Below are positions 1 to 64,000 of a stretch of 64,000 bases of DNA, piece after piece (positions within the stretch are counted from its first letter, which is position 1; each line of letters opens with the position of its first letter). The notes beneath the pieces were generated by a model, which worked only from the letters and a program-made list of their open reading frames with translations, ran no database searches and was not told the origin of the DNA. Origin of the DNA: Acidobacteriota bacterium. GTDB taxonomy: Bacteria; Acidobacteriota; Blastocatellia; Pyrinomonadales; Pyrinomonadaceae. Both the position numbers and the translations under genes were made by a program. Where the stretch lies: contig JAJPKD010000147.1 of NCBI GenBank assembly GCA_021323895.1, positions 81 through 64,080 on the forward strand, given 5' to 3'.

Positions 1-477
1 TTCGCTGAACGTGAGAGCCATCCAGGGTTCGAAATGCGTGATTACCTTTGGCTTTACTTCCGTATGGTTCGCCAAATAGAAGTTCAATCCGTCGGCCCAC
101 GCATCCATCAGAGCTTTCAACCATGCCGGACTCGATTCGTATTTCGCTTTCATGTCGGCCGGATCGACGAAGATTTTCATGCGCAGATCGCGCCAGATTG
201 CTGATTCGCCTTCAGTCTCAGCCGCGCGGCCCATCGAATTGATGTAGTTGGTCTCGACGCGATTGAAGTCGTCTTCAGCCTGCGCATAGATCATGCCGAA
301 CACCGCGTCGGCATCAGTCTTTCCGTGAACGTGCGCAATGCCCCAATCGTCGCGCGTGATCGTGACGTTGCGCGCGCGTTGCTGCCAGCGCTGTTGCTCA
401 GAAGTTTGCGCGTAAACTGCGGACGCAAGCAATGCGATTAAGAGCAGAAGTGGAAGACGACAGACGAGCTTCTTCAT
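1..477 (-). CDS. penicillin acylase (S45 Ntn-hydrolase) family protein, N-terminal part; continues past the window start
   Basis: Hand translation of the minus strand from the ATG at 477-475 gives MKKLVCRLPLLLLIALLASAVYAQ (signal peptide), then ITRDDWGIAHVHGKTDADAVFGMIYAQAEDDFNRVETNYI, typical of the penicillin amidase family. The frame stays open to position 1. It is missing from the ORF track because it is truncated. Confidence 0.7.
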   Translation of the reverse strand, partial: MKKLVCRLPLLLLIALLASAVYAQTSEQQRWQQRARNVTITRDDWGIAHVHGKTDADAVFGMIYAQAEDDFNRVETNYINSMGRAAETEGESAIWRDLRMKIFVDPADMKAKYESSPAWLKALMDAWADGLNFYLANHTEVKPKVITHFEPWMALTFSE

Positions 478-687
478 TATGAGCCGCCTGGGGAATAGCG
501 TTGGATGAATTGACGATCGATTAGCCAACGTAAGAGAGCGCCGTTAGGCGCGCGATATTTATAGCACCAAGCTATAGAAAAATCTTTGCCGAGAAAGAGC
601 GAAACGAGTTTCGCTCCTTCTCGGCAGAATTCAGTGGGGCCACGTGCTCTACAAATATTTCGCCGCTACGCGGCTGACGCTTCGGAT

Positions 688-1113
688 CTATCTCGGACTG
701 ATTGGTCGCAGCTTAAATCTTCCAAAGGCGACGAAGATGAGAAGTAAACACGTCACCAACGGCACCAGAGCCAATCCTTTCATCGGCCCCATCAACGTAA
801 TTACAGTCGCGCCCGCGACAATGATCGCGAGACCCACGGCGGCGAGTGGCGTCAATCCCGGCTTGATGCGCAGCAGCGCCGGCAGAATCAAGCCAATACC
901 GCCGAGTACCTCGCAGACGCCGATGAAGTGTAGAAACCATCCCGGCCAAGCGACCGGTGATTGCGCATTCATCTCAGCGACCGTCATCATGAATTTCGTC
1001 GAGCCGCTGAAGAGAAACAGCAGCCCCAGCAGAATCTGAAATATCCAAAGCAGTATGTTCACAAGCTTCGCTCCTCGCCCTAACCCTCGCCCAGAAGGGG
1101 AGGGGGAACTCAT
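688..1113 (-). CDS. DoxX family membrane protein
   Basis: The hydrophobic 4-TM pattern (ILLWIFQILLGLLFLFSG...FIGVCEVLGGIGLILP) is DoxX-like. I chose the internal ATG at 1113, which forms an ATGA overlap with the stop of the upstream gene. The 206-aa track ORF has an implausible N-terminal extension. Confidence 0.7.
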   Translation of the reverse strand: MSSPSPSGRGLGRGAKLVNILLWIFQILLGLLFLFSGSTKFMMTVAEMNAQSPVAWPGWFLHFIGVCEVLGGIGLILPALLRIKPGLTPLAAVGLAIIVAGATVITLMGPMKGLALVPLVTCLLLIFVAFGRFKLRPISPR

Positions 1114-1658
1114 TTCGCCGTTCCTTCGGCAACGGTCTTCATTTGCGCCAAACCTTTCTCGAAATCCGTGCCGACCATTTTGTCCATGTCCATGAACATC
1201 ATTATCGCCTTGGCGATGAAATTCTTCTCGCCCACCATGGTCCACTTCACATTCGTCTGATTGCCCTGTGGCGTGAAGGTGAAGTCGGTGGCGTTCGTCG
1301 CAGCCCATGGTTTGATGAATTCGAGCTTGATCTTAATGAGATCGCTTGGGTGACTCTCGGTGATCGTCATGCGGCCTTCGCCGACTTGATCGTTGCCGAC
1401 CCAGCTATAGACCGCTCCGTTGCCGGCTGCGGCGCCTGAGAATTCCTTCTTCATGTTCGGATCGAGTTTTTCCCAGGGCGACCACGCTTGCCATTTGTGA
1501 AAGTCGTTCACTTGGGCGAACACCGCTGGCGCCGGCGCGTTGATCGTCGCTGACCGTTCGACAGTATAGCGAGCCGGTTGCATGGCGACGACGACACAGA
1601 AGATGGCGATGATGAGCACAATCGCGACGATGCCGTATAGCAGGATTTTCTTGATCAT
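1110..1658 (-). CDS. SRPBCC (START/polyketide-cyclase-like) family protein with N-terminal TM anchor
   Basis: 182-aa ORF. It has an N-terminal TM helix, then ...VERSATINAPAPAVFAQVNDFHKWQAWSPW..., typical of the Polyketide_cyc2/SRPBCC fold. Confidence 0.65.
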   Translation of the reverse strand: MIKKILLYGIVAIVLIIAIFCVVVAMQPARYTVERSATINAPAPAVFAQVNDFHKWQAWSPWEKLDPNMKKEFSGAAAGNGAVYSWVGNDQVGEGRMTITESHPSDLIKIKLEFIKPWAATNATDFTFTPQGNQTNVKWTMVGEKNFIAKAIMMFMDMDKMVGTDFEKGLAQMKTVAEGTAK

Positions 1659-1737
1659 TTCGGGGGTCTCCTTGTTTGAGCGAGTTAAGCTGGCACTGTT
1701 TAGCGCGGCGCATCTTATCAGCGGCTGCGTACGTCGT

Positions 1738-2139
1738 CTATCGGCTCGACGAGCCTTTCTTTTTCCGTTCGGCCGCTTCGTTCAATTTAATTCTGGTTTT
1801 GACCATCTTTTTGATCAAGGAAGAGGACAAAGGCTTGTCGGGAGTGAATCGCACTGTGCCTTTTGATGTGGCAAAAGATTTCAGTTCTTCTTGATGCACC
1901 TCAGTCGGACCAGCGCCGGGAAAAAAGCTGCAATGTTCCGCGAACGCCGCGTATGAAACCAACATGCGCCCGTTAAGTTGGAATGTTGGAATCTGGTAGC
2001 TGATGATTTCTTCGGCAGTCGGCGCAACTGACTTAATTGTGCGTCGCAGTTGTTCGAGAGCTTTCCGTTGGGTTGCCGACACGCGCGACAGATAATCATC
2101 AACATCGCGCGGGGTATTGGTTTTCGTCGTTCGCTTCAT
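1738..2139 (-). CDS. DUF1801 (YdhG-like) domain protein
   Basis: 133 aa. DVDDYLSRVSATQRKALEQLRRTIKSVAPTAEEIISYQIPTF matches the YdhG/DUF1801 pattern. Confidence 0.6.
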   Translation of the reverse strand: MKRTTKTNTPRDVDDYLSRVSATQRKALEQLRRTIKSVAPTAEEIISYQIPTFQLNGRMLVSYAAFAEHCSFFPGAGPTEVHQEELKSFATSKGTVRFTPDKPLSSSLIKKMVKTRIKLNEAAERKKKGSSSR

Positions 2140-2289
2140 CGGGTCTCCTTTCGCCGCGTCGCTCAGGTCATGAAGGCTGCTGATAAAGTCCGGTTAGGTT
2201 GTCAGAAGCCCGCGCGTAAGCAGGGCCAGGTTCGCCAAAACGCTTGCGTCGATGAACGAGCCCACGGTCGCGCTTCTGGTCTCCTACTT

Positions 2290-2778
2290 TTACTTCTGAT
2301 TTGCGGCTTCCTCAATTTTAGCGATGTCGATCTTTCTCATTTGCATCATTGCCTGCATGGCCCGCTGACTCTTTCCTAAATCGTCACTCTGAACTAACTC
2401 CAGCAAGCGAGAGGGAGTAACCTGCCACGACAAACCATACTTGTCTTTTAGCCATCCGCACATACTCTCTTGACCGCCGTCGGCCGTCAGCTTTTCCCAG
2501 TAGTAATCAACTTCGTCCTGTGACTCGCAACTAATGACGAACGAAACGGATTCGTTGAATTTGAATTGCGGGCCGCCGTTTAGCGCCGTGAATTTTTGGC
2601 CATCGATCTCAAACTCGGCCACCATCACCGAGCCCTTTGGTCCGGGCCCGCGGTCACCGTACCGACTTACCTTCGTCACTCGCGAGTTTTCAAAAATCGA
2701 ACAGTAAAAATTCGCCGCCTCTTCGGCCTGGCCGTCATACCACAGCATTGGAAAGATTCGTTGATTTAGTTTCGCCAC
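2290..2778 (-). CDS. VOC-superfamily protein (PhnB / 3-demethylubiquinone-9 3-methyltransferase-domain type)
   Basis: 162 aa. FPMLWYDGQAEEAANFYCSIFENSRV...GQKFTALNGGPQFKFNESVSFVISCESQDEVDYYWEKL is the classic signature of this family. Confidence 0.75.
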   Translation of the reverse strand: MAKLNQRIFPMLWYDGQAEEAANFYCSIFENSRVTKVSRYGDRGPGPKGSVMVAEFEIDGQKFTALNGGPQFKFNESVSFVISCESQDEVDYYWEKLTADGGQESMCGWLKDKYGLSWQVTPSRLLELVQSDDLGKSQRAMQAMMQMRKIDIAKIEEAANQK

Positions 2779-2894
2779 TGCATGCTCCTCTCATTTTTTG
2801 CTCCTTTAGAATTTCGTTTTTGCCTTTCATTGGTTAGTCGATTGAGCCAGCGCCAGATCGACATCTGTCGAGCGAAGAAAGTTAGGACGCGTGT

Positions 2895-3536
2895 TTACTT
2901 CGACAAGAACAGATGCGTTGCGCGTTCGCCAGCAACTTGCCTATTGCATCGATAGCCCAAAGCGCGCAGGTCAAGATCGCGAAACAGATGTTCTCCGGAA
3001 CCAAGCAACACCGGGCTGATCGCCAGGTGCAACTCATCGATCAGCTTGGCGGCCAGGAACTGTCGAATCGTTGAGACACCGCCACCAATGCGAACATCGC
3101 GGCCATTTGCAGCCGCGATTGCCTGATCCAAAGCGGAACGAATGCCTTCAGTCACAAAGTGAAACTCAGTTCCTCCCGCCATCTTCAGCGGTGCACGGGC
3201 ATGATGCGTCAAGACAAAGACCGGCGTGTGATACGGCGGTTCGTCACCCCACCAGCCTTTCCAACTGTCGTCGGGCCAGGGACCGCGAACGGGTCCAAAC
3301 ATGTTCCGTCCGAGAATCCAGGCGCCGATACCTGCAAAGCCTTGCTCCGCAATCTCGTTATCGATGCCAGTTTCACCGTCAGCCTGTCCGTGCATCTGTC
3401 GCCACGCACGAGTGTTGAGAAACCAATCCATCAACTCCGGACCATTCACGCCGAGTGGATTCTGCAAATCCTGATTCGGTCCGGCGCCGTAACCATCAAT
3501 AGAAATCGCGAAACTCTGTACACGAACTCTTGACAT
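2895..3536 (-). CDS. dihydrofolate reductase family protein (RibD C-terminal domain)
   Basis: 213 aa. FAISIDGYGAGP...VFVLTHH...IGGGVSTIRQFLAAKLIDELHLAISPVLLGSGEHLF is a RibD_C-type pattern. Confidence 0.7.
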   Translation of the reverse strand: MSRVRVQSFAISIDGYGAGPNQDLQNPLGVNGPELMDWFLNTRAWRQMHGQADGETGIDNEIAEQGFAGIGAWILGRNMFGPVRGPWPDDSWKGWWGDEPPYHTPVFVLTHHARAPLKMAGGTEFHFVTEGIRSALDQAIAAANGRDVRIGGGVSTIRQFLAAKLIDELHLAISPVLLGSGEHLFRDLDLRALGYRCNRQVAGERATHLFLSK

Positions 3537-3547
3537 CGCCTAACTCC

Positions 3548-3916
3548 TCACATCTTGCCTTTTGTCTGCCACAAGCCCAGGGCCGCGCCAGTAGGATCCT
3601 GAATGATGCTCAACCACCCCATGTCGGGAACTTCGATTGAATCCTTCACGATCTTTGCTCCCAGCGATGCAGCTTTTTTCGTCGCCGCGCCGATGTCGTC
3701 AACCAGCACATAGGCCAGCCAAAACGAGGGCACGCCCGGCATCGGGTTCTTCAACAAACCGCCGCCGGTTCCGTCGCCGACCTTGACTATGGTGTATGTC
3801 CCGCTCGGACCCATCTGCATATCTTCGAGTTCCCAGTCGAACAAGTTGCTGTAGAAAGTTTTCGCTTTATCAACGTCGGTCGTATTCAATTCAACGTGCA
3901 CAAATGGATTTGCCAT
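3548..3916 (-). CDS. VOC (glyoxalase/bleomycin-resistance) family protein
   Basis: 122 aa. FVHVELNTTDVDKAKTFYSNLFDWE...GWLSIIQDPTGAALGLWQ is a single VOC module. Confidence 0.7.
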   Translation of the reverse strand: MANPFVHVELNTTDVDKAKTFYSNLFDWELEDMQMGPSGTYTIVKVGDGTGGGLLKNPMPGVPSFWLAYVLVDDIGAATKKAASLGAKIVKDSIEVPDMGWLSIIQDPTGAALGLWQTKGKM

Positions 3917-3924
3917 GATTCCTC

Positions 3925-4284
3925 CTAATCACTTTCCGGCAGGCCCGGGATTTCCATCACCGGCCTGATTTCGATAGTTCCATATTTCACCGGGGGCACA
4001 CGCTCTGCAATATCGATCGCTTCATGGAGATCGTTCGCCTCGATAACGTAATAACCGCCGAGCTGCTCACGCGTTTCCGCAAACGGGCCATCAGTCACGA
4101 TTCGTTTGCCGTCGCGCACGCGCACGCTCGTTGCGGTGCTGACTGAATGCAGCGGTCCCGCGCCCAGGTACTGACCTGTTTTGTTCAAGTCCTGCGTAAG
4201 CTGTGCTGATTCGACGTAGCACTGCTCGCGTTCTTCGTCAGTCATCGCCTGCTCATTCATGTAAACGAGAAGCATGTATTTCAT
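3925..4284 (-). CDS. YciI/DGPF-domain family protein
   Basis: 119 aa. MKYMLLVY...VTDGPFAETREQLGGYYVIEA...A is the YCII-related (DGPF) signature. Confidence 0.8.
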   Translation of the reverse strand: MKYMLLVYMNEQAMTDEEREQCYVESAQLTQDLNKTGQYLGAGPLHSVSTATSVRVRDGKRIVTDGPFAETREQLGGYYVIEANDLHEAIDIAERVPPVKYGTIEIRPVMEIPGLPESD

Positions 4285-4311
4285 TTCGGATCTCCGTTTG
4301 TCTCTTAATTG

Positions 4312-4677
4312 TTATGCCGACTTGGCCGCATTCGCCGTCACCACAGGTCGTACTTCAATCGCGCCCATGCGCGCCGACGGAATTCGCGCGGCAATCGACT
4401 TTGCTTCGTCGTCGCTGGCCGCTTCGATAAAGAAGAATCCGCCAAGTTGTTCGCGCGTTTCGGCGAATGGCCCGTCGGTAACCAACGGTTTGCCGTTTCT
4501 CAATCTAACGGTTTGACCTGTTTCACTCGGCTGCAACTGGTCGCCGACCAAATATATGCCTTTCGCCTGAAGCTCCTGGATCAGCTCTCGATATTCCTTA
4601 TAGATCTCCTGCTTCTCGGCTTCGGTCCGCGCACCCCAAGTCTGCTCATCGTGGTAAATCAACAACATGTATTTCAT
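4312..4677 (-). CDS. YciI/DGPF-domain family protein (paralog of 3925-4284)
   Basis: MKYMLLIYHDEQ...VTDGPFAETREQLGGFFFIEA. I moved the start to the internal ATG at 4677 by analogy with the paralog. It is preceded by AGGAGGA. Confidence 0.75.
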   Translation of the reverse strand: MKYMLLIYHDEQTWGARTEAEKQEIYKEYRELIQELQAKGIYLVGDQLQPSETGQTVRLRNGKPLVTDGPFAETREQLGGFFFIEAASDDEAKSIAARIPSARMGAIEVRPVVTANAAKSA

Positions 4678-4760
4678 TTTCGTCCTCCTATACCTTAGTC
4701 GAGCGGCCGCCGCCGAAATCGACACCTAGCGCATAAATTTTTTATGATTCGAATTTAAGT

Positions 4761-6035
4761 TTGTCACAAATGACGATTTCCACGGTAAATGCGACGGTTG
4801 AGGCAGTATATCGTGCCGATTGGGGCCGCATCGTCGCGACTCTAATTCGCTCATTCGGCGATTTCGACCTGGCGGAAGAATCGGCGCAGGAAGCCTTCGC
4901 GGCCGCGACCGATCAATGGTCGCGCGAAGGCGTGCCGAATTCTCCCGCAGCGTGGATCATCCAGGCAGCGAAACATAAAGCCATCGATCGGCTGCGACGA
5001 CAATCTCGGTTTCAGGAAAAAATCGAATCGTACGCGTTCGAAATAGATTCAACAACTGAGCAGCCCGATCCCTTCCCTGATGAAATTCCTGATGATCGTC
5101 TGCGACTGATCTTCACCTGTTGTCACCCGGCGTTGGCGCCTGAGGCCCAAGTTGCTTTGACCTTGCGCACGCTTTGCGGCTTGCAGACTGAAGAGATCGC
5201 GCGCGCGTTTCTTGTTCCGGTGCCAACGATGGCGCAGCGGCTGGTGCGCGCGGAAAAGAAGATTCGCGACGCGGGCATTCCCTACAAAGTCCCTGAGACC
5301 ACCGAAATTCCCGAGCGGCTCGCTTCAGTGCTAACGGTAATCTATCTGGTCTTCAACGAAGGCTACGCATCAACGAGTGGTGAACTGGTCAGGAGCGATC
5401 TTTGCGCGGAAGCGATCCGGCTCGGGCGAACGGTGCGCATGCTGTTAGCGCCCTATCCGCCAGCCGAAGTGACGGGACTACTCGCGCTGATGCTTTTGCA
5501 CGACTCGCGTCGCGATGCGCGCGTTGACGAAGCCGGTGATTTGGTTGTTCTCGAAGAGCAGGATCGAAGCCTTTGGAACCGGAATCAGATTGCCGAAGCA
5601 TTACCGCTAGTGCGTCAGGCTTTGATTTCGCCCGGAGTGGGGCCTTTCACTTTGCAAGCCGCGATTGCCGCGGAACATTGCCGCGTAGCTCGCGCTGAAG
5701 AAACCGACTGGAATCAGATCGTCTCTTTTTATGATCGACTGGCGCGTCTTCAGCCATCGCCGATCGTTTCGCTGAATCGCGCGGTAGCAGTCGCCATGGC
5801 TGAAGGAGAAGAGCGCGGACTGGAGTTGATCGACGAGATTGCCGCCTCCGGCGAACTCGATGAATATCATCTGTTACATGCAGCGCGCGCGGACGTGCTG
5901 CGCCGGATGGGCTCGCATAACGAGGCTGCGATGAATTACCAGCGCGCACTCGAGCTGGTGACTAATGATAGCGAGCGGAGATTTCTTGAGAGGCGCTTAC
6001 GCGAGGTAAACCGCGCTTCGGCTTCAAGCGCGTGA
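4761..6035 (+). CDS. ECF-type RNA polymerase sigma factor with long C-terminal extension (ECF42-like)
   Basis: 424 aa. Sigma region 2 (...AQEAFAAATDQW...PAAWIIQAAKHKAIDRLRR) and region 4 (LTLRTLCGLQTEEIARAFLVPVPTMAQRLVRAEKKI) are followed by a helical extension of about 230 aa. It lies divergent from two DGPF genes. The start could be TTG 4761 or ATG 4770. Confidence 0.75.
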   Translation: MSQMTISTVNATVEAVYRADWGRIVATLIRSFGDFDLAEESAQEAFAAATDQWSREGVPNSPAAWIIQAAKHKAIDRLRRQSRFQEKIESYAFEIDSTTEQPDPFPDEIPDDRLRLIFTCCHPALAPEAQVALTLRTLCGLQTEEIARAFLVPVPTMAQRLVRAEKKIRDAGIPYKVPETTEIPERLASVLTVIYLVFNEGYASTSGELVRSDLCAEAIRLGRTVRMLLAPYPPAEVTGLLALMLLHDSRRDARVDEAGDLVVLEEQDRSLWNRNQIAEALPLVRQALISPGVGPFTLQAAIAAEHCRVARAEETDWNQIVSFYDRLARLQPSPIVSLNRAVAVAMAEGEERGLELIDEIAASGELDEYHLLHAARADVLRRMGSHNEAAMNYQRALELVTNDSERRFLERRLREVNRASASSA

Positions 6036-6049
6036 ACCAGATGCCGCGA

Positions 6050-6796
6050 CTAACTCCACTGAGTGATCCAACTCGCAAATGAAAGCCAGGCGTGAGTCGT
6101 GCCGAGTGGCACTCGCACGATATGTGAAATCACCAGCAGCGCTCCACCCAGAATCGTTGCGCGATGCGGACGGCCGCGCGTGACGATGTCAAAAATGAGC
6201 ATCGGCAAGAGGAGCAAATCCGGAATGCCGAAGAAAACCAACGGCCCACCCTGCTCAAAGAAGCTTCCCGGAAAGCGTGCGACGGCGGCCGGCATCAACG
6301 TAATGGTCGCGATTACCATCAGGCGCTTGTGAATGTCGATGCGGTTGCGATAGATGATCGCCGCAGCCACCAATATCCCAAACACCAAAACGTCGCCCAG
6401 TGGAATCGTGAGGAACGTTAGCCCCGAAGAAAATCCCGGTGGCGGCGCAACCAGCTTTGCGCGCACGATTCCGGTGATGGTTCCGACGATGACCATCAGC
6501 GCCGCGAGCACACCTCCGGCGACGCCAACCTTGCGATGAATTCGCGTGCGCTTAGACGCAACCAGAGAAGTCTGAATCAGGAAGAGCGCAATCCACGACG
6601 TGAAGAGAGAACCATGCAAGATCAACAAAGGCACCAGTGGCGGCGCCTGCGTGTGGAAATATGGTCTGAGAAACCACGTGCGCGAGAAGCCGACGAACAC
6701 GATGACGAGAAACACGCCGGACATCACCGTGTAAAACGCGCGCTCGCGAAACTTCGTGCCGGTACGTTGATCGAAAGTCTCAGCTAGAGTTGCCAA
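6050..6796 (-). CDS. hypothetical polytopic membrane protein
   Basis: 248-aa ORF with about 6-7 hydrophobic helices. I recognise no family. Confidence 0.5.
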   Translation of the reverse strand: MATLAETFDQRTGTKFRERAFYTVMSGVFLVIVFVGFSRTWFLRPYFHTQAPPLVPLLILHGSLFTSWIALFLIQTSLVASKRTRIHRKVGVAGGVLAALMVIVGTITGIVRAKLVAPPPGFSSGLTFLTIPLGDVLVFGILVAAAIIYRNRIDIHKRLMVIATITLMPAAVARFPGSFFEQGGPLVFFGIPDLLLLPMLIFDIVTRGRPHRATILGGALLVISHIVRVPLGTTHAWLSFASWITQWS

Positions 6797-6836
6797 GGGG
6801 GAAATTATCTCCTTCTCGTTTATTAATATGTTTTGC

Positions 6837-9068
6837 TTAAGCCCAACTGAATCCGTGCTTCGAGAGAGGCAGCGAGCGGACCCGCTTTCTCGTCACAGCG
6901 AAGATCGCATTGCAGACGGCCGGCAAGAGCGGTGGCAACGCGGGCTCACCTAATCCCGTCGGCGGGAAATCAGTCTTCAGGAAATGCACTTCGATTGTGG
7001 GCGGGGCTTCTGAAATGCGCAGCGGTGTAAACCCGTCAAAGTTTGTTTCCACTGCGCGTCCGTTCTTGATCGTGATTTCGTTCATGAGGTGAGTCATGCC
7101 TTCGATGATCGACCCCTGCACCTGATTGACGGCGTTCAGCGGATTCACGACCTGGCTGCCGATGTCGGCCGCGACCCAAACTTTGTTGACCTTGATTTTG
7201 TTGGAGGCATCGACGCTAACTTCAGCAACTTCGGCAAAGTAGCCCGAGTGACTGAAATGAAACGCGACGCCTTCGCCCGTGCCTTTCGGCAGATTCCGTT
7301 TGCCCCAACTTGATTTCGCCGCGACAAGTTCCAGGACGCCGCGCATGCGTTTCGCATTGAACGGCGCGCCGAGTCCGCCGGTTGGTGGAGGATTCTGTCC
7401 CGCCGCGGGAGCGGGCAAGGGAATTGGTGTGGCATCCAGAATTGAGTAGCGAAACTCAACTGGATCTTTTCCCGCGGCCAGTGCGAGTTCATCGATGAAC
7501 GATTCCATCACGAACGAGATGCCGTTGCTCCCGGGCGCGCGCAGCGCGCCGGTCGGTACGCCTGATGGCATCACCGAAACGTCGATCGCGAAGTTCGGAA
7601 CAAATCGCGACGGAAACTCGAGCGCGCCCATTCCCGCGCTGCCCGCGAATCTGTCGCCGGAACCGAAACTAACAAAATGATCGCGCCACGCGATCAACTT
7701 GCCATTCGCATCGACGGCACCTTTCAGAAAATGAAAGCCCGCGGGACGATAGAAGTCGTGGGTCATGTCATCTTCGCGCGTCCACAGAAGTTTCACCGGC
7801 ACGCCGATCTGTTTGGCGATCGCCGCGGCCTCGACTACATAGTCGTTACTCAAACGTCGCCCAAACCCGCCGCCAATGCGTGTCAGATGAAGTTTGATAT
7901 CCGTAGGCGCGATTCCCAGAGTTCGCGAAACTAAGTTTACTGCGCCCGCCGGCGTCTGTGACGGCGCCCAAATTTCGAGCTTGCCGTCTTTGAAATGCGC
8001 CGTGCAGTTTTGCGGCTCCATCGGCGCGTGTGCGATGAAGGGATACGCGTACGCCGCTTCAACAACTTTCGCTGCGCTCTTGAATGCCGCTTCGACATCA
8101 CCGTCAGTGCGGAGCGAACGTTGCGGCTTCTCTTTCGAGAGTGCTTCGGCTTGAGTTGCAAAGCCGGCACTGCTTTGTGAAGCCGTCGTACCTTCGTCCC
8201 ATTTCACTTCGAGCTTGTCGCGTGCAGACTTTGCCTGCCACCAGCGATCCGCGACGATCGCGACGCCGCTCAGCAATCCGCTTAGATCAGTTCCGCCATC
8301 GACGATGAACGCGTGCTTTACGCCGGGCATCGCCTTAATCGCATCGAGATTCGCAGACGTTGCTTTGCCGCCAAACACCGGACATTTCGTGAATGTCGCC
8401 CACAGCATCCCCGGCACCGTGAAATCAATTCCATAAAGCGGCTTGCCCGTGACGATCTTCAGATTGTCCACGCCGTGCTGTGGCGTGCCGATGACTTTGT
8501 AGTCCTTCGGATCCTTCAGCTTGACCTTTTCCAAATCGGGCGGCGGCAACGTGGCAGCTTTCTCTGCCAGCTTGCCGTAACCGATCGATCGTTTTGTGCT
8601 TGCATGAAGGACTTTGCCGGACGACGTTGTTAACTCCGCTTCCGGCACATTCCAAGTTTGCGCCGCGGCCGTGATTAGCATCGCGCGCATGGCGGCGCCA
8701 ACTTGCCGCAGCGCGTTCCAACTGTTCGGCGTAGAAGTACTGCCGCCGGCCGATTGATTCGAGTATTTGGTTTGATCGAGATCGGCTTGTTCCACGCGCA
8801 CATCTTTCCAGTCGACATCGAGTTCATCCGCGATTGTCATCGGAAGGGAAGTCTTCACGCCCTGACCAATCTCAGGATTCTTCCCGATGATTGTCACGAT
8901 GCCATCAGACGAGATGCGAATGAACGAACTCGGAACGGGAATGACGCGCTGTTGCTGTCCCTGTGCGAACGTCAACGGTTTGAAATACAGACCGAGGAGC
9001 ACGCCACCACCGGCGACCGAGCTAACTTGCAGGAACGTCCTTCTGGAGATCGATTTCGTTTTCATCAT
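6837..9068 (-). CDS. molybdopterin-dependent oxidoreductase, large subunit (xanthine dehydrogenase/aldehyde oxidase family, IorB-like)
   Basis: 743 aa. It has a Tat-type leader ([15 protein letters not shown]) and the long aldehyde-oxidase/XDH Mo-binding pattern. It overlaps the upstream 2Fe-2S subunit gene by 4 nt. Confidence 0.8.
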
Positions 9069-9529
9069 GACCTCCCCTTTCCGGCTGCCGCTTTATCAAT
9101 TGCTTCGCGGATGCGCAGGTAGGTTCCGCACCGGCAGAGATTGCCGTCCATTGCTTCGCTGATTTGCGCGTCGGAGGGATTGTGATTCTGCTTGAGCAAC
9201 GCCGCCGCTTGCATGATCTGGCCGACCTGACAATAGCCGCACTGCGGCACATCGACGTCCATCCAGGCCTTCTGCAACGGATGACTTCCATCAGGAGACA
9301 GACCTTCGATCGTCGTCACTTGCTTTCCGTTCACTTCCGAGATCGCCGTCACGCACGAGCGCTCGGCTTTGCCGTTGATATGCACTGTGCAGGCTCCGCA
9401 AAACGACATGCCGCATCCGAATTTCGTGCCGGGCAAATTCATCACTTCGCGAATCACCCAGAGCAGAGGCATGTCCGCAGGTACATCGACCGACACTGCT
9501 TTGCCGTTAACGGTTAGATTGAATGCCAT
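9065..9529 (-). CDS. (2Fe-2S)-binding small subunit of Mo-oxidoreductase (IorA/CoxS-like)
   Basis: 154 aa. The first cluster is [12 protein letters not shown] and the second is [11 protein letters not shown]...CRCGTY. Confidence 0.85.
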
Positions 9530-9588
9530 ATGAGTGCTCCTTCGGTGAGATTTTCTATATCAGAGTCCGGACAAAAGCAACCGAATGA

Positions 9589-10821
9589 TCAGTGCGAACG
9601 AGCGACATTTTTGTAGACCACGCCACCCTTCATCACGAACACGACGCGTCGCACTGCGGTGATGTCTTTCAAAGGATCACCGTCGAGGGCGATGATGTCG
9701 GCCTGCATTCCCGGCGCGATCGAGCCGATCTGATCGGACATGCGAATGGCTTCGGCCGCCAGAGAGTTCGCCGAAACCATCGCTGTCATCGGGTCGACGC
9801 CACCGTCGCGCACGCGATCGATGAACTCTTCAGCGTTGCGACCGTGAGCACCTGCAACTGCGTCTGTGCCAAAAACGATCTTCAGTCCGGGAATCTTCGA
9901 AGCGCGTTGCACCAGTTCATGATTCAGCGAAAGGACGCGCTGCATTGCGGCGAAACCTTCTTCTGTGTAGCCCGGCGTGCCGAGATATCGATCCTTGTTT
10001 ACCAGATAATTCTCGATCACTAATCCCGCCTGCGGATCGAGATATGTTCCTTTCGACGCCATTAACTTCAAATCATCGTCGGTTGCCATTGTGCCGTGCT
10101 CGATCTGCGTGCATCCGGCGTTGGTCGCCGCCCGCACTGCATCTTTGTAAGCATGAACGACGGCGCGCAACCCAACTTTCCTTGCTTCGTCACAAGCCGC
10201 GTTTAGTTGCTCCTGCGACAGAGTCATGTTGCCGCCCTGGCGAATGCTGGCCGCGGCGAAAATCTTGATTACGTCTGCGCCGGCTTCCTTTTGTTTGCGA
10301 ATGAAAGCGCGAATCTGTTCCGGAGTGCCTGAACGTTCGCCTTGGCCAACCAAAGGTTCAGCCGAAGTGAGAATGCGCGAACCCGGCAATAATCCTTTAT
10401 TGATAGCATCGCGCAAAGGAATGTCTGCCGGCGAGCCAATGCTCTGAACCGTCGTGAAGCCCGCCATCAAAGTCACATAAGCATTCGAGGCCGCCGCGTA
10501 GATCGCATCGGGCGTCGTGCCGCCCTGACCCGCGTTCTTTCCGTCCTTGCCGAAGACCCAGGTCAGATGCACGTGCGCATCGATCCATCCCGGCATGACC
10601 GTCAACCCGCGCAAATCGTAATCAACCGGACCGGCTTTCGCATCGATCGCGACGATTCTTGATCCTTCTATGACGATGCGCGTGTTTCGCAGGACGTGAC
10701 CTCTGCCGTCAAGAACCGCAGTTGCCGAGATCACAACTCGTTTTGATTGGGCCGGAGCCGGATGTGCTGTCGTCAAACCGATGAGGATGGCGAGCGAAAT
10801 TATGAACGTGAGACTACGCAT
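9589..10821 (-). CDS. secreted amidohydrolase family protein
   Basis: 410 aa. It has a signal peptide. PGWIDAHVHL is the metal-binding HxH motif, and the C-terminal ...GSIAPGMQADIIALDGDPL is typical of the amidohydrolase fold. Confidence 0.75.
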   Translation of the reverse strand: MRSLTFIISLAILIGLTTAHPAPAQSKRVVISATAVLDGRGHVLRNTRIVIEGSRIVAIDAKAGPVDYDLRGLTVMPGWIDAHVHLTWVFGKDGKNAGQGGTTPDAIYAAASNAYVTLMAGFTTVQSIGSPADIPLRDAINKGLLPGSRILTSAEPLVGQGERSGTPEQIRAFIRKQKEAGADVIKIFAAASIRQGGNMTLSQEQLNAACDEARKVGLRAVVHAYKDAVRAATNAGCTQIEHGTMATDDDLKLMASKGTYLDPQAGLVIENYLVNKDRYLGTPGYTEEGFAAMQRVLSLNHELVQRASKIPGLKIVFGTDAVAGAHGRNAEEFIDRVRDGGVDPMTAMVSANSLAAEAIRMSDQIGSIAPGMQADIIALDGDPLKDITAVRRVVFVMKGGVVYKNVARSH

Positions 10822-11118
10822 TTCCTTTCTCCAGCGCTCGGGGACGTACGCTGCGTCCCTGCGCGATCGAGCCGATCCGATTGGGTTCCCGCGATTCGCC
10901 GAGATCAGGGTAAACGAGATCTCTACGGGCGCGGCGACGTTTTGATTAGGTGCCCTTCATATCACAACGTGCCGTGATCAAAAAACCGCAAATCAAATTT
11001 GGAGTTTCGTTTTCAGTTGTTGTAAAAGCTCCATATTCACCGGACGATGCGCGATCCTCGGATTGACGCCACACTTGGCTTGTTTCAGTGACGGCCAAGC
11101 TCCCGGACGCGAGCCCCA

Positions 11119-11982
11119 ATGATGCAACGCATCGTTTCTATACTCTATGACTTCTTACTGTCGGTGGCGCGTATGTACACGCTGCCACAACTGCTGGGTT
11201 TTGGAGTCACTTCAGCGGCGGTCGTGTTTGTCTCGGTAAGGCAAAGGCGACTCGGAAGGTTTGCTCGTCGTGCCGTTCTTACAGACATCACTTACAGCGC
11301 ATGGTTTGGTGTGCATGCGGCGTTCATTACTGTCCCGATGTCGCTGTGGCTGGCGAATCTGGTTTCTGGTTATGCCCCATTCCTCCGTTTGGGCTTGATC
11401 GACAACTTGCCCGCCTGGATGAGCCTTCCGTTGTTCTTCCTGGCGGCCGACTTTGTGCAGTACTGGATGCACCGTGCGATGCATCAATGGAAATGGTTGT
11501 GGACGTTCCACAAGATCCATCACTCACAGCGCGAGATTAATCCGCTGACTACCTGGCGGACGCATCCGGTTGAACTCATTTATGCGAACATCGGAGCCTT
11601 CACCGCGAGCCTGCTGATCGGAAACATCAAAGCGATCCCGCCACTGTTAGTTGGGCTCTTGGCGGCTTCGCAGTTTGCTCAACACTCGGACATAGACTGG
11701 ACTTACGGTCCGTTGGGAAGGTTCATCGTCAGCCCTCGTTTTCACGCCCGGCATCACTCGGCCGAAGCAGCAGATATCAGGGTCAATTTTGGAGGACTGT
11801 TAATAATCTGGGACCTGATCTTCGGCACCGCGCGCAGAGTGCCCGAGCGCCCAACAGCCTATGGTCTGGTTGACGCCGAGAATGATTTGCCCGGATCGTT
11901 TCTGGGCCAAGTGAGCTACCCGTTGCTGGTTTTTTGGAAGAGTACCGCGAGTCTTCTGAAGGAATTCCGCCGCAATACATAG
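11119..11982 (+). CDS. sterol desaturase / fatty acid hydroxylase superfamily membrane protein
   Basis: 287 aa. Histidine boxes HRAMH, HKIHH and HARHH sit within TM segments. Confidence 0.75.
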   Translation: MMQRIVSILYDFLLSVARMYTLPQLLGFGVTSAAVVFVSVRQRRLGRFARRAVLTDITYSAWFGVHAAFITVPMSLWLANLVSGYAPFLRLGLIDNLPAWMSLPLFFLAADFVQYWMHRAMHQWKWLWTFHKIHHSQREINPLTTWRTHPVELIYANIGAFTASLLIGNIKAIPPLLVGLLAASQFAQHSDIDWTYGPLGRFIVSPRFHARHHSAEAADIRVNFGGLLIIWDLIFGTARRVPERPTAYGLVDAENDLPGSFLGQVSYPLLVFWKSTASLLKEFRRNT

Positions 11983-12160
11983 AACCTGGCGAACCGACTA
12001 ACTGCCACTCGCGCCTAATTCGACAGCACCTCAAAAAAGCCTGCCCTTGGGAGCGTTAATTGATGGTCATTCGTTCCATCAGGCGGGAAATGTCTCTAAG
12101 AGCCAACAATCAAATTAGGGCTGAGGCAAATCCAAGATCCGATTCTAATCTCTAATCATT

Positions 12161-12198
12161 TGTAAAAAGTTGTAAAGAATCTGTGTTTGATCCTTACA
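12161..12198. promoter_or_regulatory. operator-like repeats upstream of the RND efflux operon (TGTAAA direct repeat plus TGTAAAG-N14-CCTTACA inverted repeat)
   Basis: tgtaaaaagttgtaaagaatctgtgtttgatccttaca lies about 85 nt upstream of the MFP start at 12281. Confidence 0.35.
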
Positions 12199-12280
12199 GG
12201 GACGCCTCGCGAAACCTCTGCGTTTGCTTGATCGTAATTCACAGGGCGATAATTTGTTTTCCCCCGGCCTGTTCTGAAAA

Positions 12281-13564
12281 ATGAGCGACATTCGATCACC
12301 CAAGGTGTTTCTTCCCAGACTTATTCTGGCCGCCACTTTGTGCGCTGCGCTTACGAGTTGCGCGAACAAGGCGGCGCCCAATGGTTTCGAGCGACCGCCC
12401 GCCCCGGTCACTGTCGCCGAAGCCGCAATGCAAGACGTTCCGGTTTATATCGACGCCATTGGAAAGACCGTTGCTCGCGAAACCGTAGCGATTCAACCGC
12501 AAGTCGCCGGCCGCATTCTCAAAATTCATTTCACCGACGGCGCGAATGTTCGCAAGGGCGACATCCTCTTCACGATCGATCCGCGTCCGCTTCAAGCTGC
12601 GCTGAGTGAAGCGCAGGCGAATGTCACGAAAGAAATTGCACTGAAGAAGCAAGCTGAGGCGAATCTTAATCGAGACTTGGCGATCGCGAGATGGAATGCT
12701 GTCCAGGTCAAACGGTACGCGAAGTTGGTTGAGGCAGGGGTAGTGCCGCGTGAACAGTACGAGCAGTTGGTTGCGACCGCCGATTCTTCGAATGCCACGG
12801 TCGAAGCCGATCGGGCGGCGGTGCATAGCGCCGACGAATCGATCAAAGCGGACAACGCTGCGGTCGAAAAAGCCAAAGTCGATCTCAGTTACTGCTACAT
12901 ACATTCGCCGATCGATGGACGCGCGGGACAGCGTCTGGTTGATATCGGAAATGTAGTGAACCCTGGTAGCGCCGGTGGAAACAACGCAAGCAGCAACACG
13001 ACTGCCACCGGACCACCAAGCAATGCTTTGCTGGTGATTGAACGCTTGGATCCGATCTACGCGGACTTTACGATTTCGCAAAACGATTTGAGCAAGGTGC
13101 AGGAACAGATGCACGCGGGCTCGCTCAAGACTGAAGTGCGTTTGCCGGATGCGACTGATCCCATTGCGGGGACGCTCACGTTTCTCGACAACTCAGTTCA
13201 GAACCAAACAGGTCAGGTGAACTTACGTGCGACGGTTCCCAACTCAGATCGAAGGTTTTGGCCCGGGCGATTTGTGAATATTCGTCTGGTGCTGAATACG
13301 ATTCGCGGCGCGGTGTTGGTACCGGCGACTGCGCCGCAACTGTCAGCGAAGGGCAATTACGTTTACGTCGTCAAGCAGGACATGACTGTCGATCAGCGAC
13401 AAGTGACGTTGGGCCAACGGCAAGGCGATCAAGTTGTGATCGAAAGCGGCGTTCAGCCCGGCGAAAAAGTTGTCACCAACGGACAAGTCGGCGTCACGCC
13501 CGGCGGCAAAGTTCGCATCGACACTCCAACAAACAACCAGCAGGGAAACAGCGGGACGAAGTAA
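12281..13564 (+). CDS. efflux RND transporter periplasmic adaptor (MFP) lipoprotein
   Basis: 427 aa. It has a lipobox (LTSC), a coiled-coil hairpin and a barrel-sandwich pattern (...VAGRILKIHFTDGANVRKGDILFTIDPRP...). Its stop overlaps the pump start (TAATG). Confidence 0.85.
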   Translation: MSDIRSPKVFLPRLILAATLCAALTSCANKAAPNGFERPPAPVTVAEAAMQDVPVYIDAIGKTVARETVAIQPQVAGRILKIHFTDGANVRKGDILFTIDPRPLQAALSEAQANVTKEIALKKQAEANLNRDLAIARWNAVQVKRYAKLVEAGVVPREQYEQLVATADSSNATVEADRAAVHSADESIKADNAAVEKAKVDLSYCYIHSPIDGRAGQRLVDIGNVVNPGSAGGNNASSNTTATGPPSNALLVIERLDPIYADFTISQNDLSKVQEQMHAGSLKTEVRLPDATDPIAGTLTFLDNSVQNQTGQVNLRATVPNSDRRFWPGRFVNIRLVLNTIRGAVLVPATAPQLSAKGNYVYVVKQDMTVDQRQVTLGQRQGDQVVIESGVQPGEKVVTNGQVGVTPGGKVRIDTPTNNQQGNSGTK

Positions 13565-16500
13565 TGAACCTCTCGGAGCCATTCATTCGGCGTCCTGTGA
13601 TGACCGCGGTCCTCACGCTGTCGGTGATTCTGTTTGGCGCACTCGCTTATTGGCAGCTTCCCGTCAACGATCTCCCCGCCGTCGATTATCCCGTTATCCA
13701 GGTCACCGTCGGCTATCCGGGCGCGTCTCCCGACACGATCGCCAACAACATCGCGACACCGCTCGAACGTCAGTTCATGCAGATCAACGGCCTTGAAGTC
13801 GTCACTTCGAAGAGCACGCAGGGTGTCGCCACATTCACGCTTCAATTTGCGCTCGACAAGAATATCGACGCGGCGGCGACTGATGTGCAGACGGCGATCT
13901 CGCAGGCATCAGGAGCATTGCCGGCTGATTTACCTTCGCCGCCGACTTACTCGAAGAGCAACCCCAATGATCAACCGATCATGTACATCGCGCTCACCAG
14001 CGATTCCGTAACGTCGGGCCAACTCTACGATTACGCCAGTACGCAGGTCGGGCAGCGCATTAGCATTTTGCCCGGGGTTTCGCGCGTGAACGTGTTCGGG
14101 ACAAAGTCGGCGATTCGGATCAAGGCCGATCCAGCCGCGATGTGGGCACGACAGATTTCAATCGACGATCTGAGCAACGCGATTAAGGGCGGTTCGAGTT
14201 ACACCGGCGCGGGCCAACTCGACAGTAGTTCCGGAACGGCTATTCTGCGGCCGCAGGGTCAGCTCGAAACGGCCGATCAATACAGCAACTTGATCGTTGG
14301 CGGAAACGGCAACGCTCCCGTTTATCTGCGCGATGTCGCGACGGTGAAAGACTCGGTGCAGGACGAACGCTTGAACATGAGATTTTGGGTGCGCGGCTAT
14401 GATATTCCCTCAGCGACAGTCATCGTCGCGGTGAACCGTCGCGCCGGCGCAAACGTCGTCGAGGTTTCGAAGAGCATTCACGAAATCCTGCCGGCGATTA
14501 GCGCGCAATTGCCGGGTTCCATTCGCGTCACGCCCATTTACGATCGAAGTCTGAGCATCGTTAACTCAGTCGTTGATGTCGAGACGACTTTAGTAATCGC
14601 GTTCGTGCTGGTGGTCATGGTCATCTTTGCTTTTCTCGGACGAGCCACAGACACGTTGATTCCAGTCGTCGCGTTGCCGCTGTCGCTGCTGATTACGTTC
14701 GTGGCGATGCGGATGCTTGGATACAGCCTCGACAACTTGTCGCTGATGGCGCTGACGCTGGCGATTGGATTTCTGGTCGATGACGCGATCGTGTTTCTCG
14801 AAAACACCGTGCGCCGCATGGAGCACGGCGAGCAGCCATTCGAAGCCGCCATCAACAGCGCGAAAGAGATCAGTTTCACGATCATGTTGATGACGATCTC
14901 GCTGGCCGCGGTGTTCATTCCGCTCGTTTTCATGACTGGCTTGGTTGGCCGCATCTTTCGCGAGTTCGCGATCACCATCGTCATTGCGATTTTCGCTTCG
15001 GGTTTAGTCTCGCTGACGCTGACGCCTTTGATGTGCGCGCGGCTTCTGAAACCGCGCGGCGCTGGCGCGAAAAAGAATTGGGTTGAGCGCGTCATCGGCG
15101 GAATCGAACATCGCGTGCTGCGCGTTTACGGCAGATCGCTTTGGTGGTTCCTGCGGCATCGCTGGGTTTCGGCAATCATCTGGGCGATTTGTCTTGCCGG
15201 CACGATCGCGCTGTTCATGATTGTGCCGAAGGCCTTTCTTCCGCCGGGTGACAGCTCAGTTATCTTTGGCGCATTCATCGCGCAGGAAGGATCGTCGCCC
15301 GATCAGATGAAGGCTTTGCAGGATCGTGTCGATCAGACTCTGCATCAGGATCCCAATGTCATCACCGACTTCACGTTGACCGGCGCGACAGGATTTCTGT
15401 CTGCCAACCAGGGCATCACCTTCACGTTCATCCAACCACCTGAAAAGCGACCGCCGATTCAGGCGGTAGCCGGCGAGATGATGGGCCGGCTCAATCAGAT
15501 TCCTGGCGTGTTCACGTTCCTTCAGCCGTTTCCGGTTCTGCAAATCAGCACGGGCGTGACTGCGCAGCAGCAAGGGCAGTACGCGTACGCAGTTTCGGGC
15601 GTAAACGGGCCGGAGGTTTACGAAGTCGGTCAGAAGCTCATGGCGAAGATGATGCAGTATCCGGGCTTTCAATCTGTTTCGTCGGATTACTTCGCACACA
15701 CGCCGAATCTCGATGTGGAGCTGCGCCGCGATCAGGCGAAGACTTACGGAGTCTCGGAAGCGCGCATTCTGTCGCTTCTGCGCAATGCTTATTCACAAAA
15801 TTACGTGTACCTCGTGAAGAAGCCGCAGGATCAGTATCAAGTGATCCTGGAGATGGAAGACGAAGCCCGTGCGCATCCGGAAGATCTGGCGAAGCTCTAC
15901 ATTCGATCGGACAACGGGCAGCGATTGGTGCCGCTCGGCGAGTTAGTCACGTGGAAGCAGACGCTGGGACCGCAAGCCGTGAATCACCTCAATCAATTCA
16001 CCGCTATGACGCTTTTCTTCAATTTGAAGCCGGGCGTGGCGCTGGGTAGCGCGACAGACTACATCCAGAAGTCAGCCGCCGAAATTGTGCCGCCAACGAT
16101 TCGCGGCGAGTTACAGGGCGAAGCCCAAACGTTTAGCAATACCGTCACCAGCATGACGATCCTGATGGGACTCGCGGTGTTCGTCATGTACGTGATTCTC
16201 GCGATTCTTTACGAAAGCTACGTGCATCCGCTGACGGTACTGTCAACTTTGCCAACGGCTCTAGTTGGAGGGCTGTTGACGCTGTTTGTCTTTGGCGCCG
16301 AAGCGTCGCTGTACGCGTTCGTCGGCATGTTCATGTTGATGGGCATCGTGAAAAAGAACGGCATCCTGATCGTTGACTTTGCGCGCGCCCGCGTTGACGC
16401 GGGTGAGAAGGCTGACAAAGCGATTCACGATGCGAGCATGGATCGCTTCCGTCCGATCTTGATGACGACTTTGGCGGCGGTGTTTGGCGCGATGCCGATC

Positions 16501-16734
16501 GCGCTGGGTTATGGCGCTGATGGCTCTTCACGCCGGCCGCTCGGTCTGGTCGTAGTCGGCGGCTTGGTAGTCTCGCAATTCATCACTCTCTTCATCACGC
16601 CGGTGATTTATCTCTACCTCGAGCAGTTTCAGGAGGACGTTTTGGATCGCAGCAAGTTCTGGGGCGCGCGCCATCATGAGCATAGACCGATGACACCGCC
16701 CGCCGACGAAGCAGAACCCTCGGGCGCAGAGTAG
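13564..16734 (+). CDS. efflux RND transporter permease subunit (AcrB/HAE1-like)
   Basis: It starts MNLSEPFIRRPVMTAVLTLSV, the canonical AcrB N-terminus, and has about 12 TM segments. The track ORF starting at 13258 is an Arg-rich out-of-context extension inside the MFP gene. Confidence 0.9.
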   Translation: MNLSEPFIRRPVMTAVLTLSVILFGALAYWQLPVNDLPAVDYPVIQVTVGYPGASPDTIANNIATPLERQFMQINGLEVVTSKSTQGVATFTLQFALDKNIDAAATDVQTAISQASGALPADLPSPPTYSKSNPNDQPIMYIALTSDSVTSGQLYDYASTQVGQRISILPGVSRVNVFGTKSAIRIKADPAAMWARQISIDDLSNAIKGGSSYTGAGQLDSSSGTAILRPQGQLETADQYSNLIVGGNGNAPVYLRDVATVKDSVQDERLNMRFWVRGYDIPSATVIVAVNRRAGANVVEVSKSIHEILPAISAQLPGSIRVTPIYDRSLSIVNSVVDVETTLVIAFVLVVMVIFAFLGRATDTLIPVVALPLSLLITFVAMRMLGYSLDNLSLMALTLAIGFLVDDAIVFLENTVRRMEHGEQPFEAAINSAKEISFTIMLMTISLAAVFIPLVFMTGLVGRIFREFAITIVIAIFASGLVSLTLTPLMCARLLKPRGAGAKKNWVERVIGGIEHRVLRVYGRSLWWFLRHRWVSAIIWAICLAGTIALFMIVPKAFLPPGDSSVIFGAFIAQEGSSPDQMKALQDRVDQTLHQDPNVITDFTLTGATGFLSANQGITFTFIQPPEKRPPIQAVAGEMMGRLNQIPGVFTFLQPFPVLQISTGVTAQQQGQYAYAVSGVNGPEVYEVGQKLMAKMMQYPGFQSVSSDYFAHTPNLDVELRRDQAKTYGVSEARILSLLRNAYSQNYVYLVKKPQDQYQVILEMEDEARAHPEDLAKLYIRSDNGQRLVPLGELVTWKQTLGPQAVNHLNQFTAMTLFFNLKPGVALGSATDYIQKSAAEIVPPTIRGELQGEAQTFSNTVTSMTILMGLAVFVMYVILAILYESYVHPLTVLSTLPTALVGGLLTLFVFGAEASLYAFVGMFMLMGIVKKNGILIVDFARARVDAGEKADKAIHDASMDRFRPILMTTLAAVFGAMPIALGYGADGSSRRPLGLVVVGGLVVSQFITLFITPVIYLYLEQFQEDVLDRSKFWGARHHEHRPMTPPADEAEPSGAE

Positions 16735-16923
16735 TGCGCGATCAACCTGGTAGCAACGTACTGCTGCGAACTGATGTTTGCGCGCGCGTGACACTTCTTA
16801 TTGACAGAAATGATAGAGTGACCGGCGTCTTCGCATCGATCACCATTAGTCATGTTTCTCCGAATGTTCGACGCGGGATTTGAATTTATCGTCGAGCCTG
16901 AATGATCAAAAGACCTAAAGCTT

Positions 16924-17205
16924 ATGTGTCGAAATATCAAAACCCTGCACAATTTCAAACCGCCAGCGACGGAAGAAGAGATTCGCGCCTCCGCGATTCA
17001 GTTCGTGCGAAAGCTCAGTGGCTTCAACAGGCCTTCAAAGACTAACGAAGCCGCGTTCAATCATGCAGTCGATGAAGTAACCAGAGTTGCAACTGAACTG
17101 CTCGACTCGCTCGTCACCAACGCGCCTCCGCGTGACCGTGAAGTTGAGGCAGCGAAGGCGAAGGCACGCACGGCGCTGCGGTTTCGTGGCGCGCCCGCGG
17201 TGTGA
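16924..17205 (+). CDS. DUF2277 domain protein
   Basis: 93 aa. MCRNIKTLHNFKPPATEEEIRASAIQFVRKLSGF is the conserved DUF2277 N-terminus. Confidence 0.65.
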   Translation: MCRNIKTLHNFKPPATEEEIRASAIQFVRKLSGFNRPSKTNEAAFNHAVDEVTRVATELLDSLVTNAPPRDREVEAAKAKARTALRFRGAPAV

Positions 17206-17271
17206 GCAGCTTGGTTCGCTTTCTATTGGTTCACGAGACCGCTTGCAGGCTTCGGATGTCACCGCGAGGTC

Positions 17272-17913
17272 TTACTTCTTCGTTGTCAGTTCGTTAACAA
17301 CCTCTCCAGCCGCAGCTAGTCCGCGTGCTGTCAGTGTATATCCAGATTCCTTGGAACCAGCTATTTCTCCCGCCATGTCTTTAATATAGCTAGAGAAATT
17401 ATTTGTGTCATAGGCGTTGTAGTGGCTGAGCGCTTCCTTGAGCACCTCGTGCGTTACTCGTGGAGCGCCACTGCCGAGGTACGCCGCCACGCCCGTAAGC
17501 AGGGCGACGCTTCGCATTTTGTCCTTCTTAGTCTTGCCCGGTACTGTCTTCGCGATTAGATCGATCTCATCAATCCCGAGAGTAAAAAGCTTTGAGAGTT
17601 GATCCGTGGTCAATCCATTCCTTCTAATCCAGCGTTGGGCCACAGGACTAATCCCTTCGAATTCTCCTTCGCTTGCGGTACTGCGTGTAGTCTCCGACGA
17701 TTTGTCCTCTGATTCCTCGGTTTCCCGGGCGAGTTGCGTCGGAGAGAAGGTGCTACCAGTGCGCTCTCCAACAAGGTCACCGGTATCGAGAGACAATCTC
17801 TTAAGGACGTAGTCAAGCACACGTTTTTGAGCGTTAGCGTCCAAGTCTTTTAGGGCTCCGTAAACACTACGCATGGCGTCGAATTCTGCGTCTACATCTG
17901 TTTTTCGCGTCAT
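17272..17913 (-). CDS. hypothetical protein, partner of the wHTH-PNP gene (N-terminal helical region, acidic linker, C-terminal winged-helix-like region)
   Basis: I chose the ATG at 17913 because GAAGGAG lies 5-11 nt upstream and it sits 11 nt after the upstream stop. The track start at 17952 would overlap the upstream gene. I recognise no family. GC looks lower than in the flanks. Confidence 0.6.
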   Translation of the reverse strand: MTRKTDVDAEFDAMRSVYGALKDLDANAQKRVLDYVLKRLSLDTGDLVGERTGSTFSPTQLARETEESEDKSSETTRSTASEGEFEGISPVAQRWIRRNGLTTDQLSKLFTLGIDEIDLIAKTVPGKTKKDKMRSVALLTGVAAYLGSGAPRVTHEVLKEALSHYNAYDTNNFSSYIKDMAGEIAGSKESGYTLTARGLAAAGEVVNELTTKK

Positions 17914-17924
17914 TTTTGCTCCTT

Positions 17925-19049
17925 CTAAGGCTTCGGCCACAAATTTTCCCATTCTGCGGAAAGAAATCTGATTGCAAACTCAGCTGCTACGTATGCGGCA
18001 TATTCTTGCCATGAATCTGATTTTTCTGCCGCAAAGTCACACACGGCTTTGAATGACACAAACCGAGGCTTCGGATCCGGCGCTTCGTTGCAAGCCCGGT
18101 AAACGCCGTACGTTTCCATTTCTACTCCAATGAGCTTCCGCCAATTCTTCTGAATTTCGAGAACGCGGGTTACGTCGTCTATGACTTGATCTGCAGCACC
18201 CAATGGCCCTACGTGAAGTGCATTCATCCGCGTAGGCAACTTGCCGTCCCATGCTTCTTGGATTTCTTCGAAAACCGGATTCAGGCCCCTATACTTTTGG
18301 AGAACGCTTCGAAGACGCGGATTTAACCCAATAGGGTAGGGATCTGGAAGGAAACCCCGAATCCCTTCCGCGCGGACGACTTTCCCCGAATTGTAGTCGA
18401 CGCTCGGATCTGCCACGAGAACGTCGCCAAATTCCTTATTGCCGTCACGCGTCCCAGCAGCAATTCCAATCATCACAACAATGCGCGGCTTAAACTGCAT
18501 AATCATTTGGGTGGTAACGATCGACGCGGCTGTTAGACCCATCGACGTCGCCGTGGTTGCGACCACTCTAAGTGTCTTACCAGCGGCCGTTGTGATCTCG
18601 CATTGACGATAAACATGAGGAAATCTAGCGCTCCCTATCGGTTGCCAGTTTTCAGTTCCTCCGCACGCTTCTGTAACAGCTGCAAACTCGGGTTGTTCGA
18701 GAGCGCAGATAATACCGACGTCAAAGTCATGATCATCAGCTGTCACATCAACGACTAGAGGAAGTCCGCTTAACTTGCGCAGTCGCTCGATGCCTTTCTC
18801 CGTGAAGATCCATTTCAGTGGGGGTCCCTTATCAGCGACGCGAACGTATTTTGAGTAGGCTCGAAGACTGGCGGCTACATTCGTGGGTCTTCCCGCCTTC
18901 GGGAGATTCAGTTTCAGTACATCCTGAATTTGAGCCGTCGTGATGGCGTTCGAAGTTCCTCCGAGTGCATACACAGCCGCCAGAATCTTGTATTGATCAC
19001 TCCTCGCGCTCGGCTTGATTGCTGTGAGAATAGTAGAAAAGTCTTCCAT
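17925..19049 (-). CDS. N-terminal winged-helix-like domain fused to a PNP_UDP_1 (MTA/SAH-nucleosidase-like) phosphorylase-superfamily domain
   Basis: 374 aa. The C-terminal 260 aa or so carry three nucleosidase-type motifs: VGIICALEQPEF (compare GAMEEE), IGVEMETYGVY (compare VEMEA) and FKAVCDFA (compare the catalytic SD.A Asp). The first 100 aa or so have no enzyme motif. Confidence 0.7.
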   Translation of the reverse strand: MEDFSTILTAIKPSARSDQYKILAAVYALGGTSNAITTAQIQDVLKLNLPKAGRPTNVAASLRAYSKYVRVADKGPPLKWIFTEKGIERLRKLSGLPLVVDVTADDHDFDVGIICALEQPEFAAVTEACGGTENWQPIGSARFPHVYRQCEITTAAGKTLRVVATTATSMGLTAASIVTTQMIMQFKPRIVVMIGIAAGTRDGNKEFGDVLVADPSVDYNSGKVVRAEGIRGFLPDPYPIGLNPRLRSVLQKYRGLNPVFEEIQEAWDGKLPTRMNALHVGPLGAADQVIDDVTRVLEIQKNWRKLIGVEMETYGVYRACNEAPDPKPRFVSFKAVCDFAAEKSDSWQEYAAYVAAEFAIRFLSAEWENLWPKP

Positions 19050-19132
19050 GGGATCGGAAGCTCACTGCGTGGGCTGGCCATAATTTAGCATACAATTGTT
19101 GTTTACTTTAGGTAGTCTAACAGATTGCGTCA

Positions 19133-20587
19133 TCACCTAATTCCCACCAATCCCTGCACACTCTGAATCAATTTTTCTGAGTCATATCCCACGCCATCTT
19201 TGAAAACGATTTCGACGTTTTCAATATCCATGATCTTCGCGGCTGGATTGCCTTTCACGATCATCAGGTCGGCTTGTTTGCCGACGGCGATTGAACCGAT
19301 GCGGGAATCTTCTCCTAAGAATTTCGCGCCGTTGAAGGTCGCGATCTTGATTGCTTCAAGCGGTGTGAAGCCGGCTTCAACCAGCAGTTCGACTTCGCGC
19401 AGATCACCAAAGCCGGCAATGACGCCACCGTTGCCGGTTGGGTCGAGACCCGCTATCAGTAAACCGCCCGCCGCGACAAAGGCGTGCTCGAAGTCCATCG
19501 ACTTGCGCACGAGTTCAGTTTGCGGAGAGTTCACCGCGATGCGTGAACGTGCGGTCAGATAACGCACGCGCGCTTCGTTGTTCATTACGTTCAGCATACG
19601 CTGATTCAAGACTGCGCTCGGCGCGCCAATCGAAGTTGGGCCAGCTTGTGCAGATGCGAGCGGCGCGCTCGCTTCAAACACCGGCAGCGTTGACGTCAAC
19701 GCAACATGCTTCGCTACTAGAGTGCGAATCGTTTCTTTCACCGGCTCGCTGTTGATGTCGAGCGTGCGCAGCGTTTGGTTCACGGCGGCGCCGGGACATT
19801 TGTCCGGTTGCGTGTTGGGCACGAACTCGGAATCGGGAAAGATGCCGTGCTCGAGATTGTCGATACCAATCTCCGCTGCTTCGCGAAAGCCGATCGAGCA
19901 AAGATGGCCGGTGACTTTCAGGCCGCGCCTGTGTGCTTCTTCGACGGCGGCGCGCAGTTCGTCGCGCGTGATGTTCATGTAGGCTTTGAAAGAAGTCGCG
20001 CCCTGGTCGGCCCAGTAGTTCACCATCTTGCGCGCATCGTTAGCGTCCTTCAGCGTGTGCATCACCGGCGTGAATGAACCTTCACCTTCAAGGTAAGGAG
20101 CAGTGATGTGAATCTTCGGACCAATCATGCGACCGTCGTCGATTAGCTTTTTGATTTCTAGATCGAGATAAGGCTGCACGCTGCCGGTGGTGCGAATTGT
20201 CGTCACGCCGAGCGCCAGATAGAGTCGCGGAAAACTGAATCCCATGTTCGAATACATCGGCGGCGTGCCGCCCATCGGAAAGAACATGTGATCATGCATG
20301 CCGACCAGGCCGGGAAGAACTGTGTATCCGTTCAGGTCGAGAGTCTTGATGCCTTCTTTAACGTAGTACGCCGAACTCGGGCGGATTTCAGTGATCTTGC
20401 CGTCAACGATCAGGATTGTCTGATCCTCAACCGGCGCCGCCCCGGTGCCATCAATCAGGCGCACGTGCGTGAGCGCGACGACATTCGAACTGACGCGAAT
20501 GAACTGTTGAAGATCGGATTGCGGTGCCTGGGCGAGGGAAGCGATCGAGAACGTGAGCAGCAGAACAAAAGCAATCGTGATTTTCAT
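19133..20587 (-). CDS. secreted amidohydrolase family protein
   Basis: 484 aa. It has a signal peptide, PGLVGMHDHMF (the HxH-type metal motif) and the C-terminal GSIAVGKQADLMIVKGNP. Confidence 0.75.
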   Translation of the reverse strand: MKITIAFVLLLTFSIASLAQAPQSDLQQFIRVSSNVVALTHVRLIDGTGAAPVEDQTILIVDGKITEIRPSSAYYVKEGIKTLDLNGYTVLPGLVGMHDHMFFPMGGTPPMYSNMGFSFPRLYLALGVTTIRTTGSVQPYLDLEIKKLIDDGRMIGPKIHITAPYLEGEGSFTPVMHTLKDANDARKMVNYWADQGATSFKAYMNITRDELRAAVEEAHRRGLKVTGHLCSIGFREAAEIGIDNLEHGIFPDSEFVPNTQPDKCPGAAVNQTLRTLDINSEPVKETIRTLVAKHVALTSTLPVFEASAPLASAQAGPTSIGAPSAVLNQRMLNVMNNEARVRYLTARSRIAVNSPQTELVRKSMDFEHAFVAAGGLLIAGLDPTGNGGVIAGFGDLREVELLVEAGFTPLEAIKIATFNGAKFLGEDSRIGSIAVGKQADLMIVKGNPAAKIMDIENVEIVFKDGVGYDSEKLIQSVQGLVGIR

Positions 20588-20643
20588 GGCCGGGGCTTAT
20601 AAGTGGCGAATGGAAGTTTCACCACTGAGAACACAGAAAGATC

Positions 20644-20713
20644 ATCCGCGGCTTACGCCGATTCCGCAGATTCTCTTGATTTCTATTGAGTCAGATCCGC
20701 TTTAATCCGCGGC
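20644..20713. repeat. dispersed intergenic repeat, family A (ATCYGCGGC / GCCRCAGAT type)
   Basis: atccgcggcttacgccgattccgcagattc…agatccgctttaatccgcggc shares the reiterated (a)atc(c/t)gc(g/a)g units with 45420-45502 and 50942-51014. Confidence 0.6.
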
Positions 20714-20732
20714 TAAATCATGCCCGGTTGGG

Positions 20733-21344
20733 CTATTGCCCCGCATTTCCAAGGGACATGGACACTCCCAGGTCACGCAGCAAACCGTCCGCGATGTCAT
20801 AAATCCAGCCATGCACTATGACGTTCTGTCCGCGCGACCATGCGTCCCGCACGATCGTTGTTTGGCTGACGCTGGCGACCTGTTCGATCACGTTGAGTTC
20901 GCACAGTCGGCGGTGTCTTTCAGATTCGATCTTGAGCGCGTCGATTTCGCCGGAGTGTTTTGCGCGCACATCCTGAACATGACGCAGCCAATTGTCGATC
21001 AATCCCAGTCGCGAATCCTTTAGCGCCGCCAGCACTCCGCCGCAGCCGTAATGGCCACAGACGATGATGTGCTCGACGTGCAGTGCATCAACCGCGAATT
21101 GAATTGCTGAAAGACAGTTCAGATCGGTGTGCACCACTACGTTCGCGACGTTGCGATGGACAAACATCTCGCCGGCCATAAGTCCGACAATCTGGTTCGC
21201 GGGCACGCGACTGTCGGAACAACCGATCCAGAGATACTGTGGCGATTGTTGGGCCGAGAGTCGCTGAAAGAATTCCGGATCCTGCTGCGTCATATTCGCA
21301 GCCCACCGGCGATTGTTTTCAAATAGGTGACCGAGTGTTTTCAT
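20733..21344 (-). CDS. can: beta-class carbonic anhydrase
   Basis: 203 aa. CSDSRV...HRNVAN...VCGHYGCGGV are the Zn-ligand and active-site motifs of beta-CA. Confidence 0.9.
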   Translation of the reverse strand: MKTLGHLFENNRRWAANMTQQDPEFFQRLSAQQSPQYLWIGCSDSRVPANQIVGLMAGEMFVHRNVANVVVHTDLNCLSAIQFAVDALHVEHIIVCGHYGCGGVLAALKDSRLGLIDNWLRHVQDVRAKHSGEIDALKIESERHRRLCELNVIEQVASVSQTTIVRDAWSRGQNVIVHGWIYDIADGLLRDLGVSMSLGNAGQ

Positions 21345-21419
21345 AAGTCTGTCGCCCGCTAAAGCGGGCGCTGGAAAATTCCTTTACGTTTGTCCCGGGA
21401 GTGGCGCGACCTTCGTCGC

Positions 21420-22073
21420 TTACCCCCGGCTACTATCTTTCACCGCTACGCGGTGATCCGCGGAATATCGCAAGCGCGCCTGCAGACGTGCCTGCACTTC
21501 CGGCCATTCGTCATCGATGATGCTGTAAACAACCGAGTCGCGCACGCGGCCACTCGGCAAAATCAGATGCTTGCGCAAGATGCCTTCTTGCTTCGCGCCC
21601 AGACGAAGGATCGCCGCGCGCGATTGTTCATTAAGCACGTCGGTGATCAGTTCAACGCGATTGCAGCGCCACTCTTCAAAGGCGTGCGTCAACAGTAATA
21701 ATTTGCTTTCAGTGTTGACGGGCGTGCGCTGCGCGCTTTTGGCCAGCCACGTGTAGCCAATCGCGACGGCCCGATCCTGCGGGCGAATCTCATAGAACCT
21801 GGTCGAGCCGACTATCTGATCCGTTCCGCCCGAGTCGCCTACGGTGTCGCTGGATTTTCGAACGGTAGCAAACGCGAGTTGGTTTCCCTGGGCCAATCCA
21901 TCCAAAGCGAATTGAATGTAGTCTTTCATTCCTTCCGGACGGGGAATGATTGTCACTTGAGTGTCCCAGAGATCGCCGTTGGCGGCGGCGATAATAAGTG
22001 ACTCGGCGTGCGCCTGAGTAAGAGGTTCCAGGCGGACGTACTCTCCTTCGAGCGTAATCGGCGCAACGTTCAT
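21420..22073 (-). CDS. GNAT family N-acetyltransferase (RimJ/RimL-like)
   Basis: 217 aa. ...IGYTWLAKSAQRTPVNTESKLLLLTHAFEEWRCNRVELITDVLNEQSRAAILRLGAKQEGILR is the Acetyltransf_3 pattern. Confidence 0.75.
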   Translation of the reverse strand: MNVAPITLEGEYVRLEPLTQAHAESLIIAAANGDLWDTQVTIIPRPEGMKDYIQFALDGLAQGNQLAFATVRKSSDTVGDSGGTDQIVGSTRFYEIRPQDRAVAIGYTWLAKSAQRTPVNTESKLLLLTHAFEEWRCNRVELITDVLNEQSRAAILRLGAKQEGILRKHLILPSGRVRDSVVYSIIDDEWPEVQARLQARLRYSADHRVAVKDSSRG

Positions 22074-22206
22074 AACTTGGATCGGAACGACAATCGAATA
22101 TCACGAACTACTCAAGTCAATATTCTGAATCGTTCATCAGGCCTCCGCGAGCTGGGCCATGATGTAAATCCAGATTCCGTTCAAGATATACTGCTGGCAC
22201 TAACAA

Positions 22207-23466
22207 GTGAAGCCCAACCCATCTATGGACGACGCGCAGGGCGATCTAAGTGACGCGGCCACCGCTCCCTCGAACGGATCAGCGAATTTCGGCGCCAGAG
22301 TAGCCGACTACCTCAGCCTGGAAAGAAATGTCTCACTGGCATCCGCCGCGATCTTCATCCTCGGTCTGGGCGAAGAGCTTTGGAAGAAATTCCTGCCGAA
22401 GTATCTCGAAGCGTTGGGCGCGAGCGCTCCGATAATCGGTCTCTTTGGAACTGCTGAAGATTTTTTTGACGCGATCTATCAGTATCCAGGAGGCTGGCTC
22501 GCTGATCGCGTGGGCCGGCGGCGCGCGTTCCTGACTTTAGTAACAGTCGCCGCGGCCGGCTATGTCGTTTATCTCTTCAGCCCTTCATGGCCATTTCTGT
22601 TTCTGGGACTAGCGCTGGTGATGGCTTGGCAAAGCATGGCCTCGCCGGCGATCTTCGCGGTAATCGGCGACTCGCTGCCGCGCGAACGTCGCGCCATGGG
22701 ATTCACTCTGCAATCGATTCTGAAACGTGTTCCGGTCGTGATTGCGCCGATTGCCGGCGGCGTATTGATCGCGCGCTTGGGCATTGCCAAAGGGATTCAT
22801 GTGGCGCTGCTAATCACCCTGATCTTCGCGGTCGCGACGCTGCTGCTCGTAAGAAAGATCACTCTCACCGCGCGCGCGTCAGAAAGCATAAACATCCGCG
22901 GCGTCTGGCAGACGTTTCATCGGGTGCTCAAGCGGCTCCTCGTTTCCGACGTGATCATCCGAACCTGCGAAGGCATGACCGGTGTGCTGACGATCCTCTA
23001 TGTGACAAATGTTCTGCATTACAACGTGGCGATTTACGGATCGCTGGTGGCGATACAGATGGTTACTTCGATCATTGTGTACATCCCCGCCGGAAAGATC
23101 GCTGACCGCATCGGGCGAAAGCCTTTTGTTATTGCGACGTTTCTGAGTTTTGCGCTGTTCCCCTTAGCTACAATCTTCGCCTCCAGTTTCCCGCTGTTGG
23201 TTGTGGCGTTTGTTATCGGCGGACTGCGTGAAATTGGCGAGCCTTCACGCAAGGCGATGATTGTCGATTTCGCTCGGGAAGGTCTGCGCGCGCGTTCGGG
23301 CGGGCTCTATTACCTCGTTAGAAGTCTCTCGATTACTCCCGCCGCGGCGGTTGGGGGATTGCTTTGGAAAGTCGCACCCGAAGTCCCATTCGTAATTGCC
23401 GGAGTCATCGGATTAATCGGAACAGTTGTCTTTGCTCTTACTGTTGAAGAGCGATATGCGAGTTAG
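22207..23466 (+). CDS. MFS transporter
   Basis: 419 aa with about 12 TM segments. GWLADRVGRRRAF is the MFS loop 2-3 motif. The start is uncertain (GTG 22207 or ATG 22225). Confidence 0.75.
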   Translation: MKPNPSMDDAQGDLSDAATAPSNGSANFGARVADYLSLERNVSLASAAIFILGLGEELWKKFLPKYLEALGASAPIIGLFGTAEDFFDAIYQYPGGWLADRVGRRRAFLTLVTVAAAGYVVYLFSPSWPFLFLGLALVMAWQSMASPAIFAVIGDSLPRERRAMGFTLQSILKRVPVVIAPIAGGVLIARLGIAKGIHVALLITLIFAVATLLLVRKITLTARASESINIRGVWQTFHRVLKRLLVSDVIIRTCEGMTGVLTILYVTNVLHYNVAIYGSLVAIQMVTSIIVYIPAGKIADRIGRKPFVIATFLSFALFPLATIFASSFPLLVVAFVIGGLREIGEPSRKAMIVDFAREGLRARSGGLYYLVRSLSITPAAAVGGLLWKVAPEVPFVIAGVIGLIGTVVFALTVEERYAS

Positions 23467-23522
23467 TTTGGCTGCATGCTAAGGCCCCTTCATTTGGTTG
23501 TCGGTCAGTGGAGGAAAGAGAA

Positions 23523-24527
23523 ATGAGAAGCACTAATAGTCCATCAAGCAAATTCATCAGCAGAGTGTTGGCGTCGCAACCAATCAAGCGCATCGGGGTA
23601 ATGACATTCACCCTGATAGTAGGAACGATTTTTCTGCTCGTCGTTTGTTCCGCGCCGCAGAGTTCAAACCTGCCATCGAGTCCCGAGCAGAGTGCAACCG
23701 ATTGGAAGCAGGTTGAGCAAGCTTTGGGGAAAGCAGGTGCGATGCAACCTGGTGACGTTTACAAAGTGAGCCTGCCGCGCAGCGATCTGAAAGTTGCCGT
23801 TGGTGGCGTCGAGCTAAAGCCGGCTCTGGCGCTCGGGTCATGGGTGGCATTCAAAAAGATCGGCGACATGACAATGGTCATGGGCGACCTCGTTTTGACC
23901 GAGGATGAAGTCACACTGGTTTTGACGAAGCTGCTGGAGGGTGGTGTCGAAGTAACGGCACTCCACAATCATGTTCTGCACGAATCGCCCCGCGTCATGT
24001 ACATGCACATTCATGCGATGGGTGATGCGACCAGGATTGCGAAGTCAATTCATGATGCTCTGGCTTTGAGTAGAACGCCGTTCGCAGCGGCTCCTGCTGC
24101 TCAACAGCCGCAAGACATTGGGCTTGATACCAGGCAAATCGATCAGATTATGGGCCAGACCGGTAAGGCCAATGGCGTCGTTTTCCAGTACAGCATTGCG
24201 CGCGCAGATGACGTGTTGGACACGGCGATGAACTCATCAAGCACGGTCATTCCTCCGGCGATGGGAGTGGCGCAAGCCATTAACTTTCAATCGACCGGAG
24301 CAGGAAGGGCCGCTATCACCGGCGACTTTGTGCTGCTTGCCAGTGAAGTCAATCCGGTGGTCAAGGCTTTCCGCGAGAATGGCATCGAAGTGACGGCACT
24401 GCACAGTCACATGCTGAGTGATTCACCCCATCTTTTCTTCATGCACTTCTGGGCAAACGACAATGCGTTGAAGCTAGCACGCGGTTTGCGCGCGGCATTG
24501 GACAAGACGAACTCGAAAAAGGGTTAA
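23523..24527 (+). CDS. DUF1259 (LppY/LpqO-like) domain protein, two repeats
   Basis: It has two copies of the ...GIEVTALH(N/S)H(V/M)L...P...FMH... module. I chose the ATG at 23523 because GGAGGA lies upstream. The track start is 23508. Confidence 0.7.
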   Translation: MRSTNSPSSKFISRVLASQPIKRIGVMTFTLIVGTIFLLVVCSAPQSSNLPSSPEQSATDWKQVEQALGKAGAMQPGDVYKVSLPRSDLKVAVGGVELKPALALGSWVAFKKIGDMTMVMGDLVLTEDEVTLVLTKLLEGGVEVTALHNHVLHESPRVMYMHIHAMGDATRIAKSIHDALALSRTPFAAAPAAQQPQDIGLDTRQIDQIMGQTGKANGVVFQYSIARADDVLDTAMNSSSTVIPPAMGVAQAINFQSTGAGRAAITGDFVLLASEVNPVVKAFRENGIEVTALHSHMLSDSPHLFFMHFWANDNALKLARGLRAALDKTNSKKG

Positions 24528-24626
24528 CGGTGAGAATAAGGCTTGCGACCGGTTTATCTTACGCAGCCCGAACCGAGCTGAATAGCAAGGGCCGGCGAGA
24601 ATTAACGCTCGTTCAGGTAGAGTCTG

Positions 24627-27386
24627 CTAGTTTGCAAATTCCTCTCGATATCTTTCCCACTGCGATTTCTGTTCGGCCATGAACTGCACAAACTCGGGCG
24701 CTTTTCTGATGCGATCTAGATAGGGATCGCGCGCAAAGAGTGGATAGTTGGGGAAGCCAGTCCCGGCGGTTTCTTTCAACCACTTGACCGCTTCGCTGCT
24801 ATTGCCACCGAGTGCGTAGATGCAAGCCGCGTCGTATGTAAAGTGATGGCGATCCTCGCTTGGAGGAACGCGCGCCAGGATTTCCGGAACCTTTGCTTGC
24901 GCCGCCCTGAAGTTGCCCCTGAGAGCCTGAAGTATGGCTTGCAGAAGTAAGAGATAATCGTTGTCTGGTCGTTTCTTCGTCAAACGCTCTTCAATTAGCT
25001 TTTGAGCTTCATCGAGCTGCCCTTTTCGCAGGTAATACCAGGGGGAATTTTCATCGTCATCAAAAGAGTAATCGGGAATCTTTTGACATTCAGCAATCAA
25101 GCCATCAGGATCGGCGCGCAGGTAAGCCAGGATATAAGGGATTGCCTTAAGGCTCTGGCTGGTCGGATTGATTTCGATCGACCGCCTAAATTCCTGCAGG
25201 GCAAGATCATCGAGTCCCACATGACCATACTGCGCTGCAAGGTCGGGTGTCGCGACGTTTGGATTGAGTTGCCTCGCCAAACGTAACTCGCGAATCGCTT
25301 CTGCATTTTGGTAGCCTTCGTATGAACTCCAAAGCAATAGACTACGGGCAACGTGAGTTTCTGCCAGACTGGGATTGAGTTCAGCTGCTCGTTTGATCTC
25401 TGCCCGCGCCAAATCCGCCCACTTCGGCTCTTCTGGCTGAATAAATGACGCAGTCCACGCGTCTGCGAAGGCCAACTGAGCGTGGGCCAGCGCATACCCC
25501 GGATCAATCTCGATCGCCTTCTTGAAAAAGTTCATGGTGTCATTCATTTGAGGCATGGCGGTTTTGTCATAGCCGTGATGGTCCAGACTAATGACTCCTC
25601 TGATGTATGCCTCGTAAGCGCGCGGGTCGGTGGGATAGCCCTCCTGCGAACCAGCCCGTTGCGCCGAATCGAAATGAGGTGCCAGCCGAGAAGCAACCTG
25701 TTGTGCTACTTTATCTTGGATCGCAAACAGGTCCGACGCCGTCATGTCAAGATTATCCGAATAGATCGAGGCGCCATCGCTGCTGCGCAGCAAGTTAACA
25801 GTCACGCGCAAACGATCGCCGGCGCGTTGCACAGTTCCTTCCAGGACCGCGTCGGCGCTTAGCTCCCGACCGGCCGACAAACTATCGGTATCACCTTTTG
25901 CGTACTTTAAGACAGCGGTCATGGGTCGGACGGTTATCTTTCCAGTCTGACTCATTTTCCTGATCACCGCATCGGCAATACCCACGCCCAGAACGTTGTC
26001 CCCCAAATCGAGCGACTTAAGAGGTAACACCGCAAGCGAGCGAATCTGCGATGGTCCCGCTGCCGCTGCTGTCGGGTGCTTCAGACGCCATCCATAAACC
26101 GCTACCGCGGCGACAATCGCGAGGGACACCAGGGAGGCTATCGCGATTGCGCCTCGTCTATGTGACTGGACCTGGTGAGTGATGGATCGCGAGCTGAAAC
26201 TTGTCTTGGTTGTTCTGCCGGCGCTGGATGATCCGGCAGCTTGGTGGGCCGTCAGCGCAGCCGTTTCCGTGGGACCGGCTTTATTGATCGTCTCAAGCCG
26301 CAGCGCCTGTTGTAGCTCTTTGAGGTCTGCCAAAAGATCCTGACTCGTTTGATAGCGCTCTTCCCTGTTCTTAGTTAATGCCTTCTGCACGACCGTATCT
26401 AGGCGCACCGATTCTTCATCGGCGTCGTTCTTTAGCGAAGCAGGAGTCTTCTCCAAAATCGCTGCGAGGACTTCATCCGATGTCGTCCCAACAAACGGCG
26501 ATGCGCCGGAAATCATTTCGTACAAGATGACGCCGAGACTCCAAACATCGGTGCGGGCATCAACGATGTCGCCGCGTGCCTGCTCGGGCGACATATATGC
26601 AACTGTGCCCATCATTGTCCCGGCGCTGGTCTCGAAGAGCGAGCGCGTCCCGTCTTCATGGTCTTCGTGCGCTGCGAGGTTGTGCGACTCGCGCCCGTCA
26701 ATTTTGGCGAGCCCAAAGTCCAGCACCTTCACCAAACCGTCGTCATGTCGAATCATGATGTTCTCAGGTTTGACATCGCGGTGGACCACGTTCACCCGGT
26801 GAGCTGCGACCAGCGCCGAAGCCACTTGAACAGCAATCTCCAAAGCATCGTCGATACTGATGTCGGTGTGCAGCCGCTCGCGCAGCGTCTGGCCTTCGAT
26901 AAATTCAGTGGCGATGAACGGATGGCCTTCGGCTTCACCAATCTCGTGGATCGTGAGGATGTTGGGATGGTTCAGGACTGAAGCTGCGCGCGCCTCAAGT
27001 TCAAAGCGCTGCTGCCATTCAGGATTAGAGGTGAAGCGGTTGGAAATGAATTTCAGGCAAACTCTTCGATGCAGCTTCGTATCCTCGGCGAGATAGACTC
27101 GGCCCATTCCTCCCTCGCCGAGCAGCGAGAGGATCTTGTAATGCGCCACGAGTTGGCCATCTTTCAACCTCGCGCTGTCGATTAACATCTCTGCAGCCGC
27201 TTCGTACTCCGGTTCATCGAGAAAATGGTTTGTCTCTTTGTGAGATTCCAGCAGGGATTCGATCGATTGTCGTAACGCATGGTCACCCTCGCTTGATTGT
27301 GCGATGAATGCCGCGCGTTCATGTTCCGGCAGGGCTAGTGCCGCGTGAAAGATCTGCTTAAGGTTTTCCCAGTTGTCGTCCGCCAT
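24627..27386 (-). CDS. Ser/Thr protein kinase with TM segment, periplasmic TolB-N/FlgO-like region and C-terminal TPR repeats
   Basis: 919 aa. Hanks kinase motifs are present: GEGGMGRVYLA, HRDVKPENIM, DFGLAK, YMSPEQ. One TM helix is followed by helical repeats. Confidence 0.85.
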   Translation of the reverse strand: MADDNWENLKQIFHAALALPEHERAAFIAQSSEGDHALRQSIESLLESHKETNHFLDEPEYEAAAEMLIDSARLKDGQLVAHYKILSLLGEGGMGRVYLAEDTKLHRRVCLKFISNRFTSNPEWQQRFELEARAASVLNHPNILTIHEIGEAEGHPFIATEFIEGQTLRERLHTDISIDDALEIAVQVASALVAAHRVNVVHRDVKPENIMIRHDDGLVKVLDFGLAKIDGRESHNLAAHEDHEDGTRSLFETSAGTMMGTVAYMSPEQARGDIVDARTDVWSLGVILYEMISGASPFVGTTSDEVLAAILEKTPASLKNDADEESVRLDTVVQKALTKNREERYQTSQDLLADLKELQQALRLETINKAGPTETAALTAHQAAGSSSAGRTTKTSFSSRSITHQVQSHRRGAIAIASLVSLAIVAAVAVYGWRLKHPTAAAAGPSQIRSLAVLPLKSLDLGDNVLGVGIADAVIRKMSQTGKITVRPMTAVLKYAKGDTDSLSAGRELSADAVLEGTVQRAGDRLRVTVNLLRSSDGASIYSDNLDMTASDLFAIQDKVAQQVASRLAPHFDSAQRAGSQEGYPTDPRAYEAYIRGVISLDHHGYDKTAMPQMNDTMNFFKKAIEIDPGYALAHAQLAFADAWTASFIQPEEPKWADLARAEIKRAAELNPSLAETHVARSLLLWSSYEGYQNAEAIRELRLARQLNPNVATPDLAAQYGHVGLDDLALQEFRRSIEINPTSQSLKAIPYILAYLRADPDGLIAECQKIPDYSFDDDENSPWYYLRKGQLDEAQKLIEERLTKKRPDNDYLLLLQAILQALRGNFRAAQAKVPEILARVPPSEDRHHFTYDAACIYALGGNSSEAVKWLKETAGTGFPNYPLFARDPYLDRIRKAPEFVQFMAEQKSQWERYREEFAN

Positions 27387-27431
27387 TCAATTATTACTGC
27401 GTTAAATCAGGGCAAATCCTCTAACGGATCT

Positions 27432-27998
27432 TCAGGTGTGGTTCATCTGACTCTTCAGCCATGCGCGCGCGAAGGCCCAATCGCGCATCACCGTGCCGGG
27501 AGAGACTTTTAGTAATTCGGCAGTCTCGTCGATGCTAAGACCGCCGAAAAATCTCAACTCGACAATCTTACTTTGACGCGCATCGACGGCCTCCAACCGT
27601 TGCAAGGCTTCATCAACTGCAACCACGTTCGCTGCCTGTTGTTGCATGAGATTCTCAACCTCATCCAACGGCACCTGAATCAGGCTGCCGCCGCGTTTTG
27701 CTGAGTTTCGCTTGCGGGCGTCATCGACCAGGATCCGCCGCATTAGACGTGCTGCGATCCCGAAGAAATGCGCGCGACTCTCCCATTCTATCCGCGGCTG
27801 ATCGACCAGGCGCAAGTACGCTTCGTTGATCAAAGCAGAGGTTTGCAGCACATGACCGGCACTTTCGCGGCGCATGTGCCGGTGGGCCAGCCGATGCAGC
27901 TCGTCATAAACCAGCGGCGTTAACTGCTCCAAAGCGTCCTCGTCGCCTTCACTCCATTTTCGCAGCAAAAAAGTTACATTCTCAGGCACGATGGTCAT
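27432..27998 (-). CDS. ECF sigma factor (Sigma70_ECF / TIGR02999-like)
   Basis: 188 aa. LLRKWSEGDEDALEQLTPLVYDELHRLAHRHMRRE is characteristic of this ECF family. The region 4 HTH is LSIDETAELLKVSPGTVMRDW. It lies directly upstream of the kinase. Confidence 0.8.
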   Translation of the reverse strand: MTIVPENVTFLLRKWSEGDEDALEQLTPLVYDELHRLAHRHMRRESAGHVLQTSALINEAYLRLVDQPRIEWESRAHFFGIAARLMRRILVDDARKRNSAKRGGSLIQVPLDEVENLMQQQAANVVAVDEALQRLEAVDARQSKIVELRFFGGLSIDETAELLKVSPGTVMRDWAFARAWLKSQMNHT

Positions 27999-28090
27999 TA
28001 GAGGTTTCTAGTCCGATTTGCGCATTAGTCAGTAGAGATTAATCCGATTGAGGGCAAGTTTCCACAGTTCAATTCCGGGAGAGGGTTACC

Positions 28091-30226
28091 ATGCGAGCAA
28101 AATCAACACTTACCGCATTCTTCGCGTTAGCACTTTTCAGTTTTGTTGCCATTCAACCAACGAGCGGGCAACGACTCCCTGTGAGACCCCATCCTCAAGT
28201 TCCGGACGGCCCGCCAAAGAGTGAACAGGCGCGACCTCAGGCGCCGACGAGCTTATTGGAGATTGCCAGCGGCTCCAAACGTAGTATTGCTCAATCGAAC
28301 GGGCATGGCCCGAGTCGCAGAGGATTTGTTGATGGCACTGAGGGCTTGAAGCGACTTCAGGAAAAACGAGGCGAGCGGCTCAGCCTGCAAGCAATGCAAA
28401 ACACAATTCCTTTCTGGTCGGACAGCTTCACTTATCAGGGACTCGAATTTAAGTACAAGATGGTCGGCACCGATCCGAAAAACGGCTCACGAACGACCGT
28501 CATCCCCACTGTGATCATTCCCCTCAGATTCGTGTTTCCGGACGGGCACGTTTTCGATGCGAGCACCGACATCGTTGATGGGCAGACACCGATTCAGGGC
28601 ATCATCAATTCACCGATTTTCCAAAACTATCATTTCATACTGGGCGGAACTGATGTTGGGAACACTCAATACGGCGACGCTTTCCAGCGTGCCAATTTTT
28701 GGGACTCGGTCTCGACGCGGGGCAGGAACTATCACGTTCTGCTGGGCCAGCCGACGGTGCTGCCGACGCAGACGATAATTGTTCCCGCGGGCATGGGCAC
28801 TTATTATTACGACCCATTTGTGGGAGACACACTCCCACTGGTGAACGAGAATTTTCTCAATTCGCAAGAATACTCAATCCGCGCCTCGCTAAACCTGTCG
28901 CCGCGGTCACTGGCGATTACGGTGTGGGGTTCGGTGTTGGGTGAGGACCCATCATTTCCTGGCTTTCCTGCAGCGGGCGGATGGCACGGCGCACAATCGT
29001 CGAATGGCGGAGTCCTTGCCTACATAGGCACAAGTTATTTCCCTGATTTGGAGATTGATCCCCGGGGAGACGACATCTATTCCTTGAGTCACGAAATAGC
29101 CGAATGGATGGATGATCCGTTCATCGATAACTTCACGCCCGGATGGAACATCCCGTTTATTGAACCACGAGAACGATGCGATAGCGGTTGGATTATCCGG
29201 GGCTTACTTGAAGTTGGTGATCCGGTTGCGTTTTTCACGGACGCTGTCGTAGCGCTTCCAAGCTCAGGCTTCACTTATCACGTGACCGAAGCAATGTTCA
29301 TTGACTTCTTTACGAGATCCGCCCGTTCGCGTTCAGTCAACGGGCAATACAGCATGTTCACGATGGGCGCGCCTTTCGGATTACCAAGCGAGCCGTCAAC
29401 TCAATGCATCGGCAGCGTTCAAGCAGCGGAACAGTATATCGATTTTCCGGGTTCAATCAGGACGGAGGCGCGAGGAATTAATAACCATAACGAGGTGGTC
29501 GGCTTCTACGTCGATCAACGACCGAGTTATCGCGGGTTCGTATGGGCGAATGGCTCGTTTAGCGCGCTTGATTTTCCGGGCGCGATTGGGACCGTGCCGT
29601 CAAAAATAAACGACTCTGGCGAGGTTGTCGGATACTTCTTTGATACAAGCGGTACACCGCACGGATTTTCCTACACAAAGGGACGATGGACTCGCATAGA
29701 TTTTCCTGGCTCAGCGGATTCGCTTGCGTTAGGAATAAATTCGGCGGGAGACATTGTGGGCGAGTTCGATCACAATCAACCCATTACTCATGGGTTCGTT
29801 CTGCGTAACGGACAATTTGCCAAAGTCGATACGCCGTTCGGCGAACAGTCATCATTAAGGGGGATCAATGATGCCGGGACTCTGGCGGGGTACACGTGGA
29901 GCGACCCTTTCAATGGTCCGTACTTTGGAGTGCTTAGCCGCAATAACGAGTTCTCGCTCATCAATATGCCCGGCGCCACGTTTACCCTTCCCAACTCCGT
30001 AAACAATGGCAGCCTGGTCACCGGCACATTCATCAATGGCAACGAGAACTACGCGTCCGGTTTTGTTCGCCTGTTCGGCTATCTCCACGAAGTGAATGCC
30101 GGTCTCTCCGTCACTTACGTCTCCGACGGGAACGACCATAATCGGATCGTAGGAAGAGCATTCGACTTCAGTCGGAGCCGCTGGGTCGGATACATCGGCG
30201 ATTTACCAATAACAAAATCACGATAA
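28091..30226 (+). CDS. secreted protein with C-terminal HAF-like repeat (beta-propeller-like) region
   Basis: 711 aa. It has a signal peptide. The C-terminal half repeats G(I)N..G..VG.......HGF......F..LD.PG about 5-6 times. The N-terminal half is unassigned. Confidence 0.6.
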   Translation: MRAKSTLTAFFALALFSFVAIQPTSGQRLPVRPHPQVPDGPPKSEQARPQAPTSLLEIASGSKRSIAQSNGHGPSRRGFVDGTEGLKRLQEKRGERLSLQAMQNTIPFWSDSFTYQGLEFKYKMVGTDPKNGSRTTVIPTVIIPLRFVFPDGHVFDASTDIVDGQTPIQGIINSPIFQNYHFILGGTDVGNTQYGDAFQRANFWDSVSTRGRNYHVLLGQPTVLPTQTIIVPAGMGTYYYDPFVGDTLPLVNENFLNSQEYSIRASLNLSPRSLAITVWGSVLGEDPSFPGFPAAGGWHGAQSSNGGVLAYIGTSYFPDLEIDPRGDDIYSLSHEIAEWMDDPFIDNFTPGWNIPFIEPRERCDSGWIIRGLLEVGDPVAFFTDAVVALPSSGFTYHVTEAMFIDFFTRSARSRSVNGQYSMFTMGAPFGLPSEPSTQCIGSVQAAEQYIDFPGSIRTEARGINNHNEVVGFYVDQRPSYRGFVWANGSFSALDFPGAIGTVPSKINDSGEVVGYFFDTSGTPHGFSYTKGRWTRIDFPGSADSLALGINSAGDIVGEFDHNQPITHGFVLRNGQFAKVDTPFGEQSSLRGINDAGTLAGYTWSDPFNGPYFGVLSRNNEFSLINMPGATFTLPNSVNNGSLVTGTFINGNENYASGFVRLFGYLHEVNAGLSVTYVSDGNDHNRIVGRAFDFSRSRWVGYIGDLPITKSR

Positions 30227-30551
30227 CGGAGGTTAACCAGCTGGACCTGCAACAATCGAAAGCGACCAACAAACGTCCGGTCAACATGAATTTTGAGGAA
30301 GGAAGAACCCCTTAGACTAGTGGCCTTCCCCCGTCGCGCAGTTTGAGTTCTTAGCCCAGTTCTTCGAGTGATGACCACCCGCCACCTGAACGCATGATCC
30401 GAACTCAGATTGTGACGAGGGAGGTTTGACGTTCAGGTGCACCGGGAATTCCCAAATACTTCCGCGAAACTTTCACGCGCGAAACGAAGACCAACTCAGT
30501 TGGGCGATTTTGGTTGTAAGCAGGCAGCTACCAATAAACTATTGTGAAGGT

Positions 30552-30637
30552 TGGTGCCGAGGGCGGGAGTCAAACCCGCACCCTCTTACGAGAAACGAAT
30601 TTTAAGAGCGTTGTCGAGGGGCAACACTTAGTCGGGC
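30552..30637 (-). pseudogene. degenerate tRNA-Leu(UAA)-like remnant; only the 3' half is tRNA-like
   Basis: The reverse complement ends ...CTCTTAAAATTCGT...GCGGGTTTGACTCCCGCCCTCGGCACCA. The acceptor 3' strand and CTTAAAA loop are shared with the intact tRNA at 61814-61899. The 5' half cannot pair (3 of 7 acceptor positions mismatch), and the T-loop reads TTTGA instead of TTCGA. Confidence 0.55.
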
Positions 30638-30806
30638 GAAACGATATGAGCCAGTATTTACGCGCCTCGCGGTCGTAAAAAGATCCCTAGGTTTGGCTTC
30701 ACATGAACCTCGTGCAAACGCTCTTGTTTCATCTCGGTCGCAAACGGTCACAAATTGCATGGTCGGAATGTTTCTTCCCGGCTGCGCCGTCAATTCCATG
30801 GGCTTA

Positions 30807-31115
30807 CTAATTGTCCTTCATCGTCTCAGGGGATTTCATACTGTCTGACTTCGTCATATTCGGCTTCTTCATCGAGTCTTTCTTCATCATCATGTTCCGC
30901 TTATGCATCATGCGGCGATGACGCCGGCGCATTCGATGGCGGCGCATCATGCGATTGCTCTTCATGTTGCTTTTCATCATGCTGGGCGACTTCATTTGAT
31001 CGCTCGACATGTTGCCGTTCATGTTGTTGTTTTGGGCGCTGGCGCTGGCGGCCGTAAAGCTCAAGCACGCCAGCAACGCCATCACCATCAGTACACTTCG
31101 TTTGATTTTCTTCAT
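30807..31115 (-). CDS. secreted methionine/lysine/arginine-rich small protein (MrpX-like by composition)
   Basis: I chose the ATG at 31115 because GGAGG lies 5 nt upstream. The signal peptide is MKKIKRSVLMVMALLACLSFTAASASA. By my count the predicted mature region of about 75 aa contains 18 Met, plus many Lys, Arg, Asn, Ser and His. Confidence 0.65.
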   Translation of the reverse strand: MKKIKRSVLMVMALLACLSFTAASASAQNNNMNGNMSSDQMKSPSMMKSNMKSNRMMRRHRMRRRHRRMMHKRNMMMKKDSMKKPNMTKSDSMKSPETMKDN

Positions 31116-31176
31116 TCGTTCCTCCATATCACTCGTTAGTTTGAAACTTCTTCGAGTCAGGTCTCCACGTCACGCC

Positions 31177-31205
31177 TGTAATTTGTAGGCCGCTCAGACG
31201 ACTAA
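31177..31205 (+). promoter_or_regulatory. promoter-like motif TGTAATT-N15-CGACTAA (variant copy)
   Basis: It lies in the divergent intergenic region, 142 nt upstream of the ECF sigma start at 31347. It has the same spacing and -10-like box as the four TGTAAGG copies. Confidence 0.4.
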
Positions 31206-31346
31206 TACCCGGTTGAGGTCTGTTTATTCCCGAAACAGAAAATTCGGAAGTGATATTGTTCCGTGAAGCTGGAATAAAACCGCCGCTGATTGGTATTTAC
31301 CCAGTGGTAGGGAAATCGGGAGGATAAGCGTCAGCGGTCCGACTTA

Positions 31347-31964
31347 ATGTTCAGGCTTTCCCGAGAAAAGAGACGGCTGGAAGACTGGGCTTCGTTCGAA
31401 AGCGAAGCTCTGCCTTTCCATGTCGATCTCTATCGTTTGGCCAAGTGGCTGCTGTGGGATCAGAGCGAGGCGGAGGACTTGGTGCAGGAAACTTTTGTGG
31501 CGGCGCTCAAATCGTTCCACCGCTACGAAAAGGGAACGAACTGCCGCGCCTGGCTGATCAAGATCATGTATCGCACCCTGAGCAAGCGCCGTCGGACTTC
31601 TGATCGCCTCCGCGTTGTAAGCGATGCGGATGAGCCGATTGAAGACAGAGTCGCCGCGCTGCCTGCGAGATCGTCGGATGCGATTGCAGAAGAAGTTCTG
31701 AATGCCCTCAAGCGCCTGCCGCGGCATTACCAGGAAGTGGTGATCCTGTCGGACGTTGAAGACATGACTTACAAAGAAATTGCCGAAGCGTTGTCGATTC
31801 CCACCGGAACAGTGATGTCGCGCCTCCATCGCGGGCGGAGTTTGCTGCGAGGAGAGTTGGCGAATTATGCCCGTTCGTATGGCATTGGCGTCGTGAAAGA
31901 AAGCGGTGAGTCGAAATTAAGATTGGCGGACGCGGCCGAAGGAGGGAAATCAAATGCACTGTGA
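31347..31964 (+). CDS. ECF sigma factor
   Basis: 205 aa. Region 2 is AEDLVQETFVAALKSFHRYEKGTNCRAWLIKIMYRT and region 4 is VILSDVEDMTYKEIAEALSIPTGTVMSRLHRGRSLL. It overlaps the downstream anti-sigma gene by 11 nt. Confidence 0.85.
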   Translation: MFRLSREKRRLEDWASFESEALPFHVDLYRLAKWLLWDQSEAEDLVQETFVAALKSFHRYEKGTNCRAWLIKIMYRTLSKRRRTSDRLRVVSDADEPIEDRVAALPARSSDAIAEEVLNALKRLPRHYQEVVILSDVEDMTYKEIAEALSIPTGTVMSRLHRGRSLLRGELANYARSYGIGVVKESGESKLRLADAAEGGKSNAL

Positions 31965-32817
31965 TGATTTCCGGGTAATCGCCGATTCGTATCTCAGCGA
32001 CGAATTGCTGATTGAAACGAACCACGACGTGATTCGTCACCTGGATTCGTGCGCCAATTGTCGATTTGAGTTGGCTGGACGCCGCCAACTGCGTCATCGG
32101 TTGAAGATCCAATTCAATGAGTCTGCCGCCTTGCGGATCCGTGAAGGATTTGCCGCCGGCCTCAAGTTGCAGTTGCGCGATCAAGCTTTGGGCCGTCCCA
32201 GAATCGCGATCCCGCGGTTTGCCTACGTGGGAGTTGCCGCGTCCATTTTGATAGCAGTCGCCGTTGGAATCCTGGGGTTGCAGAGTTTGCGCAACAGCCG
32301 CAGGGAACTGCTTGCGTGGACGAATTTGACTGAGAGCGCGATTGGCGATCATCGCGAGTGCGCGGTGGAACACAGGCTGGCACCGACGATTATCAGCCTC
32401 GACGAAGCGGGGCGAACCTACGATCGCGCGTTTGCAAATTTGGCGAGCGCCGTCTCATCGGAAGGCGTTTTGCCCGCGGGCGCGCAACTGTTGGACGCTC
32501 ATTCTTGTATGTTTCAGGGCAAGCGATTCGCGCACTTCGTCGTGAAGTACCATGACCAGATTGCTTCGGTGCTGGTTGCCAAAGTTGACGCGCCAAACAG
32601 TCGCGCGCCCAGACCTGAACCCGGCCAACTCGTGAAAGGCTTCGACGCGAATTCCTATCGCATCGCATTTTTTCAGACATCGAAGCACGCGGGCTTTGTC
32701 GTCTCGGGAATGAACGAAGCTGACAATCTGGCGATTGCGCGAAGCGTCGCGCCCGCGCTCGAGAAACAGATCCGGCGCGCCGAAGAAAACGTTGAAGCGC
32801 GCGCCTTCAAGTGGTAA
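31954..32817 (+). CDS. zf-HC2 (ZAS) anti-sigma factor, single TM, extracytoplasmic C-terminal domain
   Basis: 287 aa. The N-terminus has the H-x3-C-x2-C motif (RHLDSCANC). A TM helix ([18 protein letters not shown]) is followed by a domain of about 180 aa. Confidence 0.75.
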
Positions 32818-32830
32818 GAAAGGGAAATCA

Positions 32831-33868
32831 ATGCATCGACAAAACATCATTGCTGCAGTCATGCTGATCGTAATTGGCGTCGCCGTTGTTGCGACGGGAT
32901 ACGCGAAAGGCTGGGGGCCGTTAGGCGTTTTGAATGTCGGTATGTCGCGGATTGTTAATGGCGCAGACGCCGGAGTAGTCATTCCCATGACAAATGAAAC
33001 GAAAGCGGCGGTTGCGCCTGAGCTAATGGGCGGTACCTGGATTAATTCCGATCCGCTAACTTTGAAGAGTCTTCGTGGACGCGTCGTGGTAGTCGATTTC
33101 TGGACGTTCGGTTGTTACAACTGCCGGAACACTTTGCCATCAGTCAAGAGTTGGGATGCGCGCTATCGCGACAAGGGTCTGACAATCATCGGAGTGCACA
33201 CGCCAGAGCTGCAGTCTGAGCGCAACCTCGACAACGTGCGTCGCGAAGTCGCCGAACTCGGCATAAAATATCCAGTCGTTACAGATAACGACAATGCCAT
33301 CTGGAATGCGTACGGTGTTGAGGCGTGGCCCACCTGGTTTGTCGTTGACAAGCAGGGTCGCGTGCGCGGGATGCACGTGGGCGAAGGCGCCTATGACGAG
33401 ACCGAACAACTGATTAAGAAATTGTTGGCTGAGGGCGATAACCAGCAGCAGTCAGAGAAGGAAACTATGACAGACAAGGTAGAAAAGACCGACGCACAAT
33501 GGCAGAAAGAATTAACTCCAGATCAGTTCTATGTTTTGCGGCAAGCTGGAACCGAGCGCGCTTTCACCGGCGCGCTTTGGGATAATCACGAGCACGGCAT
33601 TTACTACTGCGCGGCTTGCGGACTCGCCCTGTTCAAGTCGGAAACGAAATTTGATTCCGGAACTGGTTGGCCTAGTTTTTACGCGCCGATCTCAAAAGCA
33701 AACATTATCGAGGACAGCGATCGCAGCCTGGGCATGGTGCGCACGGAAGTGCGGTGTCATCGGTGCGGCTCGCATCTCGGACACGTTTTCGATGACGGAC
33801 CGCAACCGACCGGATTGCGCTATTGTATGAACTCAGTTGCGTTGAAGTTTGAGAAGACCGAAGAGTAA
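32831..33868 (+). CDS. msrB: membrane-anchored thioredoxin-like (TlpA/ResA-type) domain fused to methionine-R-sulfoxide reductase MsrB
   Basis: I chose the ATG at 32831, after AAGAAAGGGAAA. The protein has a TM anchor, the Trx motif WTFGCYNC, and an MsrB domain with Zn CxxC pairs ([17 protein letters not shown]) and the catalytic GLRYCMNS. The track ORF starts earlier, at 32735, inside the anti-sigma gene. Confidence 0.85.
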
Positions 33869-33957
33869 GCGCGCGTCCGTCAGAACCAGGAGCGGTAGCG
33901 GCCGGATCGGGAATTCACAGCCGCGTCAACGAACTCTTCGCGACTGCCAACTCGAAA

Positions 33958-34137
33958 TCACCTCACGGCAAAGAAATAGATCACGCCGGCAGCCACAATC
34001 AAAGAAACCGCAATTAGCACTCCCGCGACCACTCGCTCGATCATCGTTTCGGCTTCCACGTTCATCGCGCAGCGAGGACAGCCGCGCGCCTCCGCGTCAA
34101 GCAGATAACCACAATCCCGACAGGGCTTTTCGTTCAT
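33958..34137 (-). CDS. small zinc-ribbon plus TM protein (59 aa)
   Basis: Hand translation gives MNEKPCRDCGYLLDAEARGCPRCAMNVEAETMIERVVAGVLIAVSLIVAAGVIYFFAVR. It has two CxxC pairs and one TM helix. It falls below the 60-aa cut-off of the ORF track. Confidence 0.4.
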   Translation of the reverse strand: MNEKPCRDCGYLLDAEARGCPRCAMNVEAETMIERVVAGVLIAVSLIVAAGVIYFFAVR

Positions 34138-34222
34138 CGCTTTCTTGTCGCCTTCAGGTGCTGAAGGCGATTTTTCCTTTTGCTGCGAAACCCAACCTGA
34201 ACTAATCTAGAGGAGACTCAAA

Positions 34223-34825
34223 ATGAGCCAGGCTCAACTCAAGCCCGACGCGCCGTCGCCTGATCCGGGCCGATGGCTTGACGAACACGGCGACTATCTT
34301 TTCAAGTACGCGAGTTTTCGACTGCGTGACGATAACGCCGCTGAAGATGCAGTGCAAGAGACTTTTCTAGCCGCTCTGAAAGCCTACGAAAAATTTGAAG
34401 GGCGAGGATCGGAGCGCACGTGGCTGGTCGGAATTCTCAAGCACAAGATCATTGACCACATTCGGAAAGCGCAGCGCGAAGCTCCGATCGGTGAGGACGT
34501 CGACGAAGGTCCTGATCATGGTGAGTTTTTCGAAAGAACTGATCAATGAACAGGCCATTGGGACGCGAACCACGCGCCCACGGATTGGCACGCGACGCCG
34601 GCCGAGTTGATCGAGCGTAGCGATTTTTGGGTGGTCTTCAACGATTGTCTGTCGCCGCTACCGCAGCGGACCGCCAGCGCCTTTACGCTGCGTGAAGTGG
34701 ACGGCCTGAAGAGCGAAGAGATTTGCGAGATTCTGAGTATTAGCGTAAACAACCTTTGGGTGATGCTGCATCGCGCGCGCTTGCACCTGCGAAATTGTTT
34801 GGAGATGAACTGGTTCAAGCGTTAG
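34223..34825 (+). pseudogene. ECF sigma factor interrupted by a single in-frame TGA (34547-34549)
   Basis: Region 2 (34223-34546: AEDAVQETFLAALKAYEKF...TWLVGILKHKIIDHIRK) and region 4 (…FTLREVDGLKSEEICEILSISVNNLWVMLHRARLHLRNCL) lie in the same reading frame. Only one TGA separates them (…FFERTDQ*TGHWDANHAP…). Confidence 0.7.
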
Positions 34826-34829
34826 GCGA

Positions 34830-34850
34830 AGCCCGACCGTGAGGGAGGGC
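34830..34850 (+). repeat. family B repeat unit (AGCCCGACCGTNAGGGAGGGC)
   Basis: agcccgaccgtgagggagggc lies 8 nt upstream of the ATG at 34859. It matches 39280-39300 and 50903-50923 except at the N position. Confidence 0.75.
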
Positions 34851-34858
34851 ACAAAAAC

Positions 34859-35173
34859 ATGGCGTTGAAAGCGTACGAGAAACTAAAGCATGCGATCCGG
34901 TATTGGCTTTTGCGGAAGCTGCCCACCTGTCAGCAAACCGTCGAGAAGATCTCACAATCAATGGAGCGCAAGCTGACGCTGCGCGAGCGGATCGATGTCA
35001 AACTTCATCTCTGGATCTGCGCGTGGTGCCAGTGGTATCTGGAACACCTGCAAATCATTCGCGAGACAGCGCGCGCGAAAGGCGCTGAATCTTCCGATCT
35101 TGAATCCGTGAGCCCGTCACTCTCTGCCGACGCCCGCGAACGAATCAGGCGGAAACTCGCCGGCGAGAGTTAG
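34859..35173 (+). CDS. small zf-HC2 (ZAS-motif) putative anti-sigma factor
   Basis: 104 aa. It carries H-x3-C-x2-C (LHLWICAWC) and sits directly downstream of the sigma gene. It is a paralog of 36734-37042. Confidence 0.6.
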   Translation: MALKAYEKLKHAIRYWLLRKLPTCQQTVEKISQSMERKLTLRERIDVKLHLWICAWCQWYLEHLQIIRETARAKGAESSDLESVSPSLSADARERIRRKLAGES

Positions 35174-35180
35174 ACCTACC

Positions 35181-35209
35181 TGTAAGGTTCTTCCCAACAC
35201 TCCGACAAA
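35181..35209 (+). promoter_or_regulatory. promoter-like motif TGTAAGG-N15-CGACAAA
   Basis: It lies between the anti-sigma stop (35173) and the S8 peptidase gene. Confidence 0.45.
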
Positions 35210-35281
35210 TTCATGAAGGGAGCAGTTTGCTCTGTTCGTGGCTCGGCCGCCGCGACCCGGGCGGGCCGTCGTGCCGCTTTT

Positions 35282-36724
35282 ATGAATTCTGCGACTCACA
35301 ATCATGGGCACGCGCCGAATCGGTTTGCGGTCATACCGACCAGCATCAGGCTGAATGCTGATCCGCAGTACAACGGGAAAGGAGTAACGATCGCGTTTCT
35401 TGATTCGGGCTTCTATCCGCATCCTGATCTCATCGAGCCAACTAATCGAATCATTGCCTATCATGATTTGACGAGGGAGCGCCCGTCGCTCGATCCGCAA
35501 GATCCGTCCGAGTCATGGCAATGGCACGGCACGCAGACTTCAGTGGCGGCGGCCGGCAACGGACATTTGTGTGACGGAGTCTATCAAGGCCTGGCTCATG
35601 AATCGCAACTCGTGCTCGTCAAAGTCAGTGAAAAAGGTCGCATTACCGAAGAAAACATTGCCCGCGGCATCAGATGGATTATCAAGAACCGTGAGCGCTA
35701 CAACATTCGCGTGCTGAATATTTCCCTGGGCGGTGATGAAGATGTTCCGTGCAGCAGAAGCATCATTGATCAGGCTGCCGAAGAAGCGATTCAAAACGGA
35801 ATTGTAGTGGTGGTGGCTGCCGGTAATTCCGGCGACAGGCACTCGATTCCGCCGGCGAATTCACCGTCGGTAATCACCGTCGGTGGCTACCATGACAACA
35901 ATCAAGTCGAGGGGAACGGATTAGATCTCTACCATTCCAATTTCGGTATTACGGCTGATGGGACGGTTAAGCCGGAGGTCATTGCGCCCGCGATGTGGGT
36001 GGCAGCGCCGATTCTTCCCGGTACTTCGCTTTACGCACGCGCCGAAGCCTTGTCGCAGCTTTCATCGGCGCCCGATTATGCGCTTTCGAGTCTTGCCCAT
36101 GAGCTGGAAGACAAAGCCGAACTACCGGAAGACTTACTCTCAGCAGAGGCTGACGCCATTCGCGGATTTGTTGACAATGCCCTGAAGCAATTGAAGATCG
36201 TCGCAACCCATTACCAGCATGTTGATGGAACCTCGTTCGCGTCACCGATTGTTTCTTCGATCGTGGCACAGATGATCGAAGCCAATCCGAAGCTGACGCC
36301 CGGCGCGGTAAAAAATATTCTGATTTCGACTGCTGATCGAATCTCAAACGCGCCCGCCATTCGCCAGGGTTACGGCGTCGTAAACGCCCGACGCGCGGTT
36401 GAGCTGGCTAAAAGCGAGCAGCATGCTCTGAATACCGTTGGTTGCAGTCCGCCGCGCGTTTCAGACGGTCACGTCGTTTTCGTTTATCACGACGACAACG
36501 CGCACAGCGTGGCATTGGCTGGTGATTTCAATGGCTGGTCCCAGCCTCTTGCATTGCGTCGAAATCCAGAAGGACTTTGGATGACGGAAATAAAGACGCC
36601 GAAGGCAGGTCGCTATCAATACAAGTTCGTCGTGGACGGAAACCGCTGGACTGAAGACCCGAGCAACGGTATGAAAACGGCGGATAATCACGGCGGCCTG
36701 AACTCGGTCCTCGTGATCGAATGA
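35282..36724 (+). CDS. S8 (subtilisin) family serine peptidase with C-terminal CBM48/AMPK-beta-like glycogen-binding (E-set) domain; no signal peptide seen
   Basis: The catalytic triad contexts are IAFLDSGF (Asp), HGTQTSVAAAG (His) and GTSFASP (Ser). The C-terminus is VVFVYHDDNAHSVALAGDFNGWSQ...YQYKFVVDGNRWTEDP. I chose the ATG at 35282 because the promoter-like motif at 35181-35209 abuts the track start at 35213. Confidence 0.8.
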   Translation: MNSATHNHGHAPNRFAVIPTSIRLNADPQYNGKGVTIAFLDSGFYPHPDLIEPTNRIIAYHDLTRERPSLDPQDPSESWQWHGTQTSVAAAGNGHLCDGVYQGLAHESQLVLVKVSEKGRITEENIARGIRWIIKNRERYNIRVLNISLGGDEDVPCSRSIIDQAAEEAIQNGIVVVVAAGNSGDRHSIPPANSPSVITVGGYHDNNQVEGNGLDLYHSNFGITADGTVKPEVIAPAMWVAAPILPGTSLYARAEALSQLSSAPDYALSSLAHELEDKAELPEDLLSAEADAIRGFVDNALKQLKIVATHYQHVDGTSFASPIVSSIVAQMIEANPKLTPGAVKNILISTADRISNAPAIRQGYGVVNARRAVELAKSEQHALNTVGCSPPRVSDGHVVFVYHDDNAHSVALAGDFNGWSQPLALRRNPEGLWMTEIKTPKAGRYQYKFVVDGNRWTEDPSNGMKTADNHGGLNSVLVIE

Positions 36725-36733
36725 GAAGAAGTT

Positions 36734-37042
36734 TTGAAAATATTTTTCACTGTCAAACGAGCCGTTAAGAGATGGCTGCTGCGCACGCTTCAACCCTGTC
36801 GTCAGATGGTGGCGCTCATGTCTGAGTCGATGGAGCGCAGGCTGAGTCTGGGTGAATTCCTCAAGCTGAGACTTCACTTGCTGGTATGCGCCTGGTGTGC
36901 TCGCTATTTGCGACAAATCAAGTTCGTCCGTTCACTATTGCGGGGTCAGCGCGGGACGAAAACAGAGATGGTTCCAGCCCTGGCCGCGGATGCCCGCGAC
37001 CGTATCGCCCAGTCGCTCAAGGCCTGCATACACAAATCGTAA
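36734..37042 (+). CDS. small zf-HC2 (ZAS-motif) putative anti-sigma factor, paralog of 34859-35173
   Basis: KRAVKRWLLRTLQPCRQMVALMSESMERRLSLGEFLKLRLHLLVCAWCARYL aligns residue for residue with KHAIRYWLLRKLPTCQQTVEKISQSMERKLTLRERIDVKLHLWICAWCQWYL. It uses a TTG start 10 nt after the peptidase stop. Confidence 0.55.
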   Translation: MKIFFTVKRAVKRWLLRTLQPCRQMVALMSESMERRLSLGEFLKLRLHLLVCAWCARYLRQIKFVRSLLRGQRGTKTEMVPALAADARDRIAQSLKACIHKS

Positions 37043-37059
37043 ATCGATGAGCTTCTTCT

Positions 37060-37088
37060 TGTAAGGAACAACTTACTGAATCGACTAA
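37060..37088 (+). promoter_or_regulatory. promoter-like motif TGTAAGG-N15-CGACTAA
   Basis: It lies 18 nt after the stop of 36734-37042 and upstream of the MIP channel gene. The flanks (cttgtaaggaac…tcgactaacaag) are identical to the copy at 44813. Confidence 0.45.
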
Positions 37089-37327
37089 CAAGTTGTACGA
37101 GGTAGTCTTGAGGAGACGGAAAGTCGATGCGACGTAGGTTGAAAATAAGGAAGAGACTTCAGCGCTTACGAACTAAGGCGCGCAGGGTCATGGACAGAAC
37201 GGGCCGAGGCGCAAGTACCCTGCAAAGTTTCAATTTCTGCCTGATCAGCGCTGGCCTGACCGATCCGTTTCCAGGCTGAAGCGTCGCAATCATCCACAAA
37301 CATTGAGGAGTCGCGCGAGTTCGCGCG

Positions 37328-38239
37328 ATGAAGCAGATGGAACTGTCGAGTTCTGACAATACAAGTGTGTTCGACATGTTGCGGCGGCGAATGATGATGC
37401 CGGAACCGTGGAGCGTTATTGAACCGCTACCGGCCGCGAATCGGTGGAGTGATCGAATGATGGATGCGTTGAAGCAACACTGGCCGGAATACCTGATGGA
37501 AGCGGCCGAATTGGGGCTCTTCATGATCTCGGCCTGCGCGTTCACCGTGTTGTTGTATCACCCGTCATCATTTATGGCGCAAAGCATTCATGGCGAAATC
37601 GTCCGGCGCATGTTGATGGGAACGGCGATGGGATCGACTGCGATCGCGATCATCTTTTCGCCCTTGGGCAAGAGATCAGGTGGACACTTCAATCCATCCG
37701 TCACGCTGACTTTCTTTCGACTCGGCAAGATAGCCGCTTGGGACGCGGCCTTTTACGCGCTCTTTCAATTCGCCGGGGCCGTAGCCGGGGTCGTCATTGC
37801 TTCGATAGTCCTGGGCAGCTTAGTTGCGCACCAGTCGGTGAACTACGCCGCCACAGTTCCCGGTATGGCGGGACAGTTGGCCGCGTTTTTCGCCGAAGTC
37901 TGCATCGCTTTCATTTTGATGACGGTCGTGCTGAATGTCTCAAATTCGAAACGTTTGAGCCGCTGGACCGGATTGTTTGTGGGAGCGTTGGTCGCGACCT
38001 ACATCACCATCGAGGCGCCAATTTCAGGCATGAGCATGAACCCGGCGCGAACCCTAGGTTCGGCGTTTGGCGCGCATGTTTGGACTTCGCTCTGGATCTA
38101 TTTCACAGCGCCGCCGATGGGAATGTTGCTGGCGGCGGAGGTTTTTCAACGGATGAAGGCAGGTCGCGCGATCGCGTGCGCGAAGCTGCATCACCACAAC
38201 ACACAACGTTGCATCTTTCGGTGCAACTTTGAAGGGTAA
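37328..38239 (+). CDS. MIP/aquaporin family channel
   Basis: The first NPA-type box is GGHFNPSVTL and the second is GMSMNPARTLG, with 6 TM segments. The start is uncertain. The ATG at 37457, preceded by GGTGGAG, would remove an atypical extension of about 43 aa. Confidence 0.8.
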   Translation: MKQMELSSSDNTSVFDMLRRRMMMPEPWSVIEPLPAANRWSDRMMDALKQHWPEYLMEAAELGLFMISACAFTVLLYHPSSFMAQSIHGEIVRRMLMGTAMGSTAIAIIFSPLGKRSGGHFNPSVTLTFFRLGKIAAWDAAFYALFQFAGAVAGVVIASIVLGSLVAHQSVNYAATVPGMAGQLAAFFAEVCIAFILMTVVLNVSNSKRLSRWTGLFVGALVATYITIEAPISGMSMNPARTLGSAFGAHVWTSLWIYFTAPPMGMLLAAEVFQRMKAGRAIACAKLHHHNTQRCIFRCNFEG

Positions 38240-38291
38240 CGCAAGTTGTTAACTTGCGTCGGGGTTAACAATCGCAAGTTATCAACTTGCG
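38240..38291. promoter_or_regulatory. two copies of the 19-bp palindrome CGCAAGTT-N3-AACTTGCG (operator-like, or twin hairpins)
   Basis: The copies are cgcaagttgttaacttgcg (38240-38258) and cgcaagttatcaacttgcg (38273-38291), 33 bp centre to centre. They lie between the MIP stop (38239) and the RBS of the spondin-like gene. Confidence 0.5.
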
Positions 38292-38316
38292 CTACATAAG
38301 AAGGAGAAACTGAATC

Positions 38317-39117
38317 ATGAGTACGAGAAGAATGCTGATCGTTGCAGTTGCCATGGTCGCGCTTGCCGGTTCCTCGGCCTACGCGCAGATGAACGACTCG
38401 ATGATGGCGGGCAACAACATGAAGGCGAAGACGATGTCCAAGAAACAGATGGGCATGAAACCGATGAAAGGCGCGACCAAATTCAAGGTTCGCGTCGAAA
38501 ACATTTCCGATCCGGCCGGCATGACTGCGTCGAACGGCGCGAAGTTTCCGTTCGCGCTTTCGCCTGGCTTGTTCGTATTAAGTGCGAAGAACGGCGTGCT
38601 GTTCACGGAAGGTAAGGCGGCTCGGGCCAACGGCCTCGAGATGCAAGCTGAAGACGGCGATCCGTCCGGACTCGTCAAGTCTTTTGAAGCAATGCATCAC
38701 GCGTCCAACCTGCACGGCGTCTTCAACACGCCGGTAGGGGCAATGGGTGCGGGTCCAATCCGTCCCGGCGACAGCTTTGAATACACGTTCACGGCGGCGC
38801 CGGGCATGAAGCTTTTCAGCACGATGATGTTCGGCCAGTCGAACGATTGGTTCTATTCACCCGACGCCAATGGCATCGCGTTGTTCGATTCGAAAGGCAT
38901 GCCGGTCACTGGTGACATCACCAATAAGTTTGTGCTGTGGAACGCGGGTACCGAGGTCGATGAAGAAATCGGTATCGGCCCGAACCAGGGTCCACGACAG
39001 AAAGGCTTGAACACTGGTGCGGATGAGCATGGCGTGGTGAATCGTGTTAAAGACACGCGCTGGGCCAACAATGCGCAGTTCTTCCGCGTCACCATCACGC
39101 CGGAAGCCGGAATGTAA
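38317..39117 (+). CDS. secreted spondin_N-domain protein with Met-rich N-terminal segment
   Basis: 266 aa. It has a signal peptide, then QMNDSMMAGNNMKAKTMSKKQMGMKPMKG, then a spondin-N-like body (KFKVRVENIS...FSTMMFGQSNDWFYSP...LWNAGTEVDEE). A strong RBS (AAGGAG) precedes it. Confidence 0.65.
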   Translation: MSTRRMLIVAVAMVALAGSSAYAQMNDSMMAGNNMKAKTMSKKQMGMKPMKGATKFKVRVENISDPAGMTASNGAKFPFALSPGLFVLSAKNGVLFTEGKAARANGLEMQAEDGDPSGLVKSFEAMHHASNLHGVFNTPVGAMGAGPIRPGDSFEYTFTAAPGMKLFSTMMFGQSNDWFYSPDANGIALFDSKGMPVTGDITNKFVLWNAGTEVDEEIGIGPNQGPRQKGLNTGADEHGVVNRVKDTRWANNAQFFRVTITPEAGM

Positions 39118-39120
39118 TTT

Positions 39121-39269
39121 TGTGGAGTGCGGTGGTGGCCAGTGTCAGTACCCGGAGCGTTAGCGACGGGATCAGGTGACTCTTGCGCCGCAACAAGATC
39201 CGCTCGCTATCGCTCGCGGTACCGACACAATCCAAAGCGGTGTCTTGCCGGCCACTGCACTCCAAACAT
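39121..39269. repeat. palindromic intergenic repeat of about 150 bp, family C (GGAGTGCGGTGG type)
   Basis: The left arm tgtggagtgcggtggtggcc pairs with the right arm ggccactgcactccaaaca. The 12-mer ggagtgcggtgg recurs at 42470-42481. Confidence 0.6.
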
Positions 39270-39279
39270 TTGGGGCACT

Positions 39280-39300
39280 AGCCCGACCGTAAGGGAGGGC
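39280..39300 (+). repeat. family B repeat unit (AGCCCGACCGTNAGGGAGGGC)
   Basis: agcccgaccgtaagggagggc lies 20 nt upstream of the ATG at 39321. Confidence 0.75.
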
Positions 39301-39320
39301 TCAACGAAGAGAGGCTCTGT

Positions 39321-40211
39321 ATGAAAAAGACAATTCAAACCATCGCAGTTGCACTGATTCTTTTGTCGGTCTCGCTAATGGCCAACGCGCAAACCGTCGA
39401 GAAGAAATCGCTTACGATCGACGGCGCCAAGAAAGTCATCGCTGCCGCGGTTGCTTACGCCAAGAAGAACAACGCACCGGGTGGAGTCATCGCCGTCGTC
39501 GATGAAGGCGGCAACCTGATGGCTCTGGAACGCCTCGATGGCACGTTTGCAGCGGGCGCGAATATCTCGATCGGCAAAGCACGCACAGCCGTGCTTTTCA
39601 AACGTCCGACCAAAGCGTTCGAAGACATCATCAAGAATGGCCGCACGGCGATGGTTGCTTTGCCTGATGCTTACTTCACGCCATTGCAAGGCGGAGTGCC
39701 GATCACGGTTGACGGACAAATAGTCGGCGGTGTCGGAGTAAGCGGCGCCTCAAGCGCGCAGCAGGACGAGGAACTGGCGATGGCCGGCGCAGGTGTGTTC
39801 TCGGCGGAGATGAAGACAAGTGAGACGATGCCGGCAACCAAATCACCGGTGCTTTTCTTCGATGCGAGTCAGGTCAACGCATCTTTCTCGAAGGGTGCGG
39901 TGCTGCTGGACGGAACAGATCGAAATTATATGGTTCACACCAGTCGCCGCGACAAACCGGGGCGGGCTGAGATTCACACGCTGGACACCGACATCCTTTA
40001 TGTCATGCAAGGCACGGCCACTTTTGTGACCGGTGGGACGGCCGTCGAAGCGAAAGAGATCGCGGCTAATGAAATCCGTGGCTCACGCATCGATGGGGGT
40101 GATACGCGACAGTTGAAAAAGGGCGATGTGATTATCGTTCCCAACAACACGCCGCACTGGTTCAAAGATGTGAGTGGAGAGTTTCTCTACTACACGATTA
40201 AGGTCCGCTAA
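39321..40211 (+). CDS. GlcG/HbpS-like (DUF336) haem-binding-type domain fused to a C-terminal cupin-like domain, secreted
   Basis: 296 aa. It has a signal peptide. The DUF336 pattern is GGVIAVVDEGGNLMALERLDG...SIGKARTAVLF...GGVPI..DGQIVGGVGVSGASSAQQDEE. The C-terminal part is ...GDVIIVPNNTPHWF (cupin). Confidence 0.7.
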   Translation: MKKTIQTIAVALILLSVSLMANAQTVEKKSLTIDGAKKVIAAAVAYAKKNNAPGGVIAVVDEGGNLMALERLDGTFAAGANISIGKARTAVLFKRPTKAFEDIIKNGRTAMVALPDAYFTPLQGGVPITVDGQIVGGVGVSGASSAQQDEELAMAGAGVFSAEMKTSETMPATKSPVLFFDASQVNASFSKGAVLLDGTDRNYMVHTSRRDKPGRAEIHTLDTDILYVMQGTATFVTGGTAVEAKEIAANEIRGSRIDGGDTRQLKKGDVIIVPNNTPHWFKDVSGEFLYYTIKVR

Positions 40212-40235
40212 CCCGAATTTGTGAAAGAGGTAGTC

Positions 40236-40730
40236 ATGAACACCAAACGAATTCTCCAAGCACTGTTTCTCGTGGCAGTCGCAGCCATTGGCGTTAAAGC
40301 GCAGCTGCCGACGAAGCAAGTCTTAACGCTGGCTGCGGCCAAAAAGATTGCGGCCGCGTCCGAAGCGGAGGCCAGGAAACGTGGCGCGACAGTCGTGATC
40401 GCCGTGGTCGATGACGGTGGTTATCTGCTCGTGCTTGAGCGACTCGACGAAACGCAGGTTGCCAGCGTTGATGTCGGCATCGCCAAGGCACGCACGGCGG
40501 CGATCTTTCGCCGGCCCAGCAAAGTGTTTGAGGACCAGGTGAAGAATGGCCGCGTCTCCGCGCTGGCCTTCCCCGGCGCAGTGGCTCTGCAAGGTGGAGT
40601 CCCAATCATTATCGACGGCAAGGTCGTGGGCGCGGTTGGCGTCAGCGGCAACTCGCCGCAGGAAGATGAAGACATTGCCAAAGTAGGCGCTGATTACGCA
40701 GCCGAGGCAATCAAAGGAGGCAAGCAATGA
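40236..40730 (+). CDS. GlcG/HbpS-like (DUF336) protein, secreted
   Basis: The DUF336 pattern is the same as in the upstream gene (VVIAVVDDGGYLLVLERLDE...GIAKARTAAIF...GGVPIIIDGKVVGAVGVSGNSPQEDED). I chose the ATG at 40236, after AAAGAGG. The track start is GTG 40221. Confidence 0.75.
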   Translation: MNTKRILQALFLVAVAAIGVKAQLPTKQVLTLAAAKKIAAASEAEARKRGATVVIAVVDDGGYLLVLERLDETQVASVDVGIAKARTAAIFRRPSKVFEDQVKNGRVSALAFPGAVALQGGVPIIIDGKVVGAVGVSGNSPQEDEDIAKVGADYAAEAIKGGKQ

Positions 40731-42466
40731 ACGCGCGAAAGTTAACTAATGCATTGAGGGCCGCATTTCTGATCGTTATCGCCGCGGCGCTGTACTTTGG
40801 TTTGTCAGCGAACGCGCGAAACGCGACTGAGGCAGGCAGGACTTCGGCAGATGTCCCTCCGGGCGTGCCCGCGGCGACGATTGATCTCGCAACCGTCGAT
40901 GGCGTGCGCGCGGTCAAGGGCGAGTGGCGCTACAGCGATACAAAGATTGTCGAAACAAACTTCGTTAGTGCCGGCCCAGACAAACAGCCGACTGGGGCGC
41001 CGGTGAAAACCTATGATTACACGCCGCACGCCGGAGGGGCCGACTTCGACGATTCGAAGTGGGAAGTCATTGCCCCGACCACGTTGGACCAACGCCGCGG
41101 CAACGGACGACTCGGCTTCAACTGGTATCGCCTCAAGCTGACGATTCCGGAACGCGTCGGTGGTTTCGATCCGACGGGAACAACCGCAGTGTTTGAAACA
41201 TCGCTTTATGACTACGCTGAAATTTGGGTTGATGGCGAGTTGTCGCGCGCCCTGGGGCAGTCAGGTGGCTCCGTGATTGCCGGGTGGAACGCGCGCAATC
41301 AGTTGGTTGTGGGCCGCAACGTAAAGCCGGGCCAACAGATTCAACTCGCCATCTTCGGCATCAATGGCCCGCTGTCGAATCCACCGACTAATTTCATTTA
41401 CCTGCGCTACGCGAAGCTCTCGTTCTACAAAACTGAGCCCGGTCCAGTCGCGCTGACGCCGAGCGAGGTCAACGTCGAAGTTGAGCGTGACGACCCGGCG
41501 ATGAATGAAATCGTTGGTCCCAATCCGAAGGTCTTCAAACTGGCCGATGGATTCAAGTTTACGGAAGGCCCCATCTGGGTGAATAAAGATGCCGGTTATC
41601 TGCTATTCAGCGATCCAAATGCGAACACAATCTACAAATACGCGCCCAACGGAAGCTCAGAACGAAAGCTCGATGTGTTCCGTACGCCGAGCGGTTATTC
41701 AGGTTCCGACATCGCCGAGTATGGTCAACCGGGTTCGAATGGTCTGACCCTCGATCCGCAGGGTCGGCTCACGATCAATCAGCACGGCAATCATCGCGTC
41801 GTCCGTGATGAGACAGACGGAACCCAAACCGTTCTGGCTGACAGCTATCAAGGCAAACGACTGAACAGCCCCAATGATCTCGTCTATCGATCGGATGGCA
41901 CGCTTTTCTTTACTGATCCGCCGTTTGGCTTTCCCAAAGCTTTTGAAGATGCTCGGAAGGAACTGCCCTTCAGCGGCGTCTATTCGATCTACAAAGGCAA
42001 ACTGCAACTGGTGAGCAAGGACTTTACGGGTCCGAACGGCATCGCATTTTCGCCGGATGAAAAATATCTATACGTCGGTAACTGGCCGCGCGCGATCACG
42101 GGTCAGCATCCGCGCCCTGGCGACGAGCCTGTCAGCGAGATTGGCGAGAAGCACAAAGCGATCATGCGCTACGAAGTGCAGGCAGACGGAACGTTGAAGA
42201 ATGGAAAACTCTTCTTCGATTTTACGTCCGCGCCGGGTGAAGACGGACTTGATGGAATTAAGGTCGATCGGAAAGGTAACTTGTACGTGTCGGCGCCGGG
42301 TGGGCTTTGGGTAATCTCGCCTGAAGGCAAACACCTAGGCACGATTATTACGCCAAAGCATGCGCATAACATGGCATGGGGCGATGCGGATGGGAAGACG
42401 CTTTATCTCTGCGCGCGCTCAGGTCTGTATCGGATGCGACTGAACATCGGGGGCGTGCGGCCGTGA
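40727..42466 (+). CDS. SMP-30/gluconolactonase/LRE-like beta-propeller protein with N-terminal sugar-binding-like domain
   Basis: 579 aa. The C-terminal part (...FTEGPIWV...LLFSDPNANTIYKY...NGLTLDPQGRL...PNDLVYRSDGTLFFTDP...PNGIAFSPDEKYLYV) is the SGL pattern. An ATGA overlap joins it to the previous gene. Confidence 0.75.
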   Translation: MNARKLTNALRAAFLIVIAAALYFGLSANARNATEAGRTSADVPPGVPAATIDLATVDGVRAVKGEWRYSDTKIVETNFVSAGPDKQPTGAPVKTYDYTPHAGGADFDDSKWEVIAPTTLDQRRGNGRLGFNWYRLKLTIPERVGGFDPTGTTAVFETSLYDYAEIWVDGELSRALGQSGGSVIAGWNARNQLVVGRNVKPGQQIQLAIFGINGPLSNPPTNFIYLRYAKLSFYKTEPGPVALTPSEVNVEVERDDPAMNEIVGPNPKVFKLADGFKFTEGPIWVNKDAGYLLFSDPNANTIYKYAPNGSSERKLDVFRTPSGYSGSDIAEYGQPGSNGLTLDPQGRLTINQHGNHRVVRDETDGTQTVLADSYQGKRLNSPNDLVYRSDGTLFFTDPPFGFPKAFEDARKELPFSGVYSIYKGKLQLVSKDFTGPNGIAFSPDEKYLYVGNWPRAITGQHPRPGDEPVSEIGEKHKAIMRYEVQADGTLKNGKLFFDFTSAPGEDGLDGIKVDRKGNLYVSAPGGLWVISPEGKHLGTIITPKHAHNMAWGDADGKTLYLCARSGLYRMRLNIGGVRP

Positions 42467-42467
42467 A

Positions 42468-42530
42468 TTGGAGTGCGGTGGCAAGCGCAGCGCGGCGGAT
42501 CTTGAGGCACACAAGCTGACTCCGCATTTG
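42468..42530. repeat. family C-related repeat fragment
   Basis: ttggagtgcggtggcaagcgcagcgcggcgg…gactccgcat shares the ggagtgcggtgg core with 39124-39135. The extent is uncertain. Confidence 0.4.
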
Positions 42531-42648
42531 AAAGCTTCGTTCGAACGCCGCCAGAACAAAGGTTGGATGACTTAGATCACGACGTGGAAACGTGTGCCGG
42601 ACACAACGCAGTGATGGATTCAGCGAGAGAATCGCGAGGAACAACAAG

Positions 42649-43116
42649 ATGACACTTGCAATCACTACAAATCAGGCGGCATCGGTTCGAAAACTGGGCG
42701 AGCTTTTCATTCGTTACGGTCTGGTGATTGTGCTCGGCTGGATTGGGGCCATGAAGTTCACCGCTTACGAGGCTGCCGGCATCAAGGCTCTCGTCGAAAC
42801 CAGCCCTTTCATGAACTGGATGTACAAGGCCTTTAGCCTGCAAGCGACTTCGAACGTCATCGGCGTCACCGAGCTAACTGCTGCGGCGCTAATCGCTATC
42901 AAGCCATTATCCGGGAAGCTGTCCGCGGTGGGCAGCGTCCTGGCGGTCTTTACTTTCTTGGCGACGCTGACGTTTTTGTTTTCACTGCCGGGTTGGGAAA
43001 AGAGCCTAGGCGGATTTCCCGCGCTATCAGGCTCGGGCGGATTTCTGCTTAAAGATACGGTGTTATTGGGTGCGGCGTTGTTCACGCTGGGGGACTCATT
43101 GGCCAGCAGGAAATAG
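42649..43116 (+). CDS. DUF417 (YkgB-like) membrane protein
   Basis: LFIRYGLVIVLGWIGAMKFTAYEAAGIKALVETSPFMNWMY is the DUF417 signature. I used the internal ATG at 42649. Confidence 0.7.
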   Translation: MTLAITTNQAASVRKLGELFIRYGLVIVLGWIGAMKFTAYEAAGIKALVETSPFMNWMYKAFSLQATSNVIGVTELTAAALIAIKPLSGKLSAVGSVLAVFTFLATLTFLFSLPGWEKSLGGFPALSGSGGFLLKDTVLLGAALFTLGDSLASRK

Positions 43117-43154
43117 AAAGCAAGAGCCATCTCGTTTTATTTAGGAGCAAACGC

Positions 43155-43850
43155 ATGGCGGGCATTGACGAAGTAGTCAGCCGAATTCTCGATCGGCTCG
43201 CAGAAGTGCCGGGCGATCGCAGTTTGCTTGTTGGCATCAGTGGCATCGATGGCTGTGGCAAGGGCTTTATCGCGGCGCAGCTAGAAGCTCACCTGGCTCA
43301 GCGAGCCGTAGCATCCGTGGTCATCAATGTGGATGGCTGGTTGAATTTGCCTGAACGGCGGTTCGACGCAAACGCGCCGGCCGAGAATTTCTATCAACGC
43401 GCGATTCGATTCGATGAGTTCTTTACCAACCTCGTGATGCCGCTACGCGATCACCGTTCGGTTCATTTGATTTCCGATTTCGCGGAAGAGACAGCGACGC
43501 AATACCGTCAGCATGTCTACGATGTCCGCAACGTTGATGTGGTACTGGTCGAAGGAATCTTCCTTTTCAAACACGAGTATCGTGACTTCTTCGATGTGAA
43601 AATTTGGGTCGAGTGTTCGTTCGCGACGGCTTTAGCGCGGGCGCTTGAGCGAGGCCAGGAAGGTCTATCGCCGGCAAGAACGATAGCTGCGTACGAAACG
43701 ATCTACTTTCCGGCCCAGAGAATTCATTTCGAGCGAGACGAACCCCGAGCGGCTGCGGACATCATCTGCGATAACGACTTGTACCGGCCGCGATTGTTTT
43801 CAGCCGTCCGCGGCACTTACAGAAATTCTCATTCGCTTCTGATCCATTAA
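43155..43850 (+). CDS. P-loop nucleoside/nucleotide kinase family protein (uridine-kinase-like)
   Basis: 231 aa. It has the Walker A-like GISGIDGCGKG and ...VVLVEGIFLF.... The substrate is unknown. Confidence 0.55.
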   Translation: MAGIDEVVSRILDRLAEVPGDRSLLVGISGIDGCGKGFIAAQLEAHLAQRAVASVVINVDGWLNLPERRFDANAPAENFYQRAIRFDEFFTNLVMPLRDHRSVHLISDFAEETATQYRQHVYDVRNVDVVLVEGIFLFKHEYRDFFDVKIWVECSFATALARALERGQEGLSPARTIAAYETIYFPAQRIHFERDEPRAAADIICDNDLYRPRLFSAVRGTYRNSHSLLIH

Positions 43851-44785
43851 GACTTGATTGTTGCGGCACGCGCCTTCTCTTCCAGTGGCTTCAGCCTTTC
43901 GCAAATCAATTCATGCGTCGGAACCGTTACGCCGCTTTCGCGCGCCATGCGCACGACGGCGCCGTTTTCTGATTCGAGTTCAGAAGGCTTGCCGGCGGCG
44001 ATGTCCCGTTGCATTGAACTGGTGGCCTCCTCCGGCAAAGCATTCACGCCGGCCATGACTGTTTCAATTGCGTTCGACGGCAGCTTAATGCCGCGGGCGT
44101 GAGCCAGCGCGTAGATTTCTTCCATCGCTCGAATCATCTGCGCGCGCAATACCGGATCTGTTCGAAGAGTTCCGGCGGGGGCGTTTGAGATCGCGCCCAT
44201 GCCGCTGAACGAGGCAATGAAGAGAAACTTCATCCACAGCGCCACCTGAATATCGGTAGCGATCGCCGTATCGATCCCAGCTTGAGTAAATGCACTCTGA
44301 ATCGCCACGACACGATCGCTGCGTTGATTATCCAATTCGCCAATTACTACTGAAGGTGCAAAACCAGCATGCCGAATATGACCCGGCCCAACCACGAAGC
44401 TAACAATCTTGCAGAGTCCACCGATGATCCGATCGGCGCGTAACTCGGCGGTCAACTGAGCAACGGAATCTACGCCGTTCTGCAAAGGCAGAACGGTGGT
44501 GTTGGGTCCGACCATAGGTTTCATCGAACGTGCGGCGTCCGGCACTTGCCAGGCCTTTACCCCGACAATTGCGAGATCGACCTCGCCAACTGCATCCACG
44601 CCATCCGTAGCTTTCGCCGGATCGATCACGAAGTCGCCGCGAAGACTCTCGACTCGCAAACCTGTCGTTTGAATGGCGCGTAGATGTTCGCCACGCGCAA
44701 TGAACGTTACCTCCTCGCCTGCTTGCGCGAGTCGTCCGCCGAAGTAACCACCGACTCCGCCTGTGCCAAAGATAGCTATTTTCAT
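43847..44785 (-). CDS. panE: 2-dehydropantoate 2-reductase (ApbA/PanE family)
   Basis: MKIAIFGTGGVGGYFGGRLA is the Rossmann motif at the N-terminus once the start is set to 44785. The ...SSMQRDIAAGKPSELE motif is typical of KPR. Confidence 0.8.
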   Translation of the reverse strand: MKIAIFGTGGVGGYFGGRLAQAGEEVTFIARGEHLRAIQTTGLRVESLRGDFVIDPAKATDGVDAVGEVDLAIVGVKAWQVPDAARSMKPMVGPNTTVLPLQNGVDSVAQLTAELRADRIIGGLCKIVSFVVGPGHIRHAGFAPSVVIGELDNQRSDRVVAIQSAFTQAGIDTAIATDIQVALWMKFLFIASFSGMGAISNAPAGTLRTDPVLRAQMIRAMEEIYALAHARGIKLPSNAIETVMAGVNALPEEATSSMQRDIAAGKPSELESENGAVVRMARESGVTVPTHELICERLKPLEEKARAATIKS

Positions 44786-44812
44786 AAGTGCACTGAAAAA
44801 GTTCCCTCGGCT

Positions 44813-44841
44813 TGTAAGGAACGACGAGCGCGCTCGACTAA
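44813..44841 (+). promoter_or_regulatory. promoter-like motif TGTAAGG-N15-CGACTAA
   Basis: It lies in the panE/DM13 divergent intergenic region, 51 nt upstream of the ATG at 44892. Confidence 0.45.
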
Positions 44842-44891
44842 CAAGCTGAAAGGTCACGGATTCAAAAGAAAACCCAAGGAGATTTTAGCTT

Positions 44892-45389
44892 ATGTCGAAG
44901 AAGTATCCAGTCATTCTTGCAGTTCTCGTCGTTGTCGGCGCCGGCGCGTGGTATGCCTTTCGGCCAGAGCGGCTTTTTATTAATCAGCGAGTCAACGAAC
45001 AGTTTCCGACTGCGTCCGCGGCGAGCAACAAGCTCGTATCGGGTCAGTTTCATAGCGGGGCGCACGAGACCAAAGGGACCGCGACGGTTTTCGCAATGGC
45101 CGACGGAAAGAAGACGCTGCGGCTGACGGATTTCGCGACCTCGAATGGTCCCGACGTACACGTCTATCTCGTGGCCGCGGCGGACGCGAAGGACAACGAC
45201 ACCGTCAAGAATGCCGGCTTTGTGGATCTCGGCTCTTTGAAGGGAAACATTGGCGACCAAAACTACGACATTCCGGCGAATGTTGATTTGGCGAAGTATC
45301 GCGCCGCGACCATCTGGTGTGCCCGATTCAACGTCAACTTTGGCACTGCGCCATTGATGAATGATTCGATGCAATCGATGAATCGATAG
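44892..45389 (+). CDS. DM13 domain protein with N-terminal TM anchor
   Basis: 165 aa. GQFHSGAHETKGTATVF...LRLTDFATSNGPDVHVYL...ATIWCARFNVNFG is the DM13 signature. Confidence 0.7.
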   Translation: MSKKYPVILAVLVVVGAGAWYAFRPERLFINQRVNEQFPTASAASNKLVSGQFHSGAHETKGTATVFAMADGKKTLRLTDFATSNGPDVHVYLVAAADAKDNDTVKNAGFVDLGSLKGNIGDQNYDIPANVDLAKYRAATIWCARFNVNFGTAPLMNDSMQSMNR

Positions 45390-45419
45390 TTTCGAAACAG
45401 TGAGAACAAGCGAAAACGA

Positions 45420-45502
45420 GCCACAGATGAACACGGATAACCACAGATATGCACTTGGAGTGATTTGAATTTGTGTGAATCTGTGTCGTGTCCATCTGTG
45501 GC
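45420..45502. repeat. palindromic intergenic repeat, family A
   Basis: gccacagatgaacacggataaccacagatatgcac…gtgtgaatctgtgtcgtgtccatctgtggc. The termini gccacagatg and catctgtggc are perfect inverted repeats. Confidence 0.7.
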
Positions 45503-45551
45503 TAATTTGGAATCGCAGCCTCCATCAACTTGGTAAGTAGACGGAGCAATC

Positions 45552-47120
45552 ATGACGAACAACAACCATTACGACGTAATTATTATCGGCACGGGCGCAG
45601 GCGGCGGCACGCTGGCTTACAAGCTCGCGCCCTCCGGTAAGAAGATTCTTCTCCTCGAACGCGGCGATTACGTGCCGCGCGAGAAGGACAACTGGAGCAC
45701 GCGCGCAGTCAACCTCGAAGGCAAGTACAACACGAAGGAAGCCTGGCGCGACGTTGATGGAAAAGAGCTTCACCCGCACACGAACTACTTCGTCGGGGGC
45801 AACACGAAATTCTACGGCGCGGCTCTGTTCCGCCTGCGCAAAGAAGATTTCGGTGAGCTTCGTCATCACGGCGGCATCTCGCCGGCGTGGCCAATCAGCT
45901 ACGACGAGCTGGAGCCTTATTACACCGAAGCGGAACATCTCTATCAGGTGCACGGCACGCGCGGCGAAGATCCAACCGAGCCCTGGGCCAGCGCGCCCTA
46001 CAAGTATCCGGCGGTAAGCCACGAGCAGCGCATTCAACATCTGCACGATGATCTTGAGCGCGCCGGACTGAAGCCATTTCACGTGCCACTCGGCATTCGC
46101 ATCGATGAGAAGAATTCACGGCAGAGCCCGTGCATTCGGTGCAATACCTGCGACGGCCATCCGTGTTTGATTGGCGCCAAGGCTGACGCGCAGACGATCT
46201 GTGTCGATCCCGCACTTCAGCACGAGAACGTTTCGCTGATCACGAACGCGAAAGTGATGCGCCTGGAAACGAACGGCAATGCGCGTGAAGTAAGCAAGGT
46301 GATAGTCGAGCGCAATGGTGAGCGCGAGGAATATTCAGGCGACATCGTCGTTGTGTCCTGCGGCGCGGTTAATTCCTCAGCTTTGTTGCTGCGATCGGCG
46401 AATGACAGTCACCCGAACGGACTCGCGAATGGTTCAGATGTTGTCGGACGTCACTACATGGGACATATCAATTCGGTCTTGATGGCGCTTTCGAAGTGCC
46501 CAAACCCGACCGTCTTTCAAAAGACCCTGGCGATCAATGATTTCTATCTTGGCTCGAAGGATTGGGAATTCCCGATGGGCCACATCTCGTTTGTCGGAAA
46601 ACTCGACGCGGACACTTTGAAGGCCGGAGCGCCGGCGATCGCTCCCGGTTGGACTCTGGACTTGATGGCCAAACATTCATTGGATTTTTGGTTGACCTCA
46701 GAAGATCTACCTGACCCTGAGAACCGCGTGACCGTCGATCGCGATGGCGAGATTCGCGTGAGCTACAAGCTTAACAACGTCGAAGGTCACGATCGTTTGA
46801 AGGCTCATCTGCAAAAGGCAATGAAACAAACGAACTGCGACATTCACGGGCATGAATGTCACCAGGGTTTGTTTGCGCGGAACTTGTATCTAGGGCAGCG
46901 TCTGCCCCTGGCGGCGTTGGCGCATCAGAACGGCACCGTGCGCTTCGGTGATGATCCGAAGACTTCGGCGCTCGATCGCAACTGCAAAGCTCACGAAGTG
47001 GACAATCTCTACGTGGTCGATGCGAGCTTTTTCCCGTCAAGCGGCGCGGTTAATCCGGCGCTGACGATCATGGCAAACGCGCTGCGCGTGGGCGATCACT
47101 TGTTGGAGCGAATGAAATGA
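45552..47120 (+). CDS. GMC family FAD-dependent oxidoreductase
   Basis: 522 aa. YDVIIIGTGAGGGTLA is the FAD motif. The C-terminal ...LYVVDASFFPSSGAVNPALTIMANALR is the GMC_oxred_C signature. Confidence 0.85.
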   Translation: MTNNNHYDVIIIGTGAGGGTLAYKLAPSGKKILLLERGDYVPREKDNWSTRAVNLEGKYNTKEAWRDVDGKELHPHTNYFVGGNTKFYGAALFRLRKEDFGELRHHGGISPAWPISYDELEPYYTEAEHLYQVHGTRGEDPTEPWASAPYKYPAVSHEQRIQHLHDDLERAGLKPFHVPLGIRIDEKNSRQSPCIRCNTCDGHPCLIGAKADAQTICVDPALQHENVSLITNAKVMRLETNGNAREVSKVIVERNGEREEYSGDIVVVSCGAVNSSALLLRSANDSHPNGLANGSDVVGRHYMGHINSVLMALSKCPNPTVFQKTLAINDFYLGSKDWEFPMGHISFVGKLDADTLKAGAPAIAPGWTLDLMAKHSLDFWLTSEDLPDPENRVTVDRDGEIRVSYKLNNVEGHDRLKAHLQKAMKQTNCDIHGHECHQGLFARNLYLGQRLPLAALAHQNGTVRFGDDPKTSALDRNCKAHEVDNLYVVDASFFPSSGAVNPALTIMANALRVGDHLLERMK

Positions 47121-48208
47121 AACACGTCAAGATCTTCGTTCTTGGTTTACTGCTTACGCTGAGCGTCTTAGTTCAGACGACGACGGCTCAGTACCTGCCG
47201 ACGGACGCGCGTGCTCTCAACAGCTCGCGCGTCCCCTTCCTATTCGCTACCGACAAACCGAAGGTCGTTCCCTTGGTGGAGCAGGTTGGCGCAATCGGGA
47301 TGACGGTTTCCGACATGGACGCTTCGATTGATTTCTATTCGAAAGTGCTTTCATTCGAGAAAGTTTCCGACGTGGAAGTGACTGGCGAAGATTACGAGCG
47401 ACTACAAGGCGTGTTTGGGCTGCGCATGCGCGTGGTGCGCATGCGCCTGGGTGATGAGTTTATCGAGTTGACTGAATATCTCGCGCCGAAAGGCCGTCCG
47501 GTTCCTGTCGATTCGCGCAGCAACGATCGCTGGTTTCAGCACATCGCGATCATCACCAGCGACATGGACAAGGCTTACGCGCTGCTGCGACAGAACAAGG
47601 TCGAGCATGCTTCCACCGGTCCCCAACGCTTGCCCGATTGGAACAAAAACGCGGGCGGCATCAAGGCCTTTTACTTTCGCGATCCCGACAAGCACTGGTT
47701 AGAGATACTTCAATTTCCTGAAGGCAAGGGTGATGCGAAATGGCAGCGGAAGGATCGGCTATTCCTCGGCATCGATCACACGGCCATTGTGGTAAGCAAC
47801 ACGGAAGCGAGCCTGAAGTTTTATCGTGACGTCCTCGGTTTGCATATTGCCGGCACAAGTGAGAATTACGGCACCGAGCAGGAACATCTCAACGACGTGT
47901 TCGGCGCAAGGTTACGAATTACGAGTCTTCGAGCCGGAAGCGGGGGGCCAGGCATCGAGTTCCTCGAGTACCTTGCGCCGCGGGATGGGCGGCCCGCGCC
48001 GAGCGATGAGCGGGCGAGCGATCTGTTTCATTGGCAGACGACGCTCGTCGTTAATGCGGCTGATATGTTTCCGCAGAATTTGCTCGCCGGAAATTTTCGT
48101 TTTGTTTCGCCGGGCGTAGTGTCGATTACCGATGGGCGCTTAGGATTCAGCAAAGGCTTGCTCGCGCGCGATCCCGATGGCCATGTGATGGCGTTGGTTG
48201 AGAAATAA
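47117..48208 (+). CDS. secreted tandem VOC (glyoxalase-fold) domain protein
   Basis: 363 aa. It has a signal peptide and two VOC modules ([19 protein letters not shown]... and [23 protein letters not shown]...). An ATGA overlap joins it to the GMC gene. Confidence 0.7.
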
Positions 48209-48230
48209 CTCCGGAGCGTCTTTAACAGTT

Positions 48231-50894
48231 ATGGCTAAAGAGCGAAACAAGAGACAAGAGCTAACCGCCGAAGAGCGTCGGCTGGAAGAAGCGCGTCAAC
48301 GCACGAAGCATTGGAAGCGCTGGGGTCCATATCTCAGTGAGCGCGCGTGGGGAACCGTGCGTGAAGACTATAGCCCGTATGGCACGGCGTGGGACTATTT
48401 CCCGCACGATCACGCACGGTCGCGCGCTTACCGTTGGAACGAGGATGGACTCGCGGGCATCTCAGATCGTCATCAAAAAATTTGTTTTGCGCTGGCCTTA
48501 TGGAATGGGCACGATGCGATCTTGAAAGAACGCATTTTTGGTTTGACCGGAAGTGAAGGGAATCACGGAGAAGACGTCAAGGAATACTACTTCTATCTTG
48601 ATTCAACGCCGACGCACTCGTACATGCAGTACTTGTACAAGTATCCGCAGGCAGAATTTCCTTACGGGCAATTGGTGGAAGAGAATCGCCGGCGTGGCAA
48701 ACAGGCCGGAGAATTCGAACTGATCGACACCGGAATCTTTAACGAAGATCGGTACTTCGATGTCGTCGTTGAATATGCCAAGGCCGACGTCGAAGACATT
48801 CTGATCAAGATTACTGCGACTAATCACGGTCCGGAGGCGGCGGCTCTGAATCTTCTCCCGACAGTCTGGTTTCGTAATACTTGGACGTGGCACCAGAATG
48901 GAAGTGCCAAGCCGCGTCTGCGATTAGTCAGCGACGGTGTAATCGAACTTGAGGTGAATGAACTCGGCAAGCGTTGGTTGTACTGCGAAGGAGCGCGTGA
49001 ACTTCTCTTTACTGAGAACGATACGAACACGCAGAGGCTCTTCAACTCTGCGAATGGAAATCAACAGGTTAAGGACGGCATCAACGATTACATCGTCCAT
49101 GGTAATCAACACGCGGTTAACCCCGAGCAAGTGGGGACCAAGGCCGCCGCTAATTACAAACTGACAATAGCGCCCGGCGAGACGGCCACGGTCCGTTTGC
49201 GGCTCTCAGACAAGCCGCCAAAGAGTCAGGATGCATTCGCTGGTTTCGACAAGACATTCGCCGCGCGAATTCGCGAAGCCGACGAGTTCTATGAGACCGT
49301 AATCCCCAAACATCTTTCGCACGACGCGCGTACGGTTATGCGTCAATCGCTTGGTGGCTTGCTCTGGTCCAAGCAGTTCTATCATTACGTCATCGAGCAA
49401 TGGCTGGATGGCGATCCCGACACGCCGAAGCCGCCGGCGGAAAGACAGAAAGGCCGGAATCGAGAATGGAAGCATCTCTACAATGCCGACGTAATCTCGA
49501 TGCCGGATAAGTGGGAGTACCCTTGGTACGCCGCGTGGGACCTGGCCTTCCATTGCGTGCCGCTTGCCTTGGTTGATTCCGAATTCGCGAAGGATCAGCT
49601 CGTGCTGATGCTGCGCGAGTGGTACATGCATCCGAACGGGCAATTGCCGGCTTACGAGTGGGCCTTCGGCGATGTGAACCCGCCGGGTCATGCGTGGGCC
49701 GCGTGGCGTGTTTACAAGATTGAGAAGAAGCGACGCGGCGTCGGCGACACAGTTTTTCTGAAGCGAGTTTTTCAGAAGCTACTTTTGAATTTCACCTGGT
49801 GGGTCAATCGCAAAGACGCTGACGGTATGAATATCTTCCAGGGCGGTTTTCTCGGACTGGACAACATCGGAGTGTTCGATCGCAGCGCGCCATTGCCCAC
49901 CGGCGGTCACATCGCGCAATCAGACGGCACCAGCTGGATGGCGATGTATGCGCTCAACCTTCTGGCAATCGCGATGGAGCTGGCCAAAGAAGATCCGTCT
50001 TACGAAGATGTGGCGAGTAAGTTCTGGGAGCACTTTCTCTACATCGCGCACGCGATGAACAATCGCGGCGATGACGAAATCAGGTTATGGGATGAGCAGG
50101 ACGGGTTCTTTTACGACGTGCTGCATTTGCCCGAAGGCAAACCTTTTCCGATGAAAGTTCGCTCTATGGTGGGTTTGATTCCGCTATTCGCCGTCGAAAC
50201 CCTGGAGCCGGAGCTGCTCGAACACTTGCCGGACTTTAAGAAACGGATGGAATGGTTCATTGGCAATCGGCCTGACTTGATCCAGAACGTTGCCTGCATG
50301 CGCACGCCGGGCAATGCCGAGCGACGTTTGCTTTCGATCGTCAGTCAGGATCAGCTAAGAAGCGTGTTGCGGTACATGCTCGATGAAAACGAGTTTCTTT
50401 CGCCCTACGGCATTCGGGCGATTTCGCGATTCCACAAGGAACATCCATACGTGCTGCCAGTCAACGGCACAGAGCATCGGGTGGATTATGAGCCGGCCGA
50501 GTCGAGCACCGGATTGTTTGGCGGCAACTCAAACTGGCGCGGCCCGATCTGGTTTCCTCTCAACTATCTCTTGATCGAGTCGCTGCAAAAGTTTCATCAC
50601 TATCTGGGCGAAGATTTCAAGGTCGAATGTCCGACGGGCTCAGGGCAGATGATGACGCTTTGGGAAGTGGCCGGCGAGATCTCGAAGAGGCTTTCGCGAA
50701 TCTTCCTGCGAGATACTGAGCAGCGAAGGCCGGTCTTCGGTGCTGTCGAAAAGTTTCAGACCGATCCCAACTGGCGCGACCTGGTTCCGTTCCACGAGTA
50801 CTTTCACGGAGACAATGGCTCGGGCGTCGGCGCGAGTCATCAGACTGGGTGGACGGGCCTGGTCGCGAAGCTCCTGCAGCAGAGCGGTGAGTGA
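48231..50894 (+). CDS. GH63-like (MGH1-like) glycoside hydrolase / glucosidase
   Basis: The protein is about 887 aa. Its (alpha/alpha)6-barrel type sequence (…[14 protein letters not shown]…, …[14 protein letters not shown]…, …[14 protein letters not shown]…) resembles the mannosylglycerate hydrolase/glucosidase family. I preferred the ATG at 48231 over the TTG at 48198. Confidence 0.7.
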
Positions 50895-50897
50895 GCG

Positions 50898-51057
50898 TCA
50901 GAAGCCCGACCGTCAGGGAGGGCAACGTGCGAGAAGAATCAGCCACAGATTTGCACAGATAAACGCGGATTAGAACAGTCTGCTGATCTGTGTAAATCTG
51001 CGTTCATCTGCGGCCAATTGTTTCCTATCTTGCCCTCCCTGACGGTCGGGCTTCTGA
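50898..51057. repeat. nested composite repeat: 28-bp perfect inverted repeats (family B) enclosing a family A element
   Basis: tcagaagcccgaccgtcagggagggcaa (50898-50925) is the exact reverse complement of 51030-51057. The interior (50942-51014) is gccacagatttgcacagataaacgcggat…atctgtgtaaatctgcgttcatctgcggc. Confidence 0.85.
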
Positions 51058-51066
51058 TACTTTCCT

Positions 51067-51095
51067 TGTAAGGAATCCCGCTTCAACCCGACTCA
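51067..51095 (+). promoter_or_regulatory. promoter-like motif TGTAAGG-N15-CGACTCA
   Basis: It lies 34 nt upstream of the ATG at 51129, immediately after the composite repeat. Confidence 0.45.
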
Positions 51096-51128
51096 TGATT
51101 GTTCGGCTAATCAAGCAGAAGGAACCCG

Positions 51129-52124
51129 ATGATCATGAGCGCCATTTCACCCCAGCAACGGTTTTCGAATAAGCCTTCGGTTCGCAGATTCACCTCTCAT
51201 TCAAGACGCAGCGAACGCTGGGCAGTCATCCTGGCGGGAGGAGACGGCACGCGTCTGCAATCTATGACGCGCACTATTACTGGCGATGACCGACCGAAAC
51301 AATTTGTGCCCATCATCGGTGGCAGCACGTTGCTGGATCAGACTCGGTCCCGCGTGGCGTTGTCAGTTTTGCCGGGCCGCACCTTATTTGTCGTTACCGA
51401 AAAGCATCGACGTTTCTATCAGTCTTTGAGTCAAAGTGTTTCGCCAAATCTTCTGCTTGAGCAGCCTGCGAATAAAGGCACCGCGCCGGCAATTCTTTAT
51501 GCGTTGATGCGCGTGGCAGCGAAGTCCCCCAAAGCCATCGTCGCCTTGTTTCCTTCTGATCATTACTTTGCCGATGACGAGGAATTCATGTCGCATGTGG
51601 ACGCTGCTTTCGACGCCGTGCAGGCAGAGCCAAACGCCGTGACGTTACTGGGCATCACGCCGACCGCCCCTGAAACTGAATACGGTTGTATCGAACCCCA
51701 GCGCTCAATACTTGGCAGTCTGCCCCGATCAATTACGCGCGTCAGCCGATTCTGGGAAAAGCCAAACGCAAACGTGGCTCGCTCTCTGATGGACCAGGGA
51801 TGCCTGTGGAACAGCTTTGTGATGTTCGGCCGCATAGACGCATTACTGAAAATGACGCGCACGGCTTTACCCGAGATGTTCTCGCAGTTCGCCTCGATTG
51901 TGCCGACGTTTGAAACTCGAGCTGAGCGAAAAGCGCTCCAGGACCTGTATGCGGAAATTCAAGAGAGCAATTTTTCTCATGAGGTCTTGGCGGCTCGGCC
52001 CGAAGATCTGAGAGTAATGCGAGTCGGCGATGTTGGCTGGAGCGACCTTGGCGAGCCGGCGCGCGTGCTGGCAACACTGGCACGCATGGGATTTCAAACG
52101 GAAATGGCAATGTCGGCCAGCTAA
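51129..52124 (+). CDS. sugar-phosphate nucleotidyltransferase (mannose-1-phosphate guanylyltransferase-like)
   Basis: 331 aa. WAVILAGGDGTRLQSMTR...PKQF is the NTP-transferase G-rich loop. ...FPSDHY... and GYGCIEP-like motifs are present. Confidence 0.75.
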   Translation: MIMSAISPQQRFSNKPSVRRFTSHSRRSERWAVILAGGDGTRLQSMTRTITGDDRPKQFVPIIGGSTLLDQTRSRVALSVLPGRTLFVVTEKHRRFYQSLSQSVSPNLLLEQPANKGTAPAILYALMRVAAKSPKAIVALFPSDHYFADDEEFMSHVDAAFDAVQAEPNAVTLLGITPTAPETEYGCIEPQRSILGSLPRSITRVSRFWEKPNANVARSLMDQGCLWNSFVMFGRIDALLKMTRTALPEMFSQFASIVPTFETRAERKALQDLYAEIQESNFSHEVLAARPEDLRVMRVGDVGWSDLGEPARVLATLARMGFQTEMAMSAS

Positions 52125-52160
52125 TAACTTCAACCAATCTAATACTTAATCCGAGGGCTA

Positions 52161-53267
52161 ATGATGAAAGCAATCGCAGTCAAACCAGGAGTACCAGACA
52201 CAGTTCATCTCGCCGAATTACCGGCACCGAAAGTTACCGACGTTCCGAACGGGCGCGGCGTGCTGGTGCGCGTTCTGCGCGTTGGCGTTGATGGCACTGA
52301 CAAGGAAATCAACGCGGCTGAATATGGCCAGGCACCCGCCGGATATGACTTTCTGGTGATCGGTCACGAAGGTTTTGGCCAAGTAGAAGCTGTCGGTCCA
52401 AACGTGACCGAAGTGAAGCCGGGCGATTATGTCGTCGCGACGGTGCGCCGTCCGGGTTCGAGCATCTACGATCTGATCGGCACCAACGACATGACGACGG
52501 ACGATACGTACTTTGAGCGGGGCATCAATCTGCGCCACGGCTACATGAGTCAGTACTACGTCGATGATGCGGATTACATCGTGAAGATTCCTCAGGGTCT
52601 GAAAGAAGTGGGCGTGCTTCTTGAGCCGACCACCGTAGTAGAGAAGGGAATCGCACAAGCCTACGAAATTCAACGTCGTCTTCGCGTGTGGAAACCAAAG
52701 CGCGCCGCGGTCATGGGCGCTGGAACGATTGGCCTGCTGGCAACTTTGGTACTTCGCCTCAAGGGTTTGCAGGTGACGACATTCGGCAAAACGCCGAAGC
52801 CTTACTTGAATTCGGATTTGATCGAAGCGATCGGTGCCACCTATCAATCGACAGACGAACTTTCAATTCTCGAAGGCGCAAAGAAATACGGTCAGTTCGA
52901 CCTCATTTTCGAAGCGACAGGTTTTTCACCAGTCGTGTTCGATAGCATGCAAGCGCTTGGCAAGAACGGCGTGTTGGTCTTGTCCAGCGTTACGGGCGGC
53001 GATCGCAAAGTTGAAGTGCCCGCCGACAGAATCAATCTTGAGTTTGTGCTCGGCAACAAAGTCATGGTCGGCACAGTGAACGCGAATCGCGAATACTTCG
53101 AGATTGGCGTTAAGGACTTGGCGCAAGCCGAAGCCGAGTATCCCGGCTGGCTTCCGCGTTTGCTGACCCATCCCGTCAAAGGCCTTGAGAATTATCAGGA
53201 GCTATTTGCGAAGCTCACGAATCCGAATGGCGCGATCAAAGTCTTCTGCGAAGTGGCGCCGCTGTGA
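52161..53267 (+). CDS. zinc-dependent glucose 1-dehydrogenase (MDR superfamily)
   Basis: 368 aa. MKAIAVKPG...[21 protein letters not shown]...[12 protein letters not shown] and the GAGTIGLL Rossmann motif resemble archaeal-type glucose dehydrogenase. Confidence 0.7.
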
Positions 53268-53328
53268 TCCTCAGTGTCGTCGGTGGTTAGAAGTATTCAC
53301 CACGGAGGACACAGAGAGGAACAAAACG

Positions 53329-55350
53329 ATGATTCAAATCAAAGAAGAAATCTTGGGCAATCTCGAAACGGCCCTTACGCGCGAATGGCTGGAAACGAAC
53401 GGCATTGGCGGCTTTTCGTCTTCGACGATCGTAGGTCTGAACACGCGCCGCTATCACGGATTGCTGACCGCCGCGACTAGGCCGCCCGTTGGGCGTCTGG
53501 TCCTGCTTTCAAAATTGGAAGAGACGCTGATTATCGATGGCCGCCGTTACGAACTGTCCACGAATCAGTATCCGAGCGCGGTGCATCTGCTGGGCTTCAA
53601 GTATCTAATCGGCTTTCGGCTCGATCCTTTTCCGACCTACACATATGAAGTTGAGGGCGTGCGATTTGAGAAGTCTGTGTTCATGGTGCAGGGAGAGAAC
53701 ACCACCGTTGTGCAATATGAACTGATCGGAGCCCTCCCGAACGATCGCAGCTATGCCCCAATCGTGTTAGAGGTTCGTCCACTGATAGCCTTTCGCGATT
53801 ATCACAGCACTACGCATGAAAACGGCGCGCTGAATTCAAACGTGGAAACTGCGAGTGGATTGACGACAGTCAAGCCGTACGGCGATCTGCCTGCGTTGCA
53901 TCTGGCGCACGGTGTCGCCCAGATCGACGCGAACGGTTTTTGGTATCGCGACTTTCAATATGCGGTTGAGCAAGAGCGCGGTCTCGACTTCGCCGAAGAT
54001 CTGTTCAGCCCGTGTGCTTTCAATTTTGATCTGACTGCGAGCTCAAAGGTGAGCATTATCGCGTCAACTGAGCGCCGCGCTGTCAATCAGGCGGATGCTT
54101 TCCGCAGAGTGGAGTTAAAGCGACGAGAACTTCTGGGCGGAAACCCGGCGCGGGCCGAAGCAAACCCACTGGTCAATGCGCTCTCAGCCGCCGCCGATCA
54201 ATTCATCGTCGCCCGCGAGCGCTGCAAGACTGTGATCGCCGGCTATCATTGGTTCGCCGACTGGGGCCGCGACACGATGATCGCTCTGCCGGGTTTGGCC
54301 CTAACGACTGGTCACGCCGAAATTGCGAAGAGCATTCTCGCGGAATTCGCAAATCATGTCGATCAGGGAATGCTTCCCAACCGTTTTCCGGATGCGGGCG
54401 AGACTCCTGAATACAACACGGTCGATGCGACGCTCTGGTTCTTTGAAGCGGTGCGCTCGCTTCTGAAACATACGAATGACTTCGAGTTCGTGCGCGCCAA
54501 CCTCTACGTAGTCTTGACTGAAATCATCGATTGGCACGTCAAGGGCACTCGTTATCAAATTCATGCTGACGATGACGGGCTGCTTTACTCAGGCGAGCCG
54601 GGCGTGCAACTGACCTGGATGGATGCGAAGGTAGGGGACTGGGTCGTCACTCCGAGGTATGGGAAACCCGTTGAGATTCAAGCGCTTTGGTACAACGCCT
54701 TGCGTGTGATGGAACAACTCGCCGCGAAATTCAAAGACACAAAGGCGAAGAAGAAGTACGCCGCGATGGCTGCCAAAGCGCGCGCAAGTTTTAATCAGCT
54801 CTTTTGGAATGAAGAAGCTGGGTGTCTTTACGACGTTGTGAACGGCGACGTGCGCGACGCTTCGATTAGGCCTAATCAAGTGATCGCGATCAGCCTGGCC
54901 AATTCAATGCCTTCCAAGGACCGAGCCGCCAGGGTTCTGCGTGTGGTCGAAAGTGAGTTGCTGACACCACGAGGACTCCGAACCCTCTCTCCGCGCGACC
55001 CGAATTACATCGGAAGATACGAAGGTGATCCGCGCACTCGCGACGGAGCTTATCACCAAGGAACCGTCTGGCCGTGGTTGATGGGGCCTTTCATTACGGC
55101 TTACGTGAAAACATTTGGCGCAAGAGTTGGCCGAAAGTTCGCCAGCGAATGGTTGTCCCAGTTTCAGGAGCACTTGAACGAAGCTTGCCTGGGCGAAGTC
55201 TCAGAAATCTTCGATGGCGATGCCCCCCACACACCGCGTGGTTGTGTCGCACAGGCATGGAGTGTCTCTGAGCTTTTGCGCGCGGCGGGTGAAGACGCTT
55301 ATGCGAAGAAGGAATTGTCGGCCTCCAAGGCGTCGGCGAAGGGTGTATGA
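53329..55350 (+). CDS. glycogen debranching enzyme family protein (GDE N-terminal domain plus amylo-alpha-1,6-glucosidase)
   Basis: It starts [10 protein letters not shown]...[29 protein letters not shown] (GDE_N). Later [19 protein letters not shown] and [15 protein letters not shown] mark GDE_C. The track start at 53185 overlaps the previous gene. Confidence 0.85.
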
Positions 55351-55508
55351 ATAGTTGCTCTCGCCAGTCAGGAGTCATAGAATTTCAAGCGAATCCGCTT
55401 GGCAGTGACCTGCGTATATAGATTATGGAGAGGGAAATGCTAAATCACTTCTTATTAGTTCGGCTCTCTCCTGTTTGATACACTTAGTAACCAAGAAGAA
55501 TTGAAGAT

Positions 55509-55553
55509 TGGTGCCGAGGGAGGGATTCGACCCCTCACGGGATTACTCCCAAC
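55509..55553 (-). repeat. partial copy (3' 45 nt) of the tRNA-Leu(UAA) at 61814-61899; att-like direct repeat
   Basis: tggtgccgagggagggattcgaCccctcacgggattactcccaac differs from 61814-61858 at one position. Weaker similarity (attaagtcc) continues to about 55563. Confidence 0.8.
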
Positions 55554-56285
55554 ATTAAGTCCTAAATCGCGCATTACACCAAGTCTCACCAAACGCATTA
55601 AACCGATATTTAGCGGAATGGTTAGCCGTCAAAGTCAGCTAAATTCAGGTAGGTTCAAAACGCGATCACGGCATTTTCACGTCATCTGAGCAACGGAGTT
55701 TCATCCGTTGGGTAAAATATACGGCAGGTGGGCTCACGGACTTTGTTCGTTCAGAGGACTAAAACACTAGACCTCCGACCACGATCGACTCTTCGACAGA
55801 CTGCTACAAGTGCACTCATTTATAGTGGCCGACTTAATGTCGAGATTGTTGTGCTCGTCGGGCGCTAGCAGCGGTCGCTCAACTCAGCGTGACTCGCCAG
55901 TGAGTTTGGAGAATTAGGCGTAACGGCTTCTCTTGACGCCATGAACAAGAGGCACTGGAATCGACTTTATCAAGTCATGCCCACGCAACCGACCACGACC
56001 TCCGCGTTGGCGAATCAGATAACCGGAAAAACGCTAAGTATTCGCCTTTTCGAAAGTTGCAGCCACCGGAGAAAATCAAGGATTTTTACATTTTTCCCCT
56101 TCCATACCATCGCGTACACGTTGCGTCCTGGTTTTATTGGTCACGTATTGGTCACTTGGACATTAGAGTCTTGCTGACGTCACAAGCCTTCTTCACAGCC
56201 GACCAAACCAGAACTGGCATTTTGGGGAGACGAGATTTACTCAATAAAATTTCTGTCGGCGATCGAATCCGGCGGCTCAAACCCC

Positions 56286-57761
56286 TCAGTGAATCACTTC
56301 GGCGGCTTCCCTGATCCGGCGTAGCATTCCACTGAATACCAACTGATGCAGCGGCCACAGCGCATACCAATAGAGCCGCCCAAGTAACCCTACCGGATCA
56401 AAGACTGCTGTTTGCCGAATCGTCGAAGAGTAAGCATCGCCGCTGACTTCGAATTCAAGCAAAGCGCGACCGGGTAGTTTCATTTCGGCCACCAGCCTGA
56501 GCAGCCGGTCAGGCTCGAATTTCTCGACGCGCCAAAAATCGATCGTGTCGCCAACGCGCAAAGTATCGCGAGCCGGACGTCCGCGTCTGACGCCGACTCC
56601 CCCACACAGCAGATCGAGAAAACCGCGCACGCGCCAGAGCCCGTTCCAGGCATACCAACCGCTGTCACCGCCGATGCGCTGAATAGGTCGGAAAGCGGCC
56701 GCAGGCGACCGCTTCACGAGTGCTGTCCGTGAGTCCACCAGACGCGTTCCAAATTGTTCGCCACCCCAGGCACGAGTTTCACCCGACGATGAGAGAGCAT
56801 CCGACCAGCGCGTCGCGGCAAATTGCTTGTCCTCATTAACCAGCGCTTTGCTGACCGCCTCATCTATTCCCATGGGCCGAATGTCGAACATTTCAAGCGC
56901 AGAGTTGTCATGCACGACAGTCGAATGAACAATGCTCTCAATTAGTTTTCGGCCAATGCGCGCGTACAAAGGCGTGACCAGTCCCAGCCACAAGCTTGAT
57001 AGAAACGGCGTGAGCACCGGCACCCGAATCATTCGGATGCGCATGCCGCGGTGGCGCGCATAGGCGCGCATGATTTCGGCATATGAAACTTGATCGGCAC
57101 CGCCAATCTCATAGATACGGTAAGCGGAAACCGGCAGGCGCATCGCCGTCACTAAGTAGTTGATCAAGTCGTCGATGGCAATCGGCTGCGCCGGCATGGA
57201 AACCCATTTTGGCGTGATCATAATCGGCAGGCGTTCAACCAGGGAACGAATCATCTCGAACGAAAGACTGCCGGAACCGATGACGATCGACGCGCGAAAT
57301 TCGAGCGTGGGCACGCCGGATTCGCGCAGAATTTTTCCCACCTCCTGGCGGCTGCGCAAGTGCGCGGACAGTGTCTCTTGATCATTTCCCAGTCCGCCGA
57401 GATAGATGATGCGCTCAGCACCGGCGGCTTTTGCGGCTGCTGCAAAGTTCCGCGCCGCGATTCGATCATTCTCTTCGAACGATCCGCTCGAGCCCATTGA
57501 GTGGACCAGATAATATGCGACCGTGACTCCGCGCATGGCCTCTTCGAGGCTGTCGCGATCCAGCACGTCGCCAGTGACGATCTCTGTCCCCGCGCCTACC
57601 TTCGGCTTAAGAAATTCCGGCCGCCGCGCCAGGCAGCGAACGGTGAGTTGCCGTTGCTCGAGCGCCTGCAACAAGCGGCCCCCAACATAACCAGTAGCTC
57701 CGGTGAGCAGGATCAATCCGGCATCGGTTGTATCTTTCGGCAGTAACTTCTCGTCAGTCAT
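56286..57761 (-). CDS. SDR-family NAD(P)H-binding protein fused to DUF2867
   Basis: 491 aa. LLTGATGYVGGRLL is the Rossmann motif. The C-terminal 150 aa or so (…WRVEKFEPDRLLRLVAEMKLPGRALLEFEV…) match DUF2867. Confidence 0.75.
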   Translation of the reverse strand: MTDEKLLPKDTTDAGLILLTGATGYVGGRLLQALEQRQLTVRCLARRPEFLKPKVGAGTEIVTGDVLDRDSLEEAMRGVTVAYYLVHSMGSSGSFEENDRIAARNFAAAAKAAGAERIIYLGGLGNDQETLSAHLRSRQEVGKILRESGVPTLEFRASIVIGSGSLSFEMIRSLVERLPIMITPKWVSMPAQPIAIDDLINYLVTAMRLPVSAYRIYEIGGADQVSYAEIMRAYARHRGMRIRMIRVPVLTPFLSSLWLGLVTPLYARIGRKLIESIVHSTVVHDNSALEMFDIRPMGIDEAVSKALVNEDKQFAATRWSDALSSSGETRAWGGEQFGTRLVDSRTALVKRSPAAAFRPIQRIGGDSGWYAWNGLWRVRGFLDLLCGGVGVRRGRPARDTLRVGDTIDFWRVEKFEPDRLLRLVAEMKLPGRALLEFEVSGDAYSSTIRQTAVFDPVGLLGRLYWYALWPLHQLVFSGMLRRIREAAEVIH

Positions 57762-58268
57762 TCAAATCTTTCGTGAATCGTAAGCCCAATGCAGTAAGGC
57801 CTGCCGTTGCCGACGTCGGCAATCGAGCGCGCGCGGCGGACAATTTTTCCTGAGCTGTGCGATATGGCGGCGCACCGCGCGCCACCGTTTGATTTGCCGC
57901 TCGTCGTCAACGCATCTGCGTCCCAGGTAGTAACGGCAGTACCATTGGAACCAGCCGCGCGGATCTTCGTGATAGATCCAACCTTTTTTCTTCCAAACTG
58001 ATAGCGGTTGCGACGCGTTTACTTTGAAGAAGTTCAGCTCGGGATCGTGACGATCGGGATTGAGCTTTGCGTGCTTGAACCAAGACGCCGGAAACTCCTT
58101 TTGGCAATCAGTCATGTACTTGCCACCGAAAACGCCCAGCTCGAGCATTTCTTTGGGCGTCAGTTCAGGCTTGAAATCGGAATGAAAGTTTCTGCCGGCT
58201 GGTTCAGTGCAGTAGTAGACATAACCCGCCTGCATCAGATCGTTAACTGCAACGCGCCGCTTTCGCAT
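57762..58268 (-). CDS. conserved hypothetical protein (Trp/Cys/Arg-rich, 168 aa)
   Basis: The ORF is tightly packed, with a 0-nt gap to the SDR gene and a 4-nt gap to the lipocalin gene. I cannot name a family with confidence. Confidence 0.5.
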   Translation of the reverse strand: MRKRRVAVNDLMQAGYVYYCTEPAGRNFHSDFKPELTPKEMLELGVFGGKYMTDCQKEFPASWFKHAKLNPDRHDPELNFFKVNASQPLSVWKKKGWIYHEDPRGWFQWYCRYYLGRRCVDDERQIKRWRAVRRHIAQLRKNCPPRALDCRRRQRQALLHWAYDSRKI

Positions 58269-58272
58269 GCGA

Positions 58273-58818
58273 TTATCTTTGCGCCGACACGGCGGGGTGT
58301 GCGGTCCTGATCATCCGCGACGTATCAAACCCGCGTGTCTGCATCTTCGCGAGCAATTGCTGGTAAAGCGCTTCGTCGATTTTCGGCGTGCGGCTTAGGA
58401 TCCACAGGTAGTCTCGACCCGGTTCGCCGACCACGGCGTACTCATAGTTCGGACCAAGATCCAGAATCCAGTACTTGCCGTAAAACGGCCAGAAGAAAGT
58501 CACTTTCAATTTGGCGTTGGTTTTCTTATCGACGATCTTCGCTTTTCCGGTGGCAGTGGTGAACTCGCCTGAAGGTTTGCGGCAGCGATTTACCACTTGG
58601 ATGCTCCCGTCCGAGCGCAGCGTGTAGTTCGCTGTGACTGAGTCGGCGCATTTCTTTTGGAAGCGATTCGGCAGTCGCGCAATCTCGTACCACTGACCAA
58701 CATAGCGTGAAAGATCCACCGACGGAACAACTTCCAGCTCATCCTTTGGGTTGCCGGCAGCGGCCCCGGCTAACAATGTGGCAGCGATCATGGTTGTCAC
58801 TATAAGATTCGTAATCAT
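58273..58818 (-). CDS. blc: bacterial lipocalin (Blc-like)
   Basis: 181 aa. It has a signal or anchor sequence. YVGQWYEIARLPNRFQKKC and ...YWILDLGPNYEYAVVGEP.RDYLWILSR are the Blc signature. Confidence 0.85.
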   Translation of the reverse strand: MITNLIVTTMIAATLLAGAAAGNPKDELEVVPSVDLSRYVGQWYEIARLPNRFQKKCADSVTANYTLRSDGSIQVVNRCRKPSGEFTTATGKAKIVDKKTNAKLKVTFFWPFYGKYWILDLGPNYEYAVVGEPGRDYLWILSRTPKIDEALYQQLLAKMQTRGFDTSRMIRTAHPAVSAQR

Positions 58819-58937
58819 TTGTGTCTAAGTTCCTCAATGCAAGGTTCATGGTTGAGTGAAAAACTGAGAGAAGGGCCCCGCGGCTTGCTTGCCACATTTT
58901 TTTGCCCTTCTCTCGAAGTGCCCCGCGCCGTTCATCG

Positions 58938-59372
58938 CTAGGCCGTTGCGGCAGTTGCGGGCATCAACACGGTATCGATAACGTGAATCATGCCGTTGGT
59001 TGCCTCCACGTCCGGGGCGATCACCTTTGCATCGTTAATCTTCACCCCGTCCTGCTTGCTAATCTTCACCGTCTGACCCTGAAGCGTCGTAGCCGAATTC
59101 AGATTAGCCACCTCGTGCGAAGTCACTCTTCCCGGCACGACGTGGTAAGTCAGAATCGCCGTCAGTTTTTGCTTGTTTTCGGGCTGAAGCAGTTCGCTCA
59201 ATGCCTGCGGCGGAATCTTTGCAAACGCATCGTCGGTTGGCGCGAAGACCGTAAAAGGACCTTCACCCTTCAGAGCTCCGATCAAACCAGCAGCTCCCAG
59301 CGCCGCGGCCAGTGTCGAAAAATTTCCCGCCGCTAACGCGGTGTCAACTATGTCGAATTGTTTTTCCATCAT
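58938..59372 (-). CDS. fasciclin (FAS1) domain protein without obvious signal peptide
   Basis: 144 aa. [37 protein letters not shown]...NGMIHVIDTVLMP. Confidence 0.8.
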   Translation of the reverse strand: MMEKQFDIVDTALAAGNFSTLAAALGAAGLIGALKGEGPFTVFAPTDDAFAKIPPQALSELLQPENKQKLTAILTYHVVPGRVTSHEVANLNSATTLQGQTVKISKQDGVKINDAKVIAPDVEATNGMIHVIDTVLMPATAATA

Positions 59373-59431
59373 TTCTCCTTTTTGTTTGTTGGTTGATTGT
59401 TGAAGTTACGCTGAAACGACTCTCAGATCGT

Positions 59432-59965
59432 TTACATCTTCGGCATTAGTACCGTATCGACCACGTGAATCACGCCATTAGAAGCCTTCACATCAGTCGT
59501 TATTACCTTTGCGTCATTGACCTTAACGCCGTGCTTCGTGCGTACCTTGATGGTGCTGCCCTGCAGCGTCTTCACTGAGCGTCCGTTAAGTTTGACAACT
59601 TTGCTGGCCGGTACATTTCCCGACACCACGTGATAGAGCAGAATCGACTTCAGCTTCTCTTTGTTCTCTGGTCTAAGCAGAGACTCGACCGTGCCCGCCG
59701 GAAGTTTGGCGAAGGCTTCATCAGTTGGCGCGAATACCGTGAACGGGCCCGTGCCTTTCAGCGCGTCAATCAGTCCGGCTGCTTCGAGGGCGGCCGCCAG
59801 TGTCTTGAACTGTCCGGCGTCGACGGCTGTATCCACTATGTCCGCCGGCTTGAGCGGATCGTTTACGGCCGCACGCGACAAAGAAGTAGCGCCTGCGATT
59901 GCCAGGACGGCAAACAAAACGCCGCCCGCAAAGAGTTTCTTTCCTGTCCAATTACTTAGCTTCAT
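59432..59965 (-). CDS. fasciclin (FAS1) domain protein, secreted
   Basis: 177 aa. It has a signal peptide. [37 protein letters not shown]...[13 protein letters not shown]. Confidence 0.8.
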
Positions 59966-60200
59966 GGTAAAAACTTTCCTTTCTGGTTAAGGCCTCACGA
60001 AGAGGCTGTGGTTTCGTAACTTCCGCCTTACCGGCACTCGGAAACCGCTCGTCGCCTAAAAGGCTGTTAACTCGCGTGAGCGGTTTAAGCGTTTTGGACT
60101 ATACGCATCCGGGTTCTGCATGTCAAGTCTCCTGCGTGGTGTTGTGTTGTATTGCGCGCTTTGTGCGTTTTCGTGTATAGTGTGTTTGAGGCCGCGAACT

Positions 60201-61064
60201 GTGTCTTCTGCTAACTTAACCACCAAAGAGGTCGCCCGCTTGCTGCAGGTCAGCGAGGCCACGGTCAAGCGTTGGGCCGACGATGGCTTGCTGCATTCGA
60301 GTAAAACTGCCGGCGGACATCGCCGCTTCAGCACTCACAGCATTGCGACCCTTCGTCGTGAAAAGGGCATCGGACCCGCGCCGGGCGTGCCTCGCCCGCA
60401 AAAGAGAAATCGCGTCGCTACGGTGAGTTCACCTGTGCGGCTTACAGAGCTACTGCTGGCTGGTGACGAGAAGGAAGCCGCGGCGTTCCTGATTCATGCC
60501 TACATGGAAGGTCATTCGCTCGCGGAGCTGTTTGATAAGACGATCACGGAAGCCATGCACGAGGTCGGCGAGCTATGGTTTCGGGGAGCGATCACGGTTG
60601 CTGACGAGCACTTGGCGACTCGAGCCGTATTTAGCGCATTGCAAAAACTGCGGAGCATAGCTGTGCCTGCCGAGCCGACCGGAATGAAAGCTATTTGTTG
60701 TGGGATCGAAGGCGACCTGCACGAGCTGCCGGTTCACCTGGCGGAAATGATTCTTGAAGCTGAAGGCTGGGACGCGCGCAACCTCGGACCCAACACTCCG
60801 CTGTTTTCCTTGCGCGAGATGGTCGCACGGCAACGCCCACAACTTATTTGCATCTCTGCCCGGAGCATTGCCGACTTGGATCGAGCCACGTCTGAGTATG
60901 CGCAACTCCGCAAGGTCACGGCTAAACTTTCCGCTTCGGTAGTGATTGGAGGCGAGGGCTTTCGGGATCCGACGATTCGGCAACGCTTCCCTTCCGACTT
61001 CTACGCCGAAGACTTCGCCGGTCTGTCAAAGTTTGTGAGAGCGTTAGCGAAGCGCCACGCCTGA
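60201..61064 (+). CDS. MerR/excisionase-type HTH fused to a cobalamin (B12)-binding domain (LitR/CarH-like regulator)
   Basis: The HTH is LTTKEVARLLQVSEATVKRWADDGLL. The C-terminal Rossmann-type B12 domain has D-x-H-x-x-P (GDLHELP), ...ICISARS... and ...VIGGEG. I preferred GTG 60201 because the HTH then lies at the N-terminus. The track start at 60120 adds a Cys-rich hydrophobic 27 aa and overlaps a TTGCGC-N18-TATAGT promoter-like pair. Confidence 0.65.
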   Translation: MSSANLTTKEVARLLQVSEATVKRWADDGLLHSSKTAGGHRRFSTHSIATLRREKGIGPAPGVPRPQKRNRVATVSSPVRLTELLLAGDEKEAAAFLIHAYMEGHSLAELFDKTITEAMHEVGELWFRGAITVADEHLATRAVFSALQKLRSIAVPAEPTGMKAICCGIEGDLHELPVHLAEMILEAEGWDARNLGPNTPLFSLREMVARQRPQLICISARSIADLDRATSEYAQLRKVTAKLSASVVIGGEGFRDPTIRQRFPSDFYAEDFAGLSKFVRALAKRHA

Positions 61065-61490
61065 CTGTTCAGAGCCATCTGTTTGGATTGCGCTCAAGTC
61101 AGCGCCTCTGGCTGCAGACGACGCACTCTCATCATGGTCACTGATACAGAATTGGTTTCTCCCAAGATTCTTGGCAGCGTAAAGAGCCTTGTCCGCAGCC
61201 TCGACCAAGCTATCTTCCTTACAGCCTTTTTGGGGATGCATCGAGGCTAAACCCAAGCTCGCGGTCACGGAAGAATGCTTGAAGCTGGAATTTTGGATCG
61301 CCTTCAGCAACCGCAAGCCGAGGTTTCTCGCTGCTTCGCCTGCGGTGTGGCCAAGGAGTGGGAATCATTGACCAAAGCGGGACAGGTTTCTGAACTTTAT
61401 CTTCAAGACTTACCTTCGAGCCAAAGCCTCGATTACGCGATGTGACTTTCTTAGCCGCTTGATCGGACCTCTCCGTGACAAACCACGCGT
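61044..61490 (-). pseudogene. decayed GGDEF (diguanylate cyclase) domain gene
   Basis: The intact tail is …SVTASLGLASM…SLVEAADKALYAAKNLGRNQ (GGDEF C-terminus). Hand translation upstream in the same frame reads …IEALARR*VLKIKFRNLSRFGQ*FPLLGHTAGEAA…. The RxGG(D/E)EF position is replaced by RFGQ-stop-F, and a second stop lies upstream. The upstream limit is approximate. Confidence 0.6.
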
Positions 61491-61813
61491 CTGACGGGTA
61501 GCACAGTTTGGTGCGCTACCAGTGCACGCACGCTCGGTTCTTACAAATTACCCCTCAACAGCCTTAACTTAAATTGACGTGGCCTATTGGCAGTTACGCG
61601 GCCTTGGTTCGTCATCCCTTGACACAACTAACTCGCGCCGCCTCGGTTAGTCGGGCCTAATTCCGTGAGACCAGCCAAAGATGACGTGGTCGCAGAATTG
61701 CGACAGTCTGATTTTGGCCAACAAATTTGGGCCTATTAATGTGCCCAACGGAGTCTGAGTCCGTTGAGTGATCCAGGTCTGATTTCTGATTGCCTGTAAG
61801 TTATTGAATTCAC

Positions 61814-61899
61814 TGGTGCCGAGGGAGGGATTCGAACCCTCACGGGATTACTCCCAACGGATTTTAAGTCCGTAGCGTCTGCCATTTCGCCACCCCGGC
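61814..61899 (-). tRNA. tRNA-Leu (anticodon UAA), type II with long variable arm, CCA encoded
   Basis: The reverse complement is GCCGGGGTGGCGAAATGGCAGACGCTACGGACTTAAAATCCGTTGGGAGTAATCCCGTGAGGGTTCGAATCCCTCCCTCGGCACCA. It has a 7-bp acceptor stem, the anticodon stem ACGGA/TCCGT with loop CTTAAAA, the variable-arm hairpin GGGA-GTAA-TCCC, and the T-arm GAGGG-TTCGAAT-CCCTC. Confidence 0.92.
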
Positions 61900-62094
61900 G
61901 TATTGTGCAGAAGATAACACACCGCGGCTTACGAGTCAGACGCCGCCGCTGAAGTAAAGGTCGCCTCGTGGAAACTCCGTTCGAAATGATCCGCACGCTG
62001 CATTGACTGCCGCGTTCAGGCTCGGGCTTCTGACACTTCGCCCGAGATGTTAGAATGCAACCGGATTGCGAGCCAGACCGTCTCATAACCATCG

Positions 62095-62589
62095 ATGACC
62101 GAAGAGCAGGAAGTCTTTCATCAACACATTCAAAAGCAGGGTCTCAAGCGCACGGCGCAGCGCGATCTGATTCTCGACGTCTTTCTAAGCACCGAAGGAC
62201 ATCTTTCCGGCGAAGATCTCTATCAGCTCGTGCGCGAAAAAGATCCGAGTGTTGGTCAAACGACGGTGTACCGAACGCTGCGTCTGTTAACCGAAGCCGG
62301 GCTCGCGCGCGAGGTGAGGTTCGGCGACGGCCGCGCGCACTACGAACATAGTTACAAGCACGAGCACCACGATCACATGATCTGTTCCGAGTGCGGCAAG
62401 ATCATCGAATTCTACTCGCCGGAATTGGAAGCGATTCAAGATGCGATGGCCGCCAAATATAAGTTTCAATTGACTGAACATCTACTGCGCATGATAGGCG
62501 TCTGCGCGGATTGCCGGCGTCAGAAAACACACGCGAGTGAATCGCAAAAGCAGACCAAAACAGTCGCCGCACGTGCTTCCAGGCGATGA
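62095..62589 (+). CDS. Fur family transcriptional regulator
   Basis: 164 aa. [14 protein letters not shown]...HLSGEDLY...[16 protein letters not shown], then [16 protein letters not shown] and a C-terminal CADC, are Fur-type metal sites. The subtype (Fur, Zur or PerR) cannot be resolved. Confidence 0.85.
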
Positions 62590-62608
62590 CCGTCGCCAGA
62601 CTATTCGA

Positions 62609-63628
62609 ATGAAATCGAGGACTAGACTACTGAAGCTCACATCACATTCGTTGGCGTTTCTCTTGTTGTTAGTTCTCTTTGGATGTCCGGGGAATGGCAA
62701 CAAGACTGAAGTAAACTCGGCCACGCCTGAACCCGCGAAAACCCGGAAGACGGATTTCGATGGCGACAAAGCGTTTGAGTACGTGCGCAAACAAGTCGAA
62801 TTCGGAGTGCGTCCTCCCGGCTCGCCAGAACTGGAGAAGACGCGCGCTTACATCATCGATCAATTGCGATCGTTTGGATTGAATGTGACGACGGACGAAT
62901 TTCAAGCGACGACGCCAATGGGTCAAAAAAAGATGGCGAACATCGTCGCTGAATTGCCCGGCTCATCGAACGATATCGTCATCATCTGTAGTCACTACGA
63001 CACGAAGTATGTCAAGGATTTCAAATTTGTAGGCGCGAACGATGCGGGTTCTTCGACGGGTGCGGTGATGGAAATCGCGCGCGTGCTGGCGATGAAGAAG
63101 CTTTCGTTGAAGATGACCTATCGGTTCGTGTTCTTCGATGGTGAAGAGGCTTTCTGCTTCGATTGGGACCAATGCCACAACCCGAATCCGGCCGATCCGT
63201 CGAAACCGCTTCCGGATAATACATACGGTAGCCGGCACTATGTCTCACAGCTCGTAGCCAAGAACGAGTTAAGCCGGGTGAAGGCGCTGATCCTGCTCGA
63301 TATGATCGGGTATAAGGAACTGAAGTTGGGTCGCGCTGATCTCGGCAGCGCTTGGCTACAGGACATTATCTGGCAGACAGGGAAGGAAATTGGATACGGC
63401 TCGCAATTCATCAATGCGACTGAAGGCGTCGGCGATGACGATCACAGTCCGTTTCTGAAAGCGGGTGTGGATGCGGTCGATCTGATTCAACTCAGTTCAT
63501 ATCAATACTGGCATACCAAAGACGACACCCTCGACAAAGTCTCCGCGAAGAGTTTGCAGATCGTCGGCGACACCGTGATCGCGAGTTTGCCGAGAATTGA
63601 AGAGCGGATTCGAAGCCGGGCACGTTAA
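62609..63628 (+). CDS. M28 family metallopeptidase (glutaminyl-cyclase-like) lipoprotein
   Basis: I chose the ATG at 62609, which gives MKSRTRLLKLTSHSLAFLLLLVLFGCPG (lipobox). The body has ...IVIICSHYDT...GANDAGSSTGAVMEIAR...FVFFDGEE...LLDMIG...DDHSPF (M28 Zn ligands). Confidence 0.75.
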   Translation: MKSRTRLLKLTSHSLAFLLLLVLFGCPGNGNKTEVNSATPEPAKTRKTDFDGDKAFEYVRKQVEFGVRPPGSPELEKTRAYIIDQLRSFGLNVTTDEFQATTPMGQKKMANIVAELPGSSNDIVIICSHYDTKYVKDFKFVGANDAGSSTGAVMEIARVLAMKKLSLKMTYRFVFFDGEEAFCFDWDQCHNPNPADPSKPLPDNTYGSRHYVSQLVAKNELSRVKALILLDMIGYKELKLGRADLGSAWLQDIIWQTGKEIGYGSQFINATEGVGDDDHSPFLKAGVDAVDLIQLSSYQYWHTKDDTLDKVSAKSLQIVGDTVIASLPRIEERIRSRAR

Positions 63629-63653
63629 AACGAACTTCGTTTGCGGCAACCGC

Positions 63654-64000
63654 TTATGGAAGCTTTCGCAGCCTGTCTTCCACCGCCGCGCCCACCTCAC
63701 TACACTTCGACGCTTTCTCTTCGCCAATCAAATCGTAAGTCAGCGTCTTGCCTTCCGCGAGAACCTCGGCGACAGCCGCTTCAACTCTCTTCGCCGCATT
63801 CGTCAATCGATTGTCGTGGTGCCGCGTGCCGAGCCAGTCCAACATCATCTGAGCAGAGAGAATTGCAGCGAGCGGGTTCGCTTTGTCTTTGCCGGCATGC
63901 TTCGGTGCGCTGCCGTGTATCGGTTCGAACATTGCGTGCTCGTCGCCGATATTGCCGCCAACCGCCAGACCTAAACCGCCTGCCGTTGTGGCGCCGTTGT
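63654..64000 (-). CDS. isocitrate/isopropylmalate dehydrogenase family protein, C-terminal part; continues past the window end
   Basis: The open frame reads …GGLGLAVGGNIGDEHAMFEPIHGSAPKHAGKDKANPLAAILSAQMMLDWLG…, the conserved C-terminal block of beta-decarboxylating dehydrogenases. Confidence 0.75.
   Translation of the reverse strand, partial: NGATTAGGLGLAVGGNIGDEHAMFEPIHGSAPKHAGKDKANPLAAILSAQMMLDWLGTRHHDNRLTNAAKRVEAAVAEVLAEGKTLTYDLIGEEKASKCSEVGAAVEDRLRKLP

Follow-up and report, generated by a model that had tools for sequence, protein, structure and literature searches.

Nucleosidases of the PNP type that consume ATP belong to a recently recognised immune arm common to bacteria and animals. 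The known switches of these effectors are cyclic nucleotides (CBASS), phosphotransfer (Detocs), STAND/NLR proteins and Argonautes. In the CBASS effector Cap17, an ATP nucleosidase, a TPALS/SLOG domain precedes the PNP domain, and in Detocs the PNP effector DtcC is accompanied by the histidine kinase DtcA and the buffer protein DtcB; mutation of DtcC residue D353, the counterpart of the catalytic Asp D472 in Cap17, abolishes defence. PNP domains of this kind split ATP and dATP into adenine and ribose-5'-triphosphate and are toxic when produced by themselves. Animals possess Zalpha-PNP proteins, such as Drosophila CG12065 and C. elegans H14E04.2 (Rousset et al., 2023).

Here we analyse a two-gene cassette from the chromosome of a soil member of the Acidobacteria, in a window of 64,000 nucleotides (the whole stretch of Acidobacteriota DNA that was examined). 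Gene A (17925-19049, minus strand), as delimited by the ORF listing, encodes a putative 374-aa effector, in which an N-terminal winged helix (wH) is fused to a PNP-type nucleosidase, and gene B (17272..17913, minus strand) encodes a 213-aa partner. The ORF containing B was called as 17272-17952 on the minus strand; we place the true start at the ATG at 17913, because both the homologues of B and its ribosome-binding site locate the start there. The first base of this site, GAAGGAG (17919..17925, minus strand; read from the sequence), is also the final base of the TAG stop codon of A (17927-17925), and from that stop to the start of B there are exactly 11 nt. The flanking genes encode a DUF2277 protein (PF10041, 3.9e-37) and an amidohydrolase (PF01979, 1.6e-24). 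Coordinates and Pfam matches thus agree with an earlier note on this DNA, which had described two minus-strand genes with this spacing and ribosome-binding site between these neighbours.

In our judgement the two genes probably make up a previously undescribed immune module of the abortive-infection type, which is self-contained, spreads horizontally and uses an ATP nucleosidase as its effector. The same note had proposed a compact sensor/effector or toxin/antidote-like module outside the described systems, a proposal supported by the grouping of the PNP domain, the accessory insertion, the linkage of A with B and the reuse of effectors. No described two-gene wH-PNP system was found in the literature or among the PADLOC models. 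If our reading is true, the known switches would be joined by a very compact form of control, made of one effector wH and one small partner and employed with TIR and HEPN-like effectors as well. The cassette might then reveal how an effector that depends on oligomerisation is gated by a minimal sensor. With its two genes in 1.8 kb, it is easily synthesised and challenged with phage.

The nucleosidase domain of gene A

The C-terminal domain of A (residues 109-374; 17928..18725, minus strand) was assigned by Pfam and PADLOC to the PNP_UDP_1 nucleosidases, of the Detocs/Cap17 defensive type. PF01048 matched residues 111-349 (4.1e-16) and was the sole Pfam domain in A, the AlphaFold2 model of which has a mean pLDDT of 82. 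More than 660 full-length homologues share 62-84% identity with A. In 22 homologues, P120, E121, E310, M311, E312 and D338 are invariant, so that the C-terminal nucleosidase domain and motifs noticed earlier stand confirmed. E121, E310-M311-E312 and D338 are the candidate catalytic residues, and the catalytic site is intact.

Profile scores drew this domain towards Detocs. The PADLOC model PDC-M60C (PDC-M60 being the candidate name of Detocs; supplement, PMC11811056) matched A residues 104-364 with 222.9 bits (1.5e-66), about four times the score given by the MtnN model, and the CBASS 'Effector PN-superfamily' model matched A with 73 bits (4.3e-21). In contrast, A fell far under every cut-off of the NCBIfam MtnN, futalosine hydrolase and DeoD models: it scored 54.7 bits against the MtnN equivalog, for which the cut-off is 169, and the other equivalogs gave 41.5 vs. 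73.8 and 25.3 vs. 124.7 bits. With phmmer, A scored 125-171 bits against REC-PNP proteins from Detocs-like operons, 58 bits against the biochemically validated PNP domain of Vibrio alginolyticus DtcC, to which its own PNP domain is only 26% identical, and 26 bits against E. coli MtnN (MtnN sequence entered by hand). D338 of A aligns with D353 of DtcC, and an insertion with the motif DYxSGK...F.PDP is common to A and DtcC-like proteins. The comparison with Cap17, DtcC, MtnN and futalosine nucleosidase that had been suggested earlier therefore favours DtcC; judged by profile scores only, A groups with that Detocs effector and apart from MtnN and futalosine hydrolase.

These results bear on whether A might be a housekeeping salvage enzyme carrying an accessory domain, be it an MTA/SAH or a futalosine nucleosidase, and B an unrelated neighbour. 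Database entries for the homologues of A do carry the label 5'-methylthioadenosine/S-adenosylhomocysteine nucleosidase, and a Foldseek search with the PNP domain returned MTAN and futalosine hydrolase as the closest solved folds (E 5e-12, TM-score 0.71), with a similar catalytic Glu/Glu/Asp arrangement. MtnN, however, is a single-domain protein of ~230 aa, whereas A contains an internal insertion as well as an additional domain at its N-terminus; the failed equivalog cut-offs for MtnN and at 124.7 bits, and the fourfold higher score from the Detocs model, likewise speak against a salvage enzyme. With the genomic evidence given below, we regard this explanation as scarcely credible. MtnN membership was itself ruled out by the cut-offs, by the accessory status of the gene and by the lack of a salvage or menaquinone context.

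Among the described systems, Detocs contains the PNP domain most like that of A. DtcC is the best HMM match of A (223 bits), the Asp, EME and PE motifs as well as the insertion are common to both, each protein has an N-terminal regulatory domain before its PNP domain, and Detocs likewise swaps its effector. Unlike Detocs, the cassette has no REC domain, DtcA histidine kinase or DtcB buffer protein, its control parts being a wH and an unrelated partner with a hairpin-linker-wH layout. A Pfam search gave no Response_reg match in A, and the aligned part of the PDC-M60C profile was limited to positions 144-399. True Detocs-like operons (ORFs of ~1165, ~151 and ~410 aa) appeared only at the distant matches L049-L053. 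Membership in Detocs was thus ruled out, since the N-terminus of A folds as a wH without REC and the flanks are DUF2277 and amidohydrolase genes.

Cap17 and A are alike in that an N-terminal input domain precedes a defensive PNP domain, but A lacks a domain for sensing cyclic nucleotides. Neither a CD-NTase nor any other CBASS gene was found in the window or among the Pfam domains of neighbouring genes at three related loci. CBASS membership was ruled out, as PF01048 is the only Pfam domain of A and no CD-NTase was found there. Extrapolation from these relatives suggests ATP as the substrate of A.

Finally, the animal Zalpha-PNP proteins and A have their parts in the same order, a winged-helix-type domain before a PNP domain of the Cap17 clade. 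Unlike the cassette, these proteins of animals lack a partner resembling B. A profile search of the PDB with the A wH found nothing below E = 1, and hence no sequence link to Zalpha; the likeness may be convergent. A bolder extension of our reading would make bacterial wH-PNP proteins the evolutionary source of these animal immune proteins. Table S4 of Rousset et al. contains a multi-phylum Cap17-clade cluster with its 'defensive context' left blank, which may be the A-B family.

Winged helices, the partner protein and exchanged effectors

AlphaFold2 predicts winged-helix topology for the N-terminal domain of A (residues 1-98; 18756..19049, minus strand) with a pLDDT of about 87-92, in agreement with the earlier description of some 100 residues before the PNP domain as a likely winged helix. 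Its elements are H18-28, H38-48, H58-64, E69-73, E79-82 and H84-94, and its invariant residues include P55, N57, R63, Y65, G75 and W80. The domain is basic (mean net charge +6.8) and putatively serves as an input or adaptor domain. Among 1.84 billion proteins, only 80 representatives matched it.

Protein B is made up of a helical hairpin (residues 1-42), an acidic disordered linker (43-84), a conserved middle region (85-127) and a C-terminal wH (128-213). Its AlphaFold2 model has a mean pLDDT of 80, falling below 50 in the linker, which is conserved in its acidity (mean net charge -6.1). The 324 homologues of B have no Pfam domain, and B itself matched nothing in Pfam, NCBIfam, PADLOC or PHROGs, nor any PDB sequence profile; Foldseek against the PDB and BFVD returned nothing below E 0.07, in a list made up mostly of winged-helix proteins. 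A partner with an acidic linker and no recognised family, as had been noted before, is therefore what these searches also describe.

The N-terminus of A had further been said to resemble the C-terminus of B. Here the fold and the register held, as both regions are predicted to form a wH followed by a trailing helix and hhalign aligned 79 columns in the proposed register. Sequence homology between the two wH domains could not be demonstrated and was not accepted, the hhalign probability being 1-2%. A comparison of the effector wH with that of U-type partners, the other partner type, gave a probability of 36-68% (E 5e-5 to 4e-4).

The wH of A also occurs on other effector domains. It is fused to a CAP12/Pycsar-type TIR domain in P0308 and P0291 and to Hypoth_Ymh in seven proteins of 241-256 aa. 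P0317, which consists of the wH and the start of a PNP domain, is 64% identical to the wH-TIR protein P0308 over 107 aa, after which the two diverge. In locus L139, the wH-TIR gene is flanked by two homologues of B (hmmsearch 2e-28 and 1e-23; hhalign probability 99.4%), and in L146 two B-like genes precede a divergent wH-PNP gene. B-like partners thus stand beside two of the wH variants; the remaining variants have partners of similar layout only. A word-indexed protein search with the variant wH profile recovered two fragments only. Because other cell-killing domains take the place of the enzyme in these sister versions, the cassette looks like one of a family of bacterial immune modules that has yet to be described. 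More tentatively, and with the odds slightly against so full a claim, it could be the founding example of an antiphage family, in which a wH adaptor carries interchangeable suicide effectors (PNP, CAP12-type TIR or HEPN-like Hypoth_Ymh) and one or two hairpin-linker-wH partners form a new kind of sensor or guard.

In the mechanism that we propose, A would be the effector, with a PNP domain of the Cap17/DtcC kind cleaving the N-glycosidic bond of ATP or dATP. Once activated, A would drain cellular ATP, so that growth stops and the phage cannot replicate. The basic wH of A would act as the control or input domain and B as its dedicated partner, which may either keep A inactive or relay a signal of infection. 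PNP, TIR and HEPN-like effectors are active only as dimers or oligomers. Because all three need such assembly, activation would most likely consist in bringing the effector domains together. We infer that A and B would interact physically and respond to a trigger, and that the phenotype would be one of phage defence.

The two winged helices could be read in another way, with A as a ligand-sensing regulator whose PNP-like domain senses a nucleoside while its wH binds DNA, B as co-regulator and the targets elsewhere. The strongly basic character of the A wH fits such a role. However, the catalytic residues of A are all invariant across the family, which points to an active enzyme; no conserved target DNA or neighbouring gene was found; and the same wH is joined to TIR and HEPN-like effectors, which are not the ligand sensors of transcription factors. 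We consider a regulator very improbable.

It is unlikely that the pair is a toxin-antitoxin or addiction module lacking a dedicated role against phage. A would then be a nucleotide-degrading toxin and B a labile antitoxin, with the linker or hairpin of B proposed to neutralise A and its wH to repress the operon. A and B are indeed two small, translationally coupled genes, and B combines a DNA-binding-type fold with an acidic disordered segment, as do many antitoxins. In toxin-first type II modules of the higBA and brnTA style, too, two genes are coupled and the second protein has such a fold and a disordered region. Unlike those modules, the cassette has a wH on A itself, effectors are swapped on a constant adaptor, and two partner genes are present in some variants. 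We take the exchange of PNP, TIR and HEPN-like domains as the signature of an immune system. In part, the line between such modules and abortive infection is one of terminology, since many of them are defence systems.

Insertion, distribution and neighbourhood of the cassette

Both genes differ in composition from the rest of the window. The GC3 values of A (0.499) and B (0.507) are the two lowest, the mean over 46 window ORFs being 0.621 ± 0.045, and in GC content the segment 17206-19132 (0.510) ranks lowest among stretches of 1.9 kb; values this low occur in only 0.7% of sliding windows, nearly all of which overlap that segment. The lower GC content and different codon choice that had been noticed by eye are thus borne out by both measures. 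So is the account of the cassette as a unit of its own with an AT-rich upstream region: this region (19050..19132, minus strand; GC 0.446) is the presumed promoter and part of the inserted segment, and homology to empty sites ends at 19132. A sigma-70 consensus scan of the upstream region gave no match, and promoter and terminator consensus scans at the cassette gave nothing useful. No RNA gene lies near the cassette, as the sole Rfam or tRNA match in the window is a tRNA-Leu at 61.8 kb.

A and B are absent from the amidohydrolase/DUF2277 junction in 80 related contigs carrying the orthologous amidohydrolase. In L077 and L131 the junction is empty; in blastn alignments with these sites, similarity stops at 19132 (L077) or 19137 (L131) and resumes at 17206 (L077) or 17185 (L131). 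Delimited in this way, the accessory segment as a whole (17206..19132) lies between the stop codon of the conserved DUF2277 gene and that of the conserved amidohydrolase gene. Other relatives carry AbiJ/Abi_C, AIPR, BrnT, DUF4926+DUF6883, ORF6N (PDC-S05) or DUF4160 at the same junction. The synteny comparison suggested in the earlier note therefore finds the pair missing from relatives and Abi- or toxin-type cargo in its place. No direct or inverted repeats, transposon-like ends or target duplications were found flanking the insert. These data support a horizontally mobile accessory insert; the absence of A from the locus in close relatives and its foreign composition also count against a housekeeping enzyme. 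The variable junction in this lineage of Acidobacteria could be mined for more candidates.

The A-B pair was recovered in 39 non-redundant full-length loci (52-84% identity) from six phyla, Acidobacteriota, Nitrospirota, Pseudomonadota, Planctomycetota, Verrucomicrobiota and Bacteroidota. These include soil phyla seldom used for the discovery of defence systems. B lies directly downstream of A in 39/39 loci, which have no other neighbour in common, and purifying selection acts strongly on both genes (pN 0.24 for A and 0.38 for B, with synonymous sites saturated). We conclude, with support from this linkage, that the pair moves as a unit across the six phyla. Strict linkage to B and the lack of any methionine-salvage or menaquinone context again disfavour a salvage enzyme. 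The plasmid and phage collections searched yielded no A-family member, a point against the immune module; the only matches were DtcC-like 'response regulator' genes at ≤37% identity. The conservation of A across phyla (62-84%) is unusually high for an immune gene and counts against an immune reading.

The scattered, single-copy and patchy occurrence of the pair is typical of toxin-antitoxin modules, which also reside in variable hotspots, and BrnT and DUF4926/DUF6883 pairs occupy this very hotspot in relatives. Contrary to what such modules would lead one to expect, the 150 nt upstream of the cassette in 17 loci do not align and contain no conserved motif, operator or palindrome; this is weak evidence, because operators can diverge.

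The cassette of the window has housekeeping neighbours and lies in no classical defence island, an observation that counts against the immune module that we favour. Some cassettes lie beside known defence genes: of the 144 neighbouring ORFs surveyed, some match MADS, type II restriction-modification, SspH or PDC-S32, an association that may favour the immune module.

Insertion site and distribution of the A-B pair

ORF calling and the sequence itself agree on the two minus-strand genes described in the earlier note, gene A (374 aa, 17925-19049) and its partner gene B (213 aa, 17272-17913). The stop codon of A (TAG, 17927-17925) lies exactly 11 nt from the start of B. Although the longest ORF for gene B begins at 17952, its start was placed at the ATG at 17913, because homologues are ~213 aa long and a ribosome-binding site (GAAGGAG, 17919-17925, minus strand) precedes this codon. 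Pfam also bore out the two flanking genes, DUF2277 (PF10041, 3.9e-37) and an amidohydrolase (PF01979, 1.6e-24). The lower GC content and codon composition that had been judged by eye were evident in GC3, for which A (0.499) and B (0.507) are the two lowest values in the window, against a mean of 0.621 ± 0.045 for its 46 large ORFs. The stretch 17206-19132 (GC 0.510) is the lowest of any 1.9-kb stretch in the 64 kb, and the AT-rich 83 nt 5′ of A have a GC of 0.446.

Whether the cassette is present between these flanks in relatives, a question raised in the earlier note, was answered by orthologues of the amidohydrolase on 80 metagenome contigs (79-87% identity), none of which (0/80) carries A or B. 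Two of the contigs are empty at the site, with 97 bp (L131) or 143 bp (L077) between amidohydrolase and DUF2277; similarity of the window to L077 ends at 19132 and restarts at 17206, and similarity to L131 ends at 19137 and restarts at 17185. No repeats bounding the insert were found. In 17 further contigs, the junction holds other cargo of 0.9-4.7 kb, mostly low in GC, including an AbiJ_NTD4/Abi_C/DUF7014 protein, AIPR, a BrnT toxin, DUF4926+DUF6883 pairs, DUF4160, and ORF6N proteins matching PADLOC PDC-S05 (5.7e-54). At this junction, a variable hotspot in related soil Acidobacteriota (window 17206-19132; contigs L059-L138) that carries Abi and toxin genes in other contigs, the cassette is an accessory, mobile insert. 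Some unannotated junction ORFs have Rx4H motifs and look HEPN-like by eye (473 aa in L078; 277 and 203 aa in L081). The junction cargo genes could be further defence candidates.

Scanning one genome per species, we found A-family genes with 52-84% identity at 43 loci (complete or almost complete at 41), in Acidobacteriota, Nitrospirota, Alpha- and Betaproteobacteria, Planctomycetota, Verrucomicrobiota and Bacteroidota. Of the non-redundant loci, 39 combine a full-length A with a B that can be detected; in every one B directly follows A, and clustering of all flanking ORFs revealed no further shared neighbour. The gene neighbourhoods seen in Variibacter, Nitrospira and Acidobacteriota bear no relation to one another, and upstream DNA does not align between A-B loci. 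The pair is a mobile unit. Between copies, synonymous sites are saturated (pS about 0.83) against a pN of 0.24 in A and 0.38 in B, which marks the two as old genes subject to strong purifying selection. For immune genes, their amino acid sequences are unusually conserved, a weak point of the defence reading. Defence genes neighbouring A-B loci (MADS, restriction-modification, SspH, PDC) are only scattered. In several metagenome-assembled genomes (L015, L021, L042, L044, L047, L048; region around 10000-11800), A or B is split into two or three ORFs, which could be pseudogenes or indel errors of long-read assemblies.

Domain architecture of A and B

The C-terminal nucleosidase domain proposed for A was recovered by Pfam as PNP_UDP_1 (residues 111-349, 4.1e-16), and its motif residues P120-E121, E310-M311-E312 and D338 are unchanged across 22 homologues. 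D338 lines up with D353 of DtcC, the PNP protein of the Detocs antiphage system, in which mutation of D353 abolishes defence (Rousset et al., 2023, bioRxiv 10.1101/2023.01.24.525353). The folds returned by Foldseek were limited to those of MTAN and futalosine hydrolase (E 5e-12, TM-score 0.71). A scored under the NCBIfam cut-offs for the MtnN equivalog (54.7 bits vs. 169), futalosine hydrolase (25.3 vs. 124.7) and DeoD (about 19 vs. 232), which argues against an MtnN or futalosine hydrolase identity. The profiles instead favour PADLOC PDC-M60C (222.9 bits, 1.5e-66, residues 104-364), although only positions 144-399 of the 407 in that profile are matched. We take PDC-M60C to be DtcC, because PDC-M60 is the candidate name for DefenseFinder's Detocs (supplement of PMC11811056). 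The CBASS 'PN-superfamily effector' model gave 73 bits. By phmmer, A scored 125-171 bits against PNP proteins of Detocs-like operons (ORFs of ~1165, 151 and 410 aa in series; L049-L057), 58 bits against the PNP domain of V. alginolyticus DtcC, which has been validated biochemically (sequence in Table S8 of Rousset et al., 2023; 26% identity by BLASTP, E 1e-20), and 26 bits against E. coli MtnN. A segment that is extra relative to MTAN (…ADPSVDYNSGKV…F.PDPYP…) is invariant in the A family and common to DtcC-like proteins. Judged from sequence, the catalytic site of A is intact, and the enzyme is of the DtcC/Cap17 kind. A Cap17-clade PNP cluster (IMG representative 2576797317), spanning Bradyrhizobium, Verrucomicrobium and Teredinibacter with no defensive context assigned (Table S4 of Rousset et al., 2023), could correspond to the A family.

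The non-enzymatic N-terminus of about 100 aa, which had been thought to resemble a winged helix, behaves as its own domain in AlphaFold2 (residues 1-98, pLDDT about 87-92), with the order H-(strand)-H-H-strand-strand-H of a winged helix plus a trailing helix. It is basic throughout the family (mean net charge +6.8) and has no PDB relatives by sequence.

B, noted earlier as having an acidic low-complexity linker and no recognised family, matches nothing in Pfam, NCBIfam, PADLOC or PHROGs, and none of its 324 homologues is annotated or has a Pfam domain. The AlphaFold2 model (mean pLDDT 80) has four parts: a helical hairpin (residues 9-39); a disordered linker (most of 49-79, pLDDT below 50), variable in sequence but always acidic (mean charge −6.1); a short helical region with an invariant G-I-S-P-V-A-x-K-W motif; and a C-terminal H-strand-H-H-strand-strand-H domain (129-211). 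Foldseek against PDB and BFVD gave nothing significant; the non-significant PDB list is mostly winged-helix (MarR, STIV F93, Sso10a, the MUS81 winged helix, Rok). The proposed likeness between the N-terminus of A and the C-terminus of B thus holds for fold class, since the B model and this list point to a winged helix, and for register, as hhalign aligned 79 columns in the same way as the earlier note (N57/N172, W-x-x-T-x-x-G/Y-T-L-T-A-R-G); at sequence level, the hhalign probability was only 1-2%.

Exchange of catalytic domains behind the winged helix

Only 80 of 1.84 billion representative proteins matched a profile of the A winged helix. Besides A-family fragments, these include seven full-length proteins (241-256 aa) and a few fragments in which the winged helix precedes Hypoth_Ymh (PF09509), which we take to be a HEPN-like family, two in which it precedes a CAP12/Pycsar-type TIR (PF10137, down to 3e-42), and one divergent winged helix-PNP protein. 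P0317 (winged helix plus PNP start) and P0308 (winged helix-TIR) are 64% identical across 107 residues and divergent beyond. A 1141-aa protein with 17 tandem repeats (P0257) matched at 1e-29; it resembles a translated DNA repeat, and the match is probably spurious.

B-like partners recur beside two of these effectors. Locus L139 (4972-7013) encodes a winged helix-TIR protein (CAP12-type, 263 aa) between two B homologues of 195 and 199 aa (189 columns at 99.4% hhalign probability; hmmsearch E-values of 1e-23 and 2e-28), and at L146 two B-like genes lie ahead of a divergent winged helix-PNP gene (BLASTP 3.6e-21 and 7e-6). The L139 partners are paralogous to each other. The Hypoth_Ymh variants and the second TIR variant (L140:202-1417, L144:107-1351, L142:5441-7341) are preceded by a 158-167-aa partner of another family, the gap being a few nt ahead of Hypoth_Ymh effectors and about 56 nt ahead of TIR effectors. 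The B profile does not detect these partners, yet they are laid out like B: a small domain at the N-terminus is joined by a linker to a C-terminus that is winged-helix-like by eye and aligns with the effector winged helix (hhalign, 72-83 columns, probability 36-68%, E 5e-5 to 4e-4). L142 has an additional 178-aa hairpin-linker-winged helix gene downstream. A constant winged helix thus appears to travel with a constant partner class while the catalytic domain is exchanged.

Known systems and a possible mechanism

The cassette resembles Detocs and CBASS-Cap17 in placing an input domain ahead of an ATP-nucleosidase-type effector, but membership in either is ruled out, as it lacks the REC domain, kinase and DtcB of the former and the CD-NTase and cyclic-nucleotide sensor of the latter. 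In size and coupling, A-B is like toxin-first toxin-antitoxin pairs. The Zalpha domain is itself a winged helix. Animal proteins join it to a Cap17-clade PNP domain (Rousset et al., 2023), in the same order as in A, but a PDB search found no sequence link between the two winged helices. PADLOC v2, which scores A with PDC-M60C, has no model for B or the A winged helix, and we found no description of a two-gene winged helix-PNP pair in the literature, in line with the earlier note. Its observation is confirmed, and its interpretation as a defence-type sensor/effector module is supported by these comparisons; the cassette is best classed as a putative defence unit in which a known kind of effector is placed under a control module not described before, its effectors being interchangeable.

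In PNP/MTAN enzymes the active sites span subunit interfaces, TIR NADases work only when assembled, and HEPN RNases only as dimers. Because all three depend on assembly, induced proximity would be the most economical model for control and activation of the effector. The swapping pattern suggests that the winged helix of A would be the control domain, through which B would act, either as a guard/inhibitor or as a sensor. More speculatively, since the winged helix is basic and the linker acidic, B might keep a surface that binds nucleic acids covered, and be displaced or destroyed on a phage cue. If the PNP domain acts like Cap17 and DtcC, it would cut ATP and dATP at the N-glycosidic bond, and the loss of ATP would arrest the infected cell, by analogy with their biochemistry (Rousset et al., 2023).

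Elsewhere in the window, the second-lowest-GC stretch contains a 106-aa ORF (30807-31127, minus strand) with an apparent signal peptide start and a low-complexity body extremely rich in Met/Lys/Arg/Asn (…MMKSNMKSNRMMRRHRMRRRHRRMMHKRNMMMKK…), adjoining two genes that by eye resemble an ECF sigma/anti-sigma pair (31347-31964, 31954-32817).

Follow-up and report, generated by a model that had tools for sequence, protein, structure and literature searches.

The gene cluster described here, from a soil Acidobacterium of the family Pyrinomonadaceae, probably encodes, judging by its sequence, a lineage-specific envelope module that acts against methionine oxidation under the control of an ECF sigma factor. 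It would be a new lineage-specific version of the bleach and oxidant defence already known from Proteobacteria. The window is the whole 64-kb stretch of DNA that was analysed, and all coordinates are positions within it. Gene content, conservation, export signals, and a promoter motif common to both transcription units were computed directly, using 72 related Pyrinomonadaceae/Blastocatellia loci, taken at species level, as the comparison set; the sigma and anti-sigma genes are present together in all 72. The original prediction placed a Met-rich peptide gene divergent from a three-gene operon of sigma factor, anti-sigma factor, and Trx-MsrB, and this arrangement agrees with the coordinates and with the Pfam and NCBIfam domains. 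The features are as follows.

30807 to 31115, minus strand: secreted Met-rich peptide gene, 102 aa (ORF, ribosome-binding site, composition, public gene calls)
31121 to 31125, minus strand: GGAGG ribosome-binding site, 5 nt 5' of the ATG at 31115 (read from the sequence)
31205 to 31230, minus strand: putative ECF promoter of the peptide gene, GGAATAA-N14-GGTAT, about 90 nt 5' of the ATG (motif scan)
31271 to 31296, plus strand: putative autoregulatory ECF promoter of the sigma operon, GGAATAA-N14-GGTAT, 50 nt 5' of the ATG (motif scan)
31347 to 31964, plus strand: ECF sigma factor, 205 aa, SigH/SigR-like (Pfam Sigma70_r2, r4_2)
31954 to 32817, plus strand: single-pass ZAS anti-sigma factor, 287 aa (motif, hydrophobicity, Pfam zf-HC2)
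32831 to 33868, plus strand: N-terminally anchored Trx-like domain fused to MsrB, 345 aa (profile scans, motifs)
34147 to 34171, plus strand: terminator-like hairpin with T-run, the first 3' of Trx-MsrB and possibly the end of the operon transcript (consensus scan)

Methionine-rich peptide

The peptide ORF spans 30807 to 31127 on the minus strand, with the ATG at 31115 as the likely start, and it is called as a gene of 102 aa in public assemblies. A ribosome-binding site, a signal peptide, and 18 Met in a mature part of about 75 residues had been predicted, and all are found: GGAGG lies at 31125–31121, residues 1–27 (MKKIKRSVLMVMALLACLSFTAASASA, read from the sequence) form a signal-peptide-like N terminus, and 18 of the 75 mature residues are Met (24%, compared with 2.1% in the long ORFs of the window). 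When Met density was scored in all six frames, the top-scoring 75-aa segments all fell inside this ORF. The mature peptide contains 21 Lys and Arg, 3 His, and no Cys, with Lys, Arg, Asp, and Glu making up 26 of its 75 residues. The Met residues are spaced by about 5 residues, in pentad-spaced repeats on either side of a basic R/H/K-Met core, RMMRRHRMRRRHRRMM, which is conserved in six species.

Orthologues with 20–30% Met occur in 6 species, and the architecture persists in more than 6 despite sequence divergence. The gene stays divergent in relatives whose anti-sigma factors are 84%, 67%, 61%, 59%, and 47% identical to that of the window, and in the peptide alignment the Met columns are 74% conserved compared with 55% for the remaining columns. 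The expected conservation of the Met-rich ORF thus held in all close relatives examined but not across the whole comparison set, where a Met-rich component was found in only 17 of the 72 loci and hence is not universal. Two loci (L013 and L072) retain the divergent promoter and lack the Met-rich gene. In further relatives the position of the peptide is taken by a secreted thioredoxin whose N-terminal linker is Met-rich (34% Met) and whose tail often is as well.

Searched against 5.8 billion proteins, the peptide gave 2 matches only. Its score against the MXKDX model TIGR02953, 23.4 bits (E = 4e-5), falls short of the curated cut-off (41 bits) and does not decide homology because the composition is of low complexity; orthologues and analogues from relatives score 20.9–35.3 bits or do not match. 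The peptide fits the MXKDX/MrpX-BcrX description in being small and charged, with a signal-peptide-like N terminus, about 20% Met, and pentad Met spacing, and in silico it adjoins an ECF sigma/anti-sigma pair and a Met sulfoxide reductase with which it shares a promoter motif. As an analogy, its likeness to MrpX and BcrX is strong.

Shared promoter motif

The motif GGAATAA-N14-GGTAT has exactly 2 matches in the 64 kb, compared with 0.02 expected, and the two copies, on opposite strands of the 231-bp intergenic region, point away from each other, one towards the sigma operon and the other towards the peptide gene. The 72 related loci hold 42 exact copies, whereas 20 simulations of the chance level gave none. 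With at most one mismatch allowed, 34 matches lie upstream of the sigma gene, 11 upstream of a Trx or Trx-MsrB gene, and 3 upstream of a DUF1223 gene. Met-rich peptide genes of 7 species have the motif in front of them (named loci L004, L012, L019, L025, L076, and L078), as do genes for secreted thioredoxins with Met-rich tails. A scan of positions 30500–34300 for sigma-70-like promoters found none. The SigR/SigH promoter consensus is GGAAT-N17/18-GTT, which we take the window motif to resemble.

ECF sigma factor and ZAS anti-sigma factor

The best NCBIfam match of the sigma factor is TIGR02947 (SigH_actino) at 123.8 bits, below the model cut-off, and the best PDB match is Mycobacterium tuberculosis SigH at 104 bits. 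Its best named matches overall are of the SigH, SigR, and SigE types, and at the level of sequence similarity these argue against membership of ECF group 16.

The anti-sigma gene lies directly downstream, is translationally coupled, and overlaps the sigma gene by 11 nt (31954 against 31964). Its predicted single-pass ZAS character was borne out by H29/C33/C36 in the H-x3-C-x2-C motif and by one hydrophobic segment at residues 89–107. The ligands of the zinc-finger domain, C3 and H29-x3-C33-x2-C36, are all invariant among the 30 homologues over which invariance was judged. The match to zf-HC2 (PF13490) is 20.2 bits against a gathering threshold of 22.2, and many homologues carry a precomputed PF13490 match. 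In the outer domain (residues 108–287), D132 H133 C136, H183 S184 C185, H194, and H245 are invariant. An AF2 model has moderate confidence (mean pLDDT 67), the sole match of a fold search is weakly RseB/MucB-like, and a search for a sequence relative in the PDB found none. We take the Pfam name of the NrsF-type family to be DUF1109. An assignment of the anti-sigma factor to the NrsF type was rejected, as the Pfam scan gave zf-HC2 only and there is one hydrophobic segment compared with the six helices of NrsF (PMC3511200). The view that this locus uses different parts from the NrsF systems therefore stands for both regulators, a SigH/SigR-like sigma factor and a single-pass ZAS anti-sigma factor in place of a six-helix protein.

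Trx-MsrB reductase

The public gene call for Trx-MsrB gives 345 aa, and the mechanical ORF begins at TTG 32735. The layout is as predicted, with an anchor at residues 6–24, a Trx domain at about 58–207 that carries WTFGCYNC, and a complete MsrB domain at about 211–341 with two Zn CxxC pairs and the catalytic RYCMNS (192.9 bits to TIGR00357, cut-off 113; SelR, 176 bits). The Trx portion matches Redoxin, AhpC-TSA, and Thioredoxin_8 in Pfam. Its best PDB match is the C-terminal domain of M. tuberculosis DipZ (136 bits), and the next among matches of the Trx type are SOQ1, NHLRC2, YkuV, and ResA. The DipZ C-terminal domain, ResA, and YkuV are extracytoplasmic reductants. The MsrB domain lacks the recycling Cys (GTGWPSF) and is thus of the 1-Cys subtype; this Cys is likewise missing from every regulon MsrB examined.

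Counting charges by the simple positive-inside rule leaves the orientation of the anchor ambiguous (1 against 1). In relatives, stand-alone MsrBs encoded near the sigma gene have an N-terminal hydrophobic stretch that ends in Cys and resembles a lipoprotein signal, and from this we infer that the regulon MsrBs are exported, as anchored Trx fusions or as lipoproteins. The window protein has the PilB-type trait of an N-terminal Trx joined to SelR in a single, N-terminally anchored polypeptide, its own export being suggested by these relatives.

Pfam and NCBIfam scans found no MsrA (PMSR) domain and there is no GCFW signature anywhere in the 64-kb window, from which MsrP, MsrQ, and CcdA are also absent (tblastn for MsrPQ). 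MsrPQ pairs a Tat-exported molybdopterin subunit with a membrane subunit that binds haem. A preprint describes MsrP as reducing both sulfoxide epimers and MsrB as acting on the R epimer only (bioRxiv 10.1101/243626). The window by itself therefore does not supply all the parts of a complete redox cycle for the peptide.

Regulon in related species

Among the neighbours in the 72 loci are MsrB (19), MsrP-like proteins (29), Trx (39), CcdA (5), and DUF1223 (7), and in five loci CcdA adjoins Trx genes. In sister species the equivalent operon runs on into true msrP-msrQ genes (L004, L078, L079). The L004 operon encodes MsrP (465 bits, cut-off 207) and MsrQ (156.5 bits, cut-off 130), and in L078 and L079 the gene order is sigma, anti-sigma, Trx-MsrB, Oxidored_molyb, Ferric_reduct. 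Across the lineage, MsrPQ and Trx-MsrB appear to be interchangeable or additive outputs of one sigma factor, so that the reductase side would not be an independent invention. The original prediction of MsrB rather than MsrP is accordingly right for the locus of this genome and for some relatives and does not extend to the lineage, in which sisters carry msrPQ. The MrpX/MsrP-like logic of a sink gained in silico from the facing promoter motifs, the conserved peptide gene, the predicted export of the MsrBs, and msrPQ in sister operons. An oxidant sink is well supported in silico because of the shared motif, conservation, the msrPQ operons, the lipoprotein-like MsrBs, and the CcdA neighbours.

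Proposed mechanism and alternative explanations

The inducing signal, the mechanism of release, the scavenging role, and the electron path may be pictured as follows. At rest, the SigH/SigR-like sigma factor would be tethered at the membrane by the ZAS domain of the single-pass anti-sigma factor. An oxidant, likely of the HOCl/chloramine type or another oxidant of Met and Cys, would inactivate the anti-sigma factor, with the invariant Cys/His cluster of the outer domain as the likely target and the cytoplasmic zinc thiolates as the less likely one. Released sigma factor would then activate the two back-to-back promoters, and with them the sigma/anti-sigma/Trx-MsrB unit and the peptide. The peptide would be exported by Sec and its 18 Met per 75 residues would soak up oxidant as Met sulfoxide. 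An outward-facing, membrane-anchored Trx-MsrB would reduce the R-sulfoxides, the fused CYNC thioredoxin domain resolving the sulfenate, and electrons could be supplied by a CcdA/DsbD-type membrane transporter whose gene lies elsewhere in the genome. In sister species the same operon also specifies MsrPQ, whose MsrP is described as acting on both sulfoxide epimers (bioRxiv 10.1101/243626).

The same parts could instead handle copper or other soft metals, with the peptide and the Met-tailed thioredoxins binding Cu(I), the Cys/His cluster sensing metal, and Msr repairing collateral oxidation. Periplasmic copper chaperones carry Met/His-rich tails, the peptide is rich in Met and His, and the Cys/His cluster in the outer domain is invariant. 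In NrsF-type systems, periplasmic Cys mediate the response to chromate and cadmium (PMC3511200), and one study ties Escherichia coli MsrPQ to copper stress and CusF repair (PMC9302797). We nevertheless regard metal handling as unlikely: the identified recurrent neighbour families (MsrB, MsrP/Q, Trx, CcdA, DUF1223, and YggX) lack any efflux ATPase, multicopper oxidase, or protein of the Cus or CopC/D type, Cys is absent from the mature peptide and His is limited to 3 residues, and 20–30% Met at pentad spacing is the MrpX/BcrX type, with demonstrated oxidant scavenging.

A pure sink leaves the basic core RMMRRHRMRRRHRRMM, kept in six species, unexplained, and the R epimer alone is repairable within the window. 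The locus might then be a protein-repair regulon whose peptide is a polycationic protectant associated with the membrane or the cell wall, or a reporter or decoy ligand that is sensed by the anti-sigma factor, which has a dedicated outer domain with a weakly RseB/MucB-like fold match, or that competes for Msr. Such an interaction is purely hypothetical, relatives substitute Met-rich thioredoxin linkers without the basic core, so that the common element is Met density, and the MrpX precedent favours scavenging; we consider this explanation improbable.

A different input to the oxidant sink, its output not being at issue, would be a SigR/RsrA-type cytoplasmic disulfide switch in which the C3, C33, and C36 thiolates sense and the outer domain is structural. 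This is quite improbable, even though the zinc ligands C3/H29/C33/C36 are all invariant, the sigma factor is SigH/SigR-like, and soluble ZAS anti-sigma factors govern periplasmic MsrAB in Haemophilus and Neisseria. The Cys-x25-His-x3-Cys-x2-Cys spacing presumably equals that of RsrA C11/H37/C41/C44. However, the outer domain matches the ZAS domain in its number of invariant residues, which include two Cys and four His, every identified output is extracytoplasmic, and many membrane ZAS anti-sigma factors have no redox-sensing role. That the Met-rich ORF arose by chance or does not code for a protein, as its low complexity and just 2 database matches might suggest, is effectively refuted by the GGAGG site, the signal peptide, a dedicated conserved promoter, annotation in public assemblies, and an architecture kept in more than 6 species despite divergence.

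Comparison with known systems

The ECF16 systems SigF/NrsF-YedY1Z1(MsrPQ)-MrpX of Azospira suillum and BcrS/AbcS-BcrXQP of Brucella melitensis (PMC4436054, PMC8315932) are the closest known systems. MrpX has been shown to be oxidised by oxidant and re-reduced in vivo, and a gel-shift assay is described in PMC4436054. Like both, the window locus has an ECF sigma/anti-sigma operon that is transcribed divergently from the gene of a secreted peptide containing about 20% Met, two conserved extracytoplasmic Cys in the anti-sigma factor, and a co-regulated, presumably periplasmic Met sulfoxide reductase, with msrPQ in sister species of the window organism; as with BcrS, one promoter motif precedes both units (PMC8315932). 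In contrast to both, the sigma factor is SigH/SigR-like and the anti-sigma factor a single-pass ZAS protein rather than a six-helix NrsF, the peptide has its own transcription unit and falls below the MXKDX cut-off, a thiol-based Trx-MsrB replaces, or in relatives supplements, the molybdoenzyme, and the phylum is Acidobacteriota.

ZAS anti-sigma factors also control periplasmic (Trx-)MsrAB in Neisseria and Haemophilus (PMC7907618). As in Neisseria SigE/MseR and Haemophilus influenzae RpoE2/HrsE, the latter sigma factor being induced by HOCl and H2O2, an ECF and ZAS pair would control an exported Trx-dependent Msr (PMC2893595, PMC7907618). The Haemophilus RpoE2 paper mentions no sink peptide and has 0 occurrences of 'methionine-rich', unlike the window locus. 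HrsE, a peptide of 67 aa located in the cytoplasm, is classed together with the peptide anti-sigma factors of Neisseria and Streptomyces, whereas the window protein crosses the membrane and carries a conserved outer domain of 180 aa. As in Neisseria PilB the reductase is a Trx fusion, but in contrast to PilB and to Neisseria/Haemophilus MsrAB it has no MsrA domain.

Streptococcus pneumoniae CcdA-Etrx-MsrAB2, Bacillus ResA, and Mycobacterium DipZ are extracytoplasmic reducing pathways. Similar to these, an anchored, outward Trx-like domain would feed an extracytoplasmic Msr, and CcdA stands beside Trx in 5 loci. The window differs from these pathways in having Trx and MsrB in one polypeptide, no CcdA, and a dedicated ECF sigma factor. 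The nearest characterised sigma factors are those of Streptomyces SigR-RsrA and Mycobacterium SigH-RshA, which use a GGAAT...GT-type promoter and have Msr and Trx genes in their regulon. RsrA and RshA are soluble, cytoplasmic sensors of thiol oxidation, whereas the window anti-sigma factor spans the membrane and the identified outputs are extracytoplasmic.

A shared promoter motif links the Met-rich peptide gene to the sigma operon

The locus is a real feature, in which a gene for a secreted Met-rich peptide lies opposite an operon for an ECF sigma factor, an anti-sigma factor with a ZAS motif, and a thioredoxin-MsrB fusion (Trx-MsrB). Its elements in the window are the following.

30807-31127, minus: Met-rich peptide ORF; probable start ATG at 31115, GGAGG 5 nt 5' of the ATG
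31230-31205, minus: motif copy facing the peptide gene, ~90 nt before its ATG
31271-31296, plus: motif copy facing the sigma operon, 50 nt before the sigma ATG
31347-31964, plus (divergent from the peptide gene): ECF sigma factor with Sigma70_r2 and r4_2 domains
31954-32817, plus: anti-sigma factor, 287 aa, 11-nt overlap with sigma; C3...H29-x3-C33-x2-C36; one hydrophobic segment, residues 89-107
32831-33868, plus: Trx-MsrB; N-terminal anchor, thioredoxin-like domain (WTFGCYNC), complete MsrB

The putative ECF promoter motif shared by the two transcription units is the strongest new result linking the peptide to the operon. To derive the motif, the regions 5' of the sigma genes in related loci were searched for k-mer pairs, which yielded GGAAT(AA)...GGTAT. 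GGAATAA-N(13-17)-GGTAT has exactly 2 matches in the 64-kb window, compared with 0.02 expected from shuffles, and the spacer is 14 nt in both. No sigma-70-type promoter was predicted over 30500-34300. In 72 species-level loci collected using the anti-sigma alignment, the exact motif occurs 42 times versus 0 in 20 Markov simulations. With at most 1 mismatch and a gene downstream, matches precede sigma genes (34), genes for a secreted Trx or Trx-MsrB (11), and DUF1223 genes (3), as well as Met-rich peptide genes. The motif resembles the SigR/SigH consensus GGAAT-N17/18-GTT. For bcrS/bcrX of Brucella, experiments have shown such a layout, in which a single ECF promoter is present twice and in divergent orientation (PMC8315932).

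The DUF1223 genes behind the motif, which encode secreted proteins with a CxxC, come from 3 species (L007, 580-1489; L019, 5288-5313; L032, 1092-1117; L-numbers denote related loci with their own coordinates), and this placement would put an uncharacterised family in the envelope redox regulon. A one-mismatch variant, mostly GGAATAAA...GTTAT, is found in L014 (1066-2723), L021, L024, L030, L033, L061, and L075, where the downstream gene encodes a ~517-aa secreted protein with VWAVG-type repeats. In 5 of these loci that gene adjoins a cluster, the L014 member of which ends, as judged by eye, in a LuxR-type helix-turn-helix. The variant points to another output for this sigma family within a single subclade.

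Conservation of the Met-rich peptide

The original prediction of a minus-strand gene with a GGAGG ribosome-binding site, a signal peptide, and 18 Met in about 75 residues is borne out by the sequence counts. Public gene calls give a length of 102 aa. The signal peptide, MKKIKRSVLMVMALLACLSFTAASASA, precedes a 75-residue mature part with 18 Met (24% versus a background of 2.1% in the long ORFs of the window), 21 Lys and Arg, 3 His, and 0 Cys, and the Met residues are spaced ~5 residues apart. Across all six frames, every one of the best-scoring 75-aa windows falls within this ORF. The peptide scores below the curated MXKDX cut-off.

A homology search of 5.8 billion proteins returned only 2 matches. 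Because the peptide is low-complexity and fast-evolving, such a search fails, and detection relied instead on position and composition in related loci. A divergent peptide gene of 87-99 aa is present at the equivalent site in L076, L077, L078, L079, L004, and L012, whose anti-sigma factors are 84, 67, 61, 61, 59, and 47% identical to that of the window, respectively; the conservation on which the original reading depended is thus found by position and composition. The shared architecture consists of a signal peptide, an AQN start, Met pentads, a basic core (e.g. RMMRRHRMRRRHRRMM), and a Met/Lys tail. Met makes up 20-30% of the relatives' peptides, and conservation in the alignment is 74% for Met columns versus 55% for the remaining columns. 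The more distant L019, L025, and L048 encode analogous MxKDx-like secreted peptides, preceded by the motif in 2 of the 3, and L013 and L072 have kept the promoter and lost the divergent gene. Overall, the expected association of a Met-rich secreted product with a nearby sigma gene was recovered in 17 of the 72 loci, and is thus not universal.

In about a dozen further loci the divergent, motif-preceded site is occupied by a secreted thioredoxin (IRADWCxxC) instead of the peptide. Examples of these Met-rich secreted thioredoxins (WCxxC) from Pyrinomonadaceae, besides others, are listed here.

L005, 2558-3052, minus
L009, 4629-5111, minus
L010, 4558-5067, minus
L016, 4590-5063, minus
L052, 4724-5257, minus

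Their N-terminal linker is Met-rich (34% Met over 117 family members), and a C-terminal Met run, such as MNSMMMMMKHG, is frequent. The family has 273 database matches, and those that carry a source name are all annotated generically as thioredoxin-type. On a rather doubtful reading, joining Met-rich tails directly to a reductant would be a new way of designing an oxidant sink. In L041 (757-1218, minus) and L054 (694-1161, minus), the gene immediately beside those for the Met-rich thioredoxin and Trx-MsrB encodes a polytopic membrane protein that is Met-rich, with a weak DUF6789 match of 20 bits, under the cut-off.

Sigma and anti-sigma factors

The best characterised relatives of the sigma factor are Mycobacterium tuberculosis SigH (104 bits, PDB) and the SigH_actino model TIGR02947. 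Domains, motif, and hydrophobic segment agree with the earlier description of an ECF sigma gene followed, with an 11-nt overlap, by a single-pass anti-sigma factor carrying H-x3-C-x2-C. The ZAS ligands C3, H29, C33, and C36 are invariant in 30 anti-sigma homologues (45-100% identity), as are D132-H133-x2-C136, H183-S184-C185, H194, and H245 of the extracytoplasmic domain. We infer that the anti-sigma factor would sense in the periplasm through the Cys/His cluster of this outer domain. Alternatively, the zinc thiolates on the cytoplasmic side may be the sensor, as they are in RsrA, whose ligands have the same spacing.

The suggested comparison with NrsF gave a negative answer, as NrsF has six helices whereas the window's anti-sigma factor has one, and its sole Pfam match is a sub-threshold zf-HC2. 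The likeness between them is that two conserved Cys face the periplasm in both (PMC3511200). The pair is probably not a member of the ECF16/NrsF family, because the defining anti-sigma architecture is absent. Single-sequence and profile searches of the anti-sigma factor against PDB sequences returned nothing meaningful. Its AF2 model reaches moderate quality (mean pLDDT 67). The one match obtained with Foldseek, RseB/MucB-like, is weak (E ~1e-3, TM ~0.25) and was set aside as functional evidence.

Domains and topology of Trx-MsrB

The model score (TIGR00357, 192.9 bits versus a cut-off of 113) and the motifs (two CxxC pairs and RYCMNS) uphold the assignment of the third operon gene as an anchored thioredoxin fused to a complete MsrB. 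The hydrophobic segment spans residues 6-24. The positive-inside count at this anchor, 1 versus 1, is uninformative, and the case for the topology is built instead on the resemblance to known families and on MsrB paralogues of lipoprotein type. The best solved relatives of the Trx domain are the C-terminal domain of M. tuberculosis DipZ (136 bits), followed by SOQ1, NHLRC2, YkuV, and ResA; of these, ResA and the DipZ domain act as reductants outside the cytoplasm. In the stand-alone MsrBs found beside the sigma gene in relatives, an N-terminal hydrophobic stretch ends in Cys, resembling a lipoprotein signal (e.g. ...AVSAC|T and ...LISGC|S), the operon in relatives joins Trx-MsrB with a Tat-exported MsrP, and in 5 loci CcdA is encoded beside the Trx genes. 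These features are consistent with an outward-facing Trx-MsrB. The recycling Cys is absent from all regulon MsrBs examined, which read G-T/S-GWPSF where the motif was found. In 1-Cys MsrBs of this kind, thioredoxin acts on the sulfenate directly as its reductant, in keeping with the fusion of the two domains.

Regulon content across related loci

Neighbouring genes of the 72 loci were clustered without bias and then scanned with Pfam and NCBIfam.

Table. Recurrent neighbours of the sigma/anti-sigma pair, as loci with the family
Trx or Trx-MsrB: 39/72
MsrP-like molybdoenzymes with Tat signals: 29/72
Cytochrome b561: 20/72
MsrB: 19/72
DUF1223: 7/72
MsrQ (Ferric_reduct): 6/72
CcdA (DsbD_TM), adjoining Trx genes: 5/72

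A YggX-like protein is a further recurrent partner. From these partners, the regulon theme is extracytoplasmic methionine sulfoxide repair together with thiol redox. The L004 operon runs sigma, anti-sigma, Trx-MsrB, MsrP (465 bits, cut-off 207), and MsrQ (156.5 bits, cut-off 130), and the gene for the Met-rich peptide diverges from it; L078 and L079 have the same layout; msrPQ is absent at this site in the window, L076, and L077. The original prediction had likened the locus to the MrpX/MsrP system of Azospira suillum. With MsrPQ in the operons of such relatives, that tie is, as far as sequence can indicate, one of gene content as well as of analogy.

In 20 loci, including L016 (7648-9551) and L036-L047, a cytochrome b561 gene (Ni_hydr_CYTB) follows the anti-sigma gene and an MsrP-like molybdoenzyme gene is divergent. 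This enzyme scores 85 bits to the MsrP model, under the cut-off, and MsrQ is not used. The two may represent another way of pairing a YedY-like reductase with an electron donor.

Proposed mechanism and alternatives

An oxidant sink combining sigma release, a Met-rich sink, and Trx-MsrB repair is the most likely mechanism. An oxidant would trigger release of sigma from the anti-sigma factor, and the freed sigma would act at the two divergent promoters. The Met-rich sink peptide would be exported, and the outward-facing Trx-MsrB would re-reduce its R-sulfoxides with electrons from CcdA/DsbD. Searches of the 64-kb window for msrP, msrQ, ccdA, DUF1223, a Met-rich Trx, and an MsrA signature found none, so S-epimer repair and electron supply are either encoded elsewhere in the genome or absent.

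A copper-linked role is a less likely possibility, as the Met-rich tails and the Cys/His sensor of the anti-sigma factor would suit it and one study links Escherichia coli MsrPQ to copper stress (PMC9302797), but the recurrent neighbours to which a family could be assigned, out of a larger set of recurrent clusters, include none for copper handling. A wider and rather doubtful reading is that redox homeostasis of methionine and thiols in the envelope of Pyrinomonadaceae relies on a modular system that evolved in this family, with a transmembrane ZAS anti-sigma factor sensing the periplasm and interchangeable outputs. The outer domain, previously undescribed, would then sense periplasmic redox state with its two-Cys/multi-His cluster, and thioredoxins of the regulon may in turn maintain that cluster in the reduced state, which would give a feedback loop. 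The outputs would be free Met-rich sink peptides, Met-tailed thioredoxins, 1-Cys Trx-MsrB fusions or lipoprotein MsrBs, MsrPQ or MsrP-like/cytochrome b561 pairs, CcdA, and DUF1223.

Comparison with known systems

To our knowledge, experimental evidence for Met-rich sink peptides coupled to the reduction of methionine sulfoxide in the periplasm comes from a few Proteobacteria only, where they always accompany a SigF/NrsF pair and the molybdoenzyme MsrP. By analogy, the oxidant sink proposed here would work like SigF/NrsF-MsrPQ-MrpX (PMC4436054) and BcrS/AbcS-BcrXQP (PMC8315932), and its regulator and reductase half is like Neisseria SigE/MseR-Trx-MsrAB and Haemophilus RpoE2/HrsE-MsrAB (PMC7907618). 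A literature search combining ECF, methionine sulfoxide reductase, anti-sigma, and Acidobacteria found nothing. The locus and its 72 relatives would represent the same strategy in abundant soil Acidobacteria. Unlike in those proteobacterial sinks, the regulator pairs a SigH-like sigma with a ZAS anti-sigma factor in the membrane, and a thiol-based Trx-MsrB stands beside or in place of MsrPQ; in relatives, Met-rich segments are fused to secreted thioredoxins. The analysis yields a defined promoter motif, a predicted small regulon, and a candidate domain for redox sensing outside the cytoplasm. Noteworthy additions are the thioredoxins with Met tails, the conservation of the promoter, and the outer domain of the anti-sigma factor with its Cys/His cluster. 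A convergent combination of sink, reductase, and ECF switch would argue that Met-based envelope oxidant buffering is a general bacterial solution and not a proteobacterial curiosity.

Neighbouring genes

A tRNA check downstream of the peptide gene found none. Antisense between Trx-MsrB and a second sigma gene lies a 59-aa ORF (33958-34137, minus) that matches no family. Two CxxC pairs give it a zinc-ribbon-like character, its C-terminus has a hydrophobic segment, and small ORFs of 61-68 aa occupy the equivalent site in L004 and L078. The second ECF sigma gene (34223-34825, plus), with its own zf-HC2 anti-sigma gene at 34859-35173, contains an in-frame TGA stop at 34547-34549, marking a pseudogene, a strain variant, or a sequence error in the window. 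The public contig L001, otherwise nearly identical, reads TGG (Trp) at that codon, so that one G-to-A change at 34549 separates the two, and public calls give an intact 200-aa protein. Another ECF sigma gene (27432-27998, minus) lies upstream of the locus within 24627-30226, which brings the sigma genes to three in 8 kb, a high density of ECF-type regulators. The same upstream region also holds genes for a 919-aa Ser/Thr protein kinase (minus) and a 711-aa secreted HAF-repeat protein (28091-30226, plus).
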